A stretch of 63,985 nucleotides of DNA, filler included, from Licmophora abbreviata (Eukaryota), in assembly GCA_900291995.1 (NCBI GenBank). It is 15 parts of 15 records of this genome, joined end to end, with 100 filler letters (N's around TTAATTAATTAA, not from the genome) between each part and the next. Parts side by side here need not be neighbours in the genome. Positions count along the whole stretch, not along the records: positions 5,045 to 13,017 come from OLMU01005948.1; 14 more parts are not named here. One strand, 5' to 3'. This document shows positions 1-63,985 of the stretch, one piece after another. Below the pieces are notes generated by a model, which saw only the letters and a program-made list of their open reading frames with translations, searched no databases and was not told where the DNA came from. The position numbers and the translations under genes are program-made. Numbering within the stretch: the first letter of the stretch is position 1; every line of letters begins with the position of its first letter.

Positions 1-276
1 CGACGCCCTTGCCTGCTACGATATGAGTCTATGCGACTGACTCGAGAACTATGAGGACTCTCCTCTGAATAGAGACAGCGGCCGTGGTCTACGTCTATTG
101 AAGCATGGAAACCTCCGGAAGGGTATTTATTATAGTATCGTGAGATGCTGTGTTCACTGGTATTATACGAAGTAGATTCTTTCTCCAACTGCCTTCCGCC
201 GGCCATCCTTCCTCCTCCATGCCGCTTTACCGCTGAGCACTCATGCACGGCGATAGAATCGTTTCTACCATGGAAG

Positions 277-1497
277 CTACTGCTCATCCGGAAACAAAAT
301 GGCACGAATCGAAGGAAGAAGTTCCTCGTACACAAGGTTTAGTCGCGACGCCATGGTATTGTCGCAGACGATCTTTCCAGCAATCGCCGTGAGCATGACC
401 CCGCCGTACGTGGATTCTGGCAACATGTGCGCGGGTTCCTCGGAAAGCGTGACGACCGGGGACAACTTGACACCCGATTCTTGCTGAATGATAGTGACAT
501 ACTCGCTTACAGCAGCAGGCAGAATCTTCTTGACCATGCTGATATCATCCTTGCGACAGTAGACAGTGACCTCATTCTCTTCAATCTTGATGAGTCCCTG
601 GACAATGAGTTTCTGGACGAGCTGGGGGTAGTTGCTTCCCCGTGCGACGACAGCGCACTTGGAACCGGATTCTTTCAACAGCGTCTGCAAAAGTTCGTCG
701 CGAATCTGCATCTTCTTGACACGGCATTCTCCAATCTCTGCGGACCGAGCGATGCGTTCCTGGACTTCGCGGTCCTTTTCCTTCTTTGCAAATTCCTCTT
801 GAATATTCAATTTGGCCTCGTGCACCAGCGTCTGCTTTTCCAGGTTGAAGTCGTGTTCTGTCTGCGAAGTGGAGAAGAGGGAAGAGACAGGTGACAAAGT
901 CCCGCAAGTGAGAAAGTGATTGTCAAGTGATAGCGATAGGGTTAGCGCTAGCGCTAGACACGCCTCGCTCGAAGGATTCGCCAAAGCCGGACAACGGATC
1001 TTTGCCGTGATCGCGCGACAGAGGCTTGTTTTCNNNNNNNNNNNNNNNNNNNNNNNNNNNNNNNNNNNNNNNNNNNNTTAATTAATTAANNNNNNNNNNN
1101 NNNNNNNNNNNNNNNNNNNNNNNNNNNNNNNNNCGCGACAGAGGCTTGTTTTCGAGGGAGACTACAACATCATCTTTCTTGGCCAGCCACGACAGGAACT
1201 CAAGTCGTTGCGATGGCTCGTCAAGTGAGAAGCGTCCATAATCATGGTCGGAAAGCCTTGCCTCGCCAATGGCAAACTCAAAGGGTCTAAAAATAGTAGG
1301 TTCCTTTCCTCATAGTATCTTTGTGTAGAAGCGTACAGAGAAGAGGAATCCGGAATTGTCATTTCGGAAACCGTGAGGTATCCATCGCACGATACACGCA
1401 TTCCTCTTTTCCTCACCTTGACACGAATTTCATTGGCCTTTTCGTGAGCCTCCTGGAGGATAAAGTTTACCATCTGTCGGATCTGATCGGTCGCCAT
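277..1497 (-). CDS. VMA4: V-type proton ATPase subunit E (2 exons: 1497-1417, 861-277; about 221 aa)
   Basis: Exon 1 MATDQIRQMVNFILQEAHEKANEIRVK splices (AAG|GTGAGG ... TCGCAG|ACA) in frame to TEHDFNLEKQTLV...GGVMLTAIAGKIVCDNTMASRL...LPSIRAILF, typical V1-E motifs. The intron crosses a spacer whose flanks overlap by 20 nt. Confidence 0.95.
1034..1133. other. Artificial contig spacer (N-run + TTAATTAATTAA + N-run), first of 14
   Basis: Identical 100-nt spacers at 1034, 4945, 13018, 14840, 20060, 24590, 35114, 36914, 39827, 50423, 53199, 55013, 61552 and 62875. TTAATTAATTAA gives stops in all six frames. Confidence 0.99.
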
Positions 1498-2255
1498 GGT
1501 GAAAGGATTGTTTGATATGAACGAATTCGAACGACAACGCGCAAAACGGATGCGGCCACTGTGTTGAGTTTTTGCCTCTGCTTCCGGGAGCTTGGCGGCA
1601 GAGCAGTCGGCGAGGCACGCGCGCAGATCATTCGTCATCAGCCATAAGTCTGGTGTTCGTATTGTTCCTTAAAACCTCCATATTTGTATACACATTTGTA
1701 GAAGTACTTAGAGAATGTTCTCAAACGCGGATTTTGTGTGGCGCTCATCGCGTGCTGTGTGCTGTGTTGATCAAAACGTGACAAGGTCTAGGCTGTCCTG
1801 CAGACCGGTATCATATACAATATCTCTCCTAGTCTTGTGACGCTCCTCGGACCATGTCACGTCCCAAAGGCCCCCTGGGCATCGACCCATTGCACTTTTC
1901 GGCGTTTCTATTTTTCTGTTTGCTTCTGTTTGTAATGTATCTGTTAATGCCGAGAGGCGTCCGCGTGCGCTATTTCGGGGCCTATCCCAAGCGATATGCT
2001 TGGAGCGCCAGAAGTAGAGCCAGAAGGAGCGGCCGGAGCGTGATACAGGTAAGAAGGAGTCAACAAAAAGGCAAAGATTGTCACAAGTAACGAGAAAGAG
2101 AGCAAGGGACGACGAGACTGGAGACAGAGAGATCGATTCATTCGGTCGATACTGCTCGTCTTCTCGCCTGTCTCTCTCCAATGCTGTTTCCTAATTGCGT
2201 ATTCAATACATACCATTATGATATTCATAACTCTCATTTCTCCTATTCAACCGCA

Positions 2256-2924
2256 ATGACACAGGGGTCCACCATTGGGGGCGGAAGTTCGATCGGGACA
2301 GCCACCACGGGAACTGCGCCTCAACCACGGAGTGCTGGTACGATTGGCCTCCCCACTGCTGGTGGATCGGCTAAGGCTGGTCCTGGCGCTTCGCACACCT
2401 TTGCCGGGCGACATGACGAAGAGCAGATCACGTTTCAACAGGGCAATGACGAAATTGTCGTCTCGGCGGCAATGCAACAGTTGCGCGAACCGGGGGTGCT
2501 CATTGTCGCGCATGGGAGCAGAGGCAAGCCAAAGACTGTGCGACTGCAGCTTACGGAGACGGCCATTACCTGGCGAACGGAGACGAAGAAAAGGAGCAAC
2601 ACGACAAAACTGGGAAAGCTACATCAGGTACCGCTGTCTCATATCATGTATGTCGATGTCGGCAAACAAACAACGGCTCTGAGGAGGGTCGAAAATGCAT
2701 CGGTCCCCGAAACTCTGTGCTTTAGCTTGTTAACGAAAGAAGGGTCCCTCGATTTGGAAGCCAATTCGCCTCGAGAGCGAGATGCACTCGTCTCCTGTTT
2801 TTCCATGGTATTGGATGAAGTTCATGCGCAGAACTGGAGGGACATTTACCGGGGGCCCAGCAGCGACATGCCCAGCTCGTTTGATGACTTTGACCAGGAG
2901 CAACAACAAGGAGAGCAAGTCTAA
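2256..2924 (+). CDS. Stand-alone PH-domain protein (PLC-type PH)
   Basis: From MTQGS: Gly/Thr-rich N-terminus, then GKPKTVRLQL..ITW...VPLSHIMYVDVGKQTTALRR...CFSLLTKEGSLDLEANSPRERD, matching the PLC-like PH consensus. Confidence 0.75.
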   Translation: MTQGSTIGGGSSIGTATTGTAPQPRSAGTIGLPTAGGSAKAGPGASHTFAGRHDEEQITFQQGNDEIVVSAAMQQLREPGVLIVAHGSRGKPKTVRLQLTETAITWRTETKKRSNTTKLGKLHQVPLSHIMYVDVGKQTTALRRVENASVPETLCFSLLTKEGSLDLEANSPRERDALVSCFSMVLDEVHAQNWRDIYRGPSSDMPSSFDDFDQEQQQGEQV

Positions 2925-3149
2925 GAAGTACTTGCGGGTATAATGCGATGCGATGCGATGCGATGGTCCATCTTTGATACTGAGCCTTCCTATGGTGGAG
3001 TGTATCGATAGCAGTTCCAACTAGCGGGATCGATTTGGTCTCTCGGTGTCTTCTTTGCGTCGCGCAAGATACGTTATAACATATCAAACGACTTTTACGA
3101 GACTGGAAGACAGAAATGGTGCTAATGGAATTATAGTAGCTAGGCGACA

Positions 3150-4787
3150 TCAACTCGGCTTGCCGTGTGAGTGCTTGGCTTCGAGACGAACCCTCTTCTG
3201 TTCTCGCTGCCGCTGCTTCCAGGCCTGCTTCTTCTTTCGCTTTTTGCCAAGTGCCTTTTCTTTTTCGGTTTTCGCTTGTGGCTGTGCAGCTTTTCTCAAT
3301 TCCGTTGGCCGGCCTTCTCCCGCTGCTTTCGCAATCGCCGGGTTGGCGACAGGGTTCGACGGGCTTTCGTCGGTCCCTGGCGACGCCCGATTCTTTGTCG
3401 ATGTTGAGACAGAGAACTCCCCATTGTAGAATGAAACGCCCTCTGGAGGACCCCATGCCGGTTCATCATCAGCCATATTTCTCGGCGCCGCCGATGCATC
3501 GGTCGACGCATCGTACCTTTCGAAATAAGAAACAAAAAAGCCATTCGTCTCATCGTCGCGATCGGCACGAATCAGGCAGGCTGCTTGTTCCGGTGTCAGT
3601 CCATCAACTACGTGGCCGCGTCGCTTCCAGTGCAAAAGACAGCTCGGTGATACTATCCTCCACTCATCGGAGAACATTGCAATCGCTTGACTCACGACAC
3701 ACTCATTTTCGATCTCGTGCAAAGAGCATGTTGAATAAACGATGCGTTGCACGTTCGGAAACGACATGGCGTGCCGAAGTGTAGTCAGCTGAAAGTTCGA
3801 TAGCGATTGTAGGCGGGACGATGAAGCGACACCGTTCTCGTCGTCCTGCAAATCGGCATGTCGGTCTGGCGAAGTAAAGATTCCGCTACCCGAGCAAGAT
3901 GGATCCAAGAGAATCCCTCGGACGGCATCAAACTCCGAGGGAACCGTCTTGAGAAAGTCAGCGTGCATGGGACTCACACGCACAAGGCGGTGGTTATGAG
4001 ATATTCCTAATTGATCCAAGCGTCGCGTAAGCAAGGCCAAACGTTCCGAGGCACGATCGAGGGCGAACACTGTAAGCTTCTGGGGACTATTGCGATTCAA
4101 CAATAGTGACGCCAGGTGACTTGTTTTGTTTCCAGGAGCTGCGCAAGCATCCAAGATGTCACCCTCGAGCGGGCTATCATTTCCGTGGACTAAACAGAGA
4201 GCAGAAAAGCATGAACTCTTGTCTTGAAGCACGACCCGTCCCTGTTTGACGAGGTCGTTGTCATGGAGCGTCGTGCCCGGGGGCAAGACCAGCACATCCG
4301 GCACATGGATATCGGCAAAAAGTTCTCTCGACTGACCTCGTAGGATTCCGATAACCTCATCAGAGTCTGGACGAAACGCATTGATACGTACATAGCGTGG
4401 AAATGCCACGCTGGAGACCGCTCTTTGGGTTTTCTTGTTCCCCTGGATTTCTGCCAAGACACGACGAAGACATGCTTCCTTGGCCGTGAGCTTTCGCTTC
4501 AAGGCGCCTCCTCCTCGTATTCTACGATTCGGACCCAACAAAAGCTCATATGCTAATACGTATAGAAGTCCTTCGTTGCGTACGTTGTCGAACGAACTAC
4601 CCATTCGCTTCAACACTTGTCGCAGGACGGACTGCGAATCGAGCACGTGACAGACTTGCGCGTAAGTCGCCTTTGAACATTTTAGCGATCCTGTTTTGGA
4701 ATCATAGGCGATGGTCTTAATACTTTTGTGCTGAGTCCAGATCGTGGTCAGCATCTGTGCTGCAGGAGCGTACGGCGAGGACGACAT
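3150..4787 (-). CDS. NSUN5: 25S/28S rRNA cytosine-C5 methyltransferase (NSUN5/Rcm1 family)
   Basis: Motifs FPRYVRIN, LQDKSSCF, DACAAPGNKTSHL, LLDPSCSGSG, VYSTCSLHEIENE, TNGFFVS, plus a Lys-rich C-terminal tail. Confidence 0.93.
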   Translation of the reverse strand: MSSSPYAPAAQMLTTIWTQHKSIKTIAYDSKTGSLKCSKATYAQVCHVLDSQSVLRQVLKRMGSSFDNVRNEGLLYVLAYELLLGPNRRIRGGGALKRKLTAKEACLRRVLAEIQGNKKTQRAVSSVAFPRYVRINAFRPDSDEVIGILRGQSRELFADIHVPDVLVLPPGTTLHDNDLVKQGRVVLQDKSSCFSALCLVHGNDSPLEGDILDACAAPGNKTSHLASLLLNRNSPQKLTVFALDRASERLALLTRRLDQLGISHNHRLVRVSPMHADFLKTVPSEFDAVRGILLDPSCSGSGIFTSPDRHADLQDDENGVASSSRLQSLSNFQLTTLRHAMSFPNVQRIVYSTCSLHEIENECVVSQAIAMFSDEWRIVSPSCLLHWKRRGHVVDGLTPEQAACLIRADRDDETNGFFVSYFERYDASTDASAAPRNMADDEPAWGPPEGVSFYNGEFSVSTSTKNRASPGTDESPSNPVANPAIAKAAGEGRPTELRKAAQPQAKTEKEKALGKKRKKKQAWKQRQREQKRVRLEAKHSHGKPS

Positions 4788-5235
4788 GGTCGACAGCACG
4801 CAGCGCAGCTGAAAGTTTGGTTTGGGTTTGGGTTTTGGTTGGCCAGTATTGATGCTTTTCGCGCTTTCCCGCTTGAGTCGAATGGGTCAAGCTGGAACGT
4901 TGGGAAAAAATGTCCAAACATCACTCAAACTCTTCGCAAATCTANNNNNNNNNNNNNNNNNNNNNNNNNNNNNNNNNNNNNNNNNNNNTTAATTAATTAA
5001 NNNNNNNNNNNNNNNNNNNNNNNNNNNNNNNNNNNNNNNNNNNNAAGGGACAAAGGCAACACTTGAATCAAATCAAATCAAATCTAACTATGCATCGTAG
5101 TCGCTTACTGTCTGCGTTAATAAACCGATTGCCGGTTCTTCGTAAAACAGTGCGTAGGACCGCAATCGACTCATTCTTGTCCAGCCGCTTCGACACTCTA
5201 TATTTGCTTGAGCAGCCCTTCACTTCTGGCTAGCC

Positions 5236-7245
5236 TTAACGCTTCGATTTTTTGGATGACACGCCTTTCTGCAACTTGACGAGGATTGATCCAGTTGGCA
5301 AAGAGTACTCCGATCCTTTTGCGCCGCCGTGAGAAGTAATTCGCTCATCTCCCAGTAGCAGTGCTTGTAACTCTCGTTCGAGTCGACCCTGGAACACCAG
5401 CTCTGCACAGCCTTTCTTAAGCGCCGCGCGTCCTTCTGGGTCTGTATCGATCGTTCCCGAGCACGCGAATCGTCGGGTCACGTTGCCACAAAATTCGGAA
5501 ACATCAATGGAGAAAGCTTCCAGTCCACGCACACGGGTGACAAACTTGCGTCCTCCACGCATCGAGACGTCAATCAACACCTTTGGTGGCGTTCCGCGGC
5601 CCAATCGACGAACGTGACTTCCAGGCATTTCCACCACAGCAAAGGCAGGATCCATTCTGTCCATCCATCGTACCACCAAGTCCTTTCGGGATATCCGTTC
5701 CGGCGCCGATTGTTTCTTGAAAAGCGCATCAGTCAGTGCTCCGTCCAGTAGAACCTCCGCCGGGGACAGTAGTAATTCATTTTGCGTCGCGTACTTCTCG
5801 AGAATGGCCCTCGCTTCGGGCGTGGTCAACATGCCAGTTCCCTTCCGCTCTTTGCTTGTCGCATTCGCCGCCGCGACGTCGTCTGGATCGAGTCGTAGCA
5901 GCTTCACCCAATGATGCGGTACGATGAAAAGATGGACTATTGTCATTGCTTTCTTCTTCTGCTGGTGTTCCACTGATTTGGCATGCTTGAGGCCTCGAAG
6001 ATTTTCGTGCTTGCGATTGATCGCGACGAGAAAGCCAACTGGATTTTTGCCCTGGGCCTTAACTTCGACCAGCCCATTTTCTGCTTGGTCAGCAAGATAT
6101 GAACCGAACTTCTTCCACCTCGTCAGCTTTAGCTGAACGGTTGTGCCAGAGGGTCGATTGGGTAGAACGTGGTTCGAATAAAGGTTCGCTGTTGTGATCG
6201 GGAGCATTGCGTTCCCGAGAGCCACCAAAGCCTTGCAGAAAGCTTGGTGAAGGACTACTTCGTAAGGATTTTGATCCTCATGGTTTTCGTCAATTTCATT
6301 GTCTAGCGGTGCATCAGTAAGCATACTGAAGTCGCTATCGTCGGCGATTGACATTGACGTCAGCTCGACGGAAGGCAGCATGTTTGCAGCCGCCGTGACA
6401 GTATCGTGGTTCCCGTTCGAGTCACAGTCGGCCTTGATGGTAGATATGATCGGGTCGACAATCGTTCCCTCCACAAACCCTGAGTTTCCATAATGGCCAG
6501 CGTCAAAGGGTGCCCCGCCAATGGGATTGAGTCTTCCGTCGGCGAAAACCTTCGTACACTGGTGACTCCAGAGGTCATCACCGTAGCACGTCCAAATCTC
6601 GACGCCGACACCCTTAGTGCCCGGACCAATGTTGTCCGCCGCCGTACTCGAGGTCAATCGTCCCACAGCAAACGGCTGCACATTCCCCGGTATTCGAACA
6701 CACACTATCCCATACGAAGTTCCGGTACTGCTAGTTGCCTTCGGTAAGAACCGTATGCCAGCACGCATCAAATTCGCGCCTCGACAAAGGTACTTTGAAA
6801 TGGTTGACGATTGCAGTGTAACGGCCGGGAAATCGGGAATGACTGCCAAAAGTGCCAAAGTGGGAGCATGGACGATTTGGTTCGGACCCATATCGACCGT
6901 CATCCACACACATTGATGGGTCGAGCTGTATGGCCACAGCCATCTGCTACCGGTACTGTCAGTGCTGTCCTGTCCGGTGGATTTGTCGTTCATTGGCAAT
7001 GGCGTTGGTGACCGAAAGTACAACACCACCTTTCCAAGCATGGGATGGACAATTTTCCGTGCCGATAGTGTGCCTTCAAGGAAGACGGCAGCCAAGATAC
7101 TACTAGTCTTGGCGTCGGCATCGTTGCTGCCGAAGAGGTTTGTAGCGGCCAGTCTCAAATCTCGACGATCGGACTTGCGCAGCGGCGTATCCACCGCCTT
7201 TCTGCCTCCCTTCGTCACTACCGACGATCCTTCCTTATGAAACAT
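5236..7245 (-). CDS. EIF2D: Translation initiation/recycling factor eIF2D (ligatin)
   Basis: Pre-PUA start (MFHK...LRKSDRRDLR), PUA (LCRGANLMRAGI, GKGVEIWTCYGDDLW), winged-helix (LKLTRWKKFGSYL), SWIB-like region and C-terminal SUI1 (RGGRKFVTRVRGLEAF...ELVFQG). Confidence 0.9.
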   Translation of the reverse strand: MFHKEGSSVVTKGGRKAVDTPLRKSDRRDLRLAATNLFGSNDADAKTSSILAAVFLEGTLSARKIVHPMLGKVVLYFRSPTPLPMNDKSTGQDSTDSTGSRWLWPYSSTHQCVWMTVDMGPNQIVHAPTLALLAVIPDFPAVTLQSSTISKYLCRGANLMRAGIRFLPKATSSTGTSYGIVCVRIPGNVQPFAVGRLTSSTAADNIGPGTKGVGVEIWTCYGDDLWSHQCTKVFADGRLNPIGGAPFDAGHYGNSGFVEGTIVDPIISTIKADCDSNGNHDTVTAAANMLPSVELTSMSIADDSDFSMLTDAPLDNEIDENHEDQNPYEVVLHQAFCKALVALGNAMLPITTANLYSNHVLPNRPSGTTVQLKLTRWKKFGSYLADQAENGLVEVKAQGKNPVGFLVAINRKHENLRGLKHAKSVEHQQKKKAMTIVHLFIVPHHWVKLLRLDPDDVAAANATSKERKGTGMLTTPEARAILEKYATQNELLLSPAEVLLDGALTDALFKKQSAPERISRKDLVVRWMDRMDPAFAVVEMPGSHVRRLGRGTPPKVLIDVSMRGGRKFVTRVRGLEAFSIDVSEFCGNVTRRFACSGTIDTDPEGRAALKKGCAELVFQGRLERELQALLLGDERITSHGGAKGSEYSLPTGSILVKLQKGVSSKKSKR

Positions 7246-7367
7246 GATGAGCAGATGGCTAGGAGCGTGATTGGTCCGTCAGAACCGAATCGTTACAGAT
7301 ATTGTCTGAATGGATGCTCCTCGGCATGGCTGAACTCGGTTCATCATCATCAGAGTTGAGTTCCAAA

Positions 7368-7402
7368 CTGAAAACTGAAATCTGAAATCTGAAATCTGAA
7401 AA
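7368..7402. repeat. Tandem (TCTGAAA)-type heptamer repeat in the eIF2D/XRN divergent intergenic region
   Basis: Sequence reads ctgaaaactgaaatctgaaatctgaaatctgaaaa. Confidence 0.75.
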
Positions 7403-7699
7403 CTTCACGCGCATCAAATTCTCCCACCATCGGCGCGCGACACGCACGTTTGGAGCGCGTGCTGTGTGTATTCTGGACCACGAAATTCGAGCGTCTTGAC
7501 CATGATGACACAACAAACTGAAGTCTGAGCAGTTTCACGTTCATCAGCCGTCCCGTGGCCCATTGAACCGGCCAGTTATTCTGCAGACCCAAGCTGGCTC
7601 ACAGTGCCTCTATCGGGTACTCCATTTCGACACCAATAACGATAACGCTCTAATCGACGAGTTTCTTCGGTCGCCTAGCTGGTACTGGCTACAGTCACG

Positions 7700-10600
7700 A
7701 TGGGAGTCCCCAAGTTCTTTCGGTGGATGTCGGAACGCTATCCAAAGATTAATCAGCGTGCTGGTCTGCCGCCAGACCAAGAGACTTGCTACAAACACTT
7801 CGGTCAACCTCCTCCAGTGCCTGTCGAAGAGCCAGACCCGCTATCGACATGTGGATTGCCTCCCCCAATAGATCGCCTTTACATTGACATGAACGGCGTG
7901 ATCCATGGTTGTTCCCACAACAACTCGAATCCTGAAGACAAAGAGGAAGACTCCGCCAGCAAGAACATTACCAGAAAAGACATCTTTCGGAACGTATGTT
8001 TCTACTTGGATCGAATCGTCGGAGATATTGCCAAGCCGACACAACTTGTATACATGTCAATTGATGGAGTTGCGCCTCGGGCCAAGCTCAATCAGCAACG
8101 CAGTCGTCGCTATCGCTCTGGTCGGACAGGTATGATTGAACGAACCGTCTACGAGGCGCACATCCACGCTCTTGAAGAAAAGAAGCGGGACGCAATGGAG
8201 GAGGATGCAGACGCTGATGCTGGAACCAACTTTTTGAGCAATTTGTTATCGTCGAGCAATCCAGATGCGCAAGTCAAAGAGGTCGAGCCCGGGCGGTACA
8301 CGGGCAAGTTTGAAACGCAGGATGTCGAGCTAGCCAAACATTCGGACGATAGTTTTCATTCCAACTCAATTACTCCAGGAACTCCCTTTTTCCAAGAGTG
8401 CACGAAACACATTGAACATTTCATTCGGTACAAGCTTTCTCATGACCCGAAATGGAAGCACTTGACCATTATCTTTTCTGGTCCCGATGTACCAGGGGAG
8501 GGCGAACATAAGATTATGGACTTCATGCGAAAAGAGAAATACCGGGACGACTACGATCCGAATTTGAGGCATTGCATTATGGGGCAGGACGGAGACTGGA
8601 TCATGCTTGGTCTAGCAACACACGAACCCAACCTAGTTCTCCTGCGCGAGCAAGTTATTTTCGATATGACCAGACGAAATCTCCTGCAGCGAAATACCAA
8701 TGGCATGGACATGTATATATTCAATGCCAACTTTGAGTGGTTGCACATGAATGTCCTTCGAGACTATCTGGCATACGAATTCGAGACTGGAGACGTCATT
8801 CCTGACAACCCGTTTGATCTAGAGGCGACTATCGATGATTTCGTGTTCATGACATTTTTTGTGGGCAACGATTTTCTCCCTCACATGCCAGCGCTCGATA
8901 TTGCGGACGAAGCGTTCGAATTGCTGTTTCTGACGTACAAGCGCCTTCGATGGAAATGGCTGAAAGACGAGTCACGCCCCCCGTACATCACGAACGCGGG
9001 AGACATAATTTGCGGCAAGAGACTCGAGCATTTCTTTTCTGCCCTGGGTGAATATGAAAACCCATACTACGACAACAAGAAACGAGATTCCAAGGATCGC
9101 ATCGAGAACTGGCGAAAAAGCGATGAACGATTGGGTGAGACACTGTCATGCGGTCAAACTGTGCTGTTGATCTCGCCACTTGCCCGCTTTCACTCACAAC
9201 TTAGATGCTCGTTGCCTCCACTTTTGATGTATGATTTGTAAAGGATTCAAGTCTGCGATTCCGGATGATGAGGTAATAGAGTCCAAAGAACAGCTGGATA
9301 GAGCAAAGTATCGCGAGATGTTGCAATCAATCGACCCCGTCCAGGCTAGTGCCAGGAGCAACTCTTCATCCCAATTCTCGGCAGTCCTCTCAGGTTCCGA
9401 TCTTCCCTCAGGTCTATCTGGAGATGATGTGGAAGAGGGCTTACTGTCTCGTTTTGGAAAGCTTCTCCAGTATTCGGTTTCCGATGCAGATGAAGCGTCG
9501 GGGCGGATCCTCAAGTTCAACGCGATGGACGACAATGATACAAAAGGGCGATACTACTTTGATAAGTTTGGATTCACACCATTTGATGCGGAAAAGCACA
9601 TGGCCTTACGCAACGCATACATTGAAGGGCTGGTGTGGACCTTGAAGTATTACTATCATGGTGTGGCTTCCTGGGAGTGGTACTACCCCTTTCACTATGG
9701 TGCGTACTTTTCCGTGTCATTGGCGCCTCCTGTCACCAACTGCCCTTCGCCTTGGTGTCATTACTAATGCTTTTGCTGTTATATTGGATCCTATGTTAAG
9801 GGCCCATGATTAGCGATTTGGTGGGTGTCGAGGAGATGCTTGCGGAAGTTTCATTTGACGATCGAGTCGGGGAACCCCTACGACCGTTTGAGCAGTTGAT
9901 GGGTTGTATGCCCCCGTCGTCATCGTACATGCTACCAGAACCCTATCGATGGCTCTTGACCGATGAGTCTTCCCCGATCATAGATTTCTACCCCCGCAGC
10001 TTCACCGTCGACATGAACGGGAAGCGTTGGCCTTGGGAGGCAGTTGTAATGCTACCGTTCATCAATTCGAAGCGTTTGAAGGAAGCTGCTAGGACCCTGG
10101 TCACGGACGACATGCTATCGGAAGACGAGAAGAGTCGTAACAGGCACGGACATGCTCTTCTTTTCTCAAGAGATGACTCCTCTTGCGAAAATGTTCCAGC
10201 TGTTGGAGAAGGCGAAGGATTCGTCGCGATGGCCGACTGCAAAGTACCGAGAGTTCTGTTCAAGGAAACGCAATGGAATTTTGAACCCGACGGGCATGTC
10301 ACTTTTCGGCCAGAGCTGGAAGAAGGAGTGGTCTACCCACTGCCGGGCTTTGCAACGCTTCGGACCGTCCCTACTAAAAGATTGGTTCGCCGGAGAATCG
10401 GTATCAATGTTTTCGGGTTGCGAAGCAGGTATCGCACGGCGATGCTGGAGCTGAGCGATACTCTACCAGAACTTCCTCCCGTCGAAGTGCTTGCCTCGAA
10501 ACTCATTGGCACGTCTCTCCAATTTAATTTTCCTTTCTTCTTAGAAGGCTTAATCACTGCTGTTTCCAGTAGTGATATGACGGCTAGAGGCGTTGGCGAG

Positions 10601-12242
10601 AGCGGCGTACGATACTACGAGAAAGAAATCGAGGCGCGAAAGGAACGTACGTTGACCTTGGTCAAATCGCATCTATTTGGAGAGAACTTGACGGGAAGCG
10701 GCGGCTGGAAGATCCCAGCTGGCGACGTCACCGTTTCGGTTCGGCCATTTCGAGGTCTCAAGACAATGCCAGATGGTTCCACAGTGAAGATGTTCGCAAA
10801 ATTCGAAGTTGAGCTTCCGCTCGTTGCCGCACTTTGGGGTCCCCACAAAAAGGATCCACGCATTGCCGACATCCCGGCACTCCTTGAAAGAGATCCGTAC
10901 TTTTCGGAAGCTCATGAGGGCCTTGTCCTCACCGGCGGCTCAGTGTTAGCCGTGGACCCTAAGTCAGGCATGGACTTGCTTCCCGATTTACCCGATGTGC
11001 ACACGCCCTTAAATGTCGCCGTCGAATCCTCTCTGCTACCGTCCATTGGTGTCGGCATGCCAGAATTACCCCGGAAGTCTTTGGGCGCCGGTGGTGCCCG
11101 GTCACTACTTGGATATTCGGGCGCTTCGCGTGAAGTTTCGACCTCGGCCTTCCAGATGAGCTCGACTCATGTCGCTTCAAGATGTGCTCGAGGACGTCAA
11201 GTACGCTCCGATATACCTGTACACGGGTCGACGCAAGTTCAGCGACCAATGGCAGGTGGTAGACTGGGGCTGGTCTCATTCATTGATGACCGCCGCAATG
11301 TACGCAAACACCCGTTGAGGACGAAAGCACAGGGGCGCACAGGTCTTCTCGTCATGGGTATCGCTTTGTTAGCCTCCACATTTCTGGGTGGCAGTGGTGT
11401 ACACGCCAACAGATGGTCGTGGCTACCATGTCGAACAGCGACTTCGATTCCGCGATTCGCGGACACGTACAGTTGGGATTCCCGCGGCGGGGCTCAGGAC
11501 GGCCATATTGACGAAAGAATCGCATCGACCCCACCTCTTGAGTTCGCCCATGGTACCACGACGATATCTTTTGTCTTCAAAGGAGGCATTGTTGCTGCAG
11601 TCGACTCGCGCGCGAGTATCGGCAACTTTGTTGGGTCCAAGACGACTCAGAAAGTTCTCCCTGTGAACACGTAAGTTCCGTATCATGTCCGTACTGTACA
11701 CTGTCCTTTTGATTATTGCTGTTGGCTCATCGGTGTGATTGGCTAACGATTGCAGACACATGTTAGGAACTATGGCTGGTGGCGCTGCTGACTGCGGCTA
11801 CTGGATCCGAAAACTAAAAGCTGAAGCATCTCTTTACGAGCTTTCTCAAGGGAAACGAATGTCCGTCGCCCGAGCATCCCGCATCTTGTCGAACGCAATG
11901 TATGACAATCGTGCTCTAGACCTCTCGATGGGGACCATGATAATGGGATTCGATACAGACGACGAAGGACCGAGAATCTACTACGTCGACAATAGCGGTG
12001 TTCGAATCGAGGGCGACGTCTTTGCGGTCGGATCGGGGAGCACGTTTGCATTAGGAATTCTAGACACAGAAAGGACTCCTGATATGACTGAAGACGAGGC
12101 TATTGCGTTAGGAATAAAAGCAATCCGGCATGCTACATTTCGAGACGCCTTTTCAGGTGGGTTTATTGGAGTGTATGTAATCAACCAAGATGGATGGAAG
12201 AAGGTGTTCAGCAAGGACTTGGCTAGGTCCTCTCAAGATTAA
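7700..12242 (+). CDS. XRN1: XRN1-type 5'-3' exoribonuclease fused to proteasome subunit beta5 (4 exons: 7700-9134, 9244-9699, 9801-11670, 11756-12242; about 1415 aa)
   Basis: XRN motifs MGVPKFFRW, DRLYIDMNGVIH, DGVAPRAKLNQQRSRR, SNSITPGT, PGEGEHKI, GNDFLPH, YPFHYGP (joined across intron 2), PFEQLM, DMNGKRWPWEAVV. Three phase-compatible GT-AG introns (109, 101, 85 nt). Exon 3 has no stop between the XRN and beta5 coding sequence. Confidence 0.85.
11555..12242 (+). CDS. PSMB5: Mature proteasome beta5 (chymotrypsin-like) module at the C-terminus of the XRN ORF
   Basis: AHG|TTTISFVFKGGIVAAVDSRAS...TQKV...MLGTMAGGAADC...AVGSGS...RDAFSGG. Thr1, Asp17, Lys33 and the beta5-type Met45 are all present. 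Intron at 11671-11755. Confidence 0.92.
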
Positions 12243-12672
12243 CTGGATAAAATGCTACCAGGTATTGGATTTAGTTTAGAATTTGAAATAGCAACTGACC
12301 AGCATGAAGTCTCCTTGCAACGAGAGATCAAGCGCGCAAGCGGCCTCGCAACGCATGCGCAAATAGAGGATCGAGATATAAGCTGGAAAGGGGACAAGTT
12401 ACTTCCATGTAGCTCCTGAAGTGACGGCATGTGTGCAAGCTCTCAGCTCCGTGTTGGTTCGAGGATTGGGTTCGCTACTGGATACCAGCTCTACGGGTCG
12501 ACCGCAGAGCGCTATCTATGACATTCAAACTTGGTTCTGGTCTGAATCCGTTCCGTCTACTATGAAGCACATGGAGGTTCGAGAGTAGACCATGGACTCG
12601 CTCTGCTTCTACGTCACGTACTAAAGTTGCGGACACAGTCCATCCTCGACGACACATCATCGCATCCTAACC

Positions 12673-12939
12673 CTAACAGCTTTCAAACCGTGTCGGTTTC
12701 GACACTTGATCTCGAGATTGACGTCGTCGCTTAGGCTGAAAGTCAGTTCCGAATGGATATCCAAACAAAGACTTGACTGTCTCGTCGACGGCCTTGCGTT
12801 TTGCAGCCGAAAGGAGATACATCGAGTCTTCCGGGGGTTGGGCAGCGCCGCTACTATGCTCGTCTACGTCCATCTCTTCTGTCGGAACGAAATCTTCGTC
12901 ATTCTCGCTACCTTCTGAGTCTCCAGTATTCCTCATCAT
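12673..12939 (-). CDS. Hypothetical protein fragment with acidic N-terminus
   Basis: 88-aa ORF with SENDEDFVP acidic motif and basic KRRR patch. Exon structure unresolved, and it lies near a spacer. Confidence 0.3.
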   Translation of the reverse strand: MMRNTGDSEGSENDEDFVPTEEMDVDEHSSGAAQPPEDSMYLLSAAKRKAVDETVKSLFGYPFGTDFQPKRRRQSRDQVSKPTRFESC

Positions 12940-14417
12940 GGTCTCCGCATCCGATGATGTCGTTGCGGCTGTCGCTGACCTTACCTTCGTTTTGGGCCTC
13001 TCCGGTCACACCTCGCGNNNNNNNNNNNNNNNNNNNNNNNNNNNNNNNNNNNNNNNNNNNNTTAATTAATTAANNNNNNNNNNNNNNNNNNNNNNNNNNN
13101 NNNNNNNNNNNNNNNNNAGGCGCACAGCATCGTGGCAGTCGCATCGTGAACCTGGTGAGATCGATCTTTCACATTCCTAAAATTCCTTTTGTATCAGGAA
13201 AGGAATCGGAGAGGCTCAGTCGCAACGACGGCGACGACGAAACAACGGGCTCTACCCAAACTACTACAAGAAGAGTCTCAGGCATTGCATCGCAAGTACG
13301 ATCTACCATGACGCAGTCGATACTCGTGGTTCCTTTTCGTCGTCCTGGTTCGCGAAAAGATAAACGTCGCTATCCATTGAGAAGGTCCATTGCCCAGCCG
13401 GCGTCGTCTCGTGAATGGCACCAGAATCTATCGTTTCGTGGGCTCTATGAGGGTGCGTCTACGGCATCCGCGCTCGATGCGACAAACGAATCGATGTGCT
13501 GTCGTATTCACAAGCAGTCACTGATTGAATTGTCGACGTGGCTGCTGTGTCATGGCAAGGAGTGGATCGGGGGTGTACTTGTTCTGTTACTTTGGAGTGT
13601 TCCCGGGCGTGTGCTGACACGAGTATGGGGTCCGATTCACCGATTTTTGACACGACTTTCCTTGGCATTGCAGCGCATGTACCGCTTCCGCAGAATGCCA
13701 ATAAACATTTCTTACAATTCTCTGGTTGGTTTCAACATGAAACACATCGGATTTCGACGGGAGTCGGGAGAAAGAAGTACGTCTACGCTAGTGGAGCAGC
13801 ACTGTGGGGCGTGCGTCAGACAATACTGAAGAGTAGTACTGTCAAGCCACCGGGGAGGCCCCTTTTAAGACGAAGAGGGCGATCCCAACGAGAGCGGGTT
13901 TGAAGAATAGATCCAATGTCAGGCCGTGTTGATGTGTAAGATACTACTTGAAGTACTTCAGTTTTTGAAATTCACGTATCCTTTTCGAGTCGCCCGGTTT
14001 TTGCATGACTGCTAATATGAAGTTCCCTCAACGCCGTTGTCGTGTAGTCTACCGGAATGCCAAACGGTACACGGTGCACTAGAACTTTGCTTGCGCCGTG
14101 AAGCGAACTAGCGTGCGGACAGTAGACTACATTCTTGAAGCGAAGATATCCGTCTTCTCGAGGTTTCCTTCAATGGTCGCAACGGCACGCGAAAGCCCAA
14201 ACGCAGAACTGTACGAAATCATCTCTCCATTGCGACTGTCGTCGATGCCACTAACCTTCATTCATATTTATTGTCGATTCAAGAACGTAGCACTGACCCT
14301 CAGTTGACGGCCTGAGATCACCTGAAAAGTGGCCAACGAAGGACCTGGTCTACCGGTACGGCCATACCGCCGCAATGCCGCCAAGCAATTGACAAAGCAG
14401 CACTCTCTTTGCTTGCT

Positions 14418-14614
14418 TCCTGAAAAAAGCGTATCAGCGTATTATAGGGTCCGGAGCCCCGGGGCATGTCGAGTCTGTATCGGTAGCAGGTGCCACGTCA
14501 AGTCTGCCATGTTTCGTCCTGAAAAAGCGTATCAGCGTATTATAGGGTCCGGAGCCCCGGGGCATGTCGAGTCTGTATCGGTAGCAGGTGCCACGTCAAG
14601 TCTGCCATGTTTCG
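14418..14614. repeat. Near-perfect tandem duplication (99 + 98 bp)
   Basis: Copy 1 at 14418-14516 and copy 2 at 14517-14614 (tcctgaaaaa(a)gcgtatcagcg...tctgccatgtttcg) differ only in A-run length. Confidence 0.92.
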
Positions 14615-15276
14615 ACGAAAAGAACTGAATGTGGCTCGTCGTCGCTCGCTTTTGTCCGATCATTGTTGTCGCTTAACGACTCGCCAATTCGCCGACTCAT
14701 CAACTCCGCTCCACCCGTCCGTTCGTTGTGAAATCCTTTGTTGCCGCTTCACTACGCGTCGACTCCACTCATCGACTCCCCTCCACGAGTACCCGCCCCG
14801 CGTTGTCGTTGCTTCGCCTCTCTCTTGAACTCGCCACCCNNNNNNNNNNNNNNNNNNNNNNNNNNNNNNNNNNNNNNNNNNNNTTAATTAATTAANNNNN
14901 NNNNNNNNNNNNNNNNNNNNNNNNNNNNNNNNNNNNNNNTCGTTTCGTTGCTTTGTCGTTGAGACATTGGCGATTCTATTCGATCTTCACTCTTCAATAA
15001 TTGTACCACGTCTGATACGACAGAAGGAAGATGCACTCTCATCTATATCCGAAATATGTATAATGTCATGACGTTTGAGGTGAATCCAGGGCCACTTTTC
15101 TGGCGATTCACATGCGAAAGCGGGAACGACTTCACACGACACACAGAAGAAGCACGACAGAAACACTCGAGTGTGATGGCCTCACCACACAGTTCCACGA
15201 CTACTATCTCAGTGCAATCGTGCCAAGGCAAAGAGAGAAGAGGGTTCATTCATTCCACTAAGAGCCAACCGCCACC

Positions 15277-17256
15277 ATGAACGTTTCGACCTCCCCAAGA
15301 TCACCCGCTTTTCCCTTGGAAGGATTGCCGCCGGCGACGTCGCCGAGTATGGCGAAGGCCAAGATGGGTTCGACCACGAGCAGTCCTAGAAACAGCTCTC
15401 GCAACGCTACGGATCCCCTGAAGGCCATGTTGTCTCATACCAAGCAGCCTGATCGTCAGGGCACCAACGCCGATCCCAAGAACGGCGGAAAGAGTCACTC
15501 ACACCGGAATTCGTCGTCGCTTGTTGGATTCGATCCCCTCTTGAGTAACGAACATTTCTATGAAATTTCGGTCAATCCCACGCATGGAGTTGGTGACAAC
15601 AACGGCATTTGGGGTTCTTGTCCTGACTCCCACAACGACTCTCAGCGCCATCCATTGCTCGGGAAGCCGATTTCACCCGCGCATCGTACGTCCAACACGA
15701 TCTGTGCTTCCGAGTTGCGCGGGATTGCGGCACAACTCAGTGTCGATAAGCCACGCAAGAATACTCCGAACGAAGATGCTCAGATGCAAACATTGATGAC
15801 CAATATCACACTGGGTACGTCGGTTGATGACAGTAAACTCCAAAATACTGGCGGAGGTAGAGCGCCTCTCCATCCCAGCAAAAAGAGTCACCGCAAGACC
15901 CAGTCGCTTGCCAGCGTCGAAGAATATTTGATGAACAAACTCAAGGGCCATGCTCCACACCGAAATACTGCTGCTTCAACATCAGTAGCTACTAGGGGAG
16001 CGCCATCACCGCCAACTCCTCCATCGAGCGAGCACAGCTCTCCCGCGGTGAGCACACCGGAGCGCCATCACCGCATTGTCTCGGGCGCGGGCGCAACGCC
16101 ACCGAGTCGTCGCCGTGTCAGTCCGCAGTCCGGTAGTGCCGCCGCCAGCATACTTGTGTCGTCGCCCATTCCAGCCATCCTTGTCCCTACCTTGTCTCGA
16201 CCTTCTCCTACTTCTTTTCTCAAAGACAGTGACTCTCATGCGCTTCGGTCCTCCGAACTGGAACCGTCGCCTCATCAGTTGGAAGTTCCAGCCGCGCCTG
16301 AGGTCTATCTATATGCCCGACTGTGTCAGTTGCTTGAGAAGTACCACGACGAAGACTTTCAGAATCTGGTAGGCAAATCCGTCCTACAGTTGAGAGGGTT
16401 TGTCAATCTGGGACACACCGTCGAGGGACTTGTGCAGATGGTTCACGAGCCAGTGGCTAGGCTTTTGCTGGATTTGAATGTGACTGTCGAAGGATATTTG
16501 GTGGACAAGCAATCTGAAGTGGCCGTCTTTTCTACTAGTAGTCAAATCCTTGTGGTGCATCGCGGAACTACAAACAGACAAAACAAACCGATGAGCAAGA
16601 AATTCAAACACAATGCGACTGCTGCGTTGGACCAGGAGCATGCGTCGGCGCTTATATTCGCGCCTTTTCGCGATGCCTATTTCGGACTGGAACACAAAGT
16701 GAGGATTTTGTTGGATAGACTGAGTGACGAGAATCCCTTTGCCGAAGTCGTTTTCACGGGCTATTCGTTCGGAGGGGCCTTGGCTACAGTTGCCGCTGCA
16801 CGCTTTGCTGGGGCCCGTCCCACCGTGCGTTTCGAGTGTTGTTTGTTTGGCGCCCCAAAAGTTGGGCAGCTCGAATTTCGGCAGTACGTGCACTCCCTTC
16901 CTAACCTTAAGGTGGTACGTGTCGAGTACGCCAGTGATCCAAATGGAGCCGTGCCGGTGGATGCCGTTGACTGCAAATGGTACCACGTCGGTCATACACT
17001 GGCCATTCATCAAGCTGTCGGGGCTGGAAAGCCACCAGTGCACCCGATTGTTGCGTATCGATATGACAACCACAAGCTGAAGGTTCCGATCGCCATGAAG
17101 TTGAATCGTCTTCACTATAAGAATACTGTGGACACGTACGTGGCGGCACTCGAAGAATTCGCATCCCGCAAGCTGTCGTGGATCGAAGGCTACGCGGGCG
17201 AGAACACGGGTGATGGCGTCGTGGGGAGAGACAATGAAGAGAGAAATATGGTTTGA
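15277..17256 (+). CDS. Class 3 lipase-domain protein with long disordered N-terminus
   Basis: ILVVHRGT, VVFTGYSFGGALATVAA (GxSxG), LFGAPKVG, RVEYASDP..AVP, WYHVG. The first ~330 aa are Ser/Pro-rich. Confidence 0.85.
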   Translation: MNVSTSPRSPAFPLEGLPPATSPSMAKAKMGSTTSSPRNSSRNATDPLKAMLSHTKQPDRQGTNADPKNGGKSHSHRNSSSLVGFDPLLSNEHFYEISVNPTHGVGDNNGIWGSCPDSHNDSQRHPLLGKPISPAHRTSNTICASELRGIAAQLSVDKPRKNTPNEDAQMQTLMTNITLGTSVDDSKLQNTGGGRAPLHPSKKSHRKTQSLASVEEYLMNKLKGHAPHRNTAASTSVATRGAPSPPTPPSSEHSSPAVSTPERHHRIVSGAGATPPSRRRVSPQSGSAAASILVSSPIPAILVPTLSRPSPTSFLKDSDSHALRSSELEPSPHQLEVPAAPEVYLYARLCQLLEKYHDEDFQNLVGKSVLQLRGFVNLGHTVEGLVQMVHEPVARLLLDLNVTVEGYLVDKQSEVAVFSTSSQILVVHRGTTNRQNKPMSKKFKHNATAALDQEHASALIFAPFRDAYFGLEHKVRILLDRLSDENPFAEVVFTGYSFGGALATVAAARFAGARPTVRFECCLFGAPKVGQLEFRQYVHSLPNLKVVRVEYASDPNGAVPVDAVDCKWYHVGHTLAIHQAVGAGKPPVHPIVAYRYDNHKLKVPIAMKLNRLHYKNTVDTYVAALEEFASRKLSWIEGYAGENTGDGVVGRDNEERNMV

Positions 17257-17385
17257 TTGATTGTATTCGCTTATTGCGTGTAGATTATGATGGATTCGAC
17301 AACAGTTCGGGTACAACTCGATTTTCTTCTGAATTCTAAAATAATCAAAGATTTTGATGTTATCATTCCTACGACCGGTACTAGC

Positions 17386-20300
17386 TTACTCGTCACTGCT
17401 ATTTTTCTCGTCCGCTTTCGACGACTCTGGATCAACAGGCGGCGTGAAAACGGCAAACTTGGGAGGCCCAGCTGCTGTTGCGCCGAGCTGAGGCATACCG
17501 GGGTAGGACTGAGCCCGTATGTTGGCGCGCCCAGGAGGTATTCCTGGGCGACGGAGGGCATTCGGAGGGGCCATCATGGCGGCGAGAGGGTCGTCGTTTT
17601 TCAAGGGATCTTTCTTTTCTGGCTCGGCTTCCTTCCGAGGACCAGGGGCAGTGGGAGGAGGGCCAATTGGCTTCGCTTTTTCCACTGGGTCCTCTCCCGG
17701 AAAAACCCAGCAACCAAGATCCTTATCGTAATATGCCTGCATCTGTTCGCCGAGATCAGCTGTTGTTGCTTCGGGATTGAGCCACTTTGCCATCTTGTCC
17801 TTCAAACCAAGACTCCACGGTGCAGGCTCGAGCTCTGTGGTTGACGATAAACGACAGGAAGAAACGATTAGCATTCTTGCACATCTACCTATGCATTCCG
17901 AATTTGTGTTGTGGAGACTTACTCTTCTCCGAGGAGGGCGCCTTCTTCTGCGGACTTTTATTTGGTGATTCTTTGCCGGAAATCATTTGGGCTGGAGCGG
18001 ACGTCGGGGCGTGTGGATGATTATCAATTTCGCCTTTCCTCTCTGCCTCGATTCGCTTGGAGTCAGCATCTGCAGAAGTTTTTGTATCAGGTACCGGCCG
18101 CATGCTCATAGCTGTCGGCGGTCCAGCCGATGCAATGGACGGCCTCGCAGGTGCTACCGCCATAGAACCGCTAGGCCTATTGACGCCAGTCATTCTTGTG
18201 GGTTGCTTTCGCCGATTCAGTGAAGTTCCACTTCGTTCAACCGCTGAGGAAGCGGTAACGTCCAGGAGGTTCGACTGCGCCGACAAGAAACTTGCATTAG
18301 GATCATCTTCCGGCGCTATCTTAGCCGGCACGAACTGCGCAAGTGGCTTGCTGGGCGAAGGATCTGACATAGATGGTACGTTCGTCGCTGCTCCTCCCCG
18401 GTGAGGAGTTTCGGCAACCGACATTTGCTTGTAGTCGTAATTCGCGCTAACTTCACGTGGAACCTTGTCGACACCCGACATTCGATTAGGTGATGCGATT
18501 CTATGGCCAGGGTCCGACGAAGCACACGGGGTGCTTCGACCTGATAAGCGAGTCTCGAACTCCGTAAGCGCCAAAGCGAATGTTTCTCGCTCGGTAAGAG
18601 CCCAAATTGTTGTAGAAGCAGGCGAGCGACCGCTCGGTGAGCCCGCTGCGAGTCCTGTGCACTCCCGAATACTAGTTACGTACAGCCTAGCGGTCTCTGT
18701 GAACCCCATGTCAGCAAGTAGCATGGCATACATCAACTTGAATGGCTGAAGACTTTGGATAGCGGCATTCGGGTTGCCTCGTCTCTTTGCCCACTCGTAT
18801 GCCTCGGTCCTAGCGTAACTCAGGACGCCCTCCGTCGTCCACAGCGCTGTGTCCATGGGAACCAAATGGTCGCACCCCACAATCGCAATTCTTGTAGAGG
18901 GATGGTGGATAGAAGTCACAGGACATCCGCACACCATGTAACAGAAATGAGCGGCGTGAACATTTCCCAATTCGAGAAGGCTGTCTCCTAAAGAAAGAAC
19001 GATACGATCCCATCCGAGAGTGCGATTGCTCACAATCGCAGCGAGATGGCGCTTCCAGGTCGAGCTATTTTCTCCAAGACTTCCAGCCCACATTGAAGGT
19101 CTTGAGCCAGCGCGATCGAGCGAACTGTCCTTCGGTGGCTGAAGCTGGCCCGAAAAAAGCATTGCCAATGTGTGAAGAGGAGAACCGGAAGCAAGTATCT
19201 CCTCCGCATAGTAGCGGGTTGCACGTTGGAATGTGTAACGGTCGCACATGCTAGCCACGAGGAGTGCCATCGCAAAGTTCTTGGAGGAAAGGGCTTCGTC
19301 CACTGCCTGCTCTCTTTTTCCAAGAAGCAGCAGATCTTCCACAGCTCCCAACGACGAGGGCGACGAATTGCCAACAATGCCTGTAAAAACGATTCACGCA
19401 ACACACACAAAAGGTAAGTCCAAGGCGTTCTCATCAGCCCAACGACGCATACAGGAGAACACAGAAGCCCACCTTCCAGAGCCTCGGCATCTTCCGCCGC
19501 CTGGATCGACCCATTGCCGCTCGCGTCGAGAAGAAGCTTTGTTACAGCTGCTTCTGGGGATTCAGGATCTCTCATTCCCTCGTCACTTCTGAGACGCCCG
19601 CGGGAGTTGGAAGCGATCCAAACAAGTTCCATAATAACGACTTGGAGACTTCCTCCGAAGCATCGGGCACTGTTCTCCGTTCAACATGCTTCAGCACGAC
19701 CTCATTGCGGCAGGCATTCAAAGGACCCACCACGCCATCGTCACTTTTTGCATTCTCGGCCATCGATATCGGTTCAGATGGCAACAATTCGCCTGCCAAA
19801 TGAACGGCTACAGCGGAAGACAATGCGGGCCTCCAGACACACAAACGACCTCCAAAGCCAAAAATGGCAATGGCATGAGGTTTTCGGCTCTTATCAGGTG
19901 ACATCGAGCGTTTCACGCTGGGAAGGGTAGAACTTTCTTCGATAGGAATTTCCCAGCTAGTGCTATTCCTCTCAGCGTTAAAGTAGTACGTCTTGCCACT
20001 CGATGGATCAACATGCTCCGTCCAACCACTAGGCACGGCAGACCCTTCACTCCGCCACTNNNNNNNNNNNNNNNNNNNNNNNNNNNNNNNNNNNNNNNNN
20101 NNNTTAATTAATTAANNNNNNNNNNNNNNNNNNNNNNNNNNNNNNNNNNNNNNNNNNNNACTAGGCACGGCAGACCCTTCACTCCGCCACTCGGTCATGG
20201 AATCGCGATGCGACGGTTGATCAGGGTGATTCTTGGATTCAGCGTCAGCATGATCTATCATAGTGTACTCCCCGAATCCCAGACTACTCCCTCCCTGCGA

Positions 20301-23300
20301 CTCGGGGGCCGATTCTCGCTCTGGTGCCTTCTTCACGCCTGGTTCGGGTTCTCGTGGGCGCTCCCAAGTGGTCACGTTGTCCGCTTCATGCAAGTAGTAA
20401 GGTTGACCGGAAGCGGGGTCAGCATACTCGACCCATCCTTCCGGCAGTGCTTCGCCTTCTTTGTCGCAAGAGGGCACGTCGACATTCGTTGCTTTGCCCG
20501 GCTCCCGACTATCCGGCACGGGGGTATCTGTCGCTTTGGGAGGGGCGGCATCGGTTGGTTCATCCCGCGGTTCCAGTTGTTCATTGGGAGCTATTTCGGT
20601 CGTCTTATCTGCCGTGGGAGCTATGACTGGTCTTTCCCACGTCGTTGTCCCTTCCGATTCATTTAAATAGTATGGATGTCCCGAAGTTTGATCAATCAAC
20701 TTGACCCAGCCTTGGGGCAATGCATCTTCGCCTTCGCTGGCCTCCGCGACTTCGTCTATCGACTCAATCGCGTCATCTTCCGGAGCCTCTGACGGAGTCG
20801 CCGCGCTCGAGTCTTCTATGATCGATTCCACAGGCGCACCCGCAACCGATTCCTGCTCTTTCTCACCGTCGTCTACAACACCAGAGGCATTGGACTCTTC
20901 TGACTTCGTCTTTTCATTTGTGGGCCTTTCCCAAGTCGTCGTGTTGTCGCCCTCATTCAGGTAGTAGGTGTTTCCTGACGCGGGGTCGACTAGTTCGATC
21001 CAACCCGGAGGGAGCGCAGATGGCTGAATTTCCACCTTCTCTTCCACTGTGTGCTCGTGGGTAGCATTCACATCTTCATGCATACTCTCATGAGTGGCCG
21101 GCCGCGTCGTCTCGACCAGCTCAATTTTCGGCTCTTCTACTTCGCCAACCGGGGCTGGCGTGGTGCCATCCGCTGCGTCCGACGCCTCGGACAGGTTGTG
21201 TTCCATGCGAGGCTCTGTGATCTCATCGGGTGGGACGAAGGGTCGTTCCCATGTGGCCACGCCCGTAACTTCGTTAACGTAGTAAGGAGTTCCTGATGGG
21301 TCGAACACTTCAGTCCAGTCAGGAGGGAGTTCCCCATTTCGATCGGGCGGAACCTCAGTTTCCACAGGCGACGCCTCACTCTTGTAAGCCGCTCCCGACG
21401 AGCTTTCCACTTGGTCTTCCGGGTTCATTGTAGTATCCTCCCTATAAGTAGAAGGGATCTTCCCATCGACAATCTCAGGCGACACGATGTTCCACTCTCC
21501 ATCTCTTTCTTCTGCTGAGGCCGATGTCTGTTCAGGAGTAGGCGCGTTCTCAGTGTCGTCTTCCGCCACGGGACGACCAGTATCTTCTGGTTGAGCTCCA
21601 GTTACAAATTGGTCACACGTGTCAAGATCTACGGCCTCGACGCTCATCTCTACCTGTGACTGCACCGGTCTTTCCCAAGAATTGACATTTTCAGCAGCAT
21701 GAAAGAAGTAAGCAGACCCCGAAGACTCATCGATCAGTTCCTGCCATCCCTCCGGTAGATGCGCCTCGCTGGAATGCGCAGATTCTGTCGGACGTGGCTC
21801 GTCCTGCACCACTCCCGATGAACCTTCCGTGACTTCCGCCTCTGGCGACGCCTGTTCGTCTACTTGATTCTCGGGAGAAATATCCTGTCCAAGATCAGTC
21901 CTCACCGCTTCCACAATAAGACTTTCAGGACTTCCATTGGTACCTGGAGTCGCTTCCACCGCATCGGTATCTACAGAAGGTGCATCGGTCACTCCTGCAA
22001 TCGCTTCGCTCGACAGCACGTCTTCTGCAACTTCAGTCGGAATCGAGGGACGGTCCCAACTCGTCTGACCGTTCAGTGCATTGACGTAGTAAGATCTCCC
22101 ACTGGACGGGTCCACGTACTCGGCCCATCCATCGGGTAGCGCAGATATCTCGTGTGAACCGACACTGTCTTGTGCTTCTTCAACCCCGATCTCTTCTGCC
22201 GAGGACTCAAATATCATTGGCACAACTTCATCCGTCACTTCAGATTCCGCTTGCTTTTGTTCGTCGGCTTCTGGGGCGACGTCAAACTTGGGTGGGCGCT
22301 CCCATGTGCTGGTACCGAGACGATCGCCGATGTGGTAGAAAAAAGGCATTCCAGACGACCCATCCACTTCCTCAACCCATCCTTCCGGAAGCGCCTCCTC
22401 TTCTTGTCCTGTCTCGGGGCTACCGGTATCTTCGACGCTATCGGCTTCCACTGGAGGTTCCGGCGTCTCCTGCGCAGGAGCGGTTGACTCTGGGACCCGC
22501 TCTTCGACTTCTGACCCCGTCTGCTCCGATCGGCCAATCATGTCAGGTTCGCCTGTGCTCTCCGGCTGTATTTCACATTTCGCCTCCTCGGCAACCGCTG
22601 GCTCGGGACGTTCCCATGTAGTGACATTTTTCAAAGCCTGATAATAGTACGGCATGCCTGAGCCTTCGTCAATCAACTCTTGCCACCCAGCGGGTAAGCC
22701 AGAAGACTCAATCGGTGTCTCCGCCGCATCCTCAACAATGGCATCCTCATCAATAACTCGTCGTTCCTCCTCGATTGCAAGGTCGACCGGCGGCGCCTCC
22801 TCCGGTTCCTCCTCTACCGGAAGAGGCTCCTTCACCTCCTCTTTGAAATCTATCACGGGATCCTCCTCCAGAGCAGCGTCATCCACTTGCTCTTCGATTT
22901 CGGTCGGGCGTTCCCACGTTGTCGTGCCATCGACATGGACATAGTAAGAACGATTGGATGTCGGGTCGACATGTTCAGCCCATCCATTCGCAAGCAACGG
23001 AGCAACGGTCGACACGGTATCATTTTGTTTCTTATCCTCTCCACCTCCCGTGTCGCTTTCAATTTCAATGCCCTCGTTTACACTCGAACTTTCCAATTCT
23101 ATTTTCGCCTGCTCCACAACCGTTTCACCCTTCCTCAAGATTTCCGCTTCGTTCACACTGTCCTGCGATCGCTGCTGCGGCACTTCCATTTCGGGTGTCG
23201 ACAAAATACGTGCCACGGCCGGCGGTTGCGACAAGGGAGGTAACAAACCGCTCGTGGGCGGATGCGGCGGTACGACGTCAGGCTCTGGCAAGGTGGGAAT

Positions 23301-24293
23301 GCTCGGTGCACCACTCGCAGTAGCAGTTGTGCTCATGGCAGTAGCAACGGACTCGGTTGGAGCCGATGAACGCGTCTGGACGGGAGGAGGCTTGCTTGTA
23401 GCACTGTTCAACGGCGGCGGCATTTTGAACCCCCCAAAGGCTCGTCGCGTCGCGGATTTTACTGCAGGGGACGCCTTCGGACTTGGTAACTTTAACTGAA
23501 CTCGGGGCGAGTGATGCAGAGTCGTACGTGGCAGAGACAGCGGTCTGCTTCCACTAGTAGTACCAACAACACGCGGCGATGCAGGAGGTGCAAAGGTGGC
23601 AGTCGTTGTAGCACTAGTACGCTGTCGCACCACGGAAGGAGGTCCTTGCGGAGAAGCCATCACGCGACTGAAAGCAGGAGGGTGGCTCGTAGTCGGTGGT
23701 GGAGCAACGTTAGAAGGTGGAACAGCAACAGGAGGAGGACCTGCCGTCGTTGCTATTGTCGCATTTGACGTTGATGCAAAGGGTATGCCGGAAGAAGGAT
23801 TTGCAGTAGCAGCATTGGTATGCATGAATTGCTGCTGCGGCTGCTGAAGCAGTGTCGGAGGTGGTCCGACTGGAGGCGCAGTACTCGTACTCGGGGCACG
23901 GCCCACCGGCGCTGCTCCCAGCATGGTCGTTTCCGGTACAAGTGGAGCGGGGGCTGCTGCAAAAGTAGTAGTAGGGGGAGGCGGTTGCTGCTGCTGCTGC
24001 ACACCACTACTGGCAATAGTACTGGTGCCAGTAGAAGAGGCACGAGTAAACAAGGCGGATGCTGCCGATGTGACCAAATTAATGGTGGACGACAAAGCCC
24101 CCGATTCATCATGGTCGTCGTAGTAGTTGTCTTCCTCTTGCTCGTCGTGAGAGTGAGACACGGGAGGGGCTCGCTGTCCTTGCTGAGAATAATGAAATGC
24201 TGGAGGGGGCGGTCCCCCTGGAGGTCCTCCCCCGCCTGTGGAGTCCGGAGGGGGCGGCGGCGGGCCTGGTGGAGGCGGCTGCGACGACCACAT
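17386..24293 (-). CDS. SEC16: Sec16 (COPII/ER exit-site scaffold) with ten WW domains
   Basis: ORF 24293-20160 continues across the spacer (32-nt flank overlap) into HAIAIFGFGGRL, then the Sec16 core (VEDLLLLGKREQAV..FAMALLVAS, WKRHLAAIVSN, LGDSL..HAAHFCY) and C-terminal LGEQMQAYYDKDLGCWV. Introns at 19381-19472 and 17835-17922. One apparent 1-nt frameshift near 19623. Confidence 0.85.
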
Positions 24294-24979
24294 GCTTTTC
24301 TCTCTTCAAACGCAAGTCAGGAGAGAGAGCTTGGACGTTCGTACGCCAGGACGAATGAGTAGCACTTCTTGACACGCAACGGCGGCGACGACAATGGTCC
24401 CTTGTGCACACAGCCAACAGGGTCGATCTTTGATCTTTAGTCTGTGGTGTTTTTTGGAGCGCACGGTCATTTCTCATTTCAGTTTTCAATTTTAGATTGT
24501 TCATTCTGCCGGGCGATGGAAGTACCGTACTGAAACAATATGTTAATTATGTATGTATACCAAATATATTCATCTCTATCTCAACGGATNNNNNNNNNNN
24601 NNNNNNNNNNNNNNNNNNNNNNNNNNNNNNNNNTTAATTAATTAANNNNNNNNNNNNNNNNNNNNNNNNNNNNNNNNNNNNNNNNNNNNTTTTGCCAACA
24701 AGGAACAAGAACGCAGGCATCCTCATGAACAAAGATACGGCTCCAAGTTTCGCGTTTGTCTAAGAGCACAGCAGATTACGTTTCATATTCAAAAACACAC
24801 CGCTTTCACGAAGGAAGGTTTCATCGGAGGAAAGTCAGTGGCTCCTGACTGAAATCTCTGTCGATTTTGATTCAGAGAAGCAACACGGTCATTTTCCAAA
24901 AGTGAGCAGTCGTGACTCTCGAATACAGCGCTGCGAGTCGCCGCTGCTTCATTAGTCTACTACAACACCTGGTACCACC

Positions 24980-27900
24980 ATGACGGACGAATCTCCCCCG
25001 ATAGAGGCAGGAGTAGTCGCTAAAGAGAAAGAAGAAGAGAAAGACCCAAGTGTCAAGTTTGCACCGCCCGATGCTGCTGAATCTGTAACAGCTTCTCCAA
25101 CAGACGCTCCTGTCCCAACGATCCAAGATGACTCTTCTACTGCTGATCCTGCAACGACTACTGCATTGCGTCAACGCCGTCGCTTGTCTAGCAGCAGTAC
25201 TAGTACTACGCTGATGAACGACGACAAGACGGCCACGATTTCCTTTTCCCGACACGTCAATGAAATGATTGGGACTTTGGTCGACTCCTCGGCATCCATG
25301 GACAAGAAAAGAGCCACGGCACGGTCTCTTCAACCCTTTCTTCGACAAATCGATGCCTACGTGGAGATTGCAAGTAGTACTGATTCGAAAACGCAAGAGC
25401 AGGATGCGACGTTTGCGCAGCTACCGCCCTTTGCGTGGAACCCCCATTATCGGAAGGCATATACGGTCTGCATTTGGGTCCGACCCGTTGTGGACAAGAG
25501 TACAACTACTACTGCTAGTAGCAGTAGTAGTGACACTGGTACAACTGCGCAACTACAAACTGAAAAACGACAAAAAGTCTTGTATCGATTCAGTACAGCC
25601 GAGGATGACCCAACCGGAGTTGGTATTTGTGTCACCTTGGGAGATACTTGGACGCTGGTACAAGAACATAAGCAGGAATCCCATCACGAGGCATCCGACG
25701 TGTTGTTATTGGAAACGACCATAACTGCCTACTGCTTACCGTATCCATCTTCGCAGCAAAACAATTTCATTCATCTTCCGCTGCTTCTGCCTGCCAATAC
25801 GTGGAGTCTGGTGAGCTGCACGCACGTCTTTCCGTATTTGAAACGGCCGCAGTGGACGCTCTGTGTCAATGGACGGACTCAGGGAACGGGAGAGTTGAAT
25901 TATCCTGTGCTGGAGGGTGGTCATCGTGCGTACATGACGCACAACACCTTGTTGCAGAATGTCACTTATGGAGGTGTGCGAGACATGGAAACTGCTACTG
26001 AGGGAGCCGAGACCAAGAAAAAGCGACACGATCAAATGACGGCGAGCGAGTTGAATGCACCGAGACCCTTTGTGATACGCCCGCTGAAAATGCAGGTGGC
26101 CAGTGTGGCGCTGCATTCCGACGCGCTGGCTCCCATTTTACAACAGGTGTTGTTTGATGCCGGTCCGTCGCTCTCCTTGCAGCAGTACGGACGTATTGTG
26201 ACCCATTTGCCTCCCGTCTCGAACGATACCAAGGGAACGTCTCTTGACGGTGGTCCTAGCGTTGGTGTGCCCTTGTCAACGCATGAGTACGCGTTGACGT
26301 TGCAACGGATGGCAAGTGCGTCATCTGCTGTTACGTCGTCCAAAAGTTCCAGCAATGCCAACGCCAGTGGGTCGCTCTGGTTTGGTGCAACACAAGCGAA
26401 AGTTTTCAATACACGGATCGTTTTGCCCATGCGAGCCCTGCCCGGAGAGTTCCATGATACTCCCAAGGTGGGACTTGTGCAGCCAGGTCTGCCTGGAAAT
26501 CACACTGGCACTTCAGAAATGGCTTTACACTTCTTTGGTGAAAACACTCATGTAGTACACACACTGTCCGAGTATTTATTGCAGTGCGACGATATGCGGC
26601 TGGATACGCACTTGCAAGAAACGTCGCAGCACTTTTCGCTCCATTGGATGGAGCAGCAATTGCTGTCGACACTGGTCATGCCGTTCTTCTTGGCGCAGGT
26701 GCCAACTGGATATGGAATGGATTTGCAGACGGTCTTGTACGAACGGTCACTGGAGAGTTTGTTTGAGCTTTACGTGGACCAGGGTGAATGGGCGGCGACC
26801 CTCATTATGATGCTGCGTGATGCGATTCAGTATCAAGGAGCACGAACTCACGAGTATGTTTTGCAGGCGGGCTTGTTGAATGTTTTGACTTCCACGCTGC
26901 GACGGACGCTGGTACGAGCCCAACAGCTCCAAGTGTATCAGTTTGACACTTACAAAGCGTTTCGAGAGAATTTGAAGCACGGCGATAACGAGCCACCATA
27001 TACGAACGTCATTTGTCCGAAAATGATCCCGAATCGAGTGGTGGAGGCTTGTGCCAGTTTAATTCGAGCCTGTTGTGGTGGCGCGTCGTCCGCGCTGGCG
27101 TCGTCCCCCACGGACAATGTCGTTCGAAGAAGCTCCGACTTGGCTATGGCGGCAGTGTTTGGACTTGGCCTTGATCTGGACTTGTGGGGACTGAATGTTC
27201 CTGCAGCGGAACATATCTTCGGCACAGTGGCGGCATTATACCGTACGGAAGGAGACCTGTTGCGAGTTCAGATTCCCGTGCAGTCGTTTCTCGATGTCAT
27301 GCGGGTTCGATTCGACAAGCTCACACCTGCAGTGGAATCACTTGCAGACCACTTTTCGACCCTACTTCAGTCCATGCTGACCAGTTCGCTCATGAATCGA
27401 CGACAGATTGCGCCAGGCGAGCACGACGTGATGGCTTGTTTGGGTGCATTGAGCGACTGCGCTCTCGGAACGGTGGGGGCACATGTGGTGCTTACGGCGT
27501 TGGTAAATCTACATCCAGAACGTTGAGCTTTCCCAGCGACTGGCTCGCAACTTGACTATGGGACAGTATCATGAAGTTGTGGCCCCAATGCTTCTCAGTA
27601 GAACTGTATTCTCTGGGGAACGCATGATGAATCGTGGTGGTCTTCCGGAAGAGCCCTATTATCTGTGGCCGTATCATTGGCGTCTGACTCTGATTCTATT
27701 TGCGGTACGTCATGTTGCCGCACCCGCTATTTTTTTCTGTACGCTCTGCTAATTCTTCTTTCGACGTTGTTCTGTGTCGATGCCCTAGTGGACAACCTCG
27801 CTCACGGGTCCCGAGGGAGAGATTGCGGCTCGATCGACGGGTAGTCTCTTGTTTGCCTCAGCTTTGGCAGGGTCTCTGGATGGGTGCCTTGTGCAGGACA

Positions 27901-30900
27901 ATTCGAGGGACAAGAAGGCACTCTCGGCATTATTTCTTCCTCTTCCGTCCATGGCGTTTGCAAGTGTCAACAACAATCGTGGTGGCCGCAGCGACAACAG
28001 GTAACGACATTGTGAATGATGCGGTGACAAGCGTGTTCATGACCTTTTCCTCACCAGACAATGATCCTTCTTGGGTTCGTTCTTCTTCAGTCCCCGATCA
28101 TACAACGATCTCTTGTCAAGTAGACTACAAGTTATGATGCCCTTGCTTCCTGGACTCGTGGCTTCGTTGGTTTCACACCCTGCAGACGTGAACAACCAAG
28201 CTGGCGAGGAACTATTGGACCCAGATAGTTTGGACGTGTTGACTGAAATCTTCAACGCTGTCGCTGCTTCGTTTCGCCGCGTTTTCGGCGGTCTAGCTCA
28301 GGCAGCCATGTCGCAAGTTCGCAGGACACACACGAAGGGGCGCAGTTCCGTCATGCACTCATCCGTTGTGAAGGCGGCGAGAGAGTATGTGTCGCATCTT
28401 CTTATGGTTACTGTGCTACTCGAGAGTCATATCCAGGCTCGGAAAATTGCGGCGGCGGAAGAGATTATCGTCTTCAAGGCTCCTCGACCGGGAGGGAGTC
28501 GATCCCGCGCAAACTCTGACGCTTCCTGGGTTGAAGTGTCATCTCAGCAAGCAGACGATGCAGACGATGGCCTGCTTGATTCGCCCACTTATAGCGCCGC
28601 GTCGAAAGGCGATGTTTTGGTGGCAAAGTTATCCAACTGTCAAAGAGTCGTCACTAGAACATTGACTGATCTAATATTGAACGCCATGAAGCTCGGTGGT
28701 GGCGAGGCCTCAACTGTCATCTGGCGGGGCGTTGTTTCAACCTTGAAAGACTCTATGTTTCACGGGGCACTCACTGCTCGGCCTTCCACAAGGGTGGACG
28801 CCGTGCAAGACGGCAGCGAAAGCATCTGCGCACGGACAGAGAGTCGTGATATGTCAGAGCCTGCTGATCCTTCATTAGAAGCAAGCACCGCCTCGTCAAG
28901 ATCGACCGCGAAGCGCGATCTTGTAGCTCACAACATTCTGTGCCGACTTGCTGCATTGGTTCTTACCAAAGCGCAAAGACGGGACTATGACTGGGAGCTG
29001 TGGAATGCTGATCTTTGTGCCGCGATTTCCCGCCTTTGTGGCATGGTAGAGGAGAAAGACCTTTTGTTGAAGCCCTTGGAACCGCCCGAAGACCAATTTA
29101 AGGCGGAGAATGCTGGTGCCACCCCGAGAGATGGATCATTCCGTTACAGTCGCGACCAGATACTGCTGCTCAGCGCCCTCGTTGACGTCATGTCCTATGG
29201 ACGTGAAATGGCCGGTTGGTGCCAACTAGTTCTGCCTAATCCTCCTGCGGCTGACTTGGAATTGCCAGATGACTACAACGGGACATCGATGGGTCGCTCA
29301 GATCAAGACGAAAGCGCCTATGGTGACGAAGAATCAGATGTCTTGGTGTCGATCTCAGTTCCCGATTTAGGCCTTACTACCCCTTCAACCCCAGTGTCGA
29401 AGAGCGGGCATACTGGTTTTGTTCCACCAGAGTCACCGGCAGCGGCATCAAAGGCGATGCTGCCAATTCTCCAGCCAACGTTTCGCGTTGTTATAGGCTC
29501 CGTTAGGAATTTGAAGTCGTCCGTTGAGGTCATGATTCCGCAGGAAATGAAGTCGGGAGCGAAGACTGGTGATTCAGCTGGCAAGGAGCTGAAGCCCAGT
29601 TTCTTAAAAGCGGCGCTTCTTCAGCATATTGCTACGGAGCTACGATACACCATGATGGCAGCAGTTGTCGGTCTTTCTTTCCCCAATTCCAGGGATGTAG
29701 CCCTGAACGGCCTTGCCTCGCTTCGACGCGCAAGTGTTCACCACCGGAATGTGCAGGACGAAAGAGGCGCCGAGATTTGTTATGAGTTGTTCGCTTCAGT
29801 AGTCGAGGAAATACGAGCTCGTTATGAAGGTGAACGTCGTCTTCGTGAAAATGCACTCTTCGATGCATACGAGGACGACAAGAGTGATTACAGTGGATCA
29901 CCTGGTCGCAAGGTCCATCGATCTGAAGCCGAGTCTTCCCGGGAGGTCGAGAGGTTGATCCTTGGTGGAGACTTGATTCCTCCAGGCGCGCCCGACGACA
30001 GTGAGCAAAGTGGTACAGTCGAAGAGATCACGTTCAGCAGCGACTCTGAAGGTCATCAAACAAGGTCCCCACAACGAAAGACCGGCGAAGACTTTGTCAT
30101 GTTTCACGAAGCTTACGGTGAGACGACTAGTGATGACGTATCTAGACGAAGAGACACAACAAACATGTCAAAGATGGGCTACAGTCAGTATCAAGGTCTT
30201 GGCTCCACACTAGAAGAATGCAAGATTCTGATGAGTTCGGAAGCCGGTACAGTCACACCGAAAGATTCCAATGCGAAAGCGGAAATGCTTCTTTCTCTTC
30301 TCGCGCCTTATCTGGATACCTGGGACGAGAGTTCTGCTCGTGATGCGGCCGAATCAGAGCTAGTAGAGCTTTTCGACTCAAATATGAACACGGGGGGAAG
30401 AGTAGATGAAGATGGTCAAATGCCAGAAATGCAATCAACGGCTCACTTGCTCATGGGTGGATCTGAGACTGCCGCCGACGCCATGAGCACATTCATAGAA
30501 ATGGCGTCCGTGGAGAAGTCTCGGCGCAATGAGATGGTATCGATGTATTTGCCATCCCACAGGCATAGTCTCAGAGCGTACACCGAGCGCTTCTGCTTGG
30601 CCCGTTACATGGAAATGGCGAAGGATGGAAACGACGACAGTATGGAAAGCTTGTGGGAGAGAGGAATCTCCGACGGGAATCGTGATATTCGGAGTCGACT
30701 GATCAGCGTGCCGTGCAACCCACAGTTTAGACGCTACATTCCTTCGTATCTTGATCATAGCCCAACCCCGATGGATGGAGGCGAGTCACCTTTGAAAGCA
30801 GCTCCCGAGAGCAGCTCAAATGTGGACGATGGCAGTCGACGAGCGAGCACCGACGAACTCGAGATCACCGAACTCACGAAAAACCTTCTTGAAGCCGGGA

Positions 30901-33900
30901 ACATTGAAATTGTCGACATCACGAAGAAAGAACAGATCGAAGACGAAGCCCTTCCGGAAATGGACGCGGAAGCTTTGAAACTTTTTGATGAAAGGGAAGA
31001 TGACGATTTTTATGGTGATGGCTCTCTTGGCTTTCCTTCGGGAGATGAAAGCGATCGCGAGTCTGGCAAAGGATCGACTTCTGAGAATTCAAATGACGCC
31101 AACGAGAGCAATGACGACTCGACGAATACGGAAATGGCTGCGGAGACGGATCCATCCAACGAAGAAGAGTTCAAGGAACAACTTGGCGACAAATCAGAGA
31201 TTGCCTCGTTTCATCACAATATTGCGTCTAGCCCTTTTTCTCATCCTCCAGATAACTCGTCTTCGATGTTGAACACTATCCACTCGTCGCAAGCGATTTT
31301 GATCGAAGAACACTTTGATGAATGTCTGCACGTGAAGGCCGAAGGTAGCAGAAAATGTACGATTTTCCTTTCTGCCACGCATCTCATCCTTGAATATGAT
31401 GCGGAAGCGCAGGGACTGTTCGAAGGAGAAATGCTTGCCGTGCAGGAGGAGGCGGAGCGGCAACGCATGATAGAGGAAACGGGGGGCCAAGGCGACTCAG
31501 ACGTAAAAGACGAAGACCGGCGACAACTTCTTGAGCGACAGCATCGTGAAGTCGCAGCAACCCGTCCCCGATCAGTACGATGGAATCTTTCCGAACTCTC
31601 GCATGTCTATCTGCGCCGTTATCGACTACGCGATTCTGCTCTTGAAATGTTCTTCATTCCCTCCGGAGGGAGTTCATTGGGAGGGTTTGGGTTGTTTTCA
31701 GCGGGGAGTTCTCTGTTTCTGGATTTCGGGGCTGGCCACGACGGCAACATGCGACGTGACGAAGCTGCAAACGGAATCATGAGAAGGGCCCCGCCTCAGG
31801 CAGTGAAGCAGTGGCCAGACAAGAGCCGACAGTTCCTTTATGAACAGCTGAGCCGACTGACGATAGGATGGGTCGATGGCCGTATCACGAACTTCGATTA
31901 TCTTTTGCATTTGAACATGCTTGCAGGTCGCAGCTACAATGATCTTTGTCAGTATCCAGTCATGCCCTGGGTGCTGGCGAACTACAGCTCCGAAGAGATC
32001 CCCGACCTTGGAGATCCAATGAACTACAGGGATCTCTCAAAGCCGATCGGGGCCTTGAACCCTGATCGCCTTAATGATTTCGTTGAGAGATTTGAGACCT
32101 TCTCCGACCCCACGATTCCGCCGTTCATGTACGGCAGCCACTACTCGACAAGCGCGGGTGTCGTCTTGCACTTTCTTGTCCGTATGCACCCGTTTGCTGG
32201 GTTGCACAGACAACTGCAAGGAGGACATTTCGATGTTGCGGACCGTCTTTTTAGTTCGGTGCCCCGCACGTGGGAGATGTGCACTGGCAGCTCCGCGGCC
32301 GAAGTGAAAGAACTGACTCCAGAGTGGTATAGTAGCCCGGCCTTCCTGAAGAACACAAATAGGTTCAAGCTCGGAACATCTCAGGAAGGCGAGCTCCTGG
32401 GCGACGTGACTCTGCCACCGTGGGCGAAAGGAAGTCCAGAGAAGTTCGTAGAAGTAATGAGAAACGCCCTCGAGAGTGACATCTGTTCCGAAATGCTCCC
32501 TGACTGGATTGATCTTATATTTGGGAGGTACGTTGAGAACTGCATAGGCTCTCACTTGCATGTGACGTACTCGCCTCATTCCGACTTGCTTCGCCCTCCG
32601 CTACTTTTGTAGAAAGCAGCAGGGCCCTGAAGCGATCAAAGCAGCACAATGTGTTTTTCTACCTAACGTACTACGGAAGCGTGGACGTTGCTAGCATTGA
32701 AGACGAGTCACTTCGAATTGCGACCGAGCTACAGATCGCCCATTTTGGTCAGTGTCCTATGCAACTTTTCTCCCGGAGCCACGTCCGACGTGTCCAACGA
32801 ATACGGAACTTTCGAAAGCTGTCGTTCTATCAGATGCTGAGTGCGTATACCCAAGGCGCCGGTCCTTCTTCCATTGAGGAACAAGACAATGAAGACGACG
32901 AGACATCCAACGACAAGGAGGATGTAAACATTGATGGGTCCCAACGACTCTTTGGCGCCCCTCTTTTTCTCCCATTCTTTTCCGCGCCGGTATCTCATTG
33001 GGTACATCTCGACGCGCCCCCTCCTGGACCACATGCAGCACTGACAGCGATCCGATTGGCTGGGACCGATCGAGTCCTTGCAGTGGATGCCCAAGGTATC
33101 TTTCACTCTTTCCGATGGGCCTGGAAGCCAGAGGTTTCGTCTCTGGAAGATGAAACACTACTCAATTACTCGGCGGACTCTCGACCGATTGACAAGGGAT
33201 GCTTTGTTGCACAGAGAGAGCTACCGCGTTTTCGCATCGTCCCTCGCTTGCCGTACGTCCCATCGAAGCGTTCCGGAGAGGCAAGTACATCGCCGCCTGC
33301 AGTCGCCATTTCCAAGACGCTCTTCGCGGGGCGCTCCGTTCTACTCGTTCTTAGCGATGGCGACGGGTGTGGCGCCTTGTCAATGCAGTTGGTGGACCCA
33401 GCCAAGGGCACCATCAAGGGCGAGGCAATCGTTCCTGTCGTACACAGCAGTCGAATCACGTGCATTACTATGGATCCCATCGGAACCGCGGCTGGCCACG
33501 GTGGCGTCGGCGGAGAGCTCGCCATCATCGGTAGCGCCGATGGAGGAGCAACTCTATGGCGATTCATGTCTTCCCACTATCTACCACTGCGTCCTCGTGT
33601 CCGCCTTGCAGGACATGGTGGATCCAAGGTTCAGGCTGTCGCCTTGAGCAGCGCGATTCACATTTGCGCTTCGCTTTCTGAGAAGCGATGTTGCGTGTTT
33701 AGCGTTGGAAACGGTACCATGATTCGTAGCTTCGCTCCGCCCCAGGACACATTGGACTTTCCCGTGAATGATGATATTCAGACGCGTACCGTCTTTGCTG
33801 ATACGCCTGCCTTAGCGCTTAGTGTCCAGGGATTCGTCGTGACTGTTTGCAAGACGACAATTCAATCGACGAGCACTCCTTCACTCAACCGTCATGTCAT

Positions 33901-34454
33901 CACTCTGCACTTGTTCTCGCTCGAGGGCGTGAGCTTGGGCTCCAAGGCACTAGAGTCGTGGCGTGGTGTGCCGCACAAGATTACCTGCACTCCAGATGGA
34001 ACGGCCATTACCGTTTGCAGCGGGCGTGGGGTGACGATTCACAGGCTTTCCGCCATTACACCGTTGGAATTCATTGACGAATGGCACATTACCGAGGCGG
34101 AGGAACTGGACGAGAATGTACCTGCTGCTTGGGATGTGGACTTTGGCCCATCGCTCATGCGTCCTGTCGTGGCGGCAGCTGCATGCTCTGCAGGATCGCT
34201 ACGACTTCACGCGCTGCCTGGTATCACAGCTTGGAGCGAGCGGCACCGAAAGTCGAGCATGGGTGCTGCTGTAGGCCATGCGCTAGCCAAACCAGCAAAA
34301 CGCATCAAGTCTGGCGGTCGGTAAGGGACTTGGACTGGGAAGCAGATTCGTAGGTCTCGGCAAAGAGATTGGACGAGAAGTTCAGAGCGATGTAAAAGAA
34401 AAAGGTGTCGGTGGCTTTTTGGCGAACCTGACGCTTCGAAAGTCGTCTGGGTAG
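24980..34454 (+). CDS. Large BEACH-domain protein (neurobeachin/LRBA-like: LamG-like region, PH-BEACH, BEACH, WD40)
   Basis: RRYRLRDSALEMF (PH-BEACH); ITNFDYLLHLNMLAGRSYNDLCQYPVMPWV, YGSHYS, GGHFDVADRLF, VKELTPEWY, LPPWA, WIDLIFG, FGQCPMQLF (BEACH); WD-like C-terminus. Inferred introns at 27705-27788, 28001-28090, 32528-32612. Apparent 1-nt indels near 27506, 32644 and 34313. Confidence 0.85.
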
Positions 34455-34633
34455 ACTAGAGATGTAATCTCATCGTAATATCGGTTTGATTTCATTGGGC
34501 TCTGGTCTGGGAATGCTTCAATATCTGGTGGTTCTACGTACAATCTCCCTTGTTACTTAAGAAGGAAATAGGCACTTTAATTTTCTCTACACAAGAGAAC
34601 AGTCGTTGACTGATCGCCATTCGCTTTCTCACC

Positions 34634-35113
34634 TCACGCTAACATGGACACTATTTCGGGATGGCCATTCTTTTGGGCAAAATCACGAGCCGTCCACTTT
34701 CGAAACCAGCGCTTCACAGTCAGATCCGCTTTGGCCCCGCGCTCCACAAGCAGTCGCGCAATTGCCTCGTGACCATTCTGGGAGGCAACCATCAAAGGGG
34801 TCATCCCATTCTTGGTGGCCAGATCCACAGTGGCACCTCGTTCCAGCAGCAATCGCACAATATCCACGTTTCCATTCCGAGTGACGACATGGAGCGGTGC
34901 CGTGCCATCCTTCATGACTTGATTCGGATGGGCACCTCGATCCAGTAGCAGGCGAGCAATGGCCTCGTGTTCCAACCAGCATGCCACGAGGAGGGGCGTG
35001 TTACCATCGTTCATTTCCTGATTTACGTTTGCCCCTCGATCCAACAAGAACTTCGCAACCGCCTCGTGCCCGCCCTCCGATGCAGCGTAGAGAGGCGTCC
35101 TTCCATCGGACGA
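34634..35113 (-). CDS. Ankyrin-repeat protein (5' end lost in the spacer)
   Basis: Repeated GxTPL...GH..IARLLL.RGA units. Confidence 0.88.
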   Translation of the reverse strand, partial: SSDGRTPLYAASEGGHEAVAKFLLDRGANVNQEMNDGNTPLLVACWLEHEAIARLLLDRGAHPNQVMKDGTAPLHVVTRNGNVDIVRLLLERGATVDLATKNGMTPLMVASQNGHEAIARLLVERGAKADLTVKRWFRKWTARDFAQKNGHPEIVSMLA

Positions 35114-35399
35114 NNNNNNNNNNNNNNNNNNNNNNNNNNNNNNNNNNNNNNNNNNNNTTAATTAATTAANNNNNNNNNNNNNNNNNNNNNNNNNNNNNNN
35201 NNNNNNNNNNNNNAGGCAGCTGTCGATCCCCGACTCTAAGTACTGTAGGCGTTGTTCTCTATTTCCAACAGGAGGCTCCACGGCTCAAAACGAGAAACCG
35301 CGGAGCCGTAGCTGTCCATTCACGCACAGGTTGTGCCTGCATCATTTGCCTCTCGACTTTTTCTCTCTAAATTTCTCGTGCAGTCCTTCGATTTTATAT

Positions 35400-36566
35400 T
35401 CACCCTCCGAATATGCACTCGTCTCGATTGTCCCGATCCGCTACTCGTACAGCAGTCAAGGGGACGTTACAGCTTTCTTGTCCACAAAGCGGATAGAATG
35501 GAAAACATAGCGCCGATGCACTACAGGAATCGAATGAGTAGCAAACAGCCTGTCCACTGTTCGTTTTCCCCGCTTGTCCTTGCAAGCAGTCGTAACCATC
35601 AAAGGCCGCAACATCATCTTCCCCGGCGACAAGACAGAATCGTTCCAACAAGATATAGTGTAAAGCTTCTCCTCCGTACGTCACACGGAATATACCATTG
35701 CTTTGCTCTGCATCACACTGCGTCGCTGTACCACTTGGTATCGATGCGGTCGCCGTCATCTGATTTGCATTGACACCACGACACGTAAATAAGACCTCCT
35801 CGTTCCTTTGTTCCAACGAGGCTCGTTTACACACCGCGACACTGCTGCTTTGATTGGTGCAGTCGTCTTGAGACGACTCTTCCACGATGACTTGTCCTCC
35901 ATTGCTACACATGATTGTGACTTCCGGCGTGGCATACGCACAGTCCGATACAGTGTATCCCCACTGCACCGAGTGCAGTGATTCCAGAATACGAGGAGCA
36001 GTGGGAGCGGGTGTAAAGTCCTCAAAGGTGGGAAACAACGTAGGAGGAGTCGTTGTGGGCGAGGGCGTCGGCGGTGTCATAGTCGGAGCGGTGGTGGGCA
36101 GTGCCGTTGGAGAAATAGTCGGTGCATTGCTACCAATGGGCACACTGGCTGGTGGTAGTGTTGAACCTGGCGATGTCGGACTAGTAGGACCTGTGCTGTC
36201 ATCAGTACTGGTTGCCGCGCGAGCAGCATCACTGTCGTTCTTTCGAACACCCAAGGTCACTCCCAGTATCAGGGCCATCAGCAGCATCAAAATCACGAAA
36301 ATCACCAGATACCGTCGTCTTCTTCTTCTTCCCCGTCGTTGACCGCTTCGTCCTTCATCCATGCTTCCAATCCAACCTCCATCCGCGTCGCTAGCGGGAG
36401 GGACTGCGCCTGCATCGCTTTCCTCGTCATCTTGTACCAACCACGAGGGATCCTCGCTGACGAGACTCGCATCCGCGGGCGGCTCGACCTCACTCCGAGC
36501 CCACGTTGGGACGCTGGAGGACGTCGAATCGGTCGTGATGGATTCCCAACCGCCTTGCCGAGTCAT
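35400..36566 (-). CDS. Type-II single-pass membrane protein: basic stop + TM, Pro/Thr stalk, C-terminal 14-Cys domain (paralogue A)
   Basis: RRRRRR followed by YLVIFVILMLLMALILGVTLGV, PT-rich stalk, then a Cys-rich domain that aligns with 40303-41586. Confidence 0.82.
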   Translation of the reverse strand: MTRQGGWESITTDSTSSSVPTWARSEVEPPADASLVSEDPSWLVQDDEESDAGAVPPASDADGGWIGSMDEGRSGQRRGRRRRRRYLVIFVILMLLMALILGVTLGVRKNDSDAARAATSTDDSTGPTSPTSPGSTLPPASVPIGSNAPTISPTALPTTAPTMTPPTPSPTTTPPTLFPTFEDFTPAPTAPRILESLHSVQWGYTVSDCAYATPEVTIMCSNGGQVIVEESSQDDCTNQSSSVAVCKRASLEQRNEEVLFTCRGVNANQMTATASIPSGTATQCDAEQSNGIFRVTYGGEALHYILLERFCLVAGEDDVAAFDGYDCLQGQAGKTNSGQAVCYSFDSCSASALCFPFYPLCGQESCNVPLTAVRVADRDNRDECIFGG

Positions 36567-37104
36567 GGTTTGGTGACGAGTACAAGGGCTGACTTGGACG
36601 AGATTAGAATTGCTGATGTGCGCGATGCAAAAGGCAGTGGTTTTAGTCTTGCTGCGACGTCGTGGTTCGAGCTACCAGTACCGGTATCAGGTACAGGTGT
36701 GGACGCCAAGAGTCTGAGAGTCAGTCGAGTCGAGTCGAGTCGACGTCGACGGTTGGTGAGGAAGTCTCAATCCCGTAGATGCCAGACAAGAGATAGTTCA
36801 CGATATCTCTGGGCGAACGCCACCGCAACGGCATCCGAGTAGAAGAGACAAGACCCGGTCTAGGAATACGCACCGTGCAATACTACGACTTTCAAACTTG
36901 ACAGGACTGATCCNNNNNNNNNNNNNNNNNNNNNNNNNNNNNNNNNNNNNNNNNNNNTTAATTAATTAANNNNNNNNNNNNNNNNNNNNNNNNNNNNNNN
37001 NNNNNNNNNNNNNGCGCCGACGTTGGATCACGCAGGTTTTGCTTGTGGGGTGATCAGCTGGAGATCGCGCTAAAACGAAATAATTTGGAATGAGAGCGAG
37101 TGAT

Positions 37105-37136
37105 TGAGTCCCGCATGTTGTCACATGTGGGACTCA
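37105..37136. other. 14-bp inverted repeat / hairpin
   Basis: TGAGTCCCGCATGT-tgtc-ACATGTGGGACTCA: 13 Watson-Crick pairs plus one G-T. Confidence 0.8.
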
Positions 37137-37662
37137 GGATGACATTACTAACTGTGTTTCGCTAGCCGTCTCCTCAGATTTGAGATTGCTCTCATGATAT
37201 CCTAAAATGAGGGATACGGCAAAGTGAACAAGGTTCTCGGCGGGTACCAGGTACGTAGACTAGGAACCTACCGGCAATGTTGTCCTTTTACAGTGACCAT
37301 CAAGCACGGCCATCGTCTGACTGCCACGGAGCGAGCCAGTCTTGGTCGCGAATGTATACAGCTTTCAAACTTGCGTAGATCCTGGTAGAAGCACTACGCA
37401 TGCCACAACCGTTGGTATTCGTACTTCTCTCTAGTTTCAAGTTGCACCTCGCATCATCGATCATCGTCTCGGAGCACCAAACAGAAGTGCGAGCAGTTTC
37501 GACTTGAGGCTTCTTGCTGTCGTTGTAACCAGTTAGCTAATCAACCTCAGCGATTCTATCGGTGGCTATACGCAATGATAGCACCGACTGCTAGCGATCT
37601 GACGACACCTTCTCGCTGATTTTCTTCCTTGCGTGTACCATTCATCTCCATAACACATTCGC

Positions 37663-38145
37663 ATGTCCGAACAACAACTGCGAGACGCTGTCGACGAGGG
37701 AGACGTTGACACCGTCCGGAAACTGCTAAGAGAGGGTATCAATGTGAATGCCGCTGATGACGATGAGGGTAGTACTGCCCTGCTGAATGCCAGTGCCAAC
37801 GGGGACGAAGACATGGTACCGCTTCTTTTGGAAGCAGGTGCCGACGTCAATTTGTGCAATAGTGATGGAGTCACGCCATTGATGCAAGCCAGCTTAATGG
37901 GCTACGAAGGAGTCGTCTCGCTATTGCTCGCGCGAGGGGCAAATGTAGATGCAGCAGATCAGGATGGGTGGACGGCGCTTATGAATGCGAGTGCGGATGG
38001 ACATGAAGAGGTAGTGCAAGAACTACTGAGTGCAGGAGCCAACATTGATCTTGTTGACAACGACGGAGAGACGGCTTTCATGAAGACACAGGACGGGGAA
38101 CATGAAGGCGTCATGGGACTCATTACGAAATATCAGGCATCCTGA
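37663..38145 (+). CDS. Small acidic ankyrin-repeat protein (160 aa)
   Basis: About 4 ankyrin repeats: GSTALLNAS, GVTPLMQAS, GWTALMNAS, GETAFM. Confidence 0.9.
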   Translation: MSEQQLRDAVDEGDVDTVRKLLREGINVNAADDDEGSTALLNASANGDEDMVPLLLEAGADVNLCNSDGVTPLMQASLMGYEGVVSLLLARGANVDAADQDGWTALMNASADGHEEVVQELLSAGANIDLVDNDGETAFMKTQDGEHEGVMGLITKYQAS

Positions 38146-38980
38146 GGGGCGACAGTTGGTAGTATCTTGCTGTGTCGGAGGCGGTACTGGTACCATTTTT
38201 TAATTTTCTGGGGCTGATCATTTTCACCACAAAACTGCATGCGTGAAAGGCCAACCAGCGAGGAAGTGTTGGAGGTATCCAGAGCTTCTGAGATTTTGAA
38301 GCCAGCAGTGTTGTATCATTGGTTCTTTCGTTCGTTTACGTTGTTCCTATTTCGAATCGATCATGTGATGTAGAGCTATATTTTTTGCGTTTCTAAAAGC
38401 TACAATAAGAAGTTTGTTGATGCTTTGTGACGCATCGTAGTAGAACCACTCGAGCTGGGCCTACGCTTGCTGTGCCGGTCTTTCCTGATTGCTGGAACTG
38501 GTGGTGTCAACATACGGGCATGATTGAGGCTTAGGTAGCTAGCTCGCCGGCACTCGTCGGTGCGATCAAAACGATGCAGCCTCTGATCACGAGCTCCCAT
38601 TGGACGAGCTCTGAGCTCGTCTGATTGAGATTCATTCGATTCGATCCACTCTCTCGAGGAGAGCGCAAACATTGCGTTCTGGCCGCGCCCCCGTTCTTGT
38701 CGTCACGTCTCTCTTGATTGTTATCCCCTTTGTCGATATTGCCCTTGTTGCCATAGCAGAGGCACTGAGGTGTTGCGAATCTGAAGAAAAAGCGAGAGCA
38801 AGATCAATTCAATCGACTCCACGGACGGCAGACTCATTACGTAGAATTCTTTTCTCAATCTGTGTAGACGCTGGTACAAATCTACGTCAAGTAGAATTGA
38901 TTCCAAAATTCAGATCGAACTTGGTGTTTAGCTGTCTTTTGGCGCAAGACTTGCTTGTTCTACCGAAAGAATAGTCCAGA

Positions 38981-39694
38981 ATGGACCAAAGTGATAGCGA
39001 AGAGGCATTGCGAAATGCAGCGCGTGCGGGAGATGCCACGACGGCTGCACGCTTGCTCGACGAGGGCGTCGACGTCAATGCGGCGGATGTCGATGGCATG
39101 ACACCTCTCTACCGAGCCTCTCAGAACGGACACGAGGACGTTGCACGGCTGCTGGTAGAGCGAGGAGCGAAGGTAGATCAAGCGATGAATGACAGCCGCT
39201 CGCCTCTCAATATCGCGTCTTGGAAAGGACGGGACGCCGTTGTTAGGATGCTGTTGGAAAACGGGGCGAATGCGAATCTAGCGATGAACGATGGAGCAAC
39301 GCCCCTCATTGTTGCATCTGAGGCTGGAATCGAATCCATTGTATCAATATTGCTGGATAAAGGAGCGGACGTGGATCATGCGATGAATAATGGCGCAACA
39401 CCGCTTCACATTGCCTCGGATATTGGACACACTGCCGTTGTCCAGATGCTGCTGGATCGAGGAGCGAATGTACATCTGACCGAGGTTGATGGATCAACAC
39501 CACTGATGCTCGCATCTCAGGAGGGACACGAGTCCATTGTAGAACTTTTATTGGAGCGGGACCCCAACATGGACTATGTCAACCTTGCTGACGGCAAGAC
39601 GGCCCTGGATGTCGCCAGAGAAAAGGGTCATTTCACTGTCGTCTCTATGTTGAAGACGCATGCCAAGCAAGTCGCCAATCGTGACCGTCTGTAG
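38981..39694 (+). CDS. Ankyrin-repeat protein (237 aa)
   Basis: About 6 ankyrin repeats: GMTPLYRAS, RSPLNIAS, GATPLIVAS, GATPLHIAS, GSTPLMLAS, GKTALDVA. Confidence 0.92.
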   Translation: MDQSDSEEALRNAARAGDATTAARLLDEGVDVNAADVDGMTPLYRASQNGHEDVARLLVERGAKVDQAMNDSRSPLNIASWKGRDAVVRMLLENGANANLAMNDGATPLIVASEAGIESIVSILLDKGADVDHAMNNGATPLHIASDIGHTAVVQMLLDRGANVHLTEVDGSTPLMLASQEGHESIVELLLERDPNMDYVNLADGKTALDVAREKGHFTVVSMLKTHAKQVANRDRL

Positions 39695-40302
39695 CTCCTA
39701 GCTGTGGTGAGTTCTCCTGGTATTGAAAAGCGACTACTCGTACCGTATTCTGTATCAAGTATAGGTACGACTACTATAGTACATGGTAGAACTATGATGA
39801 CTGTAGTGTTAGCTCATCAATCTTCTNNNNNNNNNNNNNNNNNNNNNNNNNNNNNNNNNNNNNNNNNNNNTTAATTAATTAANNNNNNNNNNNNNNNNNN
39901 NNNNNNNNNNNNNNNNNNNNNNNNNNATAGGTACGACTAGTACATGGTAGAACTATGATGACTGTAGTGTTAGCTCATCAATCTTCTATCTTCCGTCTCC
40001 AGTCGCATCTAAGAATCTAGTCGTGTTTGACGTCATGTTCAACTATTGCAGAACAAGGAACCGGGACTTGCTCCAAAACAGGACTGATGGCTAGTTTGCT
40101 CGGAACACCACGAATCAATCAATCCTGCCAAAGGTGCAGAAGATATGCCTTGTAGGTTTCACTCGGTCATTCATCTTCGATCGACGAGGACGATACATAG
40201 ATTGCTTGATTGAAAGCGTGGACGGAATTGAATCAATAGGTCCTTCATTGGCGTGCCGCAACATTAGCTACGCAGCTATATTACCTACTACAATAGTTCG
40301 CT

Positions 40303-41586
40303 ATGCCAGCACGTCCATGGGCATCCTTCTCCAACGATACGAATGATCCGGCCCCTTGGAGTACCACAAGTAGTAGCGATACTCTAGGTGCACAACCGGA
40401 GACTGCCCTATCTGGAGCTCCATCCTCGGACGTGCCGTCATCCTATACACTTTCGGTTTATACGGACGAAGAGGAGAACGCTGCTTTGGACGAAGGCGTC
40501 CAGGTCGACACGGCAGAGGTTTTGGAGGAGAGCGCTACAACACCCGACCGGAAAAGTTGTAGGAAGAGCCTGCAGCCCACCCATCGCCGCCGCTATCTCA
40601 TCATCTTGCTAGTTTTGGTTCTCTCTGCTGTGATCGGAGGAATCGTGATTGCGGTCTGGGCCAAAAAAAAGAGCAACGACAACAAGTCTGCCCGGCAGGA
40701 GGATGGCGACGTCGATACTGAAGACGAGGCACCGACAGTTGCTCCTTCTCCATCGGAATCACCGGTCGGGGTCACAACGATCGGCATCACACGTCCACCA
40801 GCTCTCGGAAACGTACCTGTGGATACGATGGGTCCGTCCGCTTATCCAACGGAATCAATAGCTCCCTCACTCTCTCCCACTTCTACATTCGTGCCATCTT
40901 CCTCCCCTTCCGTCTCTCCTTCCACTCTATTTCCGACGTTTGACCGTGTTCCTACGTCAGCGCCGTCTCAAGGCGACCCTTTGTTTCGATCTCGTCATTC
41001 TGTACAATGGGGTTCTGTCACTACCGATTGCGACTATACGAGACCACCCGTCACCATACGTTGTGGCAATGGTGGAAAGGTTGTATGGGGTGCCGACGGT
41101 AGTCGCAATGTTAAGCGCTGTGCCTTTGTAGACGTGGATAGCATGGTGTGCAACGGCAATGTTGAAAACGATAACGGTGACGGATATGTTTCGTTTGCCT
41201 GTCAGGGTACTAAACTAACCCAGATGCCGGCAACTGTATTGATCCCGGGTGGGAATGCGAGAGAGTGCGACGGCGTGGTGGGGGCAGACGTGTTTTCGGT
41301 ACAGTACGGCGGTGATGCCCGTCATTACATATTCTTGCAGCGCTTCTGTGGTACAAATGCGGATTCACTTCGGTCCTCGGGTGGCTATCCGTGTCTTTTG
41401 GGGCAAGCAGGAAGTACGGAGAGTGGTGAGCAGTTTTGCTACTCATCCGATTCGTGTCAAGAATCGGCGTCGTGTACTCCTTCCTATCCATACTGTGGCA
41501 ATGCGACGTGCACGACGACCTTGAGCTCGGTGAGAGTATCGGATCCCGACACGAGACCAGAGTGTCGATTCGTAGTGGATTCGTAG
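40303..41586 (+). CDS. Type-II single-pass membrane protein with Pro/Ser/Thr stalk and 14-Cys domain (paralogue B)
   Basis: HRRR followed by YLIILLVLVLSAVIGGIVIAVW, PS/PT stalk, then HSVQWG...EC Cys-rich domain. Confidence 0.82.
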   Translation: MPARPWASFSNDTNDPAPWSTTSSSDTLGAQPETALSGAPSSDVPSSYTLSVYTDEEENAALDEGVQVDTAEVLEESATTPDRKSCRKSLQPTHRRRYLIILLVLVLSAVIGGIVIAVWAKKKSNDNKSARQEDGDVDTEDEAPTVAPSPSESPVGVTTIGITRPPALGNVPVDTMGPSAYPTESIAPSLSPTSTFVPSSSPSVSPSTLFPTFDRVPTSAPSQGDPLFRSRHSVQWGSVTTDCDYTRPPVTIRCGNGGKVVWGADGSRNVKRCAFVDVDSMVCNGNVENDNGDGYVSFACQGTKLTQMPATVLIPGGNARECDGVVGADVFSVQYGGDARHYIFLQRFCGTNADSLRSSGGYPCLLGQAGSTESGEQFCYSSDSCQESASCTPSYPYCGNATCTTTLSSVRVSDPDTRPECRFVVDS

Positions 41587-41766
41587 CCTCAAACGAGAGG
41601 GATCCGAGGCCGTAAATGATGTAGACAAACGCGTAAGTTGTTGAAAGTAGCTAGGAATGTTTATGTGACTCGAAATAGAATGCCGCTACTCGCATCATTA
41701 ATCCCACAAACGACTATTTCCGTTGTATGGGCCGCATGTCTCCTCGTGTCATTTTCTGCTTACACG

Positions 41767-42633
41767 TCACCCAAACAAGTACCACAAGGTAAACAAGATG
41801 CAAAATGCAATCACGCCCGATACAATCATGTCGTCGCGGCTTCTCTTTCTCTTGATGGCGTCCATTACTTTGTTCAACGAAGGAATATTGCTGCTGATGC
41901 GACTCATGATGCTCTGGGAGTTTCGCAACGAGTTGCCCTGGTTTCTCAAGTCACTGTGCACATCACTCGCCTGCGACAGCACCATGTTGCTGGCATTCAT
42001 ACTGTTTTGAATTGAGTTTCGCTCTCGCAACAATTGTTCCATGGCAGGATCTGCGTTTCCAGAAGATGTGCTGGAGTTACCACCCCGAAACAATTCTTGT
42101 TGTTGGCGTTTGCGCGATATCGTAGAAGAGGTTTTATTGTAGTCACTGCTCAAATCAAAGAGTATTTCGCGGTATCGTTTCACCAAGAGCGCATGCTGAG
42201 ACTTCCCGGACCGCTCTGCCGCAGGGGATAGTTTGACGTTGACTAAATCACTCAGCTGGTTCAAGAGACGCTGAATGTCAGTCCGCAAGGCATTCTCTTC
42301 TTCCATGCTAGTACTACTCGCGAGTGTACTGTTGCCCGCTTCGGGGTCATTCCAGAGGGGATCGGTGGAGGAGGTTGCCGCGCTTGTCGATGCAAAACGT
42401 TGAGCCAGCTGTCAAAGGGCAAGAGGAGGGTGGTCAGACCGCAATCAACGAACGAAACGACAAGCAAGTGACACCAAGCAACCGTCCGCACTCCACAATA
42501 ATCCGTGTTCTGTCACGTAGGCGTTGTACTGCTCTCTACGACAACCTACCTGCTGGTACCTCGCAATCTTGTCCTCCAGATGACGTTCCAATTTCGTCGC
42601 CTCTCGTCGCAGCGAATCGAAGTCCGAGTCCAT
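41767..42633 (-). CDS. GOS1: Golgi SNARE GOS1/GS28 (2 exons: 42633-42550, 42408-41767)
   Basis: MDSDFDSLRREATKLERHLEDKIARYQQ, RYREILFD, EQLLRERNSIQNS, C-terminal IKRKRSRD + TM. Intron CAG|GTAGGT...GACAG| is in frame. Confidence 0.9.
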
Positions 42634-43298
42634 AGTAGTACTATCCTCGTTGGAGTCGGTACTAGTAGCACTGTTCGTACAGAAAGGCGCCTCTGTCGCT
42701 CCCCGGCGTTGGCGTGTCGTGGATGAGATTATCTTGAAGCGCGAGTGACTGAGAGGAGGGGCGAATTTTGAGTTTTCGATTTTCCAAGCCGCCTTTGCAA
42801 TGAAAAGTGAAAGAACGAGGCTTCGTAATGTGTCGACAACAGGAAGCGCTGAAAGCCACGAAAACAGTCTGAGCGAAACGACAAGCCGCAAGGGAGACTG
42901 ACTCGCAACAACGCAACAATCTTTGCTGCGGTGTTTTTCTATGAAGTGTATGGTTCTGACAATTCCGGAATTGGCCGAAGCATCATTATATTCTCGAAAA
43001 TCAATGATTTCTTCCAAAATAAAAGAATGTGTGTTTTATCATATATACATCTAATCGGCGAATACATATATACAGATTAATACTATATATTGATTAATAT
43101 ATTTTAAAGTGTCAAGTGTCCGAAGGACATGCTCGCTGATTACGACCGCCCGCGCGTGCACGACTAACGTCTTTTGGCGCAAAATGTGAGCCAACGGCAT
43201 AAACACACATCAAACCAAGACGACGGCAGCGGCTCTTTGGTCTCGTGCGCCTCTAGCGAAGGCACTCCCACTTTTGCCACCCTACTGTCACCAGCGCC

Positions 43299-46200
43299 AT
43301 GTCATCCTCTCATCGACGTACCCATCGAAGGGACTTTTCGCTGGAACTAACCGAGCCCAAGAAAAAACCGGTGGAATTCGAGCTGAATGCTCGACAGCTG
43401 GAGCTTATGCAGCAGCAGCATCGGAAGCGTGGTGGCGGAGCAAAGATTTCGACGACGCAACCAGAGGGGGAAATCGTCCATACAACAAAGCAGATACAAC
43501 GAGAGTCTCCTTCTAGAGTGCCGTTTCAGACGAAATCAAATGTAATGAAGAATGAATCTGTGTCGTTCGACGTCGACAGCAAGAAACATCATGCTCCTCG
43601 CTCGACTGCGGCCTCCACGACTATATTGAAGCAGAGTGACACAGCCCAGGACGACGACCAGAAGAAGATACTGAGATCTGTGCTGAGAAAGAACGCGAGT
43701 GGGAACAGAAATATGACGACGACAGCCCAAAGCCGATCGACCTTTCAGCCGAGTTCGAACACTCCCGAGCAGCGCGAGTATCTGCGCCATGTCCTCAAGT
43801 CGTCGGCCGCGACTGCCCTGAAACGAGACGTCGGTAACAATACGCGAAGCAGGAGATCAGGATACAATATAAAGTCTGTGTCGAATTCATCTGCACGCTC
43901 GGAAATCTCGTCGGCTGCTACCTCGACCCAACTCGAGGAAGATCAGCGCGTGCTTCTGAAAAAGGTGCTGAATCGGTCGGTCCAAACGAGCGGTAAGGAG
44001 ACGAAACGCCAAACGAAAATGCCAAAATCACCCCTTCGGCCCATTCCAAAGGAAGCGATTGCTTCGAGCAAGTCTCCACAGAAAGAACAGAAGGGATCTG
44101 AAACAAATGGCAGCAAAGGGAGGCGACTGTTGTTCGGTAGGGTCGAAGACGAGAAGAGCGCCTTGTACACGCCAGTTTCGGCGATTCCCGGATCTGACGA
44201 ATCTTCCAAGACTGCGGAAGAGAAAGTACAAGCAAGAAGACCCGATAGTGCCAGTGTTCTCACGATGGACATGGGTGGAACACTGATGGAGCGACTCATG
44301 AGGCGACAGCATGAGCGCGAGGCGGGACTGACGAGCTCACACGCATCATCGTCGACAACGGAGACACCGTCGGCGACCCCCACTACAGCGAGGTCAATGC
44401 ACACTAAACCTCCATCATCTGTTTCGTCTTCCCGACCATGTGTCTTAAATGTCCGCTCCTTTTCAGGACCTCCACGAGAAGGCTGCTATGAAGCGTTCTT
44501 GCAGGTGTTGCGGAAGGAAGTGGCTGGGGATCACACCGAGGTGGGTGCTCTTAGAAACCGCGCAGTGTCCTTACCGAGTCTCGAGCTTCCATTTCTCTCA
44601 CCTCGTCCTCTCCTTTCACATCTATAAGCTCTGGACAAGTTTCAGGGCTGTCTTTCAGAAGAACGCTCCGCTTCATGTATCGGAAAAGCCTCAGCGGGTC
44701 AAATTCGATTCAAAGACCAAAAAAATGCTTGTTGAGATGAACTTACACTTGAAAAGAGCCTCGACCATGGAATGTGTAACGGAGACACAGCTGGTGAGCG
44801 ACAAGAAGTTGACCAAGAAAGAAAAAGAAGAGATTCCTGTTGCGCGCAAGTCGATTGCGGATAGGATTCGTCGACTGTCCGAAGCAACAGCCACTGCCCC
44901 TCCATTGCCCTCCATAGACGAGCCTACACGAAAATGGACACCGCCCCCCAAGTCCGCTACTAAATCACCCGAGGGCAAGTCTCTCTCGCAAGAAGTTCTG
45001 ACGAATGCAAGTGTCGCTGGGAGTGAAGGGTCGGCAACCCAAGGCACGTCAATAGCCAATGGTATCGGACGTGTCGGTTCTTCGGTGACGGAAGGTTCAT
45101 CAGACGCTCCTACTCGATTCACCAGATCACATGAGCCACAGCATACTCAGAGCAATGAAGTGGTAGCGGTGACCATATCAGATTCCTTGCTGGCAGATGC
45201 ACGGCAGACAGAGGATCTGCCGCTCATTCACCTCAATGGGCAAACGAACGATGAATTCGTCGAGGAATCAACTGATCAAGATTCGGTGACGAGCGATCGA
45301 GATTCTGATATCCTCTATGATCAACGCAAGTCTTGGTTGGCTTCACACCGAGAGAAACAAGCACTACAAGCTGGTGGGAGTATACTTGCATCGGATGAAT
45401 CTTCTCATGCAGCAGTTCCATCGATGCGTACTTCAAGTCTACTTGATGCTGTCCCAGAAGAGGAAAGTGTGATTGTAGCAGACATGCTGACTCCGAGGAC
45501 ACTAGCGGGTCGAAAGAGGGGATTACGTCGAGCTAGATACTGTATCTGCGGTCGTACCCTGGGCAGGCGTCAAACTGAGACCGACAACCGAAGTCCGGGA
45601 AACAGCCACTGCTCGTAGCATTATACATGTCGGGAGCACAGCGAGAATACCCTCGGCTCCTGAGATTCAGTTGGCAGGACAAAGGAAAGCAGAAGCACTC
45701 TTGACACCCACAGTCCCAAATGAGGCTCAGAAGAACGAGGCTGAATTTGTCGCCCCGTGGTCGACGTTGAAACTTCGATCTGTAGAACGGTCCCAATCTG
45801 AGACACCGTCACGGCCCAGCAAAGATGTTGTGAGCGAAGTGCAGGCTATCCCGAGAGGATCGAGTGACCCTCAGCAGCCACAGACGGACACAACTCCTGT
45901 ACAGAGACAAGTAGGCGCGATGTCTCGATCTGCGCTGCTATCCGATATGAGTACTGATATGCCATCGAACGGACAATTGCAAACTGGCGACCAGATTGAT
46001 CTTGCGAGTCTGCCTTCAGATCTGTTCGACTCGCAGTCAGACGCCGCCATCATTGAGCTCCTCGGGGGTTCCGATATTCCTGCTAGTGATCGTCTGACCT
46101 CCGTTATCGGAAAGAAAGTGATTTTTGTCGCCCAATCGACTTTGGGACGGCCGCTGTCTCGGATCGAATGGGGTGTGTCAAGGCACGCCGTCAAGTCTCT

Positions 46201-49200
46201 CACACTTGACATGGCTGACAACCGAGCTGATTTGGCTTTGCTAGATGGTTCTTGTAAGTCGCTATTCTTTTCGAACGTGGAGGGTGTGCTCCTCTTTGCA
46301 GGAGTGTTTTATCAGACAACCGCTTTGCATCCTGGAATCTCGATGGAAGTCGCAACAGCATCGACAAAGATGAACCAACGAGATCTTCCGAACGAGACCG
46401 AAAGAAAGCATCGACACAAGCAAGAAGCGGTGGAAGACTTATCTGGTCCTGCCAAGGACCTTGTTACCGGTGGATTGACGGAGGAGGAACAAAGGGTGCT
46501 CGAAACATATAGGCAAATGCGACTTACGAAGAATCCAGAACAGGCGATCCAAGAGGTGATGGAGACGGAGTCCGCCCCGTCCGGCCTCAGTGAGGAGGAA
46601 GCGAATGCGGTGTCAACGTATCGGAAAATGCTCAAATTAAAAATTCCGGCCGACGCTGTACGACACAAGATGAAGAAAGATGAGGTCTCAGGGAGGATTG
46701 TGCAAGCGGTCTTTTCCCCATCGGCTAGTGTCAACCAGGCAGGATCAAACTCGGAGAACGACAATGGTACCCTATCGGCAGAGGACGAACAAATAGCTGA
46801 AGACTACCGGAAGATGCTGAAGTTGCGTATTCCGCCCGATGCAGTCCGCCACAAGATGTCGAAAGATAAAGTTGACCCGAGGATCATTGATGCGGTCTTG
46901 GCGGCTTCACCAGATGCGGTCTTGGCAGCTTCACTAGAAAATGACAACCCATCACCTAACAACTCAAAGTTGTCTGAGTTGACAGAAGAAGACGAAAGTG
47001 TTGCTTTGACATATAGAAAGATGCTCAAGATGATGATACCGGTAGATGCGGTGCGACACAAGATGAAGCGTGACCAGGTTGATCCAAAGATTGTGGCGGC
47101 AGTGTTGGGTGCCGACCCACAGACACCTTCCGTGTCTGCCACACCGGCAGTCGTTCTCTCTGCAGACGAAGAAATAGTGGCGTCAACGTATCGCAAGATG
47201 CTCAAGATGATGATTCCGGCGGATGCCGTCCGTCACAAAATGAAGAAGGATCATGTGGACCCCAAAATTTCTCTGGCTGTCCTAGGTCCCGATCCCACCG
47301 AAACCCCCCGCCTCACAACCTCTTCCGTGATCAACTTGTCGCCGGAGGAAGAAGCCTGTGCCGCCCCGTACCGCAGAATGCTTCGTGTAAATATTCCGAT
47401 TGACGCGGTTCGGCACAAGATGCTCAAGGAAGGTGCCAACGAGAAAGTAATCAAAGCCGTCATCGGCGGTGATGCAAATGCGTCAAGACCAGCAATGATC
47501 AAGAAGTCGTCTGCTCGCGGCGCCCAGTTAGTCAATATTCATTGGACAGTCCTGTCCGGCGAGGAGCTGGACAATAGCATTTGGCGGGCTGCCAAAAAAC
47601 CAAGAGTGGCAGCACCGCAGCCGGAAGGTAATGACATCTCAAAGCTTGTCGAGCTTTTCCAGAAGAAGACGAACAAGGGAGTTGGTGCAGCGACGGAGTC
47701 GACGAAAGCGACCGGTGACGATAAGGCGAAATTGCTCGATTTGACTCGGTCAAACAACATTGCAATCAGTTTGAAGGCTTTCAAGGAATTTTCACATCGA
47801 GACTTGGCAGATACGATAGCGAACTTGGATCCTCTGCGAAAGATCCGAGGCGAGCGAGTTCAATTTGTGAGAGATCTCCTTCCGACACCGACTGAGGCGA
47901 AAGTCATCAAGGCTTATAAGGGCAGCGATTGTCGGCTCGTCGCGGCAGAGCTATTCTTCCGGCAAGCTGTCACTGTGCCTCGAATTAAGGCCAAAGTTCA
48001 GGTCCTGCAGACGATGGATACTCTCAAGGATACCGCAACGGACCTTCGCGAGAACCTCAAGGTACTTGCACAGGTGTGTCACCAGGTGATGACAAGTATC
48101 AAACTTCAAGAAGTTCTAGAGATGGTTCTTCATGTAGGAAACATCATGAACGAGGGTACACGCACTGGTGGAGCGGCAGGCTTCAAGTTTGATTCACTGC
48201 TCAAGCTCACCCAAACGAAGAGCTCAGACGGCAAGACGAGTGTTCTTGATTATATTGTCATGATTTTCGTCGCAAAGGAGCGAGAAGACGCCCTAGATTT
48301 GTTCTCAGATTTTCCGGAGTGTCAATTGGCAAGTCGTATGGCCATCTCCGACATGCTTGGCGCAGCTCGTACGATGAATGCTTCACTAGCCAAATGTCGA
48401 ACTGAGCTCGATCACCTGCGAAAAGATGCTGGTATCGCTTCTGATGACTCTAACGGAAGTCCTGCCGACGCTGTCGCAACAGATCCTCGTGCTGCAATGC
48501 TGGCTGCAATTCAGAAACGGGGAGCTGCACAAGAGCCAGAGGTACCAAGAAAGAAAGAGTTCTCACATCGGGCAGCGTTCCTCGCTGCGATTGAGTCTAA
48601 TTCCAAAAAGTCTGCTGAGATGCAGTCTGAATCCTCAGAAAGCACGACTTCAAACTCAAGGGAGGACGAGGACGAGGAGGATGCATTTGAAGACGTCAAG
48701 TCCGATGCTGCTACCCCTGACCGAGAAGATTCCATTCACGGTGGAATCGAGCGACTAGAAGAGTTCATGGAAGAGGCAACGGACATTCTCGAAAAGCTTG
48801 AACAGGATAGAGACCTAGCCATCGACGCATGCAAGGCACTTTCACGTTACTGTGGAGAGAGCGGAGGTGAAAGAGCGACGACGACGGTACTTGGAATTCT
48901 AGCGTCCTTCGCCACGATCCTCGCTGAGGCGGTAAAGAAACATCATGCACGCGTGGAAGCAGAAGCGCGAAGAGAGGCGGCTCACAGAAGGAAGGAGCAA
49001 CAACAGGCGACAAAGAAGAGCAAGGGTCCCGAGAGTACTCAGACGACCCCAGTGAAAAACTCAGTAATTGGAGGACAATCTGATCAGCTCGCCGGCGACC
49101 ACGGGATCAAAGAAGGCACTCCAAAACAAGCCGATGCTTCCGGGTCTGTGATATCGACATCGATCGACGCAGAAGTCTCCCTCTGACAAGCAATCCCTGG

Positions 49201-49478
49201 TCTTGATGGTAAACCAGCTACTCCATGACGCGCCATCCGAGATTCGGTCCGACTACAAGAATGGTGTCGTGATGGAAAATCCTGACGACACGCTTCGCGC
49301 TATTTACAAGAAGGAACGTCAGTCCTTGGGCTTTTCCATCCCCGTAACTGTGCGCCCCACTCAGATGGACCTGTTAAGTGCCATTAAGAAGCGACAGGAG
49401 CGTGTCGAGTCAGCGGTGGTAGAAGAATCAGCCGAAAACCCGGCTGGCAACGGCAACGTGAAAGGGCAGGAGAAATAG
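43299..49478 (+). CDS. Formin (FH2) with tandem CCDC53-like repeats and WH2-like motifs
   Basis: FH2 motifs NIHW...SIW, LLDLTRSNNIAISLK, VLHVGNIMNEG..AAGFKFDSLLKLTQTKS. Five YRKMLK..IP.DAVRHKM repeats. Intron at 44541-44628. Joining the 43299, 44449, 45671 and 49203 ORFs needs apparent frameshifts near 45515 and 49165, so the N-terminal extent is uncertain. Confidence 0.75.
46889..46937 (+). repeat. 24-bp in-frame tandem duplication inside the formin
   Basis: gatgcggtcttggcggcttcacca / gatgcggtcttggcagcttcacta, encoding DAVLAASP DAVLAASL. Confidence 0.8.
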
Positions 49479-50165
49479 GAACAAAACGATGATGACAAGT
49501 CACGCCTGAACTAGTATTAGTCGCAGGACATCCAAAAAGACAATGGAGAGGGATGGACAGCGCACTAATTTATAATATGTATCGTAAACTTTTCTGGGCC
49601 GGTACCTTTAGCATGGTGGTCAACCATGTATGTGAAGATATCCTTTCTCACTAGGATGAATACTACGAACTGCTACCTGCATCCTGTCTCTGACAACCGG
49701 GTCGCCCGGGTTGCGTTGACTGAGTTAGGTCGACTTCAGGAACTTAGTGCAGCCGCATGCTTTCAGTTTTCCGGTAGTGTGATAGGGACTGACTCGAGCC
49801 GATGTGTCAGATGTCCGCTCTAGTTGTCGAGCTCGAAGAGTGAGTCGAGTCGCATTCCAGCTCCGTCTCAGCGGATTTGGAGCAGGGCCTGAGGCCAACG
49901 ATTGTCAGACGGACGCCGCACGGTCGGAGCTTTCTCTTTTGACAACAGAACTCGGATACATATTTATGATACGAGATGGAGAGGCTAGCGATTTTGTACA
50001 TATCACAGCTACACTTCGCGAATCTTCATCGAATCTTCTTTTGATCTTACTGCACTTATGATACGACCAGGTCGTATAGTCGTATCACAATAGTCACCAC
50101 AAAGAGAATACATTCCGTGCTCATTGCTCTCAAGAATCGTCAAAAGGAAGGAAGAAGATATCATC

Positions 50166-50647
50166 ATGTCAGACGTCGAATTGGTCGAGAAGTGGTGGAA
50201 GAAGTGCCAATCGGGCAAGATCACCGAAGCTGCCAATCTGGTTGCCAAGGATGTCACCATGAAGACAACCAGGACGGGCGGTACCATTCAGGGCCGCGAA
50301 AAGTTCATCGCCCACAAAGAGCAGATTATCATGGCAGAGGTGGAATGGGATGAATTCAGGCAGGGGAGTGCTCCGCACCAGGTGGTTTGCGATGGACACC
50401 ACAAGGAAGGATTTCTCGGAAGNNNNNNNNNNNNNNNNNNNNNNNNNNNNNNNNNNNNNNNNNNNNTTAATTAATTAANNNNNNNNNNNNNNNNNNNNNN
50501 NNNNNNNNNNNNNNNNNNNNNNTCCTCGGAAGGGTTGACCAGCCGTATCAGCGTGTTTTCACCATTAAGGACGGAATGATTTCCCAAATCATGGCTCAGA
50601 AAGTGCGCGAGGGGTGGCTTGGAGAGAGCGACAACAAGGTCCACTGA
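50166..50647 (+). CDS. Small SnoaL/NTF2-like protein spanning a spacer
   Basis: MSDVELVEKWWKKCQSG..EAANLVAKDVTM...IQGREKF continues after the spacer (flank overlap ctcggaag) as RVDQPYQRVFTIKDGMISQI...VH*. Confidence 0.6.
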
Positions 50648-51598
50648 ACTACCGGCCGCCCTTCGCCTACTGTCGTCGAATGCCCCTTTGACGCTTACTT
50701 GTATCTTAACTCAAAAATAGTGTAAGGACAGTGACGATGTGTATTTCATGATGATACAGCTTCTCCTTGTTGGCGGGCTCGTCTTGCGCAAGATTTGAAG
50801 ATTGATTCCTTTATGGTTGTCCCGTTCTTCAACCACATCCTTCTACGGCCTGGGCGGAAGCAATTAATGCTTGGCAATGTGTTGACGAGCGCTTGCGGCG
50901 AGCCGGCGGTAGAGGACCATTCGATTCTCATTGTGGGATTCCTTCTTCTTCTCTAGCTCTCTTTCGTCATCCAGGGCATATCCATCCTTCTCGATCATAG
51001 TTGAGTAGTAGTAGACTTATTCGTACTACTCGAGTACGTGTATAGCTCGCAAAGAATTGAATGGCTTTGGGTAGAAGACCCCAGCCAGGACTTGTACCAA
51101 CCAACAGTACACTGGTACCGGTAGGCTAGTCTGTCTTCTACTACGAGTTAGTTTAACGGTACGTATGGCAATTAGACCTGAGATGCTCTTCGTCTGAGGG
51201 GCCTGATATCATTGCGACAGCAACAGGCAACAAACAAAACGCAAACTCTTCTTGGAAAAGATTGGCTGACCATTTGGTCCATTCTGTGAAGTTATTGTCA
51301 ATTTGGGTGATTTTTCTGCCAATTCTGATGTTCAACCAATCAAATAGAAGGAAAACAGAATTCGCTCTATACGAACACCATCTTTTTTGAGATTTGCAAT
51401 ACTCGTAACGGTCATGTCTGAATGATCAGAAAATGAATGAGAGAGACGGCGCGACGCAAGACACAACGCATTGGGAGTGAACGCCGCGGCCACTTCATCG
51501 CTGCCTGTCGTCCCCTGTTCCCTGCTACAGGTACCTACCTGTTTCTGTACAGGATCGATCTTCAGTGCGCCTGTCTTTTTCGTAGATTGCATTATACG

Positions 51599-53198
51599 AT
51601 GACTGTCCCCACCAACATTGAGCTGGTGGACCGCGCCGATCAGAAGAAAGGCCGCTATCATTTTGAGCAGCTACCAGGCAACAAGAGTCGCAATAAGAAG
51701 AAAAAGAAGTCTGGAGGAACAGCGGGCGATCTCTTTTTGCAGGTGGAGCGTGAAGAGGATGACGCCAGTGTGGCCCGATCGACTGCTAGTAATATGCAGC
51801 AAGATGAAGATTACTACCTTGGCATGGATATGGACGTCGAATTGTTCCTGCGGCGGAGACGAAAGCGAAACAAGGCCATACTTATCATTCTACTGTTTGG
51901 CGTGGTGCTGGTATCCAGCGTCTTTGTCTACCAGAAGCGCACGAGCAACAGCAACGACACTCCCAGCAAGCAAGATAACGGCAACGAGAACCCGACTGTC
52001 ACTACCAACGCTACCAATCCTTCGACACCAGCTCACCCGCATCATTCTACGCCACCTCCCACCATGTGGCCGACGACAGCTCCAGCCCCCGCGTTTGACA
52101 TGTGTCCTCCTCCCATTATCTATCAAGACTCTCGTCAACAATATTTTGATGTCTTTCACATGCACAATATCAATATCGTACCCGAAGCTCCCACGAAGGA
52201 CGACTTTGAAGATTCCTGGGAGTATACCTTCACCGCCCTCGATATCAACCAAGACTGCTCCATGATTGCAGTCGGCATGAGTGATTTCAGTGCTTCGACG
52301 GCGCAGGATGTGGGAATGACGCGGGTGTTTGGATATGATTGTAAGGATGAAAAGTGGAAACAAGTGGGACAAGACTTGCTGGGGACCAACGAAGGTGAAC
52401 AGTTTGGTCATCGCGTGCAGATTGACAAGACGGGAAAAGTTATGGCCATTTCGGCGCCACAGGCTGACTTTCAGGGAGGCAGTGGTTTTGTCGAAGTGTA
52501 CTATCTGATGGACACCAAACACCTGTTGAGGAAGAACGGTGCCCAGTGGAAACTGCTGGGATCTAGAATTACGGACTTGGAGGATATCGACAATGATGAA
52601 TACTCGCTGCTGGGACATGCGATTGCATTGAGTAGCAAGGGTGAGACACTCGCCGTTCTGGCATGGACCAACACGACGACGTTTGTCGTCCGCGTTTTTC
52701 AATACGACTACAATCAAAAGGAGTGGTTGCGCAAGGGCGGGGATATTCCAGCCACAATGTCCACCGCGGATGGATTCGACTTTGATCCCCAACTCACTCT
52801 CAAAGATGACGGGGACACGTTGGGGATGGCGGACCCACAGTTTGGTGTCTTGTTTTACAAATTTGATTACACGCAGAATACGTGGAGTCAGAGTGATAAC
52901 AAGTTGACCCGATTCGGTTCTGCGGACGATTTTTGGATTGAGAGTGTCGACATGGACAATGCGGCGAATCTCATTGCCTTCTCTGCTTTCGAAGAGGGCA
53001 AGACTGAGGCGGACATGAGCAACATTGTCAAGATGGTGGATTACGCCAACACTACGAATGGCACTGACGTATTTGTCAGGAGCTATCCAGACTTTCAAGT
53101 CGGAATTGCCGTGGCCGTATCGGAAGATGGACAAGTGGCGGCCGTCGTGGCGAGTCGCGAAGACATTGATGACGATTATTGGTTGGGCGATGTGGAAT
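51599..53198 (+). CDS. Type-II membrane protein with PT stalk and FG-GAP-like beta-propeller (3' truncated)
   Basis: RRRRKRNK + AILIILLFGVVLVSSVFVY, then repeats WKQVGQDL..EQFGHRVQI..MAISAP, LGHAIALSSKGETLAV, GIAVAVSEDGQVAAV. Confidence 0.75.
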
Positions 53199-53844
53199 NN
53201 NNNNNNNNNNNNNNNNNNNNNNNNNNNNNNNNNNNNNNNNNNTTAATTAATTAANNNNNNNNNNNNNNNNNNNNNNNNNNNNNNNNNNNNNNNNNNNNGG
53301 GACGCCTTGTGACGCCACACCTACTGTGTGCGCACTGTGCTCGTACATTGGTCAGTCCACCTCTTTCGAGGCGTGGTCAGTTCAGTTTCCCGCCCCACCA
53401 GGCTTCAGAAAGCGTCTGCTTTCGGGTCCCAATGACACATTACCAGTTAGAGGATGACCACCCATTTCAGTGCCGCTTGTGACATCACTCACATTCTCAC
53501 TGTGCGATTGGAACAACGCATCACCAGCTGATGTTCTCATCCTTTACGTAGAACGTAGTACAATTTCTACGGTAGATTCGTCGTCGGTGTCAACTCCGAA
53601 CTCGCGCCGCCGAGAGAGAAAATGCACCGACTCACTTTTTGCTCGCATCACGTTGACACCATCGCTGATTGTGCCCACTTTACGCCCGAATTAGCAAACC
53701 AAGTTCATAGCCAGGGTAAGAATTGGGCCTGCGCTTCTTAGAAAGTACCAAGGGGGAAAAGATTGTGGAATTTCGTGGCTCATATCAGATTCCTTTGTTT
53801 GCTTTCGCCAACTTCTCAGTTGCAACGCCAATCATCATTATACC

Positions 53845-54744
53845 ATGGCTGCTCGACCAGACATTCCGACAGACTACAAGGCCATCAAGACCAACGACAA
53901 GGCCGATGAGGACTTTCGAGTTTATACCAGTGAGGACACTCCTGCTCGTGTCGTGGAACACTATCGCGACATGCGCATGAATCACACGGTTGACTTTTAC
54001 CGTCGCATGGAACAGAAGTTCGATTTCTCCAACGGCTCCTACCGCCGCCTCATGACGATCGAAGAGGCCTTTGCCGAACTCGAAAACTATGTGGATGCCT
54101 CCGATCCTGATTTGGATTTGCCAAATCTCCTGCATGTTTTGCAGACCGCCGAAGGAATCCGTCGTGCTGGTCATCCCGATTGGATGCAGCTCACGGGGTT
54201 GCTCCATGACATGGGAAAAATCATGTTTCTCTGGGGCACGGGCGAGGACGGTCAAGATGGCTACAGTCCCACTGGGAAGCAGTGGGCATTGGGTGGAGAT
54301 ACCTTTGTGGTTGGATGTGAAATTCCCGACGACGCTGTCATTCTCCCGGAGTTCAACAAGCTCAACCCCGACATGCAGGACCTTCGATACAATACCAAGT
54401 TTGGCATGTATGAACCTCACTGCGGCCTAGACAAGCTCCTGTTTGCCTGGGGCCACGACGAGTACATGTGGCGCATGCTTTCAGCCAACGAGACAACACT
54501 TCCTCGTGAGGGACTCGACATGATTCGTTATCACAGCGCGTATCCAATGCACGATAAGGGGGCCTACAAGCATCTGCTCAAGCCCCAAGACGAGGAGCGC
54601 CTCGAATGGATCACCCTGTTTAACCGCTTTGATCTCTACACTAAGGACGGTGAGAATGATCTGCGCACCGGCATGGATGAACTGTGGCCCTACTACAAGG
54701 GTCTCCTTCAAAAGTACGGATTGGACGGCAAGCTCAAGTGGTGA
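53845..54744 (+). CDS. MIOX: myo-Inositol oxygenase
   Basis: VDASDPDLDLPNLLHVLQTAEGIR, DWMQLTGLLHDMGK, QWALGGDTFVVGC, WGHDEY, IRYHSAYPMH, FNRFDLYTK. Confidence 0.96.
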   Translation: MAARPDIPTDYKAIKTNDKADEDFRVYTSEDTPARVVEHYRDMRMNHTVDFYRRMEQKFDFSNGSYRRLMTIEEAFAELENYVDASDPDLDLPNLLHVLQTAEGIRRAGHPDWMQLTGLLHDMGKIMFLWGTGEDGQDGYSPTGKQWALGGDTFVVGCEIPDDAVILPEFNKLNPDMQDLRYNTKFGMYEPHCGLDKLLFAWGHDEYMWRMLSANETTLPREGLDMIRYHSAYPMHDKGAYKHLLKPQDEERLEWITLFNRFDLYTKDGENDLRTGMDELWPYYKGLLQKYGLDGKLKW

Positions 54745-55150
54745 ATGTGTTTTGCTTGTATCGAATCGACTCTATAGACTTTGTGATTTTCCCCGCTTGG
54801 ATAACGATACATGCGTAATACTGATGATACAGAACAACAACTGCATGATGACGTTTTGAAGAGGATGCAATGCTGTAGTTCACTAGGCTGTCTACATATT
54901 CGACTGGAGGGTAGACATCACGCGTCCTGTATGACGCACGTGGATTGCATTCACCACAACACACACCTTAGGGTTGCGGATTTCGGGCGCGCCAAAATAT
55001 CCTTTTTGTTCTNNNNNNNNNNNNNNNNNNNNNNNNNNNNNNNNNNNNNNNNNNNNTTAATTAATTAANNNNNNNNNNNNNNNNNNNNNNNNNNNNNNNN
55101 NNNNNNNNNNNNGAAAGTCATTTTGCCTCGATTGGGCTAAGAAAGTCACC

Positions 55151-56296
55151 ATGGCGGAGACGAATGAACTGCGTCGACGTTGCCGCACTGTGCCGATGGT
55201 GATCAACAGCGGTTTTCTGTTGGCGTTGTTTTATTATGTCTTTGAGAGTCGACACGAGTTACAAGAACTCGTCAACACCCCGCAAACATCTCATCGGGTC
55301 ATGGCACTGGCATCCGCCCTTCATCCTCACCACCACCACGGTGTCTTTAGTGACGCCGAAGCGACAGCCAATGCCGAAGAGGTACATCGGATTCGAGAGG
55401 AAGTCTACGCCAAGTGTCGAAATGCCACGTTCACTGCCTTGCAAGTATCTCAAACCCTCCAAAAACAATTTCGCCACTCATTGATTCAAGCCGGCACGCA
55501 CGAAGACTCCCTCCCTCTACAAGCGTGCAGTCACGTCTTTTTAGACTTTGGAGCCAATGTCGGAGACAGTTTGGCCAAATTTGTAGATGCGGGTATGGGG
55601 CGATGTGTCAAGCAAGTTCCATTGCATCCCAACGACCGGAGCGCCCTGTTTAATGCGAGAAAACGTGGAAATCCTCTCATCCAGTGGGCACTGCGTCGAT
55701 TCAAGACACACAACAACAATCCAGAAGACTATTGTTACTTTGGATTGGAAGGAAATCCCCACTTTACACAACAACTTCAGCAGCTGGAACGTCAAGTGAT
55801 GCGCATGACTCCACGACCCGTGAGACGAGCTCACTTCTTTACCGAGTCCGTGGGGACGAACCACGATGGACTCACGACCATGTATCTTGATACAATTAAT
55901 GAATTCAAGCAATTCTGGGGGTCCTCATTGCTACCGACTCACACGGACGTACTCACGTCCGCGAAAAGAACTAATGACAGTCAACCCATCACAGTAACAG
56001 TGCAAGGCTACTCGCTGACGACACTCCTTGCTCGACTGGTGCAACCAATCCAAGGCGGCCATGTGTTTATAAAGAGTGACATTGAGGGTGCCGAGTATGC
56101 CTTGTTGAACGAGGGAGCGGACTCCTTGTGTCGGTACGTACAAGAATACAAGGTAGAGATCGATATACTCGTGGAACTGCACGGACAACGTGTGATAGGG
56201 GAGAACGAGGAGGCAGATCGGTATCGATCCGAAACCAAAGGCAAACTTGTAGACTGCGGAGTGAATCTAGTCGAAGGAGAGGCGGGGAGATTATGA
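55151..56296 (+). CDS. Membrane-anchored FkbM-like methyltransferase
   Basis: N-terminal TM (SGFLLALFYYVF), VFLDFGANVGDS, FGLEGNP, FIKSDIEGAEY, VELH. Confidence 0.7.
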   Translation: MAETNELRRRCRTVPMVINSGFLLALFYYVFESRHELQELVNTPQTSHRVMALASALHPHHHHGVFSDAEATANAEEVHRIREEVYAKCRNATFTALQVSQTLQKQFRHSLIQAGTHEDSLPLQACSHVFLDFGANVGDSLAKFVDAGMGRCVKQVPLHPNDRSALFNARKRGNPLIQWALRRFKTHNNNPEDYCYFGLEGNPHFTQQLQQLERQVMRMTPRPVRRAHFFTESVGTNHDGLTTMYLDTINEFKQFWGSSLLPTHTDVLTSAKRTNDSQPITVTVQGYSLTTLLARLVQPIQGGHVFIKSDIEGAEYALLNEGADSLCRYVQEYKVEIDILVELHGQRVIGENEEADRYRSETKGKLVDCGVNLVEGEAGRL

Positions 56297-56363
56297 AGGT
56301 TGTGAAATTAAGTGTGCACACTCTATTCATAGCTACATTTGTATTTTACAAACTTCTAATTGG

Positions 56364-56778
56364 CTATGACGACGACGACGATGTCGTAGCCTCTCTCTTG
56401 GATTCATACTGGTGTGGAGTCCACGCCTTGATGGTGAGCGCATGAATTTGGTCCATGAGTTCATTCTCCGATAGTGCAGCATTCACCATACGATGTCGTT
56501 TCAACAGGGAAACACCCTCAAATTTATGAGTCACAACAAGGACCTCCAGCTTGGCTCCGTTGCAATGACTGTCCTCGGAACAGTCCACCACGTCCACGTG
56601 CTGTGCATCCAGGGCGGTGAGGAGCTGGTGATGATTGAGAGAATACGCAAACGAGGGATGGTGATCCCTTGAAGCGTGAGAATGCGAAGCACCTAGAATC
56701 AATGTTGCACACGCACAAGCCCACTAGTACCTTTTCCGTGACGAGAGTGGCAATCGGCGTCGTCGTAGTCGTTGCCAT
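56364..56778 (-). CDS. BOLA: BolA-like protein (2 exons: 56778-56731, 56624-56364)
   Basis: VVDCS...KLEVLVVTHKFEGVSLLKRHRMVN...IHALTIKAWTP. In-frame intron AAG|GTACTA...CACCAG|. Confidence 0.9.
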
Positions 56779-56918
56779 GGTCAAAAAGCTGTTGTGCGTG
56801 CACACAGAAGTCAATTTCAGTGGTCCGTGCGTCACACCTTTCCAAACTCCGCGCGATGGATTTCATTCCGAATTCAGAATTCAGCAAACATCATTACATT
56901 TTACCGCTCCACGCGACC

Positions 56919-58036
56919 ATGACGACGAAACGACGGCCTCGATTGCGGCTCCCTCTGCGGCGGAACCTCTTTGCAGTGTTGTCTGGAGTGTTATTGACTA
57001 GTAAGGAGATAGTATTCGTCGACGCGTTTGGCCACCCGAGAATACGAAATCAGATTTATCATCCTTGCCATCACAAACCCAACGCTCCTCATTGTACCAT
57101 CAGTTTCGATGGCAGACACTGCCATACCAAAAAGGATGCTCGGTCTTTCGTCTTTTGCTTGCATGCCACGTCGTCGCGAAATCTAAAAGCGGATCAGCAA
57201 CGAAATAACAATCGCTTTCAGAATGACAAGAACGACATTACAACCACTAGTAGTACGGACGAGAAAGTAGCAAGATCCAACAGTGACGACGACGAGGAAC
57301 ACCGAGAATTCGAAGCAACAACAACAAGAACGAAGCGATTCAGAGCTTCGAATGACGACAAGAGAAAACGAACCACTCGTACTTCTAGTAGTGAAAACCT
57401 ACAAGAAGGGAAACGAAAGAGCACACAGCAGAAGTCTTCTTCTCGCTCCATCACTGCGGTTGAGAGACTCGCCCGAGCTGCCGCACGTGCTACCGAAGAG
57501 CAACAACAACAAAAACAAAAACAAGAATCCACTACAAGCACCAGCAACTCTTCTTCTTCCATGAGTGTTTCTTCAGTATCTTCACTTTCCTCGCTCACTC
57601 AACTCAACAAGAAGATTGACGAGCAGATATTGCTCAACCAGAAAGCATCATCTTCCTTCTTTGTCAATGGTATTGTACGACAGACACGGGACAGCATGAC
57701 GAGTCTATTGGGACACAACAATGACCAGCTCGTGAAGGATATCCATCCTTCCAGACTCACACTCAACGCTCACCAGGTCGCAGTCGTCTTTGGCAAGTCC
57801 TTGGTGGACGACCGCGTGTCTGTCGAGTATGCGGCACGGATTCAGTCCCTAGTGCAGTATTTACTGGACACCGACGAGGAAGTGGATGTTATTTGTTTTT
57901 GTGGGGGTGCGGTGACTCACACTACAGGTGTACACTCGTCCGATGCGGGCTATCTCTACTTTCGACACTTGTGTGCGGCACAGCACGTCAAGCTGGACGA
58001 CATTGAGTTTGTCATTGATCGAAGCAGCAGCTCGTC

Positions 58037-58069
<33 letters not shown>

Positions 58070-59299
58070 CTCCCCAGAACGACTTTCCTTGCAACGCTTG
58101 ATGCTACACTTGCAACGACAGTATATTCCACAGTGGCTTGCGACAAGTGTCGCGGTAGAGGGCTCGCTCGACACATACACGGGTGAGGCACGGCGGCGGA
58201 AAAGATTGGCGTGCAGTTTGTCCTGGTGAGCAGCGAGTATCATCTCTGTAGCATGAACGATATTCACGTGCGGTCTCCCAATCAATCCTGGTTGCGTCCA
58301 ATTCAACGGCAAGAGTGGCAACCGCAACAAGGACAACCGAGCAATAATTACAATACATTTCATTCCGAGTCTGACGATGATGATGACGACGACGATGAGT
58401 TTTGGGACGACGACGACCATCATCACTTTGAGAACCAGCAACACGCGAGAATAGGCCAATCTACAAGAGGCCGGTCTTCGCTCAATGGCGTCGTGGAAAC
58501 GTCATGGAATTATCAGTATGCAACGTATCCTTACATTTACGCAAAGGAAGACACTACAGCATTCATGGGACGATGCTACTTGTTGGGACAGGAGCTCATG
58601 CCTCTCTTGGTGAATCTCCGTGGCGTTGTGGCGGAGGTAAGTAGACAAAATCAATATGGGTTCTTGGCTCTTGTGTGTGACACCGACTCATCCTTCGCCG
58701 ATGCATCGCATTCTACTTTTACTATACTTGCGCAGAAAGAGTTTTGTCAACGCGACAATTATCTAGTGCTCTCTTCCATTCGCCGATCGCTCGTCACGTA
58801 CATGGAAAAGTTGTACGAAACGCAACCCTTCCTTCGCGATGAACTTCGGGATGTCGCCACCAACGACATGAACGTCATCTTGGAGGGTGCCGTTTTGTCG
58901 CTTGGCAGATGCATGGATCTACTGCGACCGGCTGGACTGTTGGTGGGGAGTGTGAATAAGAGTGACTATAGTAAGGCGTTGCGATTGTTGGAACATGCAG
59001 TGGGGCAGATTCAGCGTTACTGTGATCCGGACCTTCCTCTGGAGCCGCATCAATGGGGAAAATTGCGGATGAGTGAAACGATGGAACAAGAATCGGAAGA
59101 GGTGGAGCTGCAGGTGCATCCGGAGGTAGCAGCCGAGCAGGCTGTTGCCGCACAAGAGCTGGCGGCGGCCTCAAGAAAAGCGAAGGACGGTGATGAGAGC
59201 GATCAAGAGAAAGTCAGCGAACCCTTCAAAGCGATGCAATCGAAGGCTAGGCGCGTGGTAGAGAACGACTTGGCAAAGGACGACCCGAACGAAACTTAG
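56919..59299 (+). CDS. DUF218 (YdcF/ElyC)-like protein with probable N-terminal targeting peptide
   Basis: VVFGKSL...EYAARI, ICFCGG, LVSSEYHL resemble DUF218 motifs. The N-terminus ends in VDAF. Needs a 1-nt frameshift in the A-run at about 58200. Probable 99-nt intron at 58637-58735. Confidence 0.6.
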
Positions 59300-59663
59300 A
59301 GTTATTAGGAAGACCCCAAGAATGTCGACGAAAAGATTTAGACTCTAGAGAGTAGGTTCTTGTACGACGCTAGCTCTAGTTGAAAGTAACGCGGGATAGA
59401 ATTACTTAGCCTCTTTCTGTGCTTAGACTTTATACGGTAGCTATCCTCCAAGCTATGAGCCCCACAACCGTATTTCTGCCTGCGCGCCAATCGTAGTAGA
59501 AGTGCCGGCAGAAAAGAGGCGTCGAGGGATAAGATTCAAAACATGTCCAACTAGGCCGCGTGTTTGGACATGGAACAATGTCGAGAGAGTGCCCGTCTGC
59601 CAATATACACATACATACATGAATGTGGAATAACATTCTCGTTAAGTAATATCCGTTGGATGA

Positions 59664-61001
59664 TTGATAGCACGTTTTGGTACTTCAACTCTACTTATGG
59701 ATTCGCGCCAGCTCAGTGTTTTGTTCGCATTGCAATGCCGAAGCCTTTTTTTGAAAGGGAAGCCAATGTCACTTTCCTTCGTGCGTCTCCGACCAACAAT
59801 GACGAACGCTTTTTCCGTCTCTTCCACAAGTTCGACCGCCATGGACACCACCAGTCGATCTGAGGAGCTTTCCTTGTCCCCGGACGGTTCGGTGGACACC
59901 CGAAACGCGTCAGATAGGGACAGAATGTCAGCAGACAGAAAACTTGCCGCCAAGCCTACGGTGGACGACACTGTGGCGCTGGAAGAAGCCAAGATTCTCC
60001 ATCGCGTCGCTAGCATGACCATTTCTTGCCTTCAGTCGCCTTCCGCCACTGCAGAAGTCTCGTTCTCTGTCGAAGACGTGTCAGTGGGGCCTCGCGAAGC
60101 TCATAGTACGACTGTAGCATCGACAGCGACGCCAGTCATGCAACGCCACCATCACCCCTCTTCCAAACTTATGCCCGCCCGGCCATGGACGTCTCCTCTC
60201 CGCAAACGCAAGCTTCACCCTCGACGCCCCAAGGCATTGAAAGCACCAGCCGCGACTACAATGACGACTCCTTACCAAGCACCACCTCCGACTACGACTC
60301 CCACAACAAGCAACGACAGCTCTTCCAAGACACCACTCGCTTCCAATGCTTTGTATGGCGGCGGTCCAGCAAAGAAGCGTCGCGGTCTCTTGGCTACGGC
60401 ACCCCTGTTCCCGATTGATATTCTAGAAGCAAACGACACGGACCCTTCGACCACGTCGCACTTTGATACCTACGAACGTCGTATTGTGAGACTGGCTGCA
60501 GCCGCGGCGTCTTTGCCCAGGCGTCCTAGCAATCATCTCTTCCTCGCAACCGATGACGACAACAATGTACCTTCCTTGACGCCCTCCTTGGCTCAATCCC
60601 CCAACGCTTCTTCTGTTGTACTCATTTCCTCAAATGACACGACTCCTGAAGAAACACCTACAGTCTTGGTCCGTGATGCCGGCGTCGCTGACAACGACAA
60701 CCTTGTCACTCCTGCACTACTTGCGCCGTCCACGTGGGACAACACTGGCACCCCTTCGTACCGTCGTCGAAATCTCTTGAAGATGCGTCGTTCCAACCAT
60801 AGAAAGAGTGGACATATCAAGAGTGTTGCATCGGCTCCTTCGTTGCCGTGCCTCCTGTCACCATTTCAACAGCAGCAGCCGGATGATAACTTGTATGCGA
60901 TGACTGCCGAAACGCCACTCCAGTCGTTGGCGCGAAGTATGACTTCGCCTTCCACCGCAAAATCCCCCTTTAGTCCCATTGTCTTTCCTCACGTCCTGTA
61001 A
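59664..61001 (+). CDS. Hypothetical Ser/Thr/Pro-rich, probably disordered protein
   Basis: 445-aa ORF with NLS-like patches (LRKRKL, PAKKRR). No recognisable domain; start uncertain. Confidence 0.55.
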   Translation: MIARFGTSTLLMDSRQLSVLFALQCRSLFLKGKPMSLSFVRLRPTMTNAFSVSSTSSTAMDTTSRSEELSLSPDGSVDTRNASDRDRMSADRKLAAKPTVDDTVALEEAKILHRVASMTISCLQSPSATAEVSFSVEDVSVGPREAHSTTVASTATPVMQRHHHPSSKLMPARPWTSPLRKRKLHPRRPKALKAPAATTMTTPYQAPPPTTTPTTSNDSSSKTPLASNALYGGGPAKKRRGLLATAPLFPIDILEANDTDPSTTSHFDTYERRIVRLAAAAASLPRRPSNHLFLATDDDNNVPSLTPSLAQSPNASSVVLISSNDTTPEETPTVLVRDAGVADNDNLVTPALLAPSTWDNTGTPSYRRRNLLKMRRSNHRKSGHIKSVASAPSLPCLLSPFQQQQPDDNLYAMTAETPLQSLARSMTSPSTAKSPFSPIVFPHVL

Positions 61002-61651
61002 GGACACAAGGCGACGACGACGACGACGAAGAACGGGACAAACTCCTTTACGTTTTGTAAACAGCAATAGAATAGGATAGGCCTCCTTTCACTATTAGAT
61101 TCGATATGGGATCGACCAATATGAACGAGCTACAGCTATCCTCTGGTACATGCAGTAGTAGTAGTAGTAGCGTATACTATCGTGACAATGCTATCAATAC
61201 CGCCGTTATACACGTCGAACCTCTCATCTTCGAGCCGCCTTGTAAACCACACACGATCCAGCCCTCAAGCGCAAGCACAACCCTCCCAGCAGTCGGAACG
61301 CAGCCCCTTCTCTCTCTCTCTCTCTCTCTCTTTTGTGGATTTGGCATTCTTTTTTCTTCTTCCTTCTCTCTCGCTAATATATGTAGCAGTCGTCGCACTA
61401 CACTACGCCTGTTCCAAAATACCCTCCACTTTGACCATTCCCTTTTCCTGCCACCCCAGAGTTCTCCACATCCGTTCCAACTCTTCCTCCGATCCCTGCA
61501 CCGTAATTTCATTGATCGTTTCCTCATCATTACTCGCCAGCTTCACACTACNNNNNNNNNNNNNNNNNNNNNNNNNNNNNNNNNNNNNNNNNNNNTTAAT
61601 TAATTAANNNNNNNNNNNNNNNNNNNNNNNNNNNNNNNNNNNNNNNNNNNN

Positions 61652-62422
61652 AATCATCCTCCCGATCACCACTCTTCCAATAATAGACGCCCGCATAGGG
61701 ACTCAGAGCGACCATCCAGAACCAATTGATGGGTGCGTCCTGAAACTGAATCTGGAGGACGAGTGCCAGACTGGCCATGCCCAGAGCCGTGCAAAAGACC
61801 AAAAAGAAGGCTTGACTGACACTGCGCTGCACCAAGCCGCGAAATGTAATGGTCTCGCCGGCCTCGACGACCTCGTAATTGTTGGCCTTCATGTCTGTGT
61901 TGATGTGACAGTAGTGAAATAAAATGATTGCGAGAGAGTCAGTCGATGCAGGATGGAAGCAACGCCATGAAAGAGTTCTCTGCTCTGTTGCAATACTAGA
62001 ATGTAAAATTACGTACACGCCATGATTTCTCCCGCTTGCGTGCGGAGATCTTTGCCCGTGTTCGTACTGTTCTCGCCCGGACTGACGTAGGTTTTTCGTT
62101 TCACCTTGGCCGAAGTGCTGCGTTTGACTTGCGACCAGAGACCTGGAAAGGACATGAGGTACAAGCCCAAAACAGTGTAGTAGGATAGTTTGGAATAACC
62201 AATCTCGCCAGAAGCAGGAAGAGGAGTGTCGGAGAGTGATAGCAGCGACAGAGAAGAGTCCAACACGTGGGAAGGATCGACAAGGTTCAATTTTGTAGAA
62301 ACAGAAACACTCGGACTGATGCTTCTACTCTTGCTGGAGACTTTCGAGAAGGACGTGGGTGCCACAAAAGCATGAGTGCCAGTGGCGACCAGGGCCAACA
62401 CCAGAACTAGCGAGCGCATCAT
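61652..62422 (-). CDS. CCB1: Plastid CCB1 (cytochrome b6 heme ci assembly), 3' truncated; exons 62422-62017 and 61894-61652
   Basis: Bipartite presequence MMRSLVLVLALVATGTHA-FVAP; SYYTVLGLYLMSFPGLWSQVKRS..KVKRKTY; AGEIMAYMKANNY (spliced T|AC); ITFRGLVQRSVSQAFFL; LSPYAGVYYW. Confidence 0.88.
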
Positions 62423-62974
62423 CGTCTACTGCAGTCAACAACTGTACGATAGGATACTACACAAGTCGAGGTCGTGGCGTCGTTTCGCACTTGTGTCGCT
62501 CTGATGCTAACTGTATGTCTGTGTGTGTGGTGATGGGCTCCGCGAGAGGCTGACGCACACACGAAGAACCGCGCGCTCTCGCACACACGCTTGGAAAGGT
62601 CCATTCCAAAATTTGGAGCCCGGGGCGCCAAAACGGGACCCGTCGCGAGCAAAACAGCTACACAAAAGGTGGCAGCACAGCGGCGGAGAGATCCGAATGA
62701 GAATCACACACAACAGTCGACGACAAGACCGATGGAATCACCCAGTGAAGAAGAGCCAAGGATGGTTTTAGGAAAAGAAGAAGAGGTTAATAATGATGGG
62801 GATGCTGTGCTGCAGATTGACACGACGACGACGACGACCGTCGAAGTTCCTAGCAGTATTTCTGCCGCGGAACCNNNNNNNNNNNNNNNNNNNNNNNNNN
62901 NNNNNNNNNNNNNNNNNNTTAATTAATTAANNNNNNNNNNNNNNNNNNNNNNNNNNNNNNNNNNNNNNNNNNNN

Positions 62975-63709
62975 GTCATAGGTGGCGATATGCATATCGC
63001 CGGTGTCGAGCCCGGCAATCTCGGTCTGCACATAGGCCGTGGTGGCGATCCGGGTGGAGGCGTCATGCTCGGCGGGCGTCGGCGCCGTCGGATTACCGGT
63101 CAACGCGGGCGAGGCCAGTGGCGCCTTGGCTGTGAGCGCTGCCTGCAGGCCAGTGACCTCAGCGATCCCATGGCCATGCGTGGTGGCAGCAAAAGCCGTG
63201 CTGCTCATCAGAGCCGCCGTGCCCAGTCCCAGCACGCTACGCTGTGCCACCACATCCGCCGCCGTCAAAACCGCGCGCCCGGCCAGGGTGCTGTCGGTGA
63301 TCTCATCCGCACCATGCCCATGGCTCGCGTCTGCCTTGCTGTCGAGCGCGACTTGTAGGCCCGTCACATCCGAGAGCCCATGGGTATGGTTGCTGTTGGC
63401 CTTGCCGGCAAGAAGCGTATCGAGCTGCGATTTGCGCACGAGGTCAGATCCGGCCGCTGCATCCTGCGCAGCCGCAGGCACACTGCTGAAGGTCTTCTTG
63501 CCGGCCACGCTCTGGGCGCCTGTCCTGGCCACAAAGGCGCCAAGCCCGGCCAGTGCGGCGATGAAGGTGGCATTGCCGGCCCCATCATCGCCCTTGCCGA
63601 TATAGAGCGTGTCATCCACCTCATTATGGGCGACCTCGCCGGATTTGAGCGCGGCCGGCGCACCGACCGCGCCGGACACGCGACGTTTGAACTGGATTGT
63701 ATTGGCCAT
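62975..63709 (-). CDS. Bacteriophage tail-fibre protein (3' truncated)
   Basis: N-terminus MANTIQFKRR..APAALKSGEVAHNEVDDTLYIG (Mtd_N-like); HxH..I.DVTGLQ.AL repeats; KAPLASPALTGNPTAPTP...IATTAYV fibre repeat. GC-rich and intron-less. Confidence 0.85.
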
Positions 63710-63936
63710 CAGAAGAACCCTCCGTTGATCGGCGCATCGGTTGGAAGAATGGTGATGCCGGGCGCCCCCTCATCACCCTTTGGCCCCGGGGGGCCGACGG
63801 CGCCATCAGGACCGGGCATGCCATGGACTCGGACCGCTACCGGCCCCGCAGAGAGGCTCACCCGTAGGCCTAAGTCCTCGAACGCGGTGATCCGGATCGG
63901 TACAGAGGCGCCGACCACTTCGATCGTGTCGCCCAT
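63709..63936 (-). CDS. Small phage collagen-like protein
   Basis: GMPGPDGAVGPPGPKGDEGAPG Gly-X-Y run. Its stop overlaps the next start (TGATG), and a GAGGG SD-like motif precedes the ATG. Confidence 0.7.
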   Translation of the reverse strand: MGDTIEVVGASVPIRITAFEDLGLRVSLSAGPVAVRVHGMPGPDGAVGPPGPKGDEGAPGITILPTDAPINGGFF

Positions 63937-63937
63937 C

Positions 63938-63985
63938 TTAAAGCCCTCGCGTCACGGGGAGCAGCACCGGGATCTCCAGCGCAAA
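63938..63985 (-). CDS. 3' end of an upstream phage gene (...FALEIPVLLPVTRGL*)
   Basis: Open frame to the window edge; its TAA lies 1 nt before the next ATG. Confidence 0.5.
   Translation of the reverse strand, partial: FALEIPVLLPVTRGL

Follow-up and report, generated by a model that had tools for sequence, protein, structure and literature searches.

The window, a stretch of 63,985 nucleotides from Licmophora abbreviata, consists of contigs chained by N44-TTAATTAATTAA-N44 spacers. One contig piece (5045-13017; 7973 bases) holds a whole gene on the plus strand, at 7700-12242, which reads as a single 1415-codon frame with one terminal stop and is divided into four exons by GT-AG introns. Its start codon, ATG at 7700, is the first Met 3' of an in-frame stop at 7676-7678. 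The gene joins exoribonuclease (XRN) domains to a proteasome beta5 domain, and its features are as follows.

7700-9134, plus strand: exon 1, with XRN_N (the entire Pfam model) and the beginning of XRN_M
9135-9243, plus strand: intron 1, GT...AG, the sole donor/acceptor pair that yields an open frame
9244-9699, plus strand: exon 2, the central part of XRN_M
9700-9800, plus strand: intron 2, GT...AG; the junction peptide YPFHYG/PMISDL agrees with the intron-less homologue L006
9801-11670, plus strand: exon 3 as a whole, from the end of XRN_M to the start of beta5
9801-10909, plus strand: first part of exon 3, with the end of XRN_M and XRN1_D1 (Pfam match 10340-10819); family-wide conservation ends with this stretch, at about residue 1000
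10910-11335, plus strand: linker in exon 3 (residues 1001-1142), unconserved, with the frame open
11336-11407, plus strand: signal-peptide-like segment in exon 3, consisting of Arg1143 and the uncharged TGLLVMGIALLASTFLGGSGVHA (residues 1144-1166), after which come Asn1167 and Arg1168
11408-11554, plus strand: pro-region in exon 3 (residues 1167-1215), possibly transit-peptide-like, with an RGG motif at residues 1192-1194, PPLEFAHG at its end and the Gly-1 codon at 11552-11554
11555-11670, plus strand: start of mature beta5 in exon 3, with the Thr1 codon at 11555-11557, including Asp17 and Lys33
11671-11755, plus strand: intron 3, GT...AG, within the beta5 domain; the junction VLPVNT/HMLGTMAGG agrees with homologues
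11756-12242, plus strand: exon 4, the remainder of beta5 (Proteasome, E 4.7e-36), with the stop TAA at 12240-12242

An in-frame fusion of these two enzymes had been proposed in a first-pass annotation, and both the 1415-codon frame and the conserved architecture of the relatives bear out the proposal. The motifs that it named and the junction EFAHG/TTTISFVF lie where it placed them. The frame 9800-11674 (plus strand) is open over the 624 codons between its flanking stops, and the Pfam search found XRN_M (E 8.9e-38), XRN1_D1 (4.4e-13) and Proteasome (residues 1-40) within it. A search for stops in the junction region found none in frame in 10910-11554 (215 codons), whereas this stretch has 5 and 8 stops in the other two forward frames, and 13, 5 and 4 in the three reverse ones. 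Base shuffling of the same stretch gave a stop-free sequence in only 3 of 5000 trials. The open frame across the junction is therefore well beyond chance, which supports the fusion.

The fusion is conserved across diatoms. XRN domains and PF00227 (Proteasome) were sought together in one chain, another check that had been suggested, and were found in 75 of the 80 closest long relatives, with all four families present in 73. The organisms named among these 80 are all diatoms (16/16), and fused members derived from transcriptomes come from Skeletonema, Detonula, Corethron and Pseudo-nitzschia. Of the metagenome loci retrieved by beta5 alone, 8 had upstream sequence of 1.2 kb or more; XRN lay in the same open frame in 7 of these, and every independent metagenome locus with upstream XRN was open across the junction (7/7). 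The intron-less frame of L006 extends over 1551 codons on a 15.5-kb contig. Identity in the linker is 0.02-0.12 per 25-residue block. At another locus, L007, the frame opens just 26 codons 5' of Thr1 with no in-frame helix, possibly owing to an intron or another structure.

An artefact, in which two adjacent genes were misassembled or read through by chance, might be suspected because the window is made of short chained contigs and because fused transcripts are known from relatives, not from this gene. However, the junction sits 1.46 kb from the closest spacer, in keeping with the earlier statement that it is mid-contig and more than 1 kb from any spacer, and 75 database proteins share the architecture, as do transcriptome sequences and 7 independent metagenome contigs. 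An assembly or gene-model artefact is effectively refuted, and we give it next to no probability. The advice to look for transcripts over the fusion was answered in part: fused transcriptome-derived members exist in other diatom genera, but sequencing run X1 (share 0.06; its kind is a guess) contributes four contig pieces of 35-213 bases to the window, none of which spans the gene. One of these pieces matches 11402-11561 with zero differences. We are confident that the XRN-beta5 fusion is real and is translated as a single chain.

Literature searches found no paper describing an XRN-proteasome fusion. The first-pass annotation likewise knew of no characterised protein with this architecture, but more than 70 database entries have it, under automatic names. 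The one literature match on 'gene fusion' concerned Tetrahymena and other fusions. A search of the ESM Atlas returned nothing beyond generic proteasome clusters.

Judged by its domains and residues, the N-terminal half is a paralogue of the Xrn1-family 5'-3' exoribonucleases that comprises the catalytic core and D1, without D2-D4. XRN_N (PF03159) is matched over its full length (E 2.8e-81, model 1-241 of 241), and among solved structures XRN2 and Xrn1 chains match best (E 1e-70 to 1e-75). In an alignment of 81 sequences (MAFFT, fast setting), D63, D122, E267, E269, D297, D299 and D391, as well as K129, Q133, R136 and R137 of the 5'-phosphate pocket, are invariant wherever covered; we take these seven acidic and K/Q/R/R residues to be the Xrn1-numbered active-site and pocket positions. 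The fused XRN thus resembles the cytoplasmic 5'-3' exoribonuclease Xrn1 (Pacman) in XRN_N, XRN_M, D1, the seven acidic residues and the 5'-phosphate pocket, but differs from it in having no D2-D4/SH3. The first-pass annotation had likewise seen no such domains. PF18334 and PF18129 were absent by Pfam from the gene and from all 80 fused-type relatives, and were present in 40 of 40 canonical Xrn1 matches. Full-length Xrn1 with D2-D4/SH3 is found in diatoms too (P0081-P0089), so the fused XRN is a truncated paralogue. The protein's residue 1 is aligned with the first residue of solved XRN2. That the XRN half is itself targeted was considered and ruled out, since its N-terminus is the canonical MGVPKFFRW without a presequence.

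In the beta5 half, Gly-1, Thr1 and Asp17 are invariant wherever covered by the same alignment, one of the 80 sequences covering the Lys33 column has Glu while the other 79 have Lys, and PPLEFAHG is conserved before Thr1 among relatives. The S1-pocket positions are beta5-like in the alignment. The AlphaFold2 model of L006 has a confident beta-subunit fold. On this sequence evidence, the beta5 is catalytically intact. XRN and beta5 each have their catalytic motifs, as had been claimed, and the invariance of the catalytic residues points to selection on both. The fused beta5 shares no more than about 58% identity with canonical beta5. In quick trees of sequences without taxon labels, a branch with SH-aLRT 92-100 parts the diatom-type beta5 from canonical beta5. 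The branch joining the diatom type to the other signal-peptide-bearing beta5 group has a support of 28, and long branches may distort these trees. As to separate canonical genes, for which a check had also been advised, full-length Xrn1 was found in diatoms, but canonical beta5 P0246 as query gave no diatom-named match among the best 120 of 5193, almost none of which are named.

Between the two halves lies a helix that the earlier annotation did not mention. It is uncharged, about 20 residues long and preceded by Arg/Lys, and each of the 79 sequences extending to the junction has it 42-118 residues upstream of Thr1. Scored as the maximum of Kyte-Doolittle hydrophobicity in a 19-residue window, it reaches at least 1.06 in 79/79, at least 1.2 in 74 and at least 1.6 in 55. 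The median maximum is 1.73 in the fused type versus 0.37 in canonical beta5 propeptides; among the 117 canonical propeptides scored, 4 reach 1.2. At least two Lys/Arg stand immediately upstream of the helix in 67 of 79 sequences, the uncharged stretch has a median length of 20, and small residues follow downstream. The homologous segment of L006 was modelled by AlphaFold2 as an isolated helix (pLDDT about 80) whose flanks score less than 50. Canonical beta5 (PSMB5 / yeast Pre2) resembles the fused beta5 in its Proteasome fold, Gly-1/Thr1, Asp17, Lys33, pocket residues and xEFxHG/TTT junction, with an autolytic propeptide in the canonical form, but differs in that this helix is nearly missing from its pro-region and in that canonical sequences group apart from the diatom type in the trees.

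In the stand-alone relatives (Leptocylindrus, Thalassionema and Proboscia types), the helix segment is the N-terminus of the protein. The Thalassionema and Proboscia-type proteins begin with Met-basic-hydrophobic sequence. At the Leptocylindrus-type locus L001, beta5 forms a gene of its own: its upstream neighbours are encoded on the other strand, and the 10 kb upstream contain no XRN. Another 17 cluster representatives that resemble beta5 but fall outside the diatom group also begin with a classical signal peptide. Its hydrophobicity, the charges that flank it and inspection of the sequence suggest that the helix resembles a signal peptide, which in the fused gene is internal, at residues 1143-1166. 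To our knowledge, cleaved signal peptides acting about 1100 residues into cellular proteins are unusual, and this counts against an internal signal. A plastid-stroma signal was disfavoured on the weak evidence that no aromatic residue is consistent at +1: F/W/Y/L occurs at +1 of a roughly guessed cleavage site in 7 of 79 sequences, the crude -3/-1 rule placing the sites plainly too early. The net charge of the pro-region, counted from roughly guessed and unreliable sites, is positive in 45/79 and negative in 20/79.

The periplastidal compartment contains ubiquitin machinery and some 20S subunits, and we know of no proteolytically active periplastidal core demonstrated so far. The list of periplastid 20S subunits was reportedly enlarged by Stork et al. 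in 2012. For Phaeodactylum, Moog 2011 (PMC3101018) reports targeting signals on periplastid alpha2, alpha7 (two), beta2, beta3, beta6 and beta7, and no 19S cap; a 2025 reference table (ASAFind 2.0 Table S6, PMC12136025 supplementary file 1) adds s-alpha3-1 and s-beta1. An s-beta5 is missing from both of these subunit lists, and fuller lists may exist elsewhere. The conserved helix, the stand-alone forms that begin with it and the position of the diatom type outside canonical beta5 favour a periplastid-targeted beta5. The fused beta5 is probably a periplastid-type (symbiont-type) subunit and not a cytosolic one.

Two other explanations of the fused chain have to be considered. According to the one put forward in the first-pass annotation, the XRN acts as a giant propeptide or as a tether of RNA decay to the assembly of proteasomes. 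In its fuller form, the subunit would be an ordinary cytosolic or nuclear beta5 from which XRN, linker and helix are removed by Thr1 autolysis during 20S assembly, the helix perhaps anchoring the precursor to a membrane or aiding assembly. The fusion and the catalytic residues on which this proposal was built are real. Invariant Gly-1, Thr1 and Asp17, nearly invariant Lys33, conserved PPLEFAHG and beta5-like S1-pocket positions all agree with it, and so, weakly because names are scarce, does the failure to find a named canonical diatom beta5. However, given the invariant Gly-1, Thr1 and Asp17 and the conserved PPLEFAHG, autolytic release at Thr1 is expected under any model, and the proposal leaves out both the conserved helix and the placement of this beta5 outside the canonical group. 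A cytosolic subunit that began with the helix, as the stand-alone relatives do, would go to the ER; a comparable segment (at least 1.2) occurs in only the few canonical propeptides counted above; and it is established that propeptides are held in the chamber of the maturing 20S, which cannot fit a domain of about 130 kDa. We consider a giant propeptide, including the variants for the helix, unlikely and weaker than a periplastid beta5. It is also conceivable that the XRN frame continues into beta5 by accident, that functional beta5 with its signal at the N-terminus is produced on its own through an internal promoter, an alternative transcript or internal initiation, and that the cell tolerates the full-length chain as a by-product. 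The short forms starting at the helix in the Thalassionema, Leptocylindrus and Proboscia types, the lack of sequence conservation in the linker and the derivation of the transcript support from relatives of this gene would fit such a scheme. Stops and frameshifts in the linker would then be harmless and common, yet the 7/7 loci and the window are open, and full-length fused transcripts exist in several genera. In addition, a Met within 25 residues before the helix was found in 26/79 sequences versus 38/79 in a control stretch, and 17/79 have none within 60 residues; since Met is not enriched there, there is no sign of an independent start of beta5. Separate production of beta5 therefore seems improbable to us.

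If the fused gene encodes a periplastid beta5, the helix and pro-region would form a bipartite targeting signal, in which a transit-peptide-like stretch comes after a signal peptide and which became internal when an XRN paralogue was fused upstream. That the signal peptide of a periplastidal beta5 became internal in this way, with the chain split at the chloroplast-ER membrane, seems to us about an even chance. The XRN part would be synthesised and folded in the host cytosol. As the helix left the ribosome, the nascent chain would be brought to the chloroplast-ER translocon and its C-terminal part would pass through the membrane. Signal peptidase would make a first cut downstream of the helix, and beta5 autolysis at Gly-1/Thr1 during 20S assembly would make the second. 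The splitting of the chain at the internal signal peptide is a step that we propose tentatively. XRN would then remain on, or leave, the cytosolic face of the membrane, perhaps degrading mRNAs translated there, and beta5 would proceed to the periplastidal compartment. It is possible, though we lean slightly against it, that the gene encodes one cellular polyprotein for two cytoplasms, with XRN on the host cytosolic face and active beta5 delivered to the periplastidal compartment as the chymotrypsin-like subunit absent from those lists.

The diatom periplastidal s-alpha2, s-alpha3, s-alpha7, s-beta1, s-beta2, s-beta3, s-beta6 and s-beta7, as far as the cited sources describe them, are likewise 20S core subunits with a signal-peptide-like segment and a further presequence. 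The fused gene differs from them in that its predicted signal lies about 1140 residues in, behind a nuclease. The proposed logic is also like that of viral polyproteins with a cytosolic N-terminal product and an internal signal. In hepatitis C virus core-E1, an internal signal peptide is cleaved by host signal peptidase, and the downstream product is across the ER membrane. The fused gene differs in being cellular and in having a proteasome subunit as its downstream product, and its cleavage is a proposal.

Diatoms are major primary producers, and protein turnover in their four-membrane plastid is unsettled. If this gene is the periplastid beta5, the compartment could possess an active protease, and screens for N-terminal signals would miss the subunit because its signal is internal. 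A conserved in-frame fusion in which a signal-like helix separates an RNA-decay enzyme from a proteasome subunit would also add a rare case of a cellular polyprotein divided by a membrane. If the XRN is instead a giant propeptide, the gene would encode an unprecedented kind of proteasome subunit precursor.

The XRN exoribonuclease core and the proteasome beta5 subunit were found to lie in one gene of the following structure.

7679-9241, plus strand: XRN_N and XRN_M (Pfam)
9228-9767, plus strand: XRN_M (Pfam)
9800-11674, plus strand: XRN_M, XRN1_D1 and residues 1-40 of Proteasome (Pfam)
11739-12242, plus strand: remainder of Proteasome (Pfam)
7700-9134, 9244-9699, 9801-11670 and 11756-12242, plus strand: exons, with GT-AG introns
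11336-11407, plus strand: hydrophobic segment R-TGLLVMGIALLASTFLGGSGVHA (sequence)

The spliced exons form one frame of 1415 codons with a single terminal stop, in which Gly-1|Thr1, the beta5 autolysis site, occupies residues 1215/1216. The Pfam matches and the exon model reproduced the coordinates and the Gly-1|Thr1 junction of the first-pass annotation. Its statement that exon 3 passes from XRN into beta5 without a stop was borne out by the stop-to-stop open frame at 9800-11674 (plus strand, 624 codons). The unconserved stretch 10910-11554 contains no in-frame stop, against 4 to 13 in each of the other five frames, and only 3 of 5000 base shuffles of it were stop-free. Because the window consists of separate pieces (about 1.2 to 10.5 kb) joined by 14 spacers of the form N44-TTAATTAATTAA-N44, with stops in all six frames (1034-1133, 4945-5044, 13018-13117 and 11 further sites), neighbourhood across a spacer is meaningless. 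The gene lies wholly within the piece 5045-13017, and the junction, described as mid-contig and more than 1 kb from any spacer, is 1.46 kb from the nearest one. With the open frame and the exon model, this within-contig position confirms the in-frame fusion. An eIF2D-like gene (WH_eIF2D and SUI1; 5239-7278, minus strand) is head-to-head with it on the same piece, with about 420 bases between the frames, and the preceding piece carries an NSUN5-like RNA methyltransferase (3153-4886, minus strand). Elsewhere, one open frame (45506-49183, plus strand) matches formin FH2 (E 2.5e-62) and, over 50 residues, CCDC53 of the WASH complex (E 3.8e-21); proline-rich, low-complexity sequence may account for the latter match.

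The 624-residue exon-3 product was searched against longer proteins, and the best 120 of 464 matches were listed. The first 80 share one architecture, in which the XRN domains are followed by D1 but D2-D3/SH3 are missing; Proteasome is also present in 75 of these 80, which is the one-chain combination that the first-pass annotation proposed to look for, and all four families in 73. Three of the five lacking Proteasome still extend to G|TTT and end 39-43 residues beyond it. The remaining 40 listed are ordinary Xrn1 with D2_D3 and SH3, none with Proteasome, and in this they differ from the fused type, in which the first-pass annotation had seen no D2-D4/SH3-like domains. They include diatom Xrn1 (e.g. 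Thalassiosira exigua), and the fused XRN is therefore a truncated paralogue. All 16 fused matches listed with an organism name belong to diatom genera, a look-up confirming this for Thalassionema. Transcriptome-derived fused matches among those listed come from Skeletonema, Detonula, Corethron and Pseudo-nitzschia. A SAP domain (PF02037) was found in six fused-type relatives (P0022, P0024, P0038, P0063, P0075 and P0077), two of them also with PF13297; neither family matched the window protein.

Metagenome loci were retrieved via the beta5 part alone (best 80 of 383 kept), so this set is not biased to fused forms. Eleven were of the diatom type, eight of them with at least 1.2 kb of upstream sequence, and in seven of the eight (L002, L003, L005, L006, L008, L009 and L010) XRN, linker and beta5 share a single open frame. 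In L006 the frame is intron-less, with 1551 codons on a 15.5 kb contig. These results show that the gene is a conserved fusion, transcribed in relatives.

In an alignment of the window protein with 80 relatives, the seven acidic XRN residues, the K/Q/R/R pocket and beta5 Gly-1, Thr1 and Asp17 are invariant wherever covered, and beta5 Lys33 is Lys in 79 sequences and Glu in one. Both enzymes keep their catalytic motifs, as first proposed, and this sequence conservation shows both halves to be under selection for catalysis. The XRN N-terminus aligns with solved XRN2 and Xrn1 chains from residue 1, and XRN is therefore without a presequence.

Conservation between the window protein and its relatives ends at about residue 1000 and returns at about 1205. 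Within this gap lies a feature overlooked in the first-pass annotation: all 79 sequences reaching the junction have, at 42-118 residues ahead of Thr1, a hydrophobic segment free of charged residues. It is usually preceded by RGR or KGR and often followed by small residues (e.g. -NA, -HA, -AxA). The 19-residue hydropathy maximum of diatom-type pro-regions has a median of 1.73 (at least 1.2 in 74/79, at least 1.6 in 55/79), compared with 0.37 in canonical beta5 propeptides (at least 1.2 in 4/117). When the final 330 residues of L006 were modelled with AlphaFold2 (18-row alignment, mean pLDDT 69.5), the segment formed an isolated helix (pLDDT about 80) between disordered flanks (below 50), with a confident beta5 fold. 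An RGG motif (11477-11485, R1192-G1194; often [IV]RGG[DE] in homologues) occurs within 60 residues before Thr1 in 41/79 family members and could be part of a transit-peptide-like region or of the propeptide.

Unfused relatives carry this segment at their N-terminus. In L001, the eighth of these metagenome loci and of Leptocylindrus type by cluster names, beta5 is a separate gene whose frame opens 324 codons upstream of the stop; the two genes upstream of it lie in the reverse orientation, and tblastn found no XRN within 10 kb upstream. In its product, Met and a short run of polar or basic residues lead into the hydrophobic segment, and 'complete' TransDecoder frames from two Thalassionema species and a Proboscia-type protein start likewise. 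At L007:848-1549, the frame of a diatom-type beta5 begins just 26 codons ahead of Thr1 and includes no hydrophobic segment; this locus may have a pro-region intron or a different gene structure. In a profile search over 1.84 billion cluster representatives, all XRN-containing matches fell in the diatom-type group. Among representatives P0438-P0548, 17 qualified as bearing an N-terminal signal peptide (Met start, Thr1 at residue 30-140, and a 15-residue stretch beginning within the first 25 residues with a mean hydropathy of 1.5 or more) and 36 more were plainly canonical. Signal-peptide-bearing stand-alone beta5-like proteins with G|TTT include P0438, P0442, P0455, P0459, P0466, P0469, P0470, P0472, P0484, P0487, P0491, P0492, P0495, P0496, P0498 and P0527; this sizeable class may be the periplastid beta5 of other algae with complex plastids. 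Two quick maximum-likelihood trees both separated canonical beta5 from the diatom type (SH-aLRT 100 and 92). Fused and stand-alone diatom-type sequences formed one group (support 97) and the other signal-bearing sequences a core group of 14 rows (support 99), the order among the three groups having a support of just 28.

Moog et al. 2011 (PMC3101018) describe periplastidal-compartment-targeted 20S alpha2, two alpha7, beta2, beta3, beta6 and beta7 in Phaeodactylum, five of them localised there, and report no periplastid 19S cap; Cavalier-Smith 2017 (PMC5756292) likewise attributes capless periplastid 20S proteasomes to diatoms. The ASAFind 2.0 reference table (PMC12136025, supplementary file 1) lists s-alpha7-1/2, s-beta2, s-beta6, s-beta7, s-alpha3-1 and s-beta1 as periplastid-localised. 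It lacks s-beta5, a point on which Stork et al. 2012 and the Moog 2011 supplements may also bear. The fusion is already in databases under automatic names, and the literature searched yielded no paper describing an XRN-proteasome fusion; it combines known kinds, namely an Xrn1 paralogue, proteasome beta5 and periplastid targeting. We infer that the beta5 half is a periplastid-type subunit and that the helix and pro-region are its bipartite targeting signal.

An artefact is effectively excluded by the recurrence of the fusion in 75/80 first-listed relatives (best 120 of 464) and 7/8 metagenome loci. The first-pass annotation took XRN to be a giant propeptide of beta5 or a tether. The conserved fusion and the retained catalytic residues support part of that interpretation, but it missed the hydrophobic helix between the halves. 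The giant-propeptide model would lead if diatoms had no other beta5; the key point is whether they also possess a canonical one. A search with a canonical beta5 gave no diatom-named match among the best 120 of 5193, almost none of which carry names. Alternatively, beta5 might be expressed separately from an internal start. However, the stretch ahead of the helix shows no enrichment of Met (within 25 residues in 26/79, versus 38/79 in a control stretch; none within 60 residues in 17/79), and the frame runs open through the linker in all independent loci. Production of beta5 therefore seems to rely on the XRN frame being translated.

The simplest mechanism would be a polyprotein with XRN and beta5 in one chain. 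The XRN part would fold in the cytosol, the emerging helix would target the polyprotein to the chloroplast-ER translocon for passage of its C-terminal part across the membrane, and the products would be separated by signal peptidase and later by Thr1 autolysis. This proposed mechanism would resemble that of viral polyproteins with internal signal peptides. The targeting signal would have stood at the N-terminus in the ancestral forms, as in those still unfused, and would have been internal since an XRN paralogue fused upstream.
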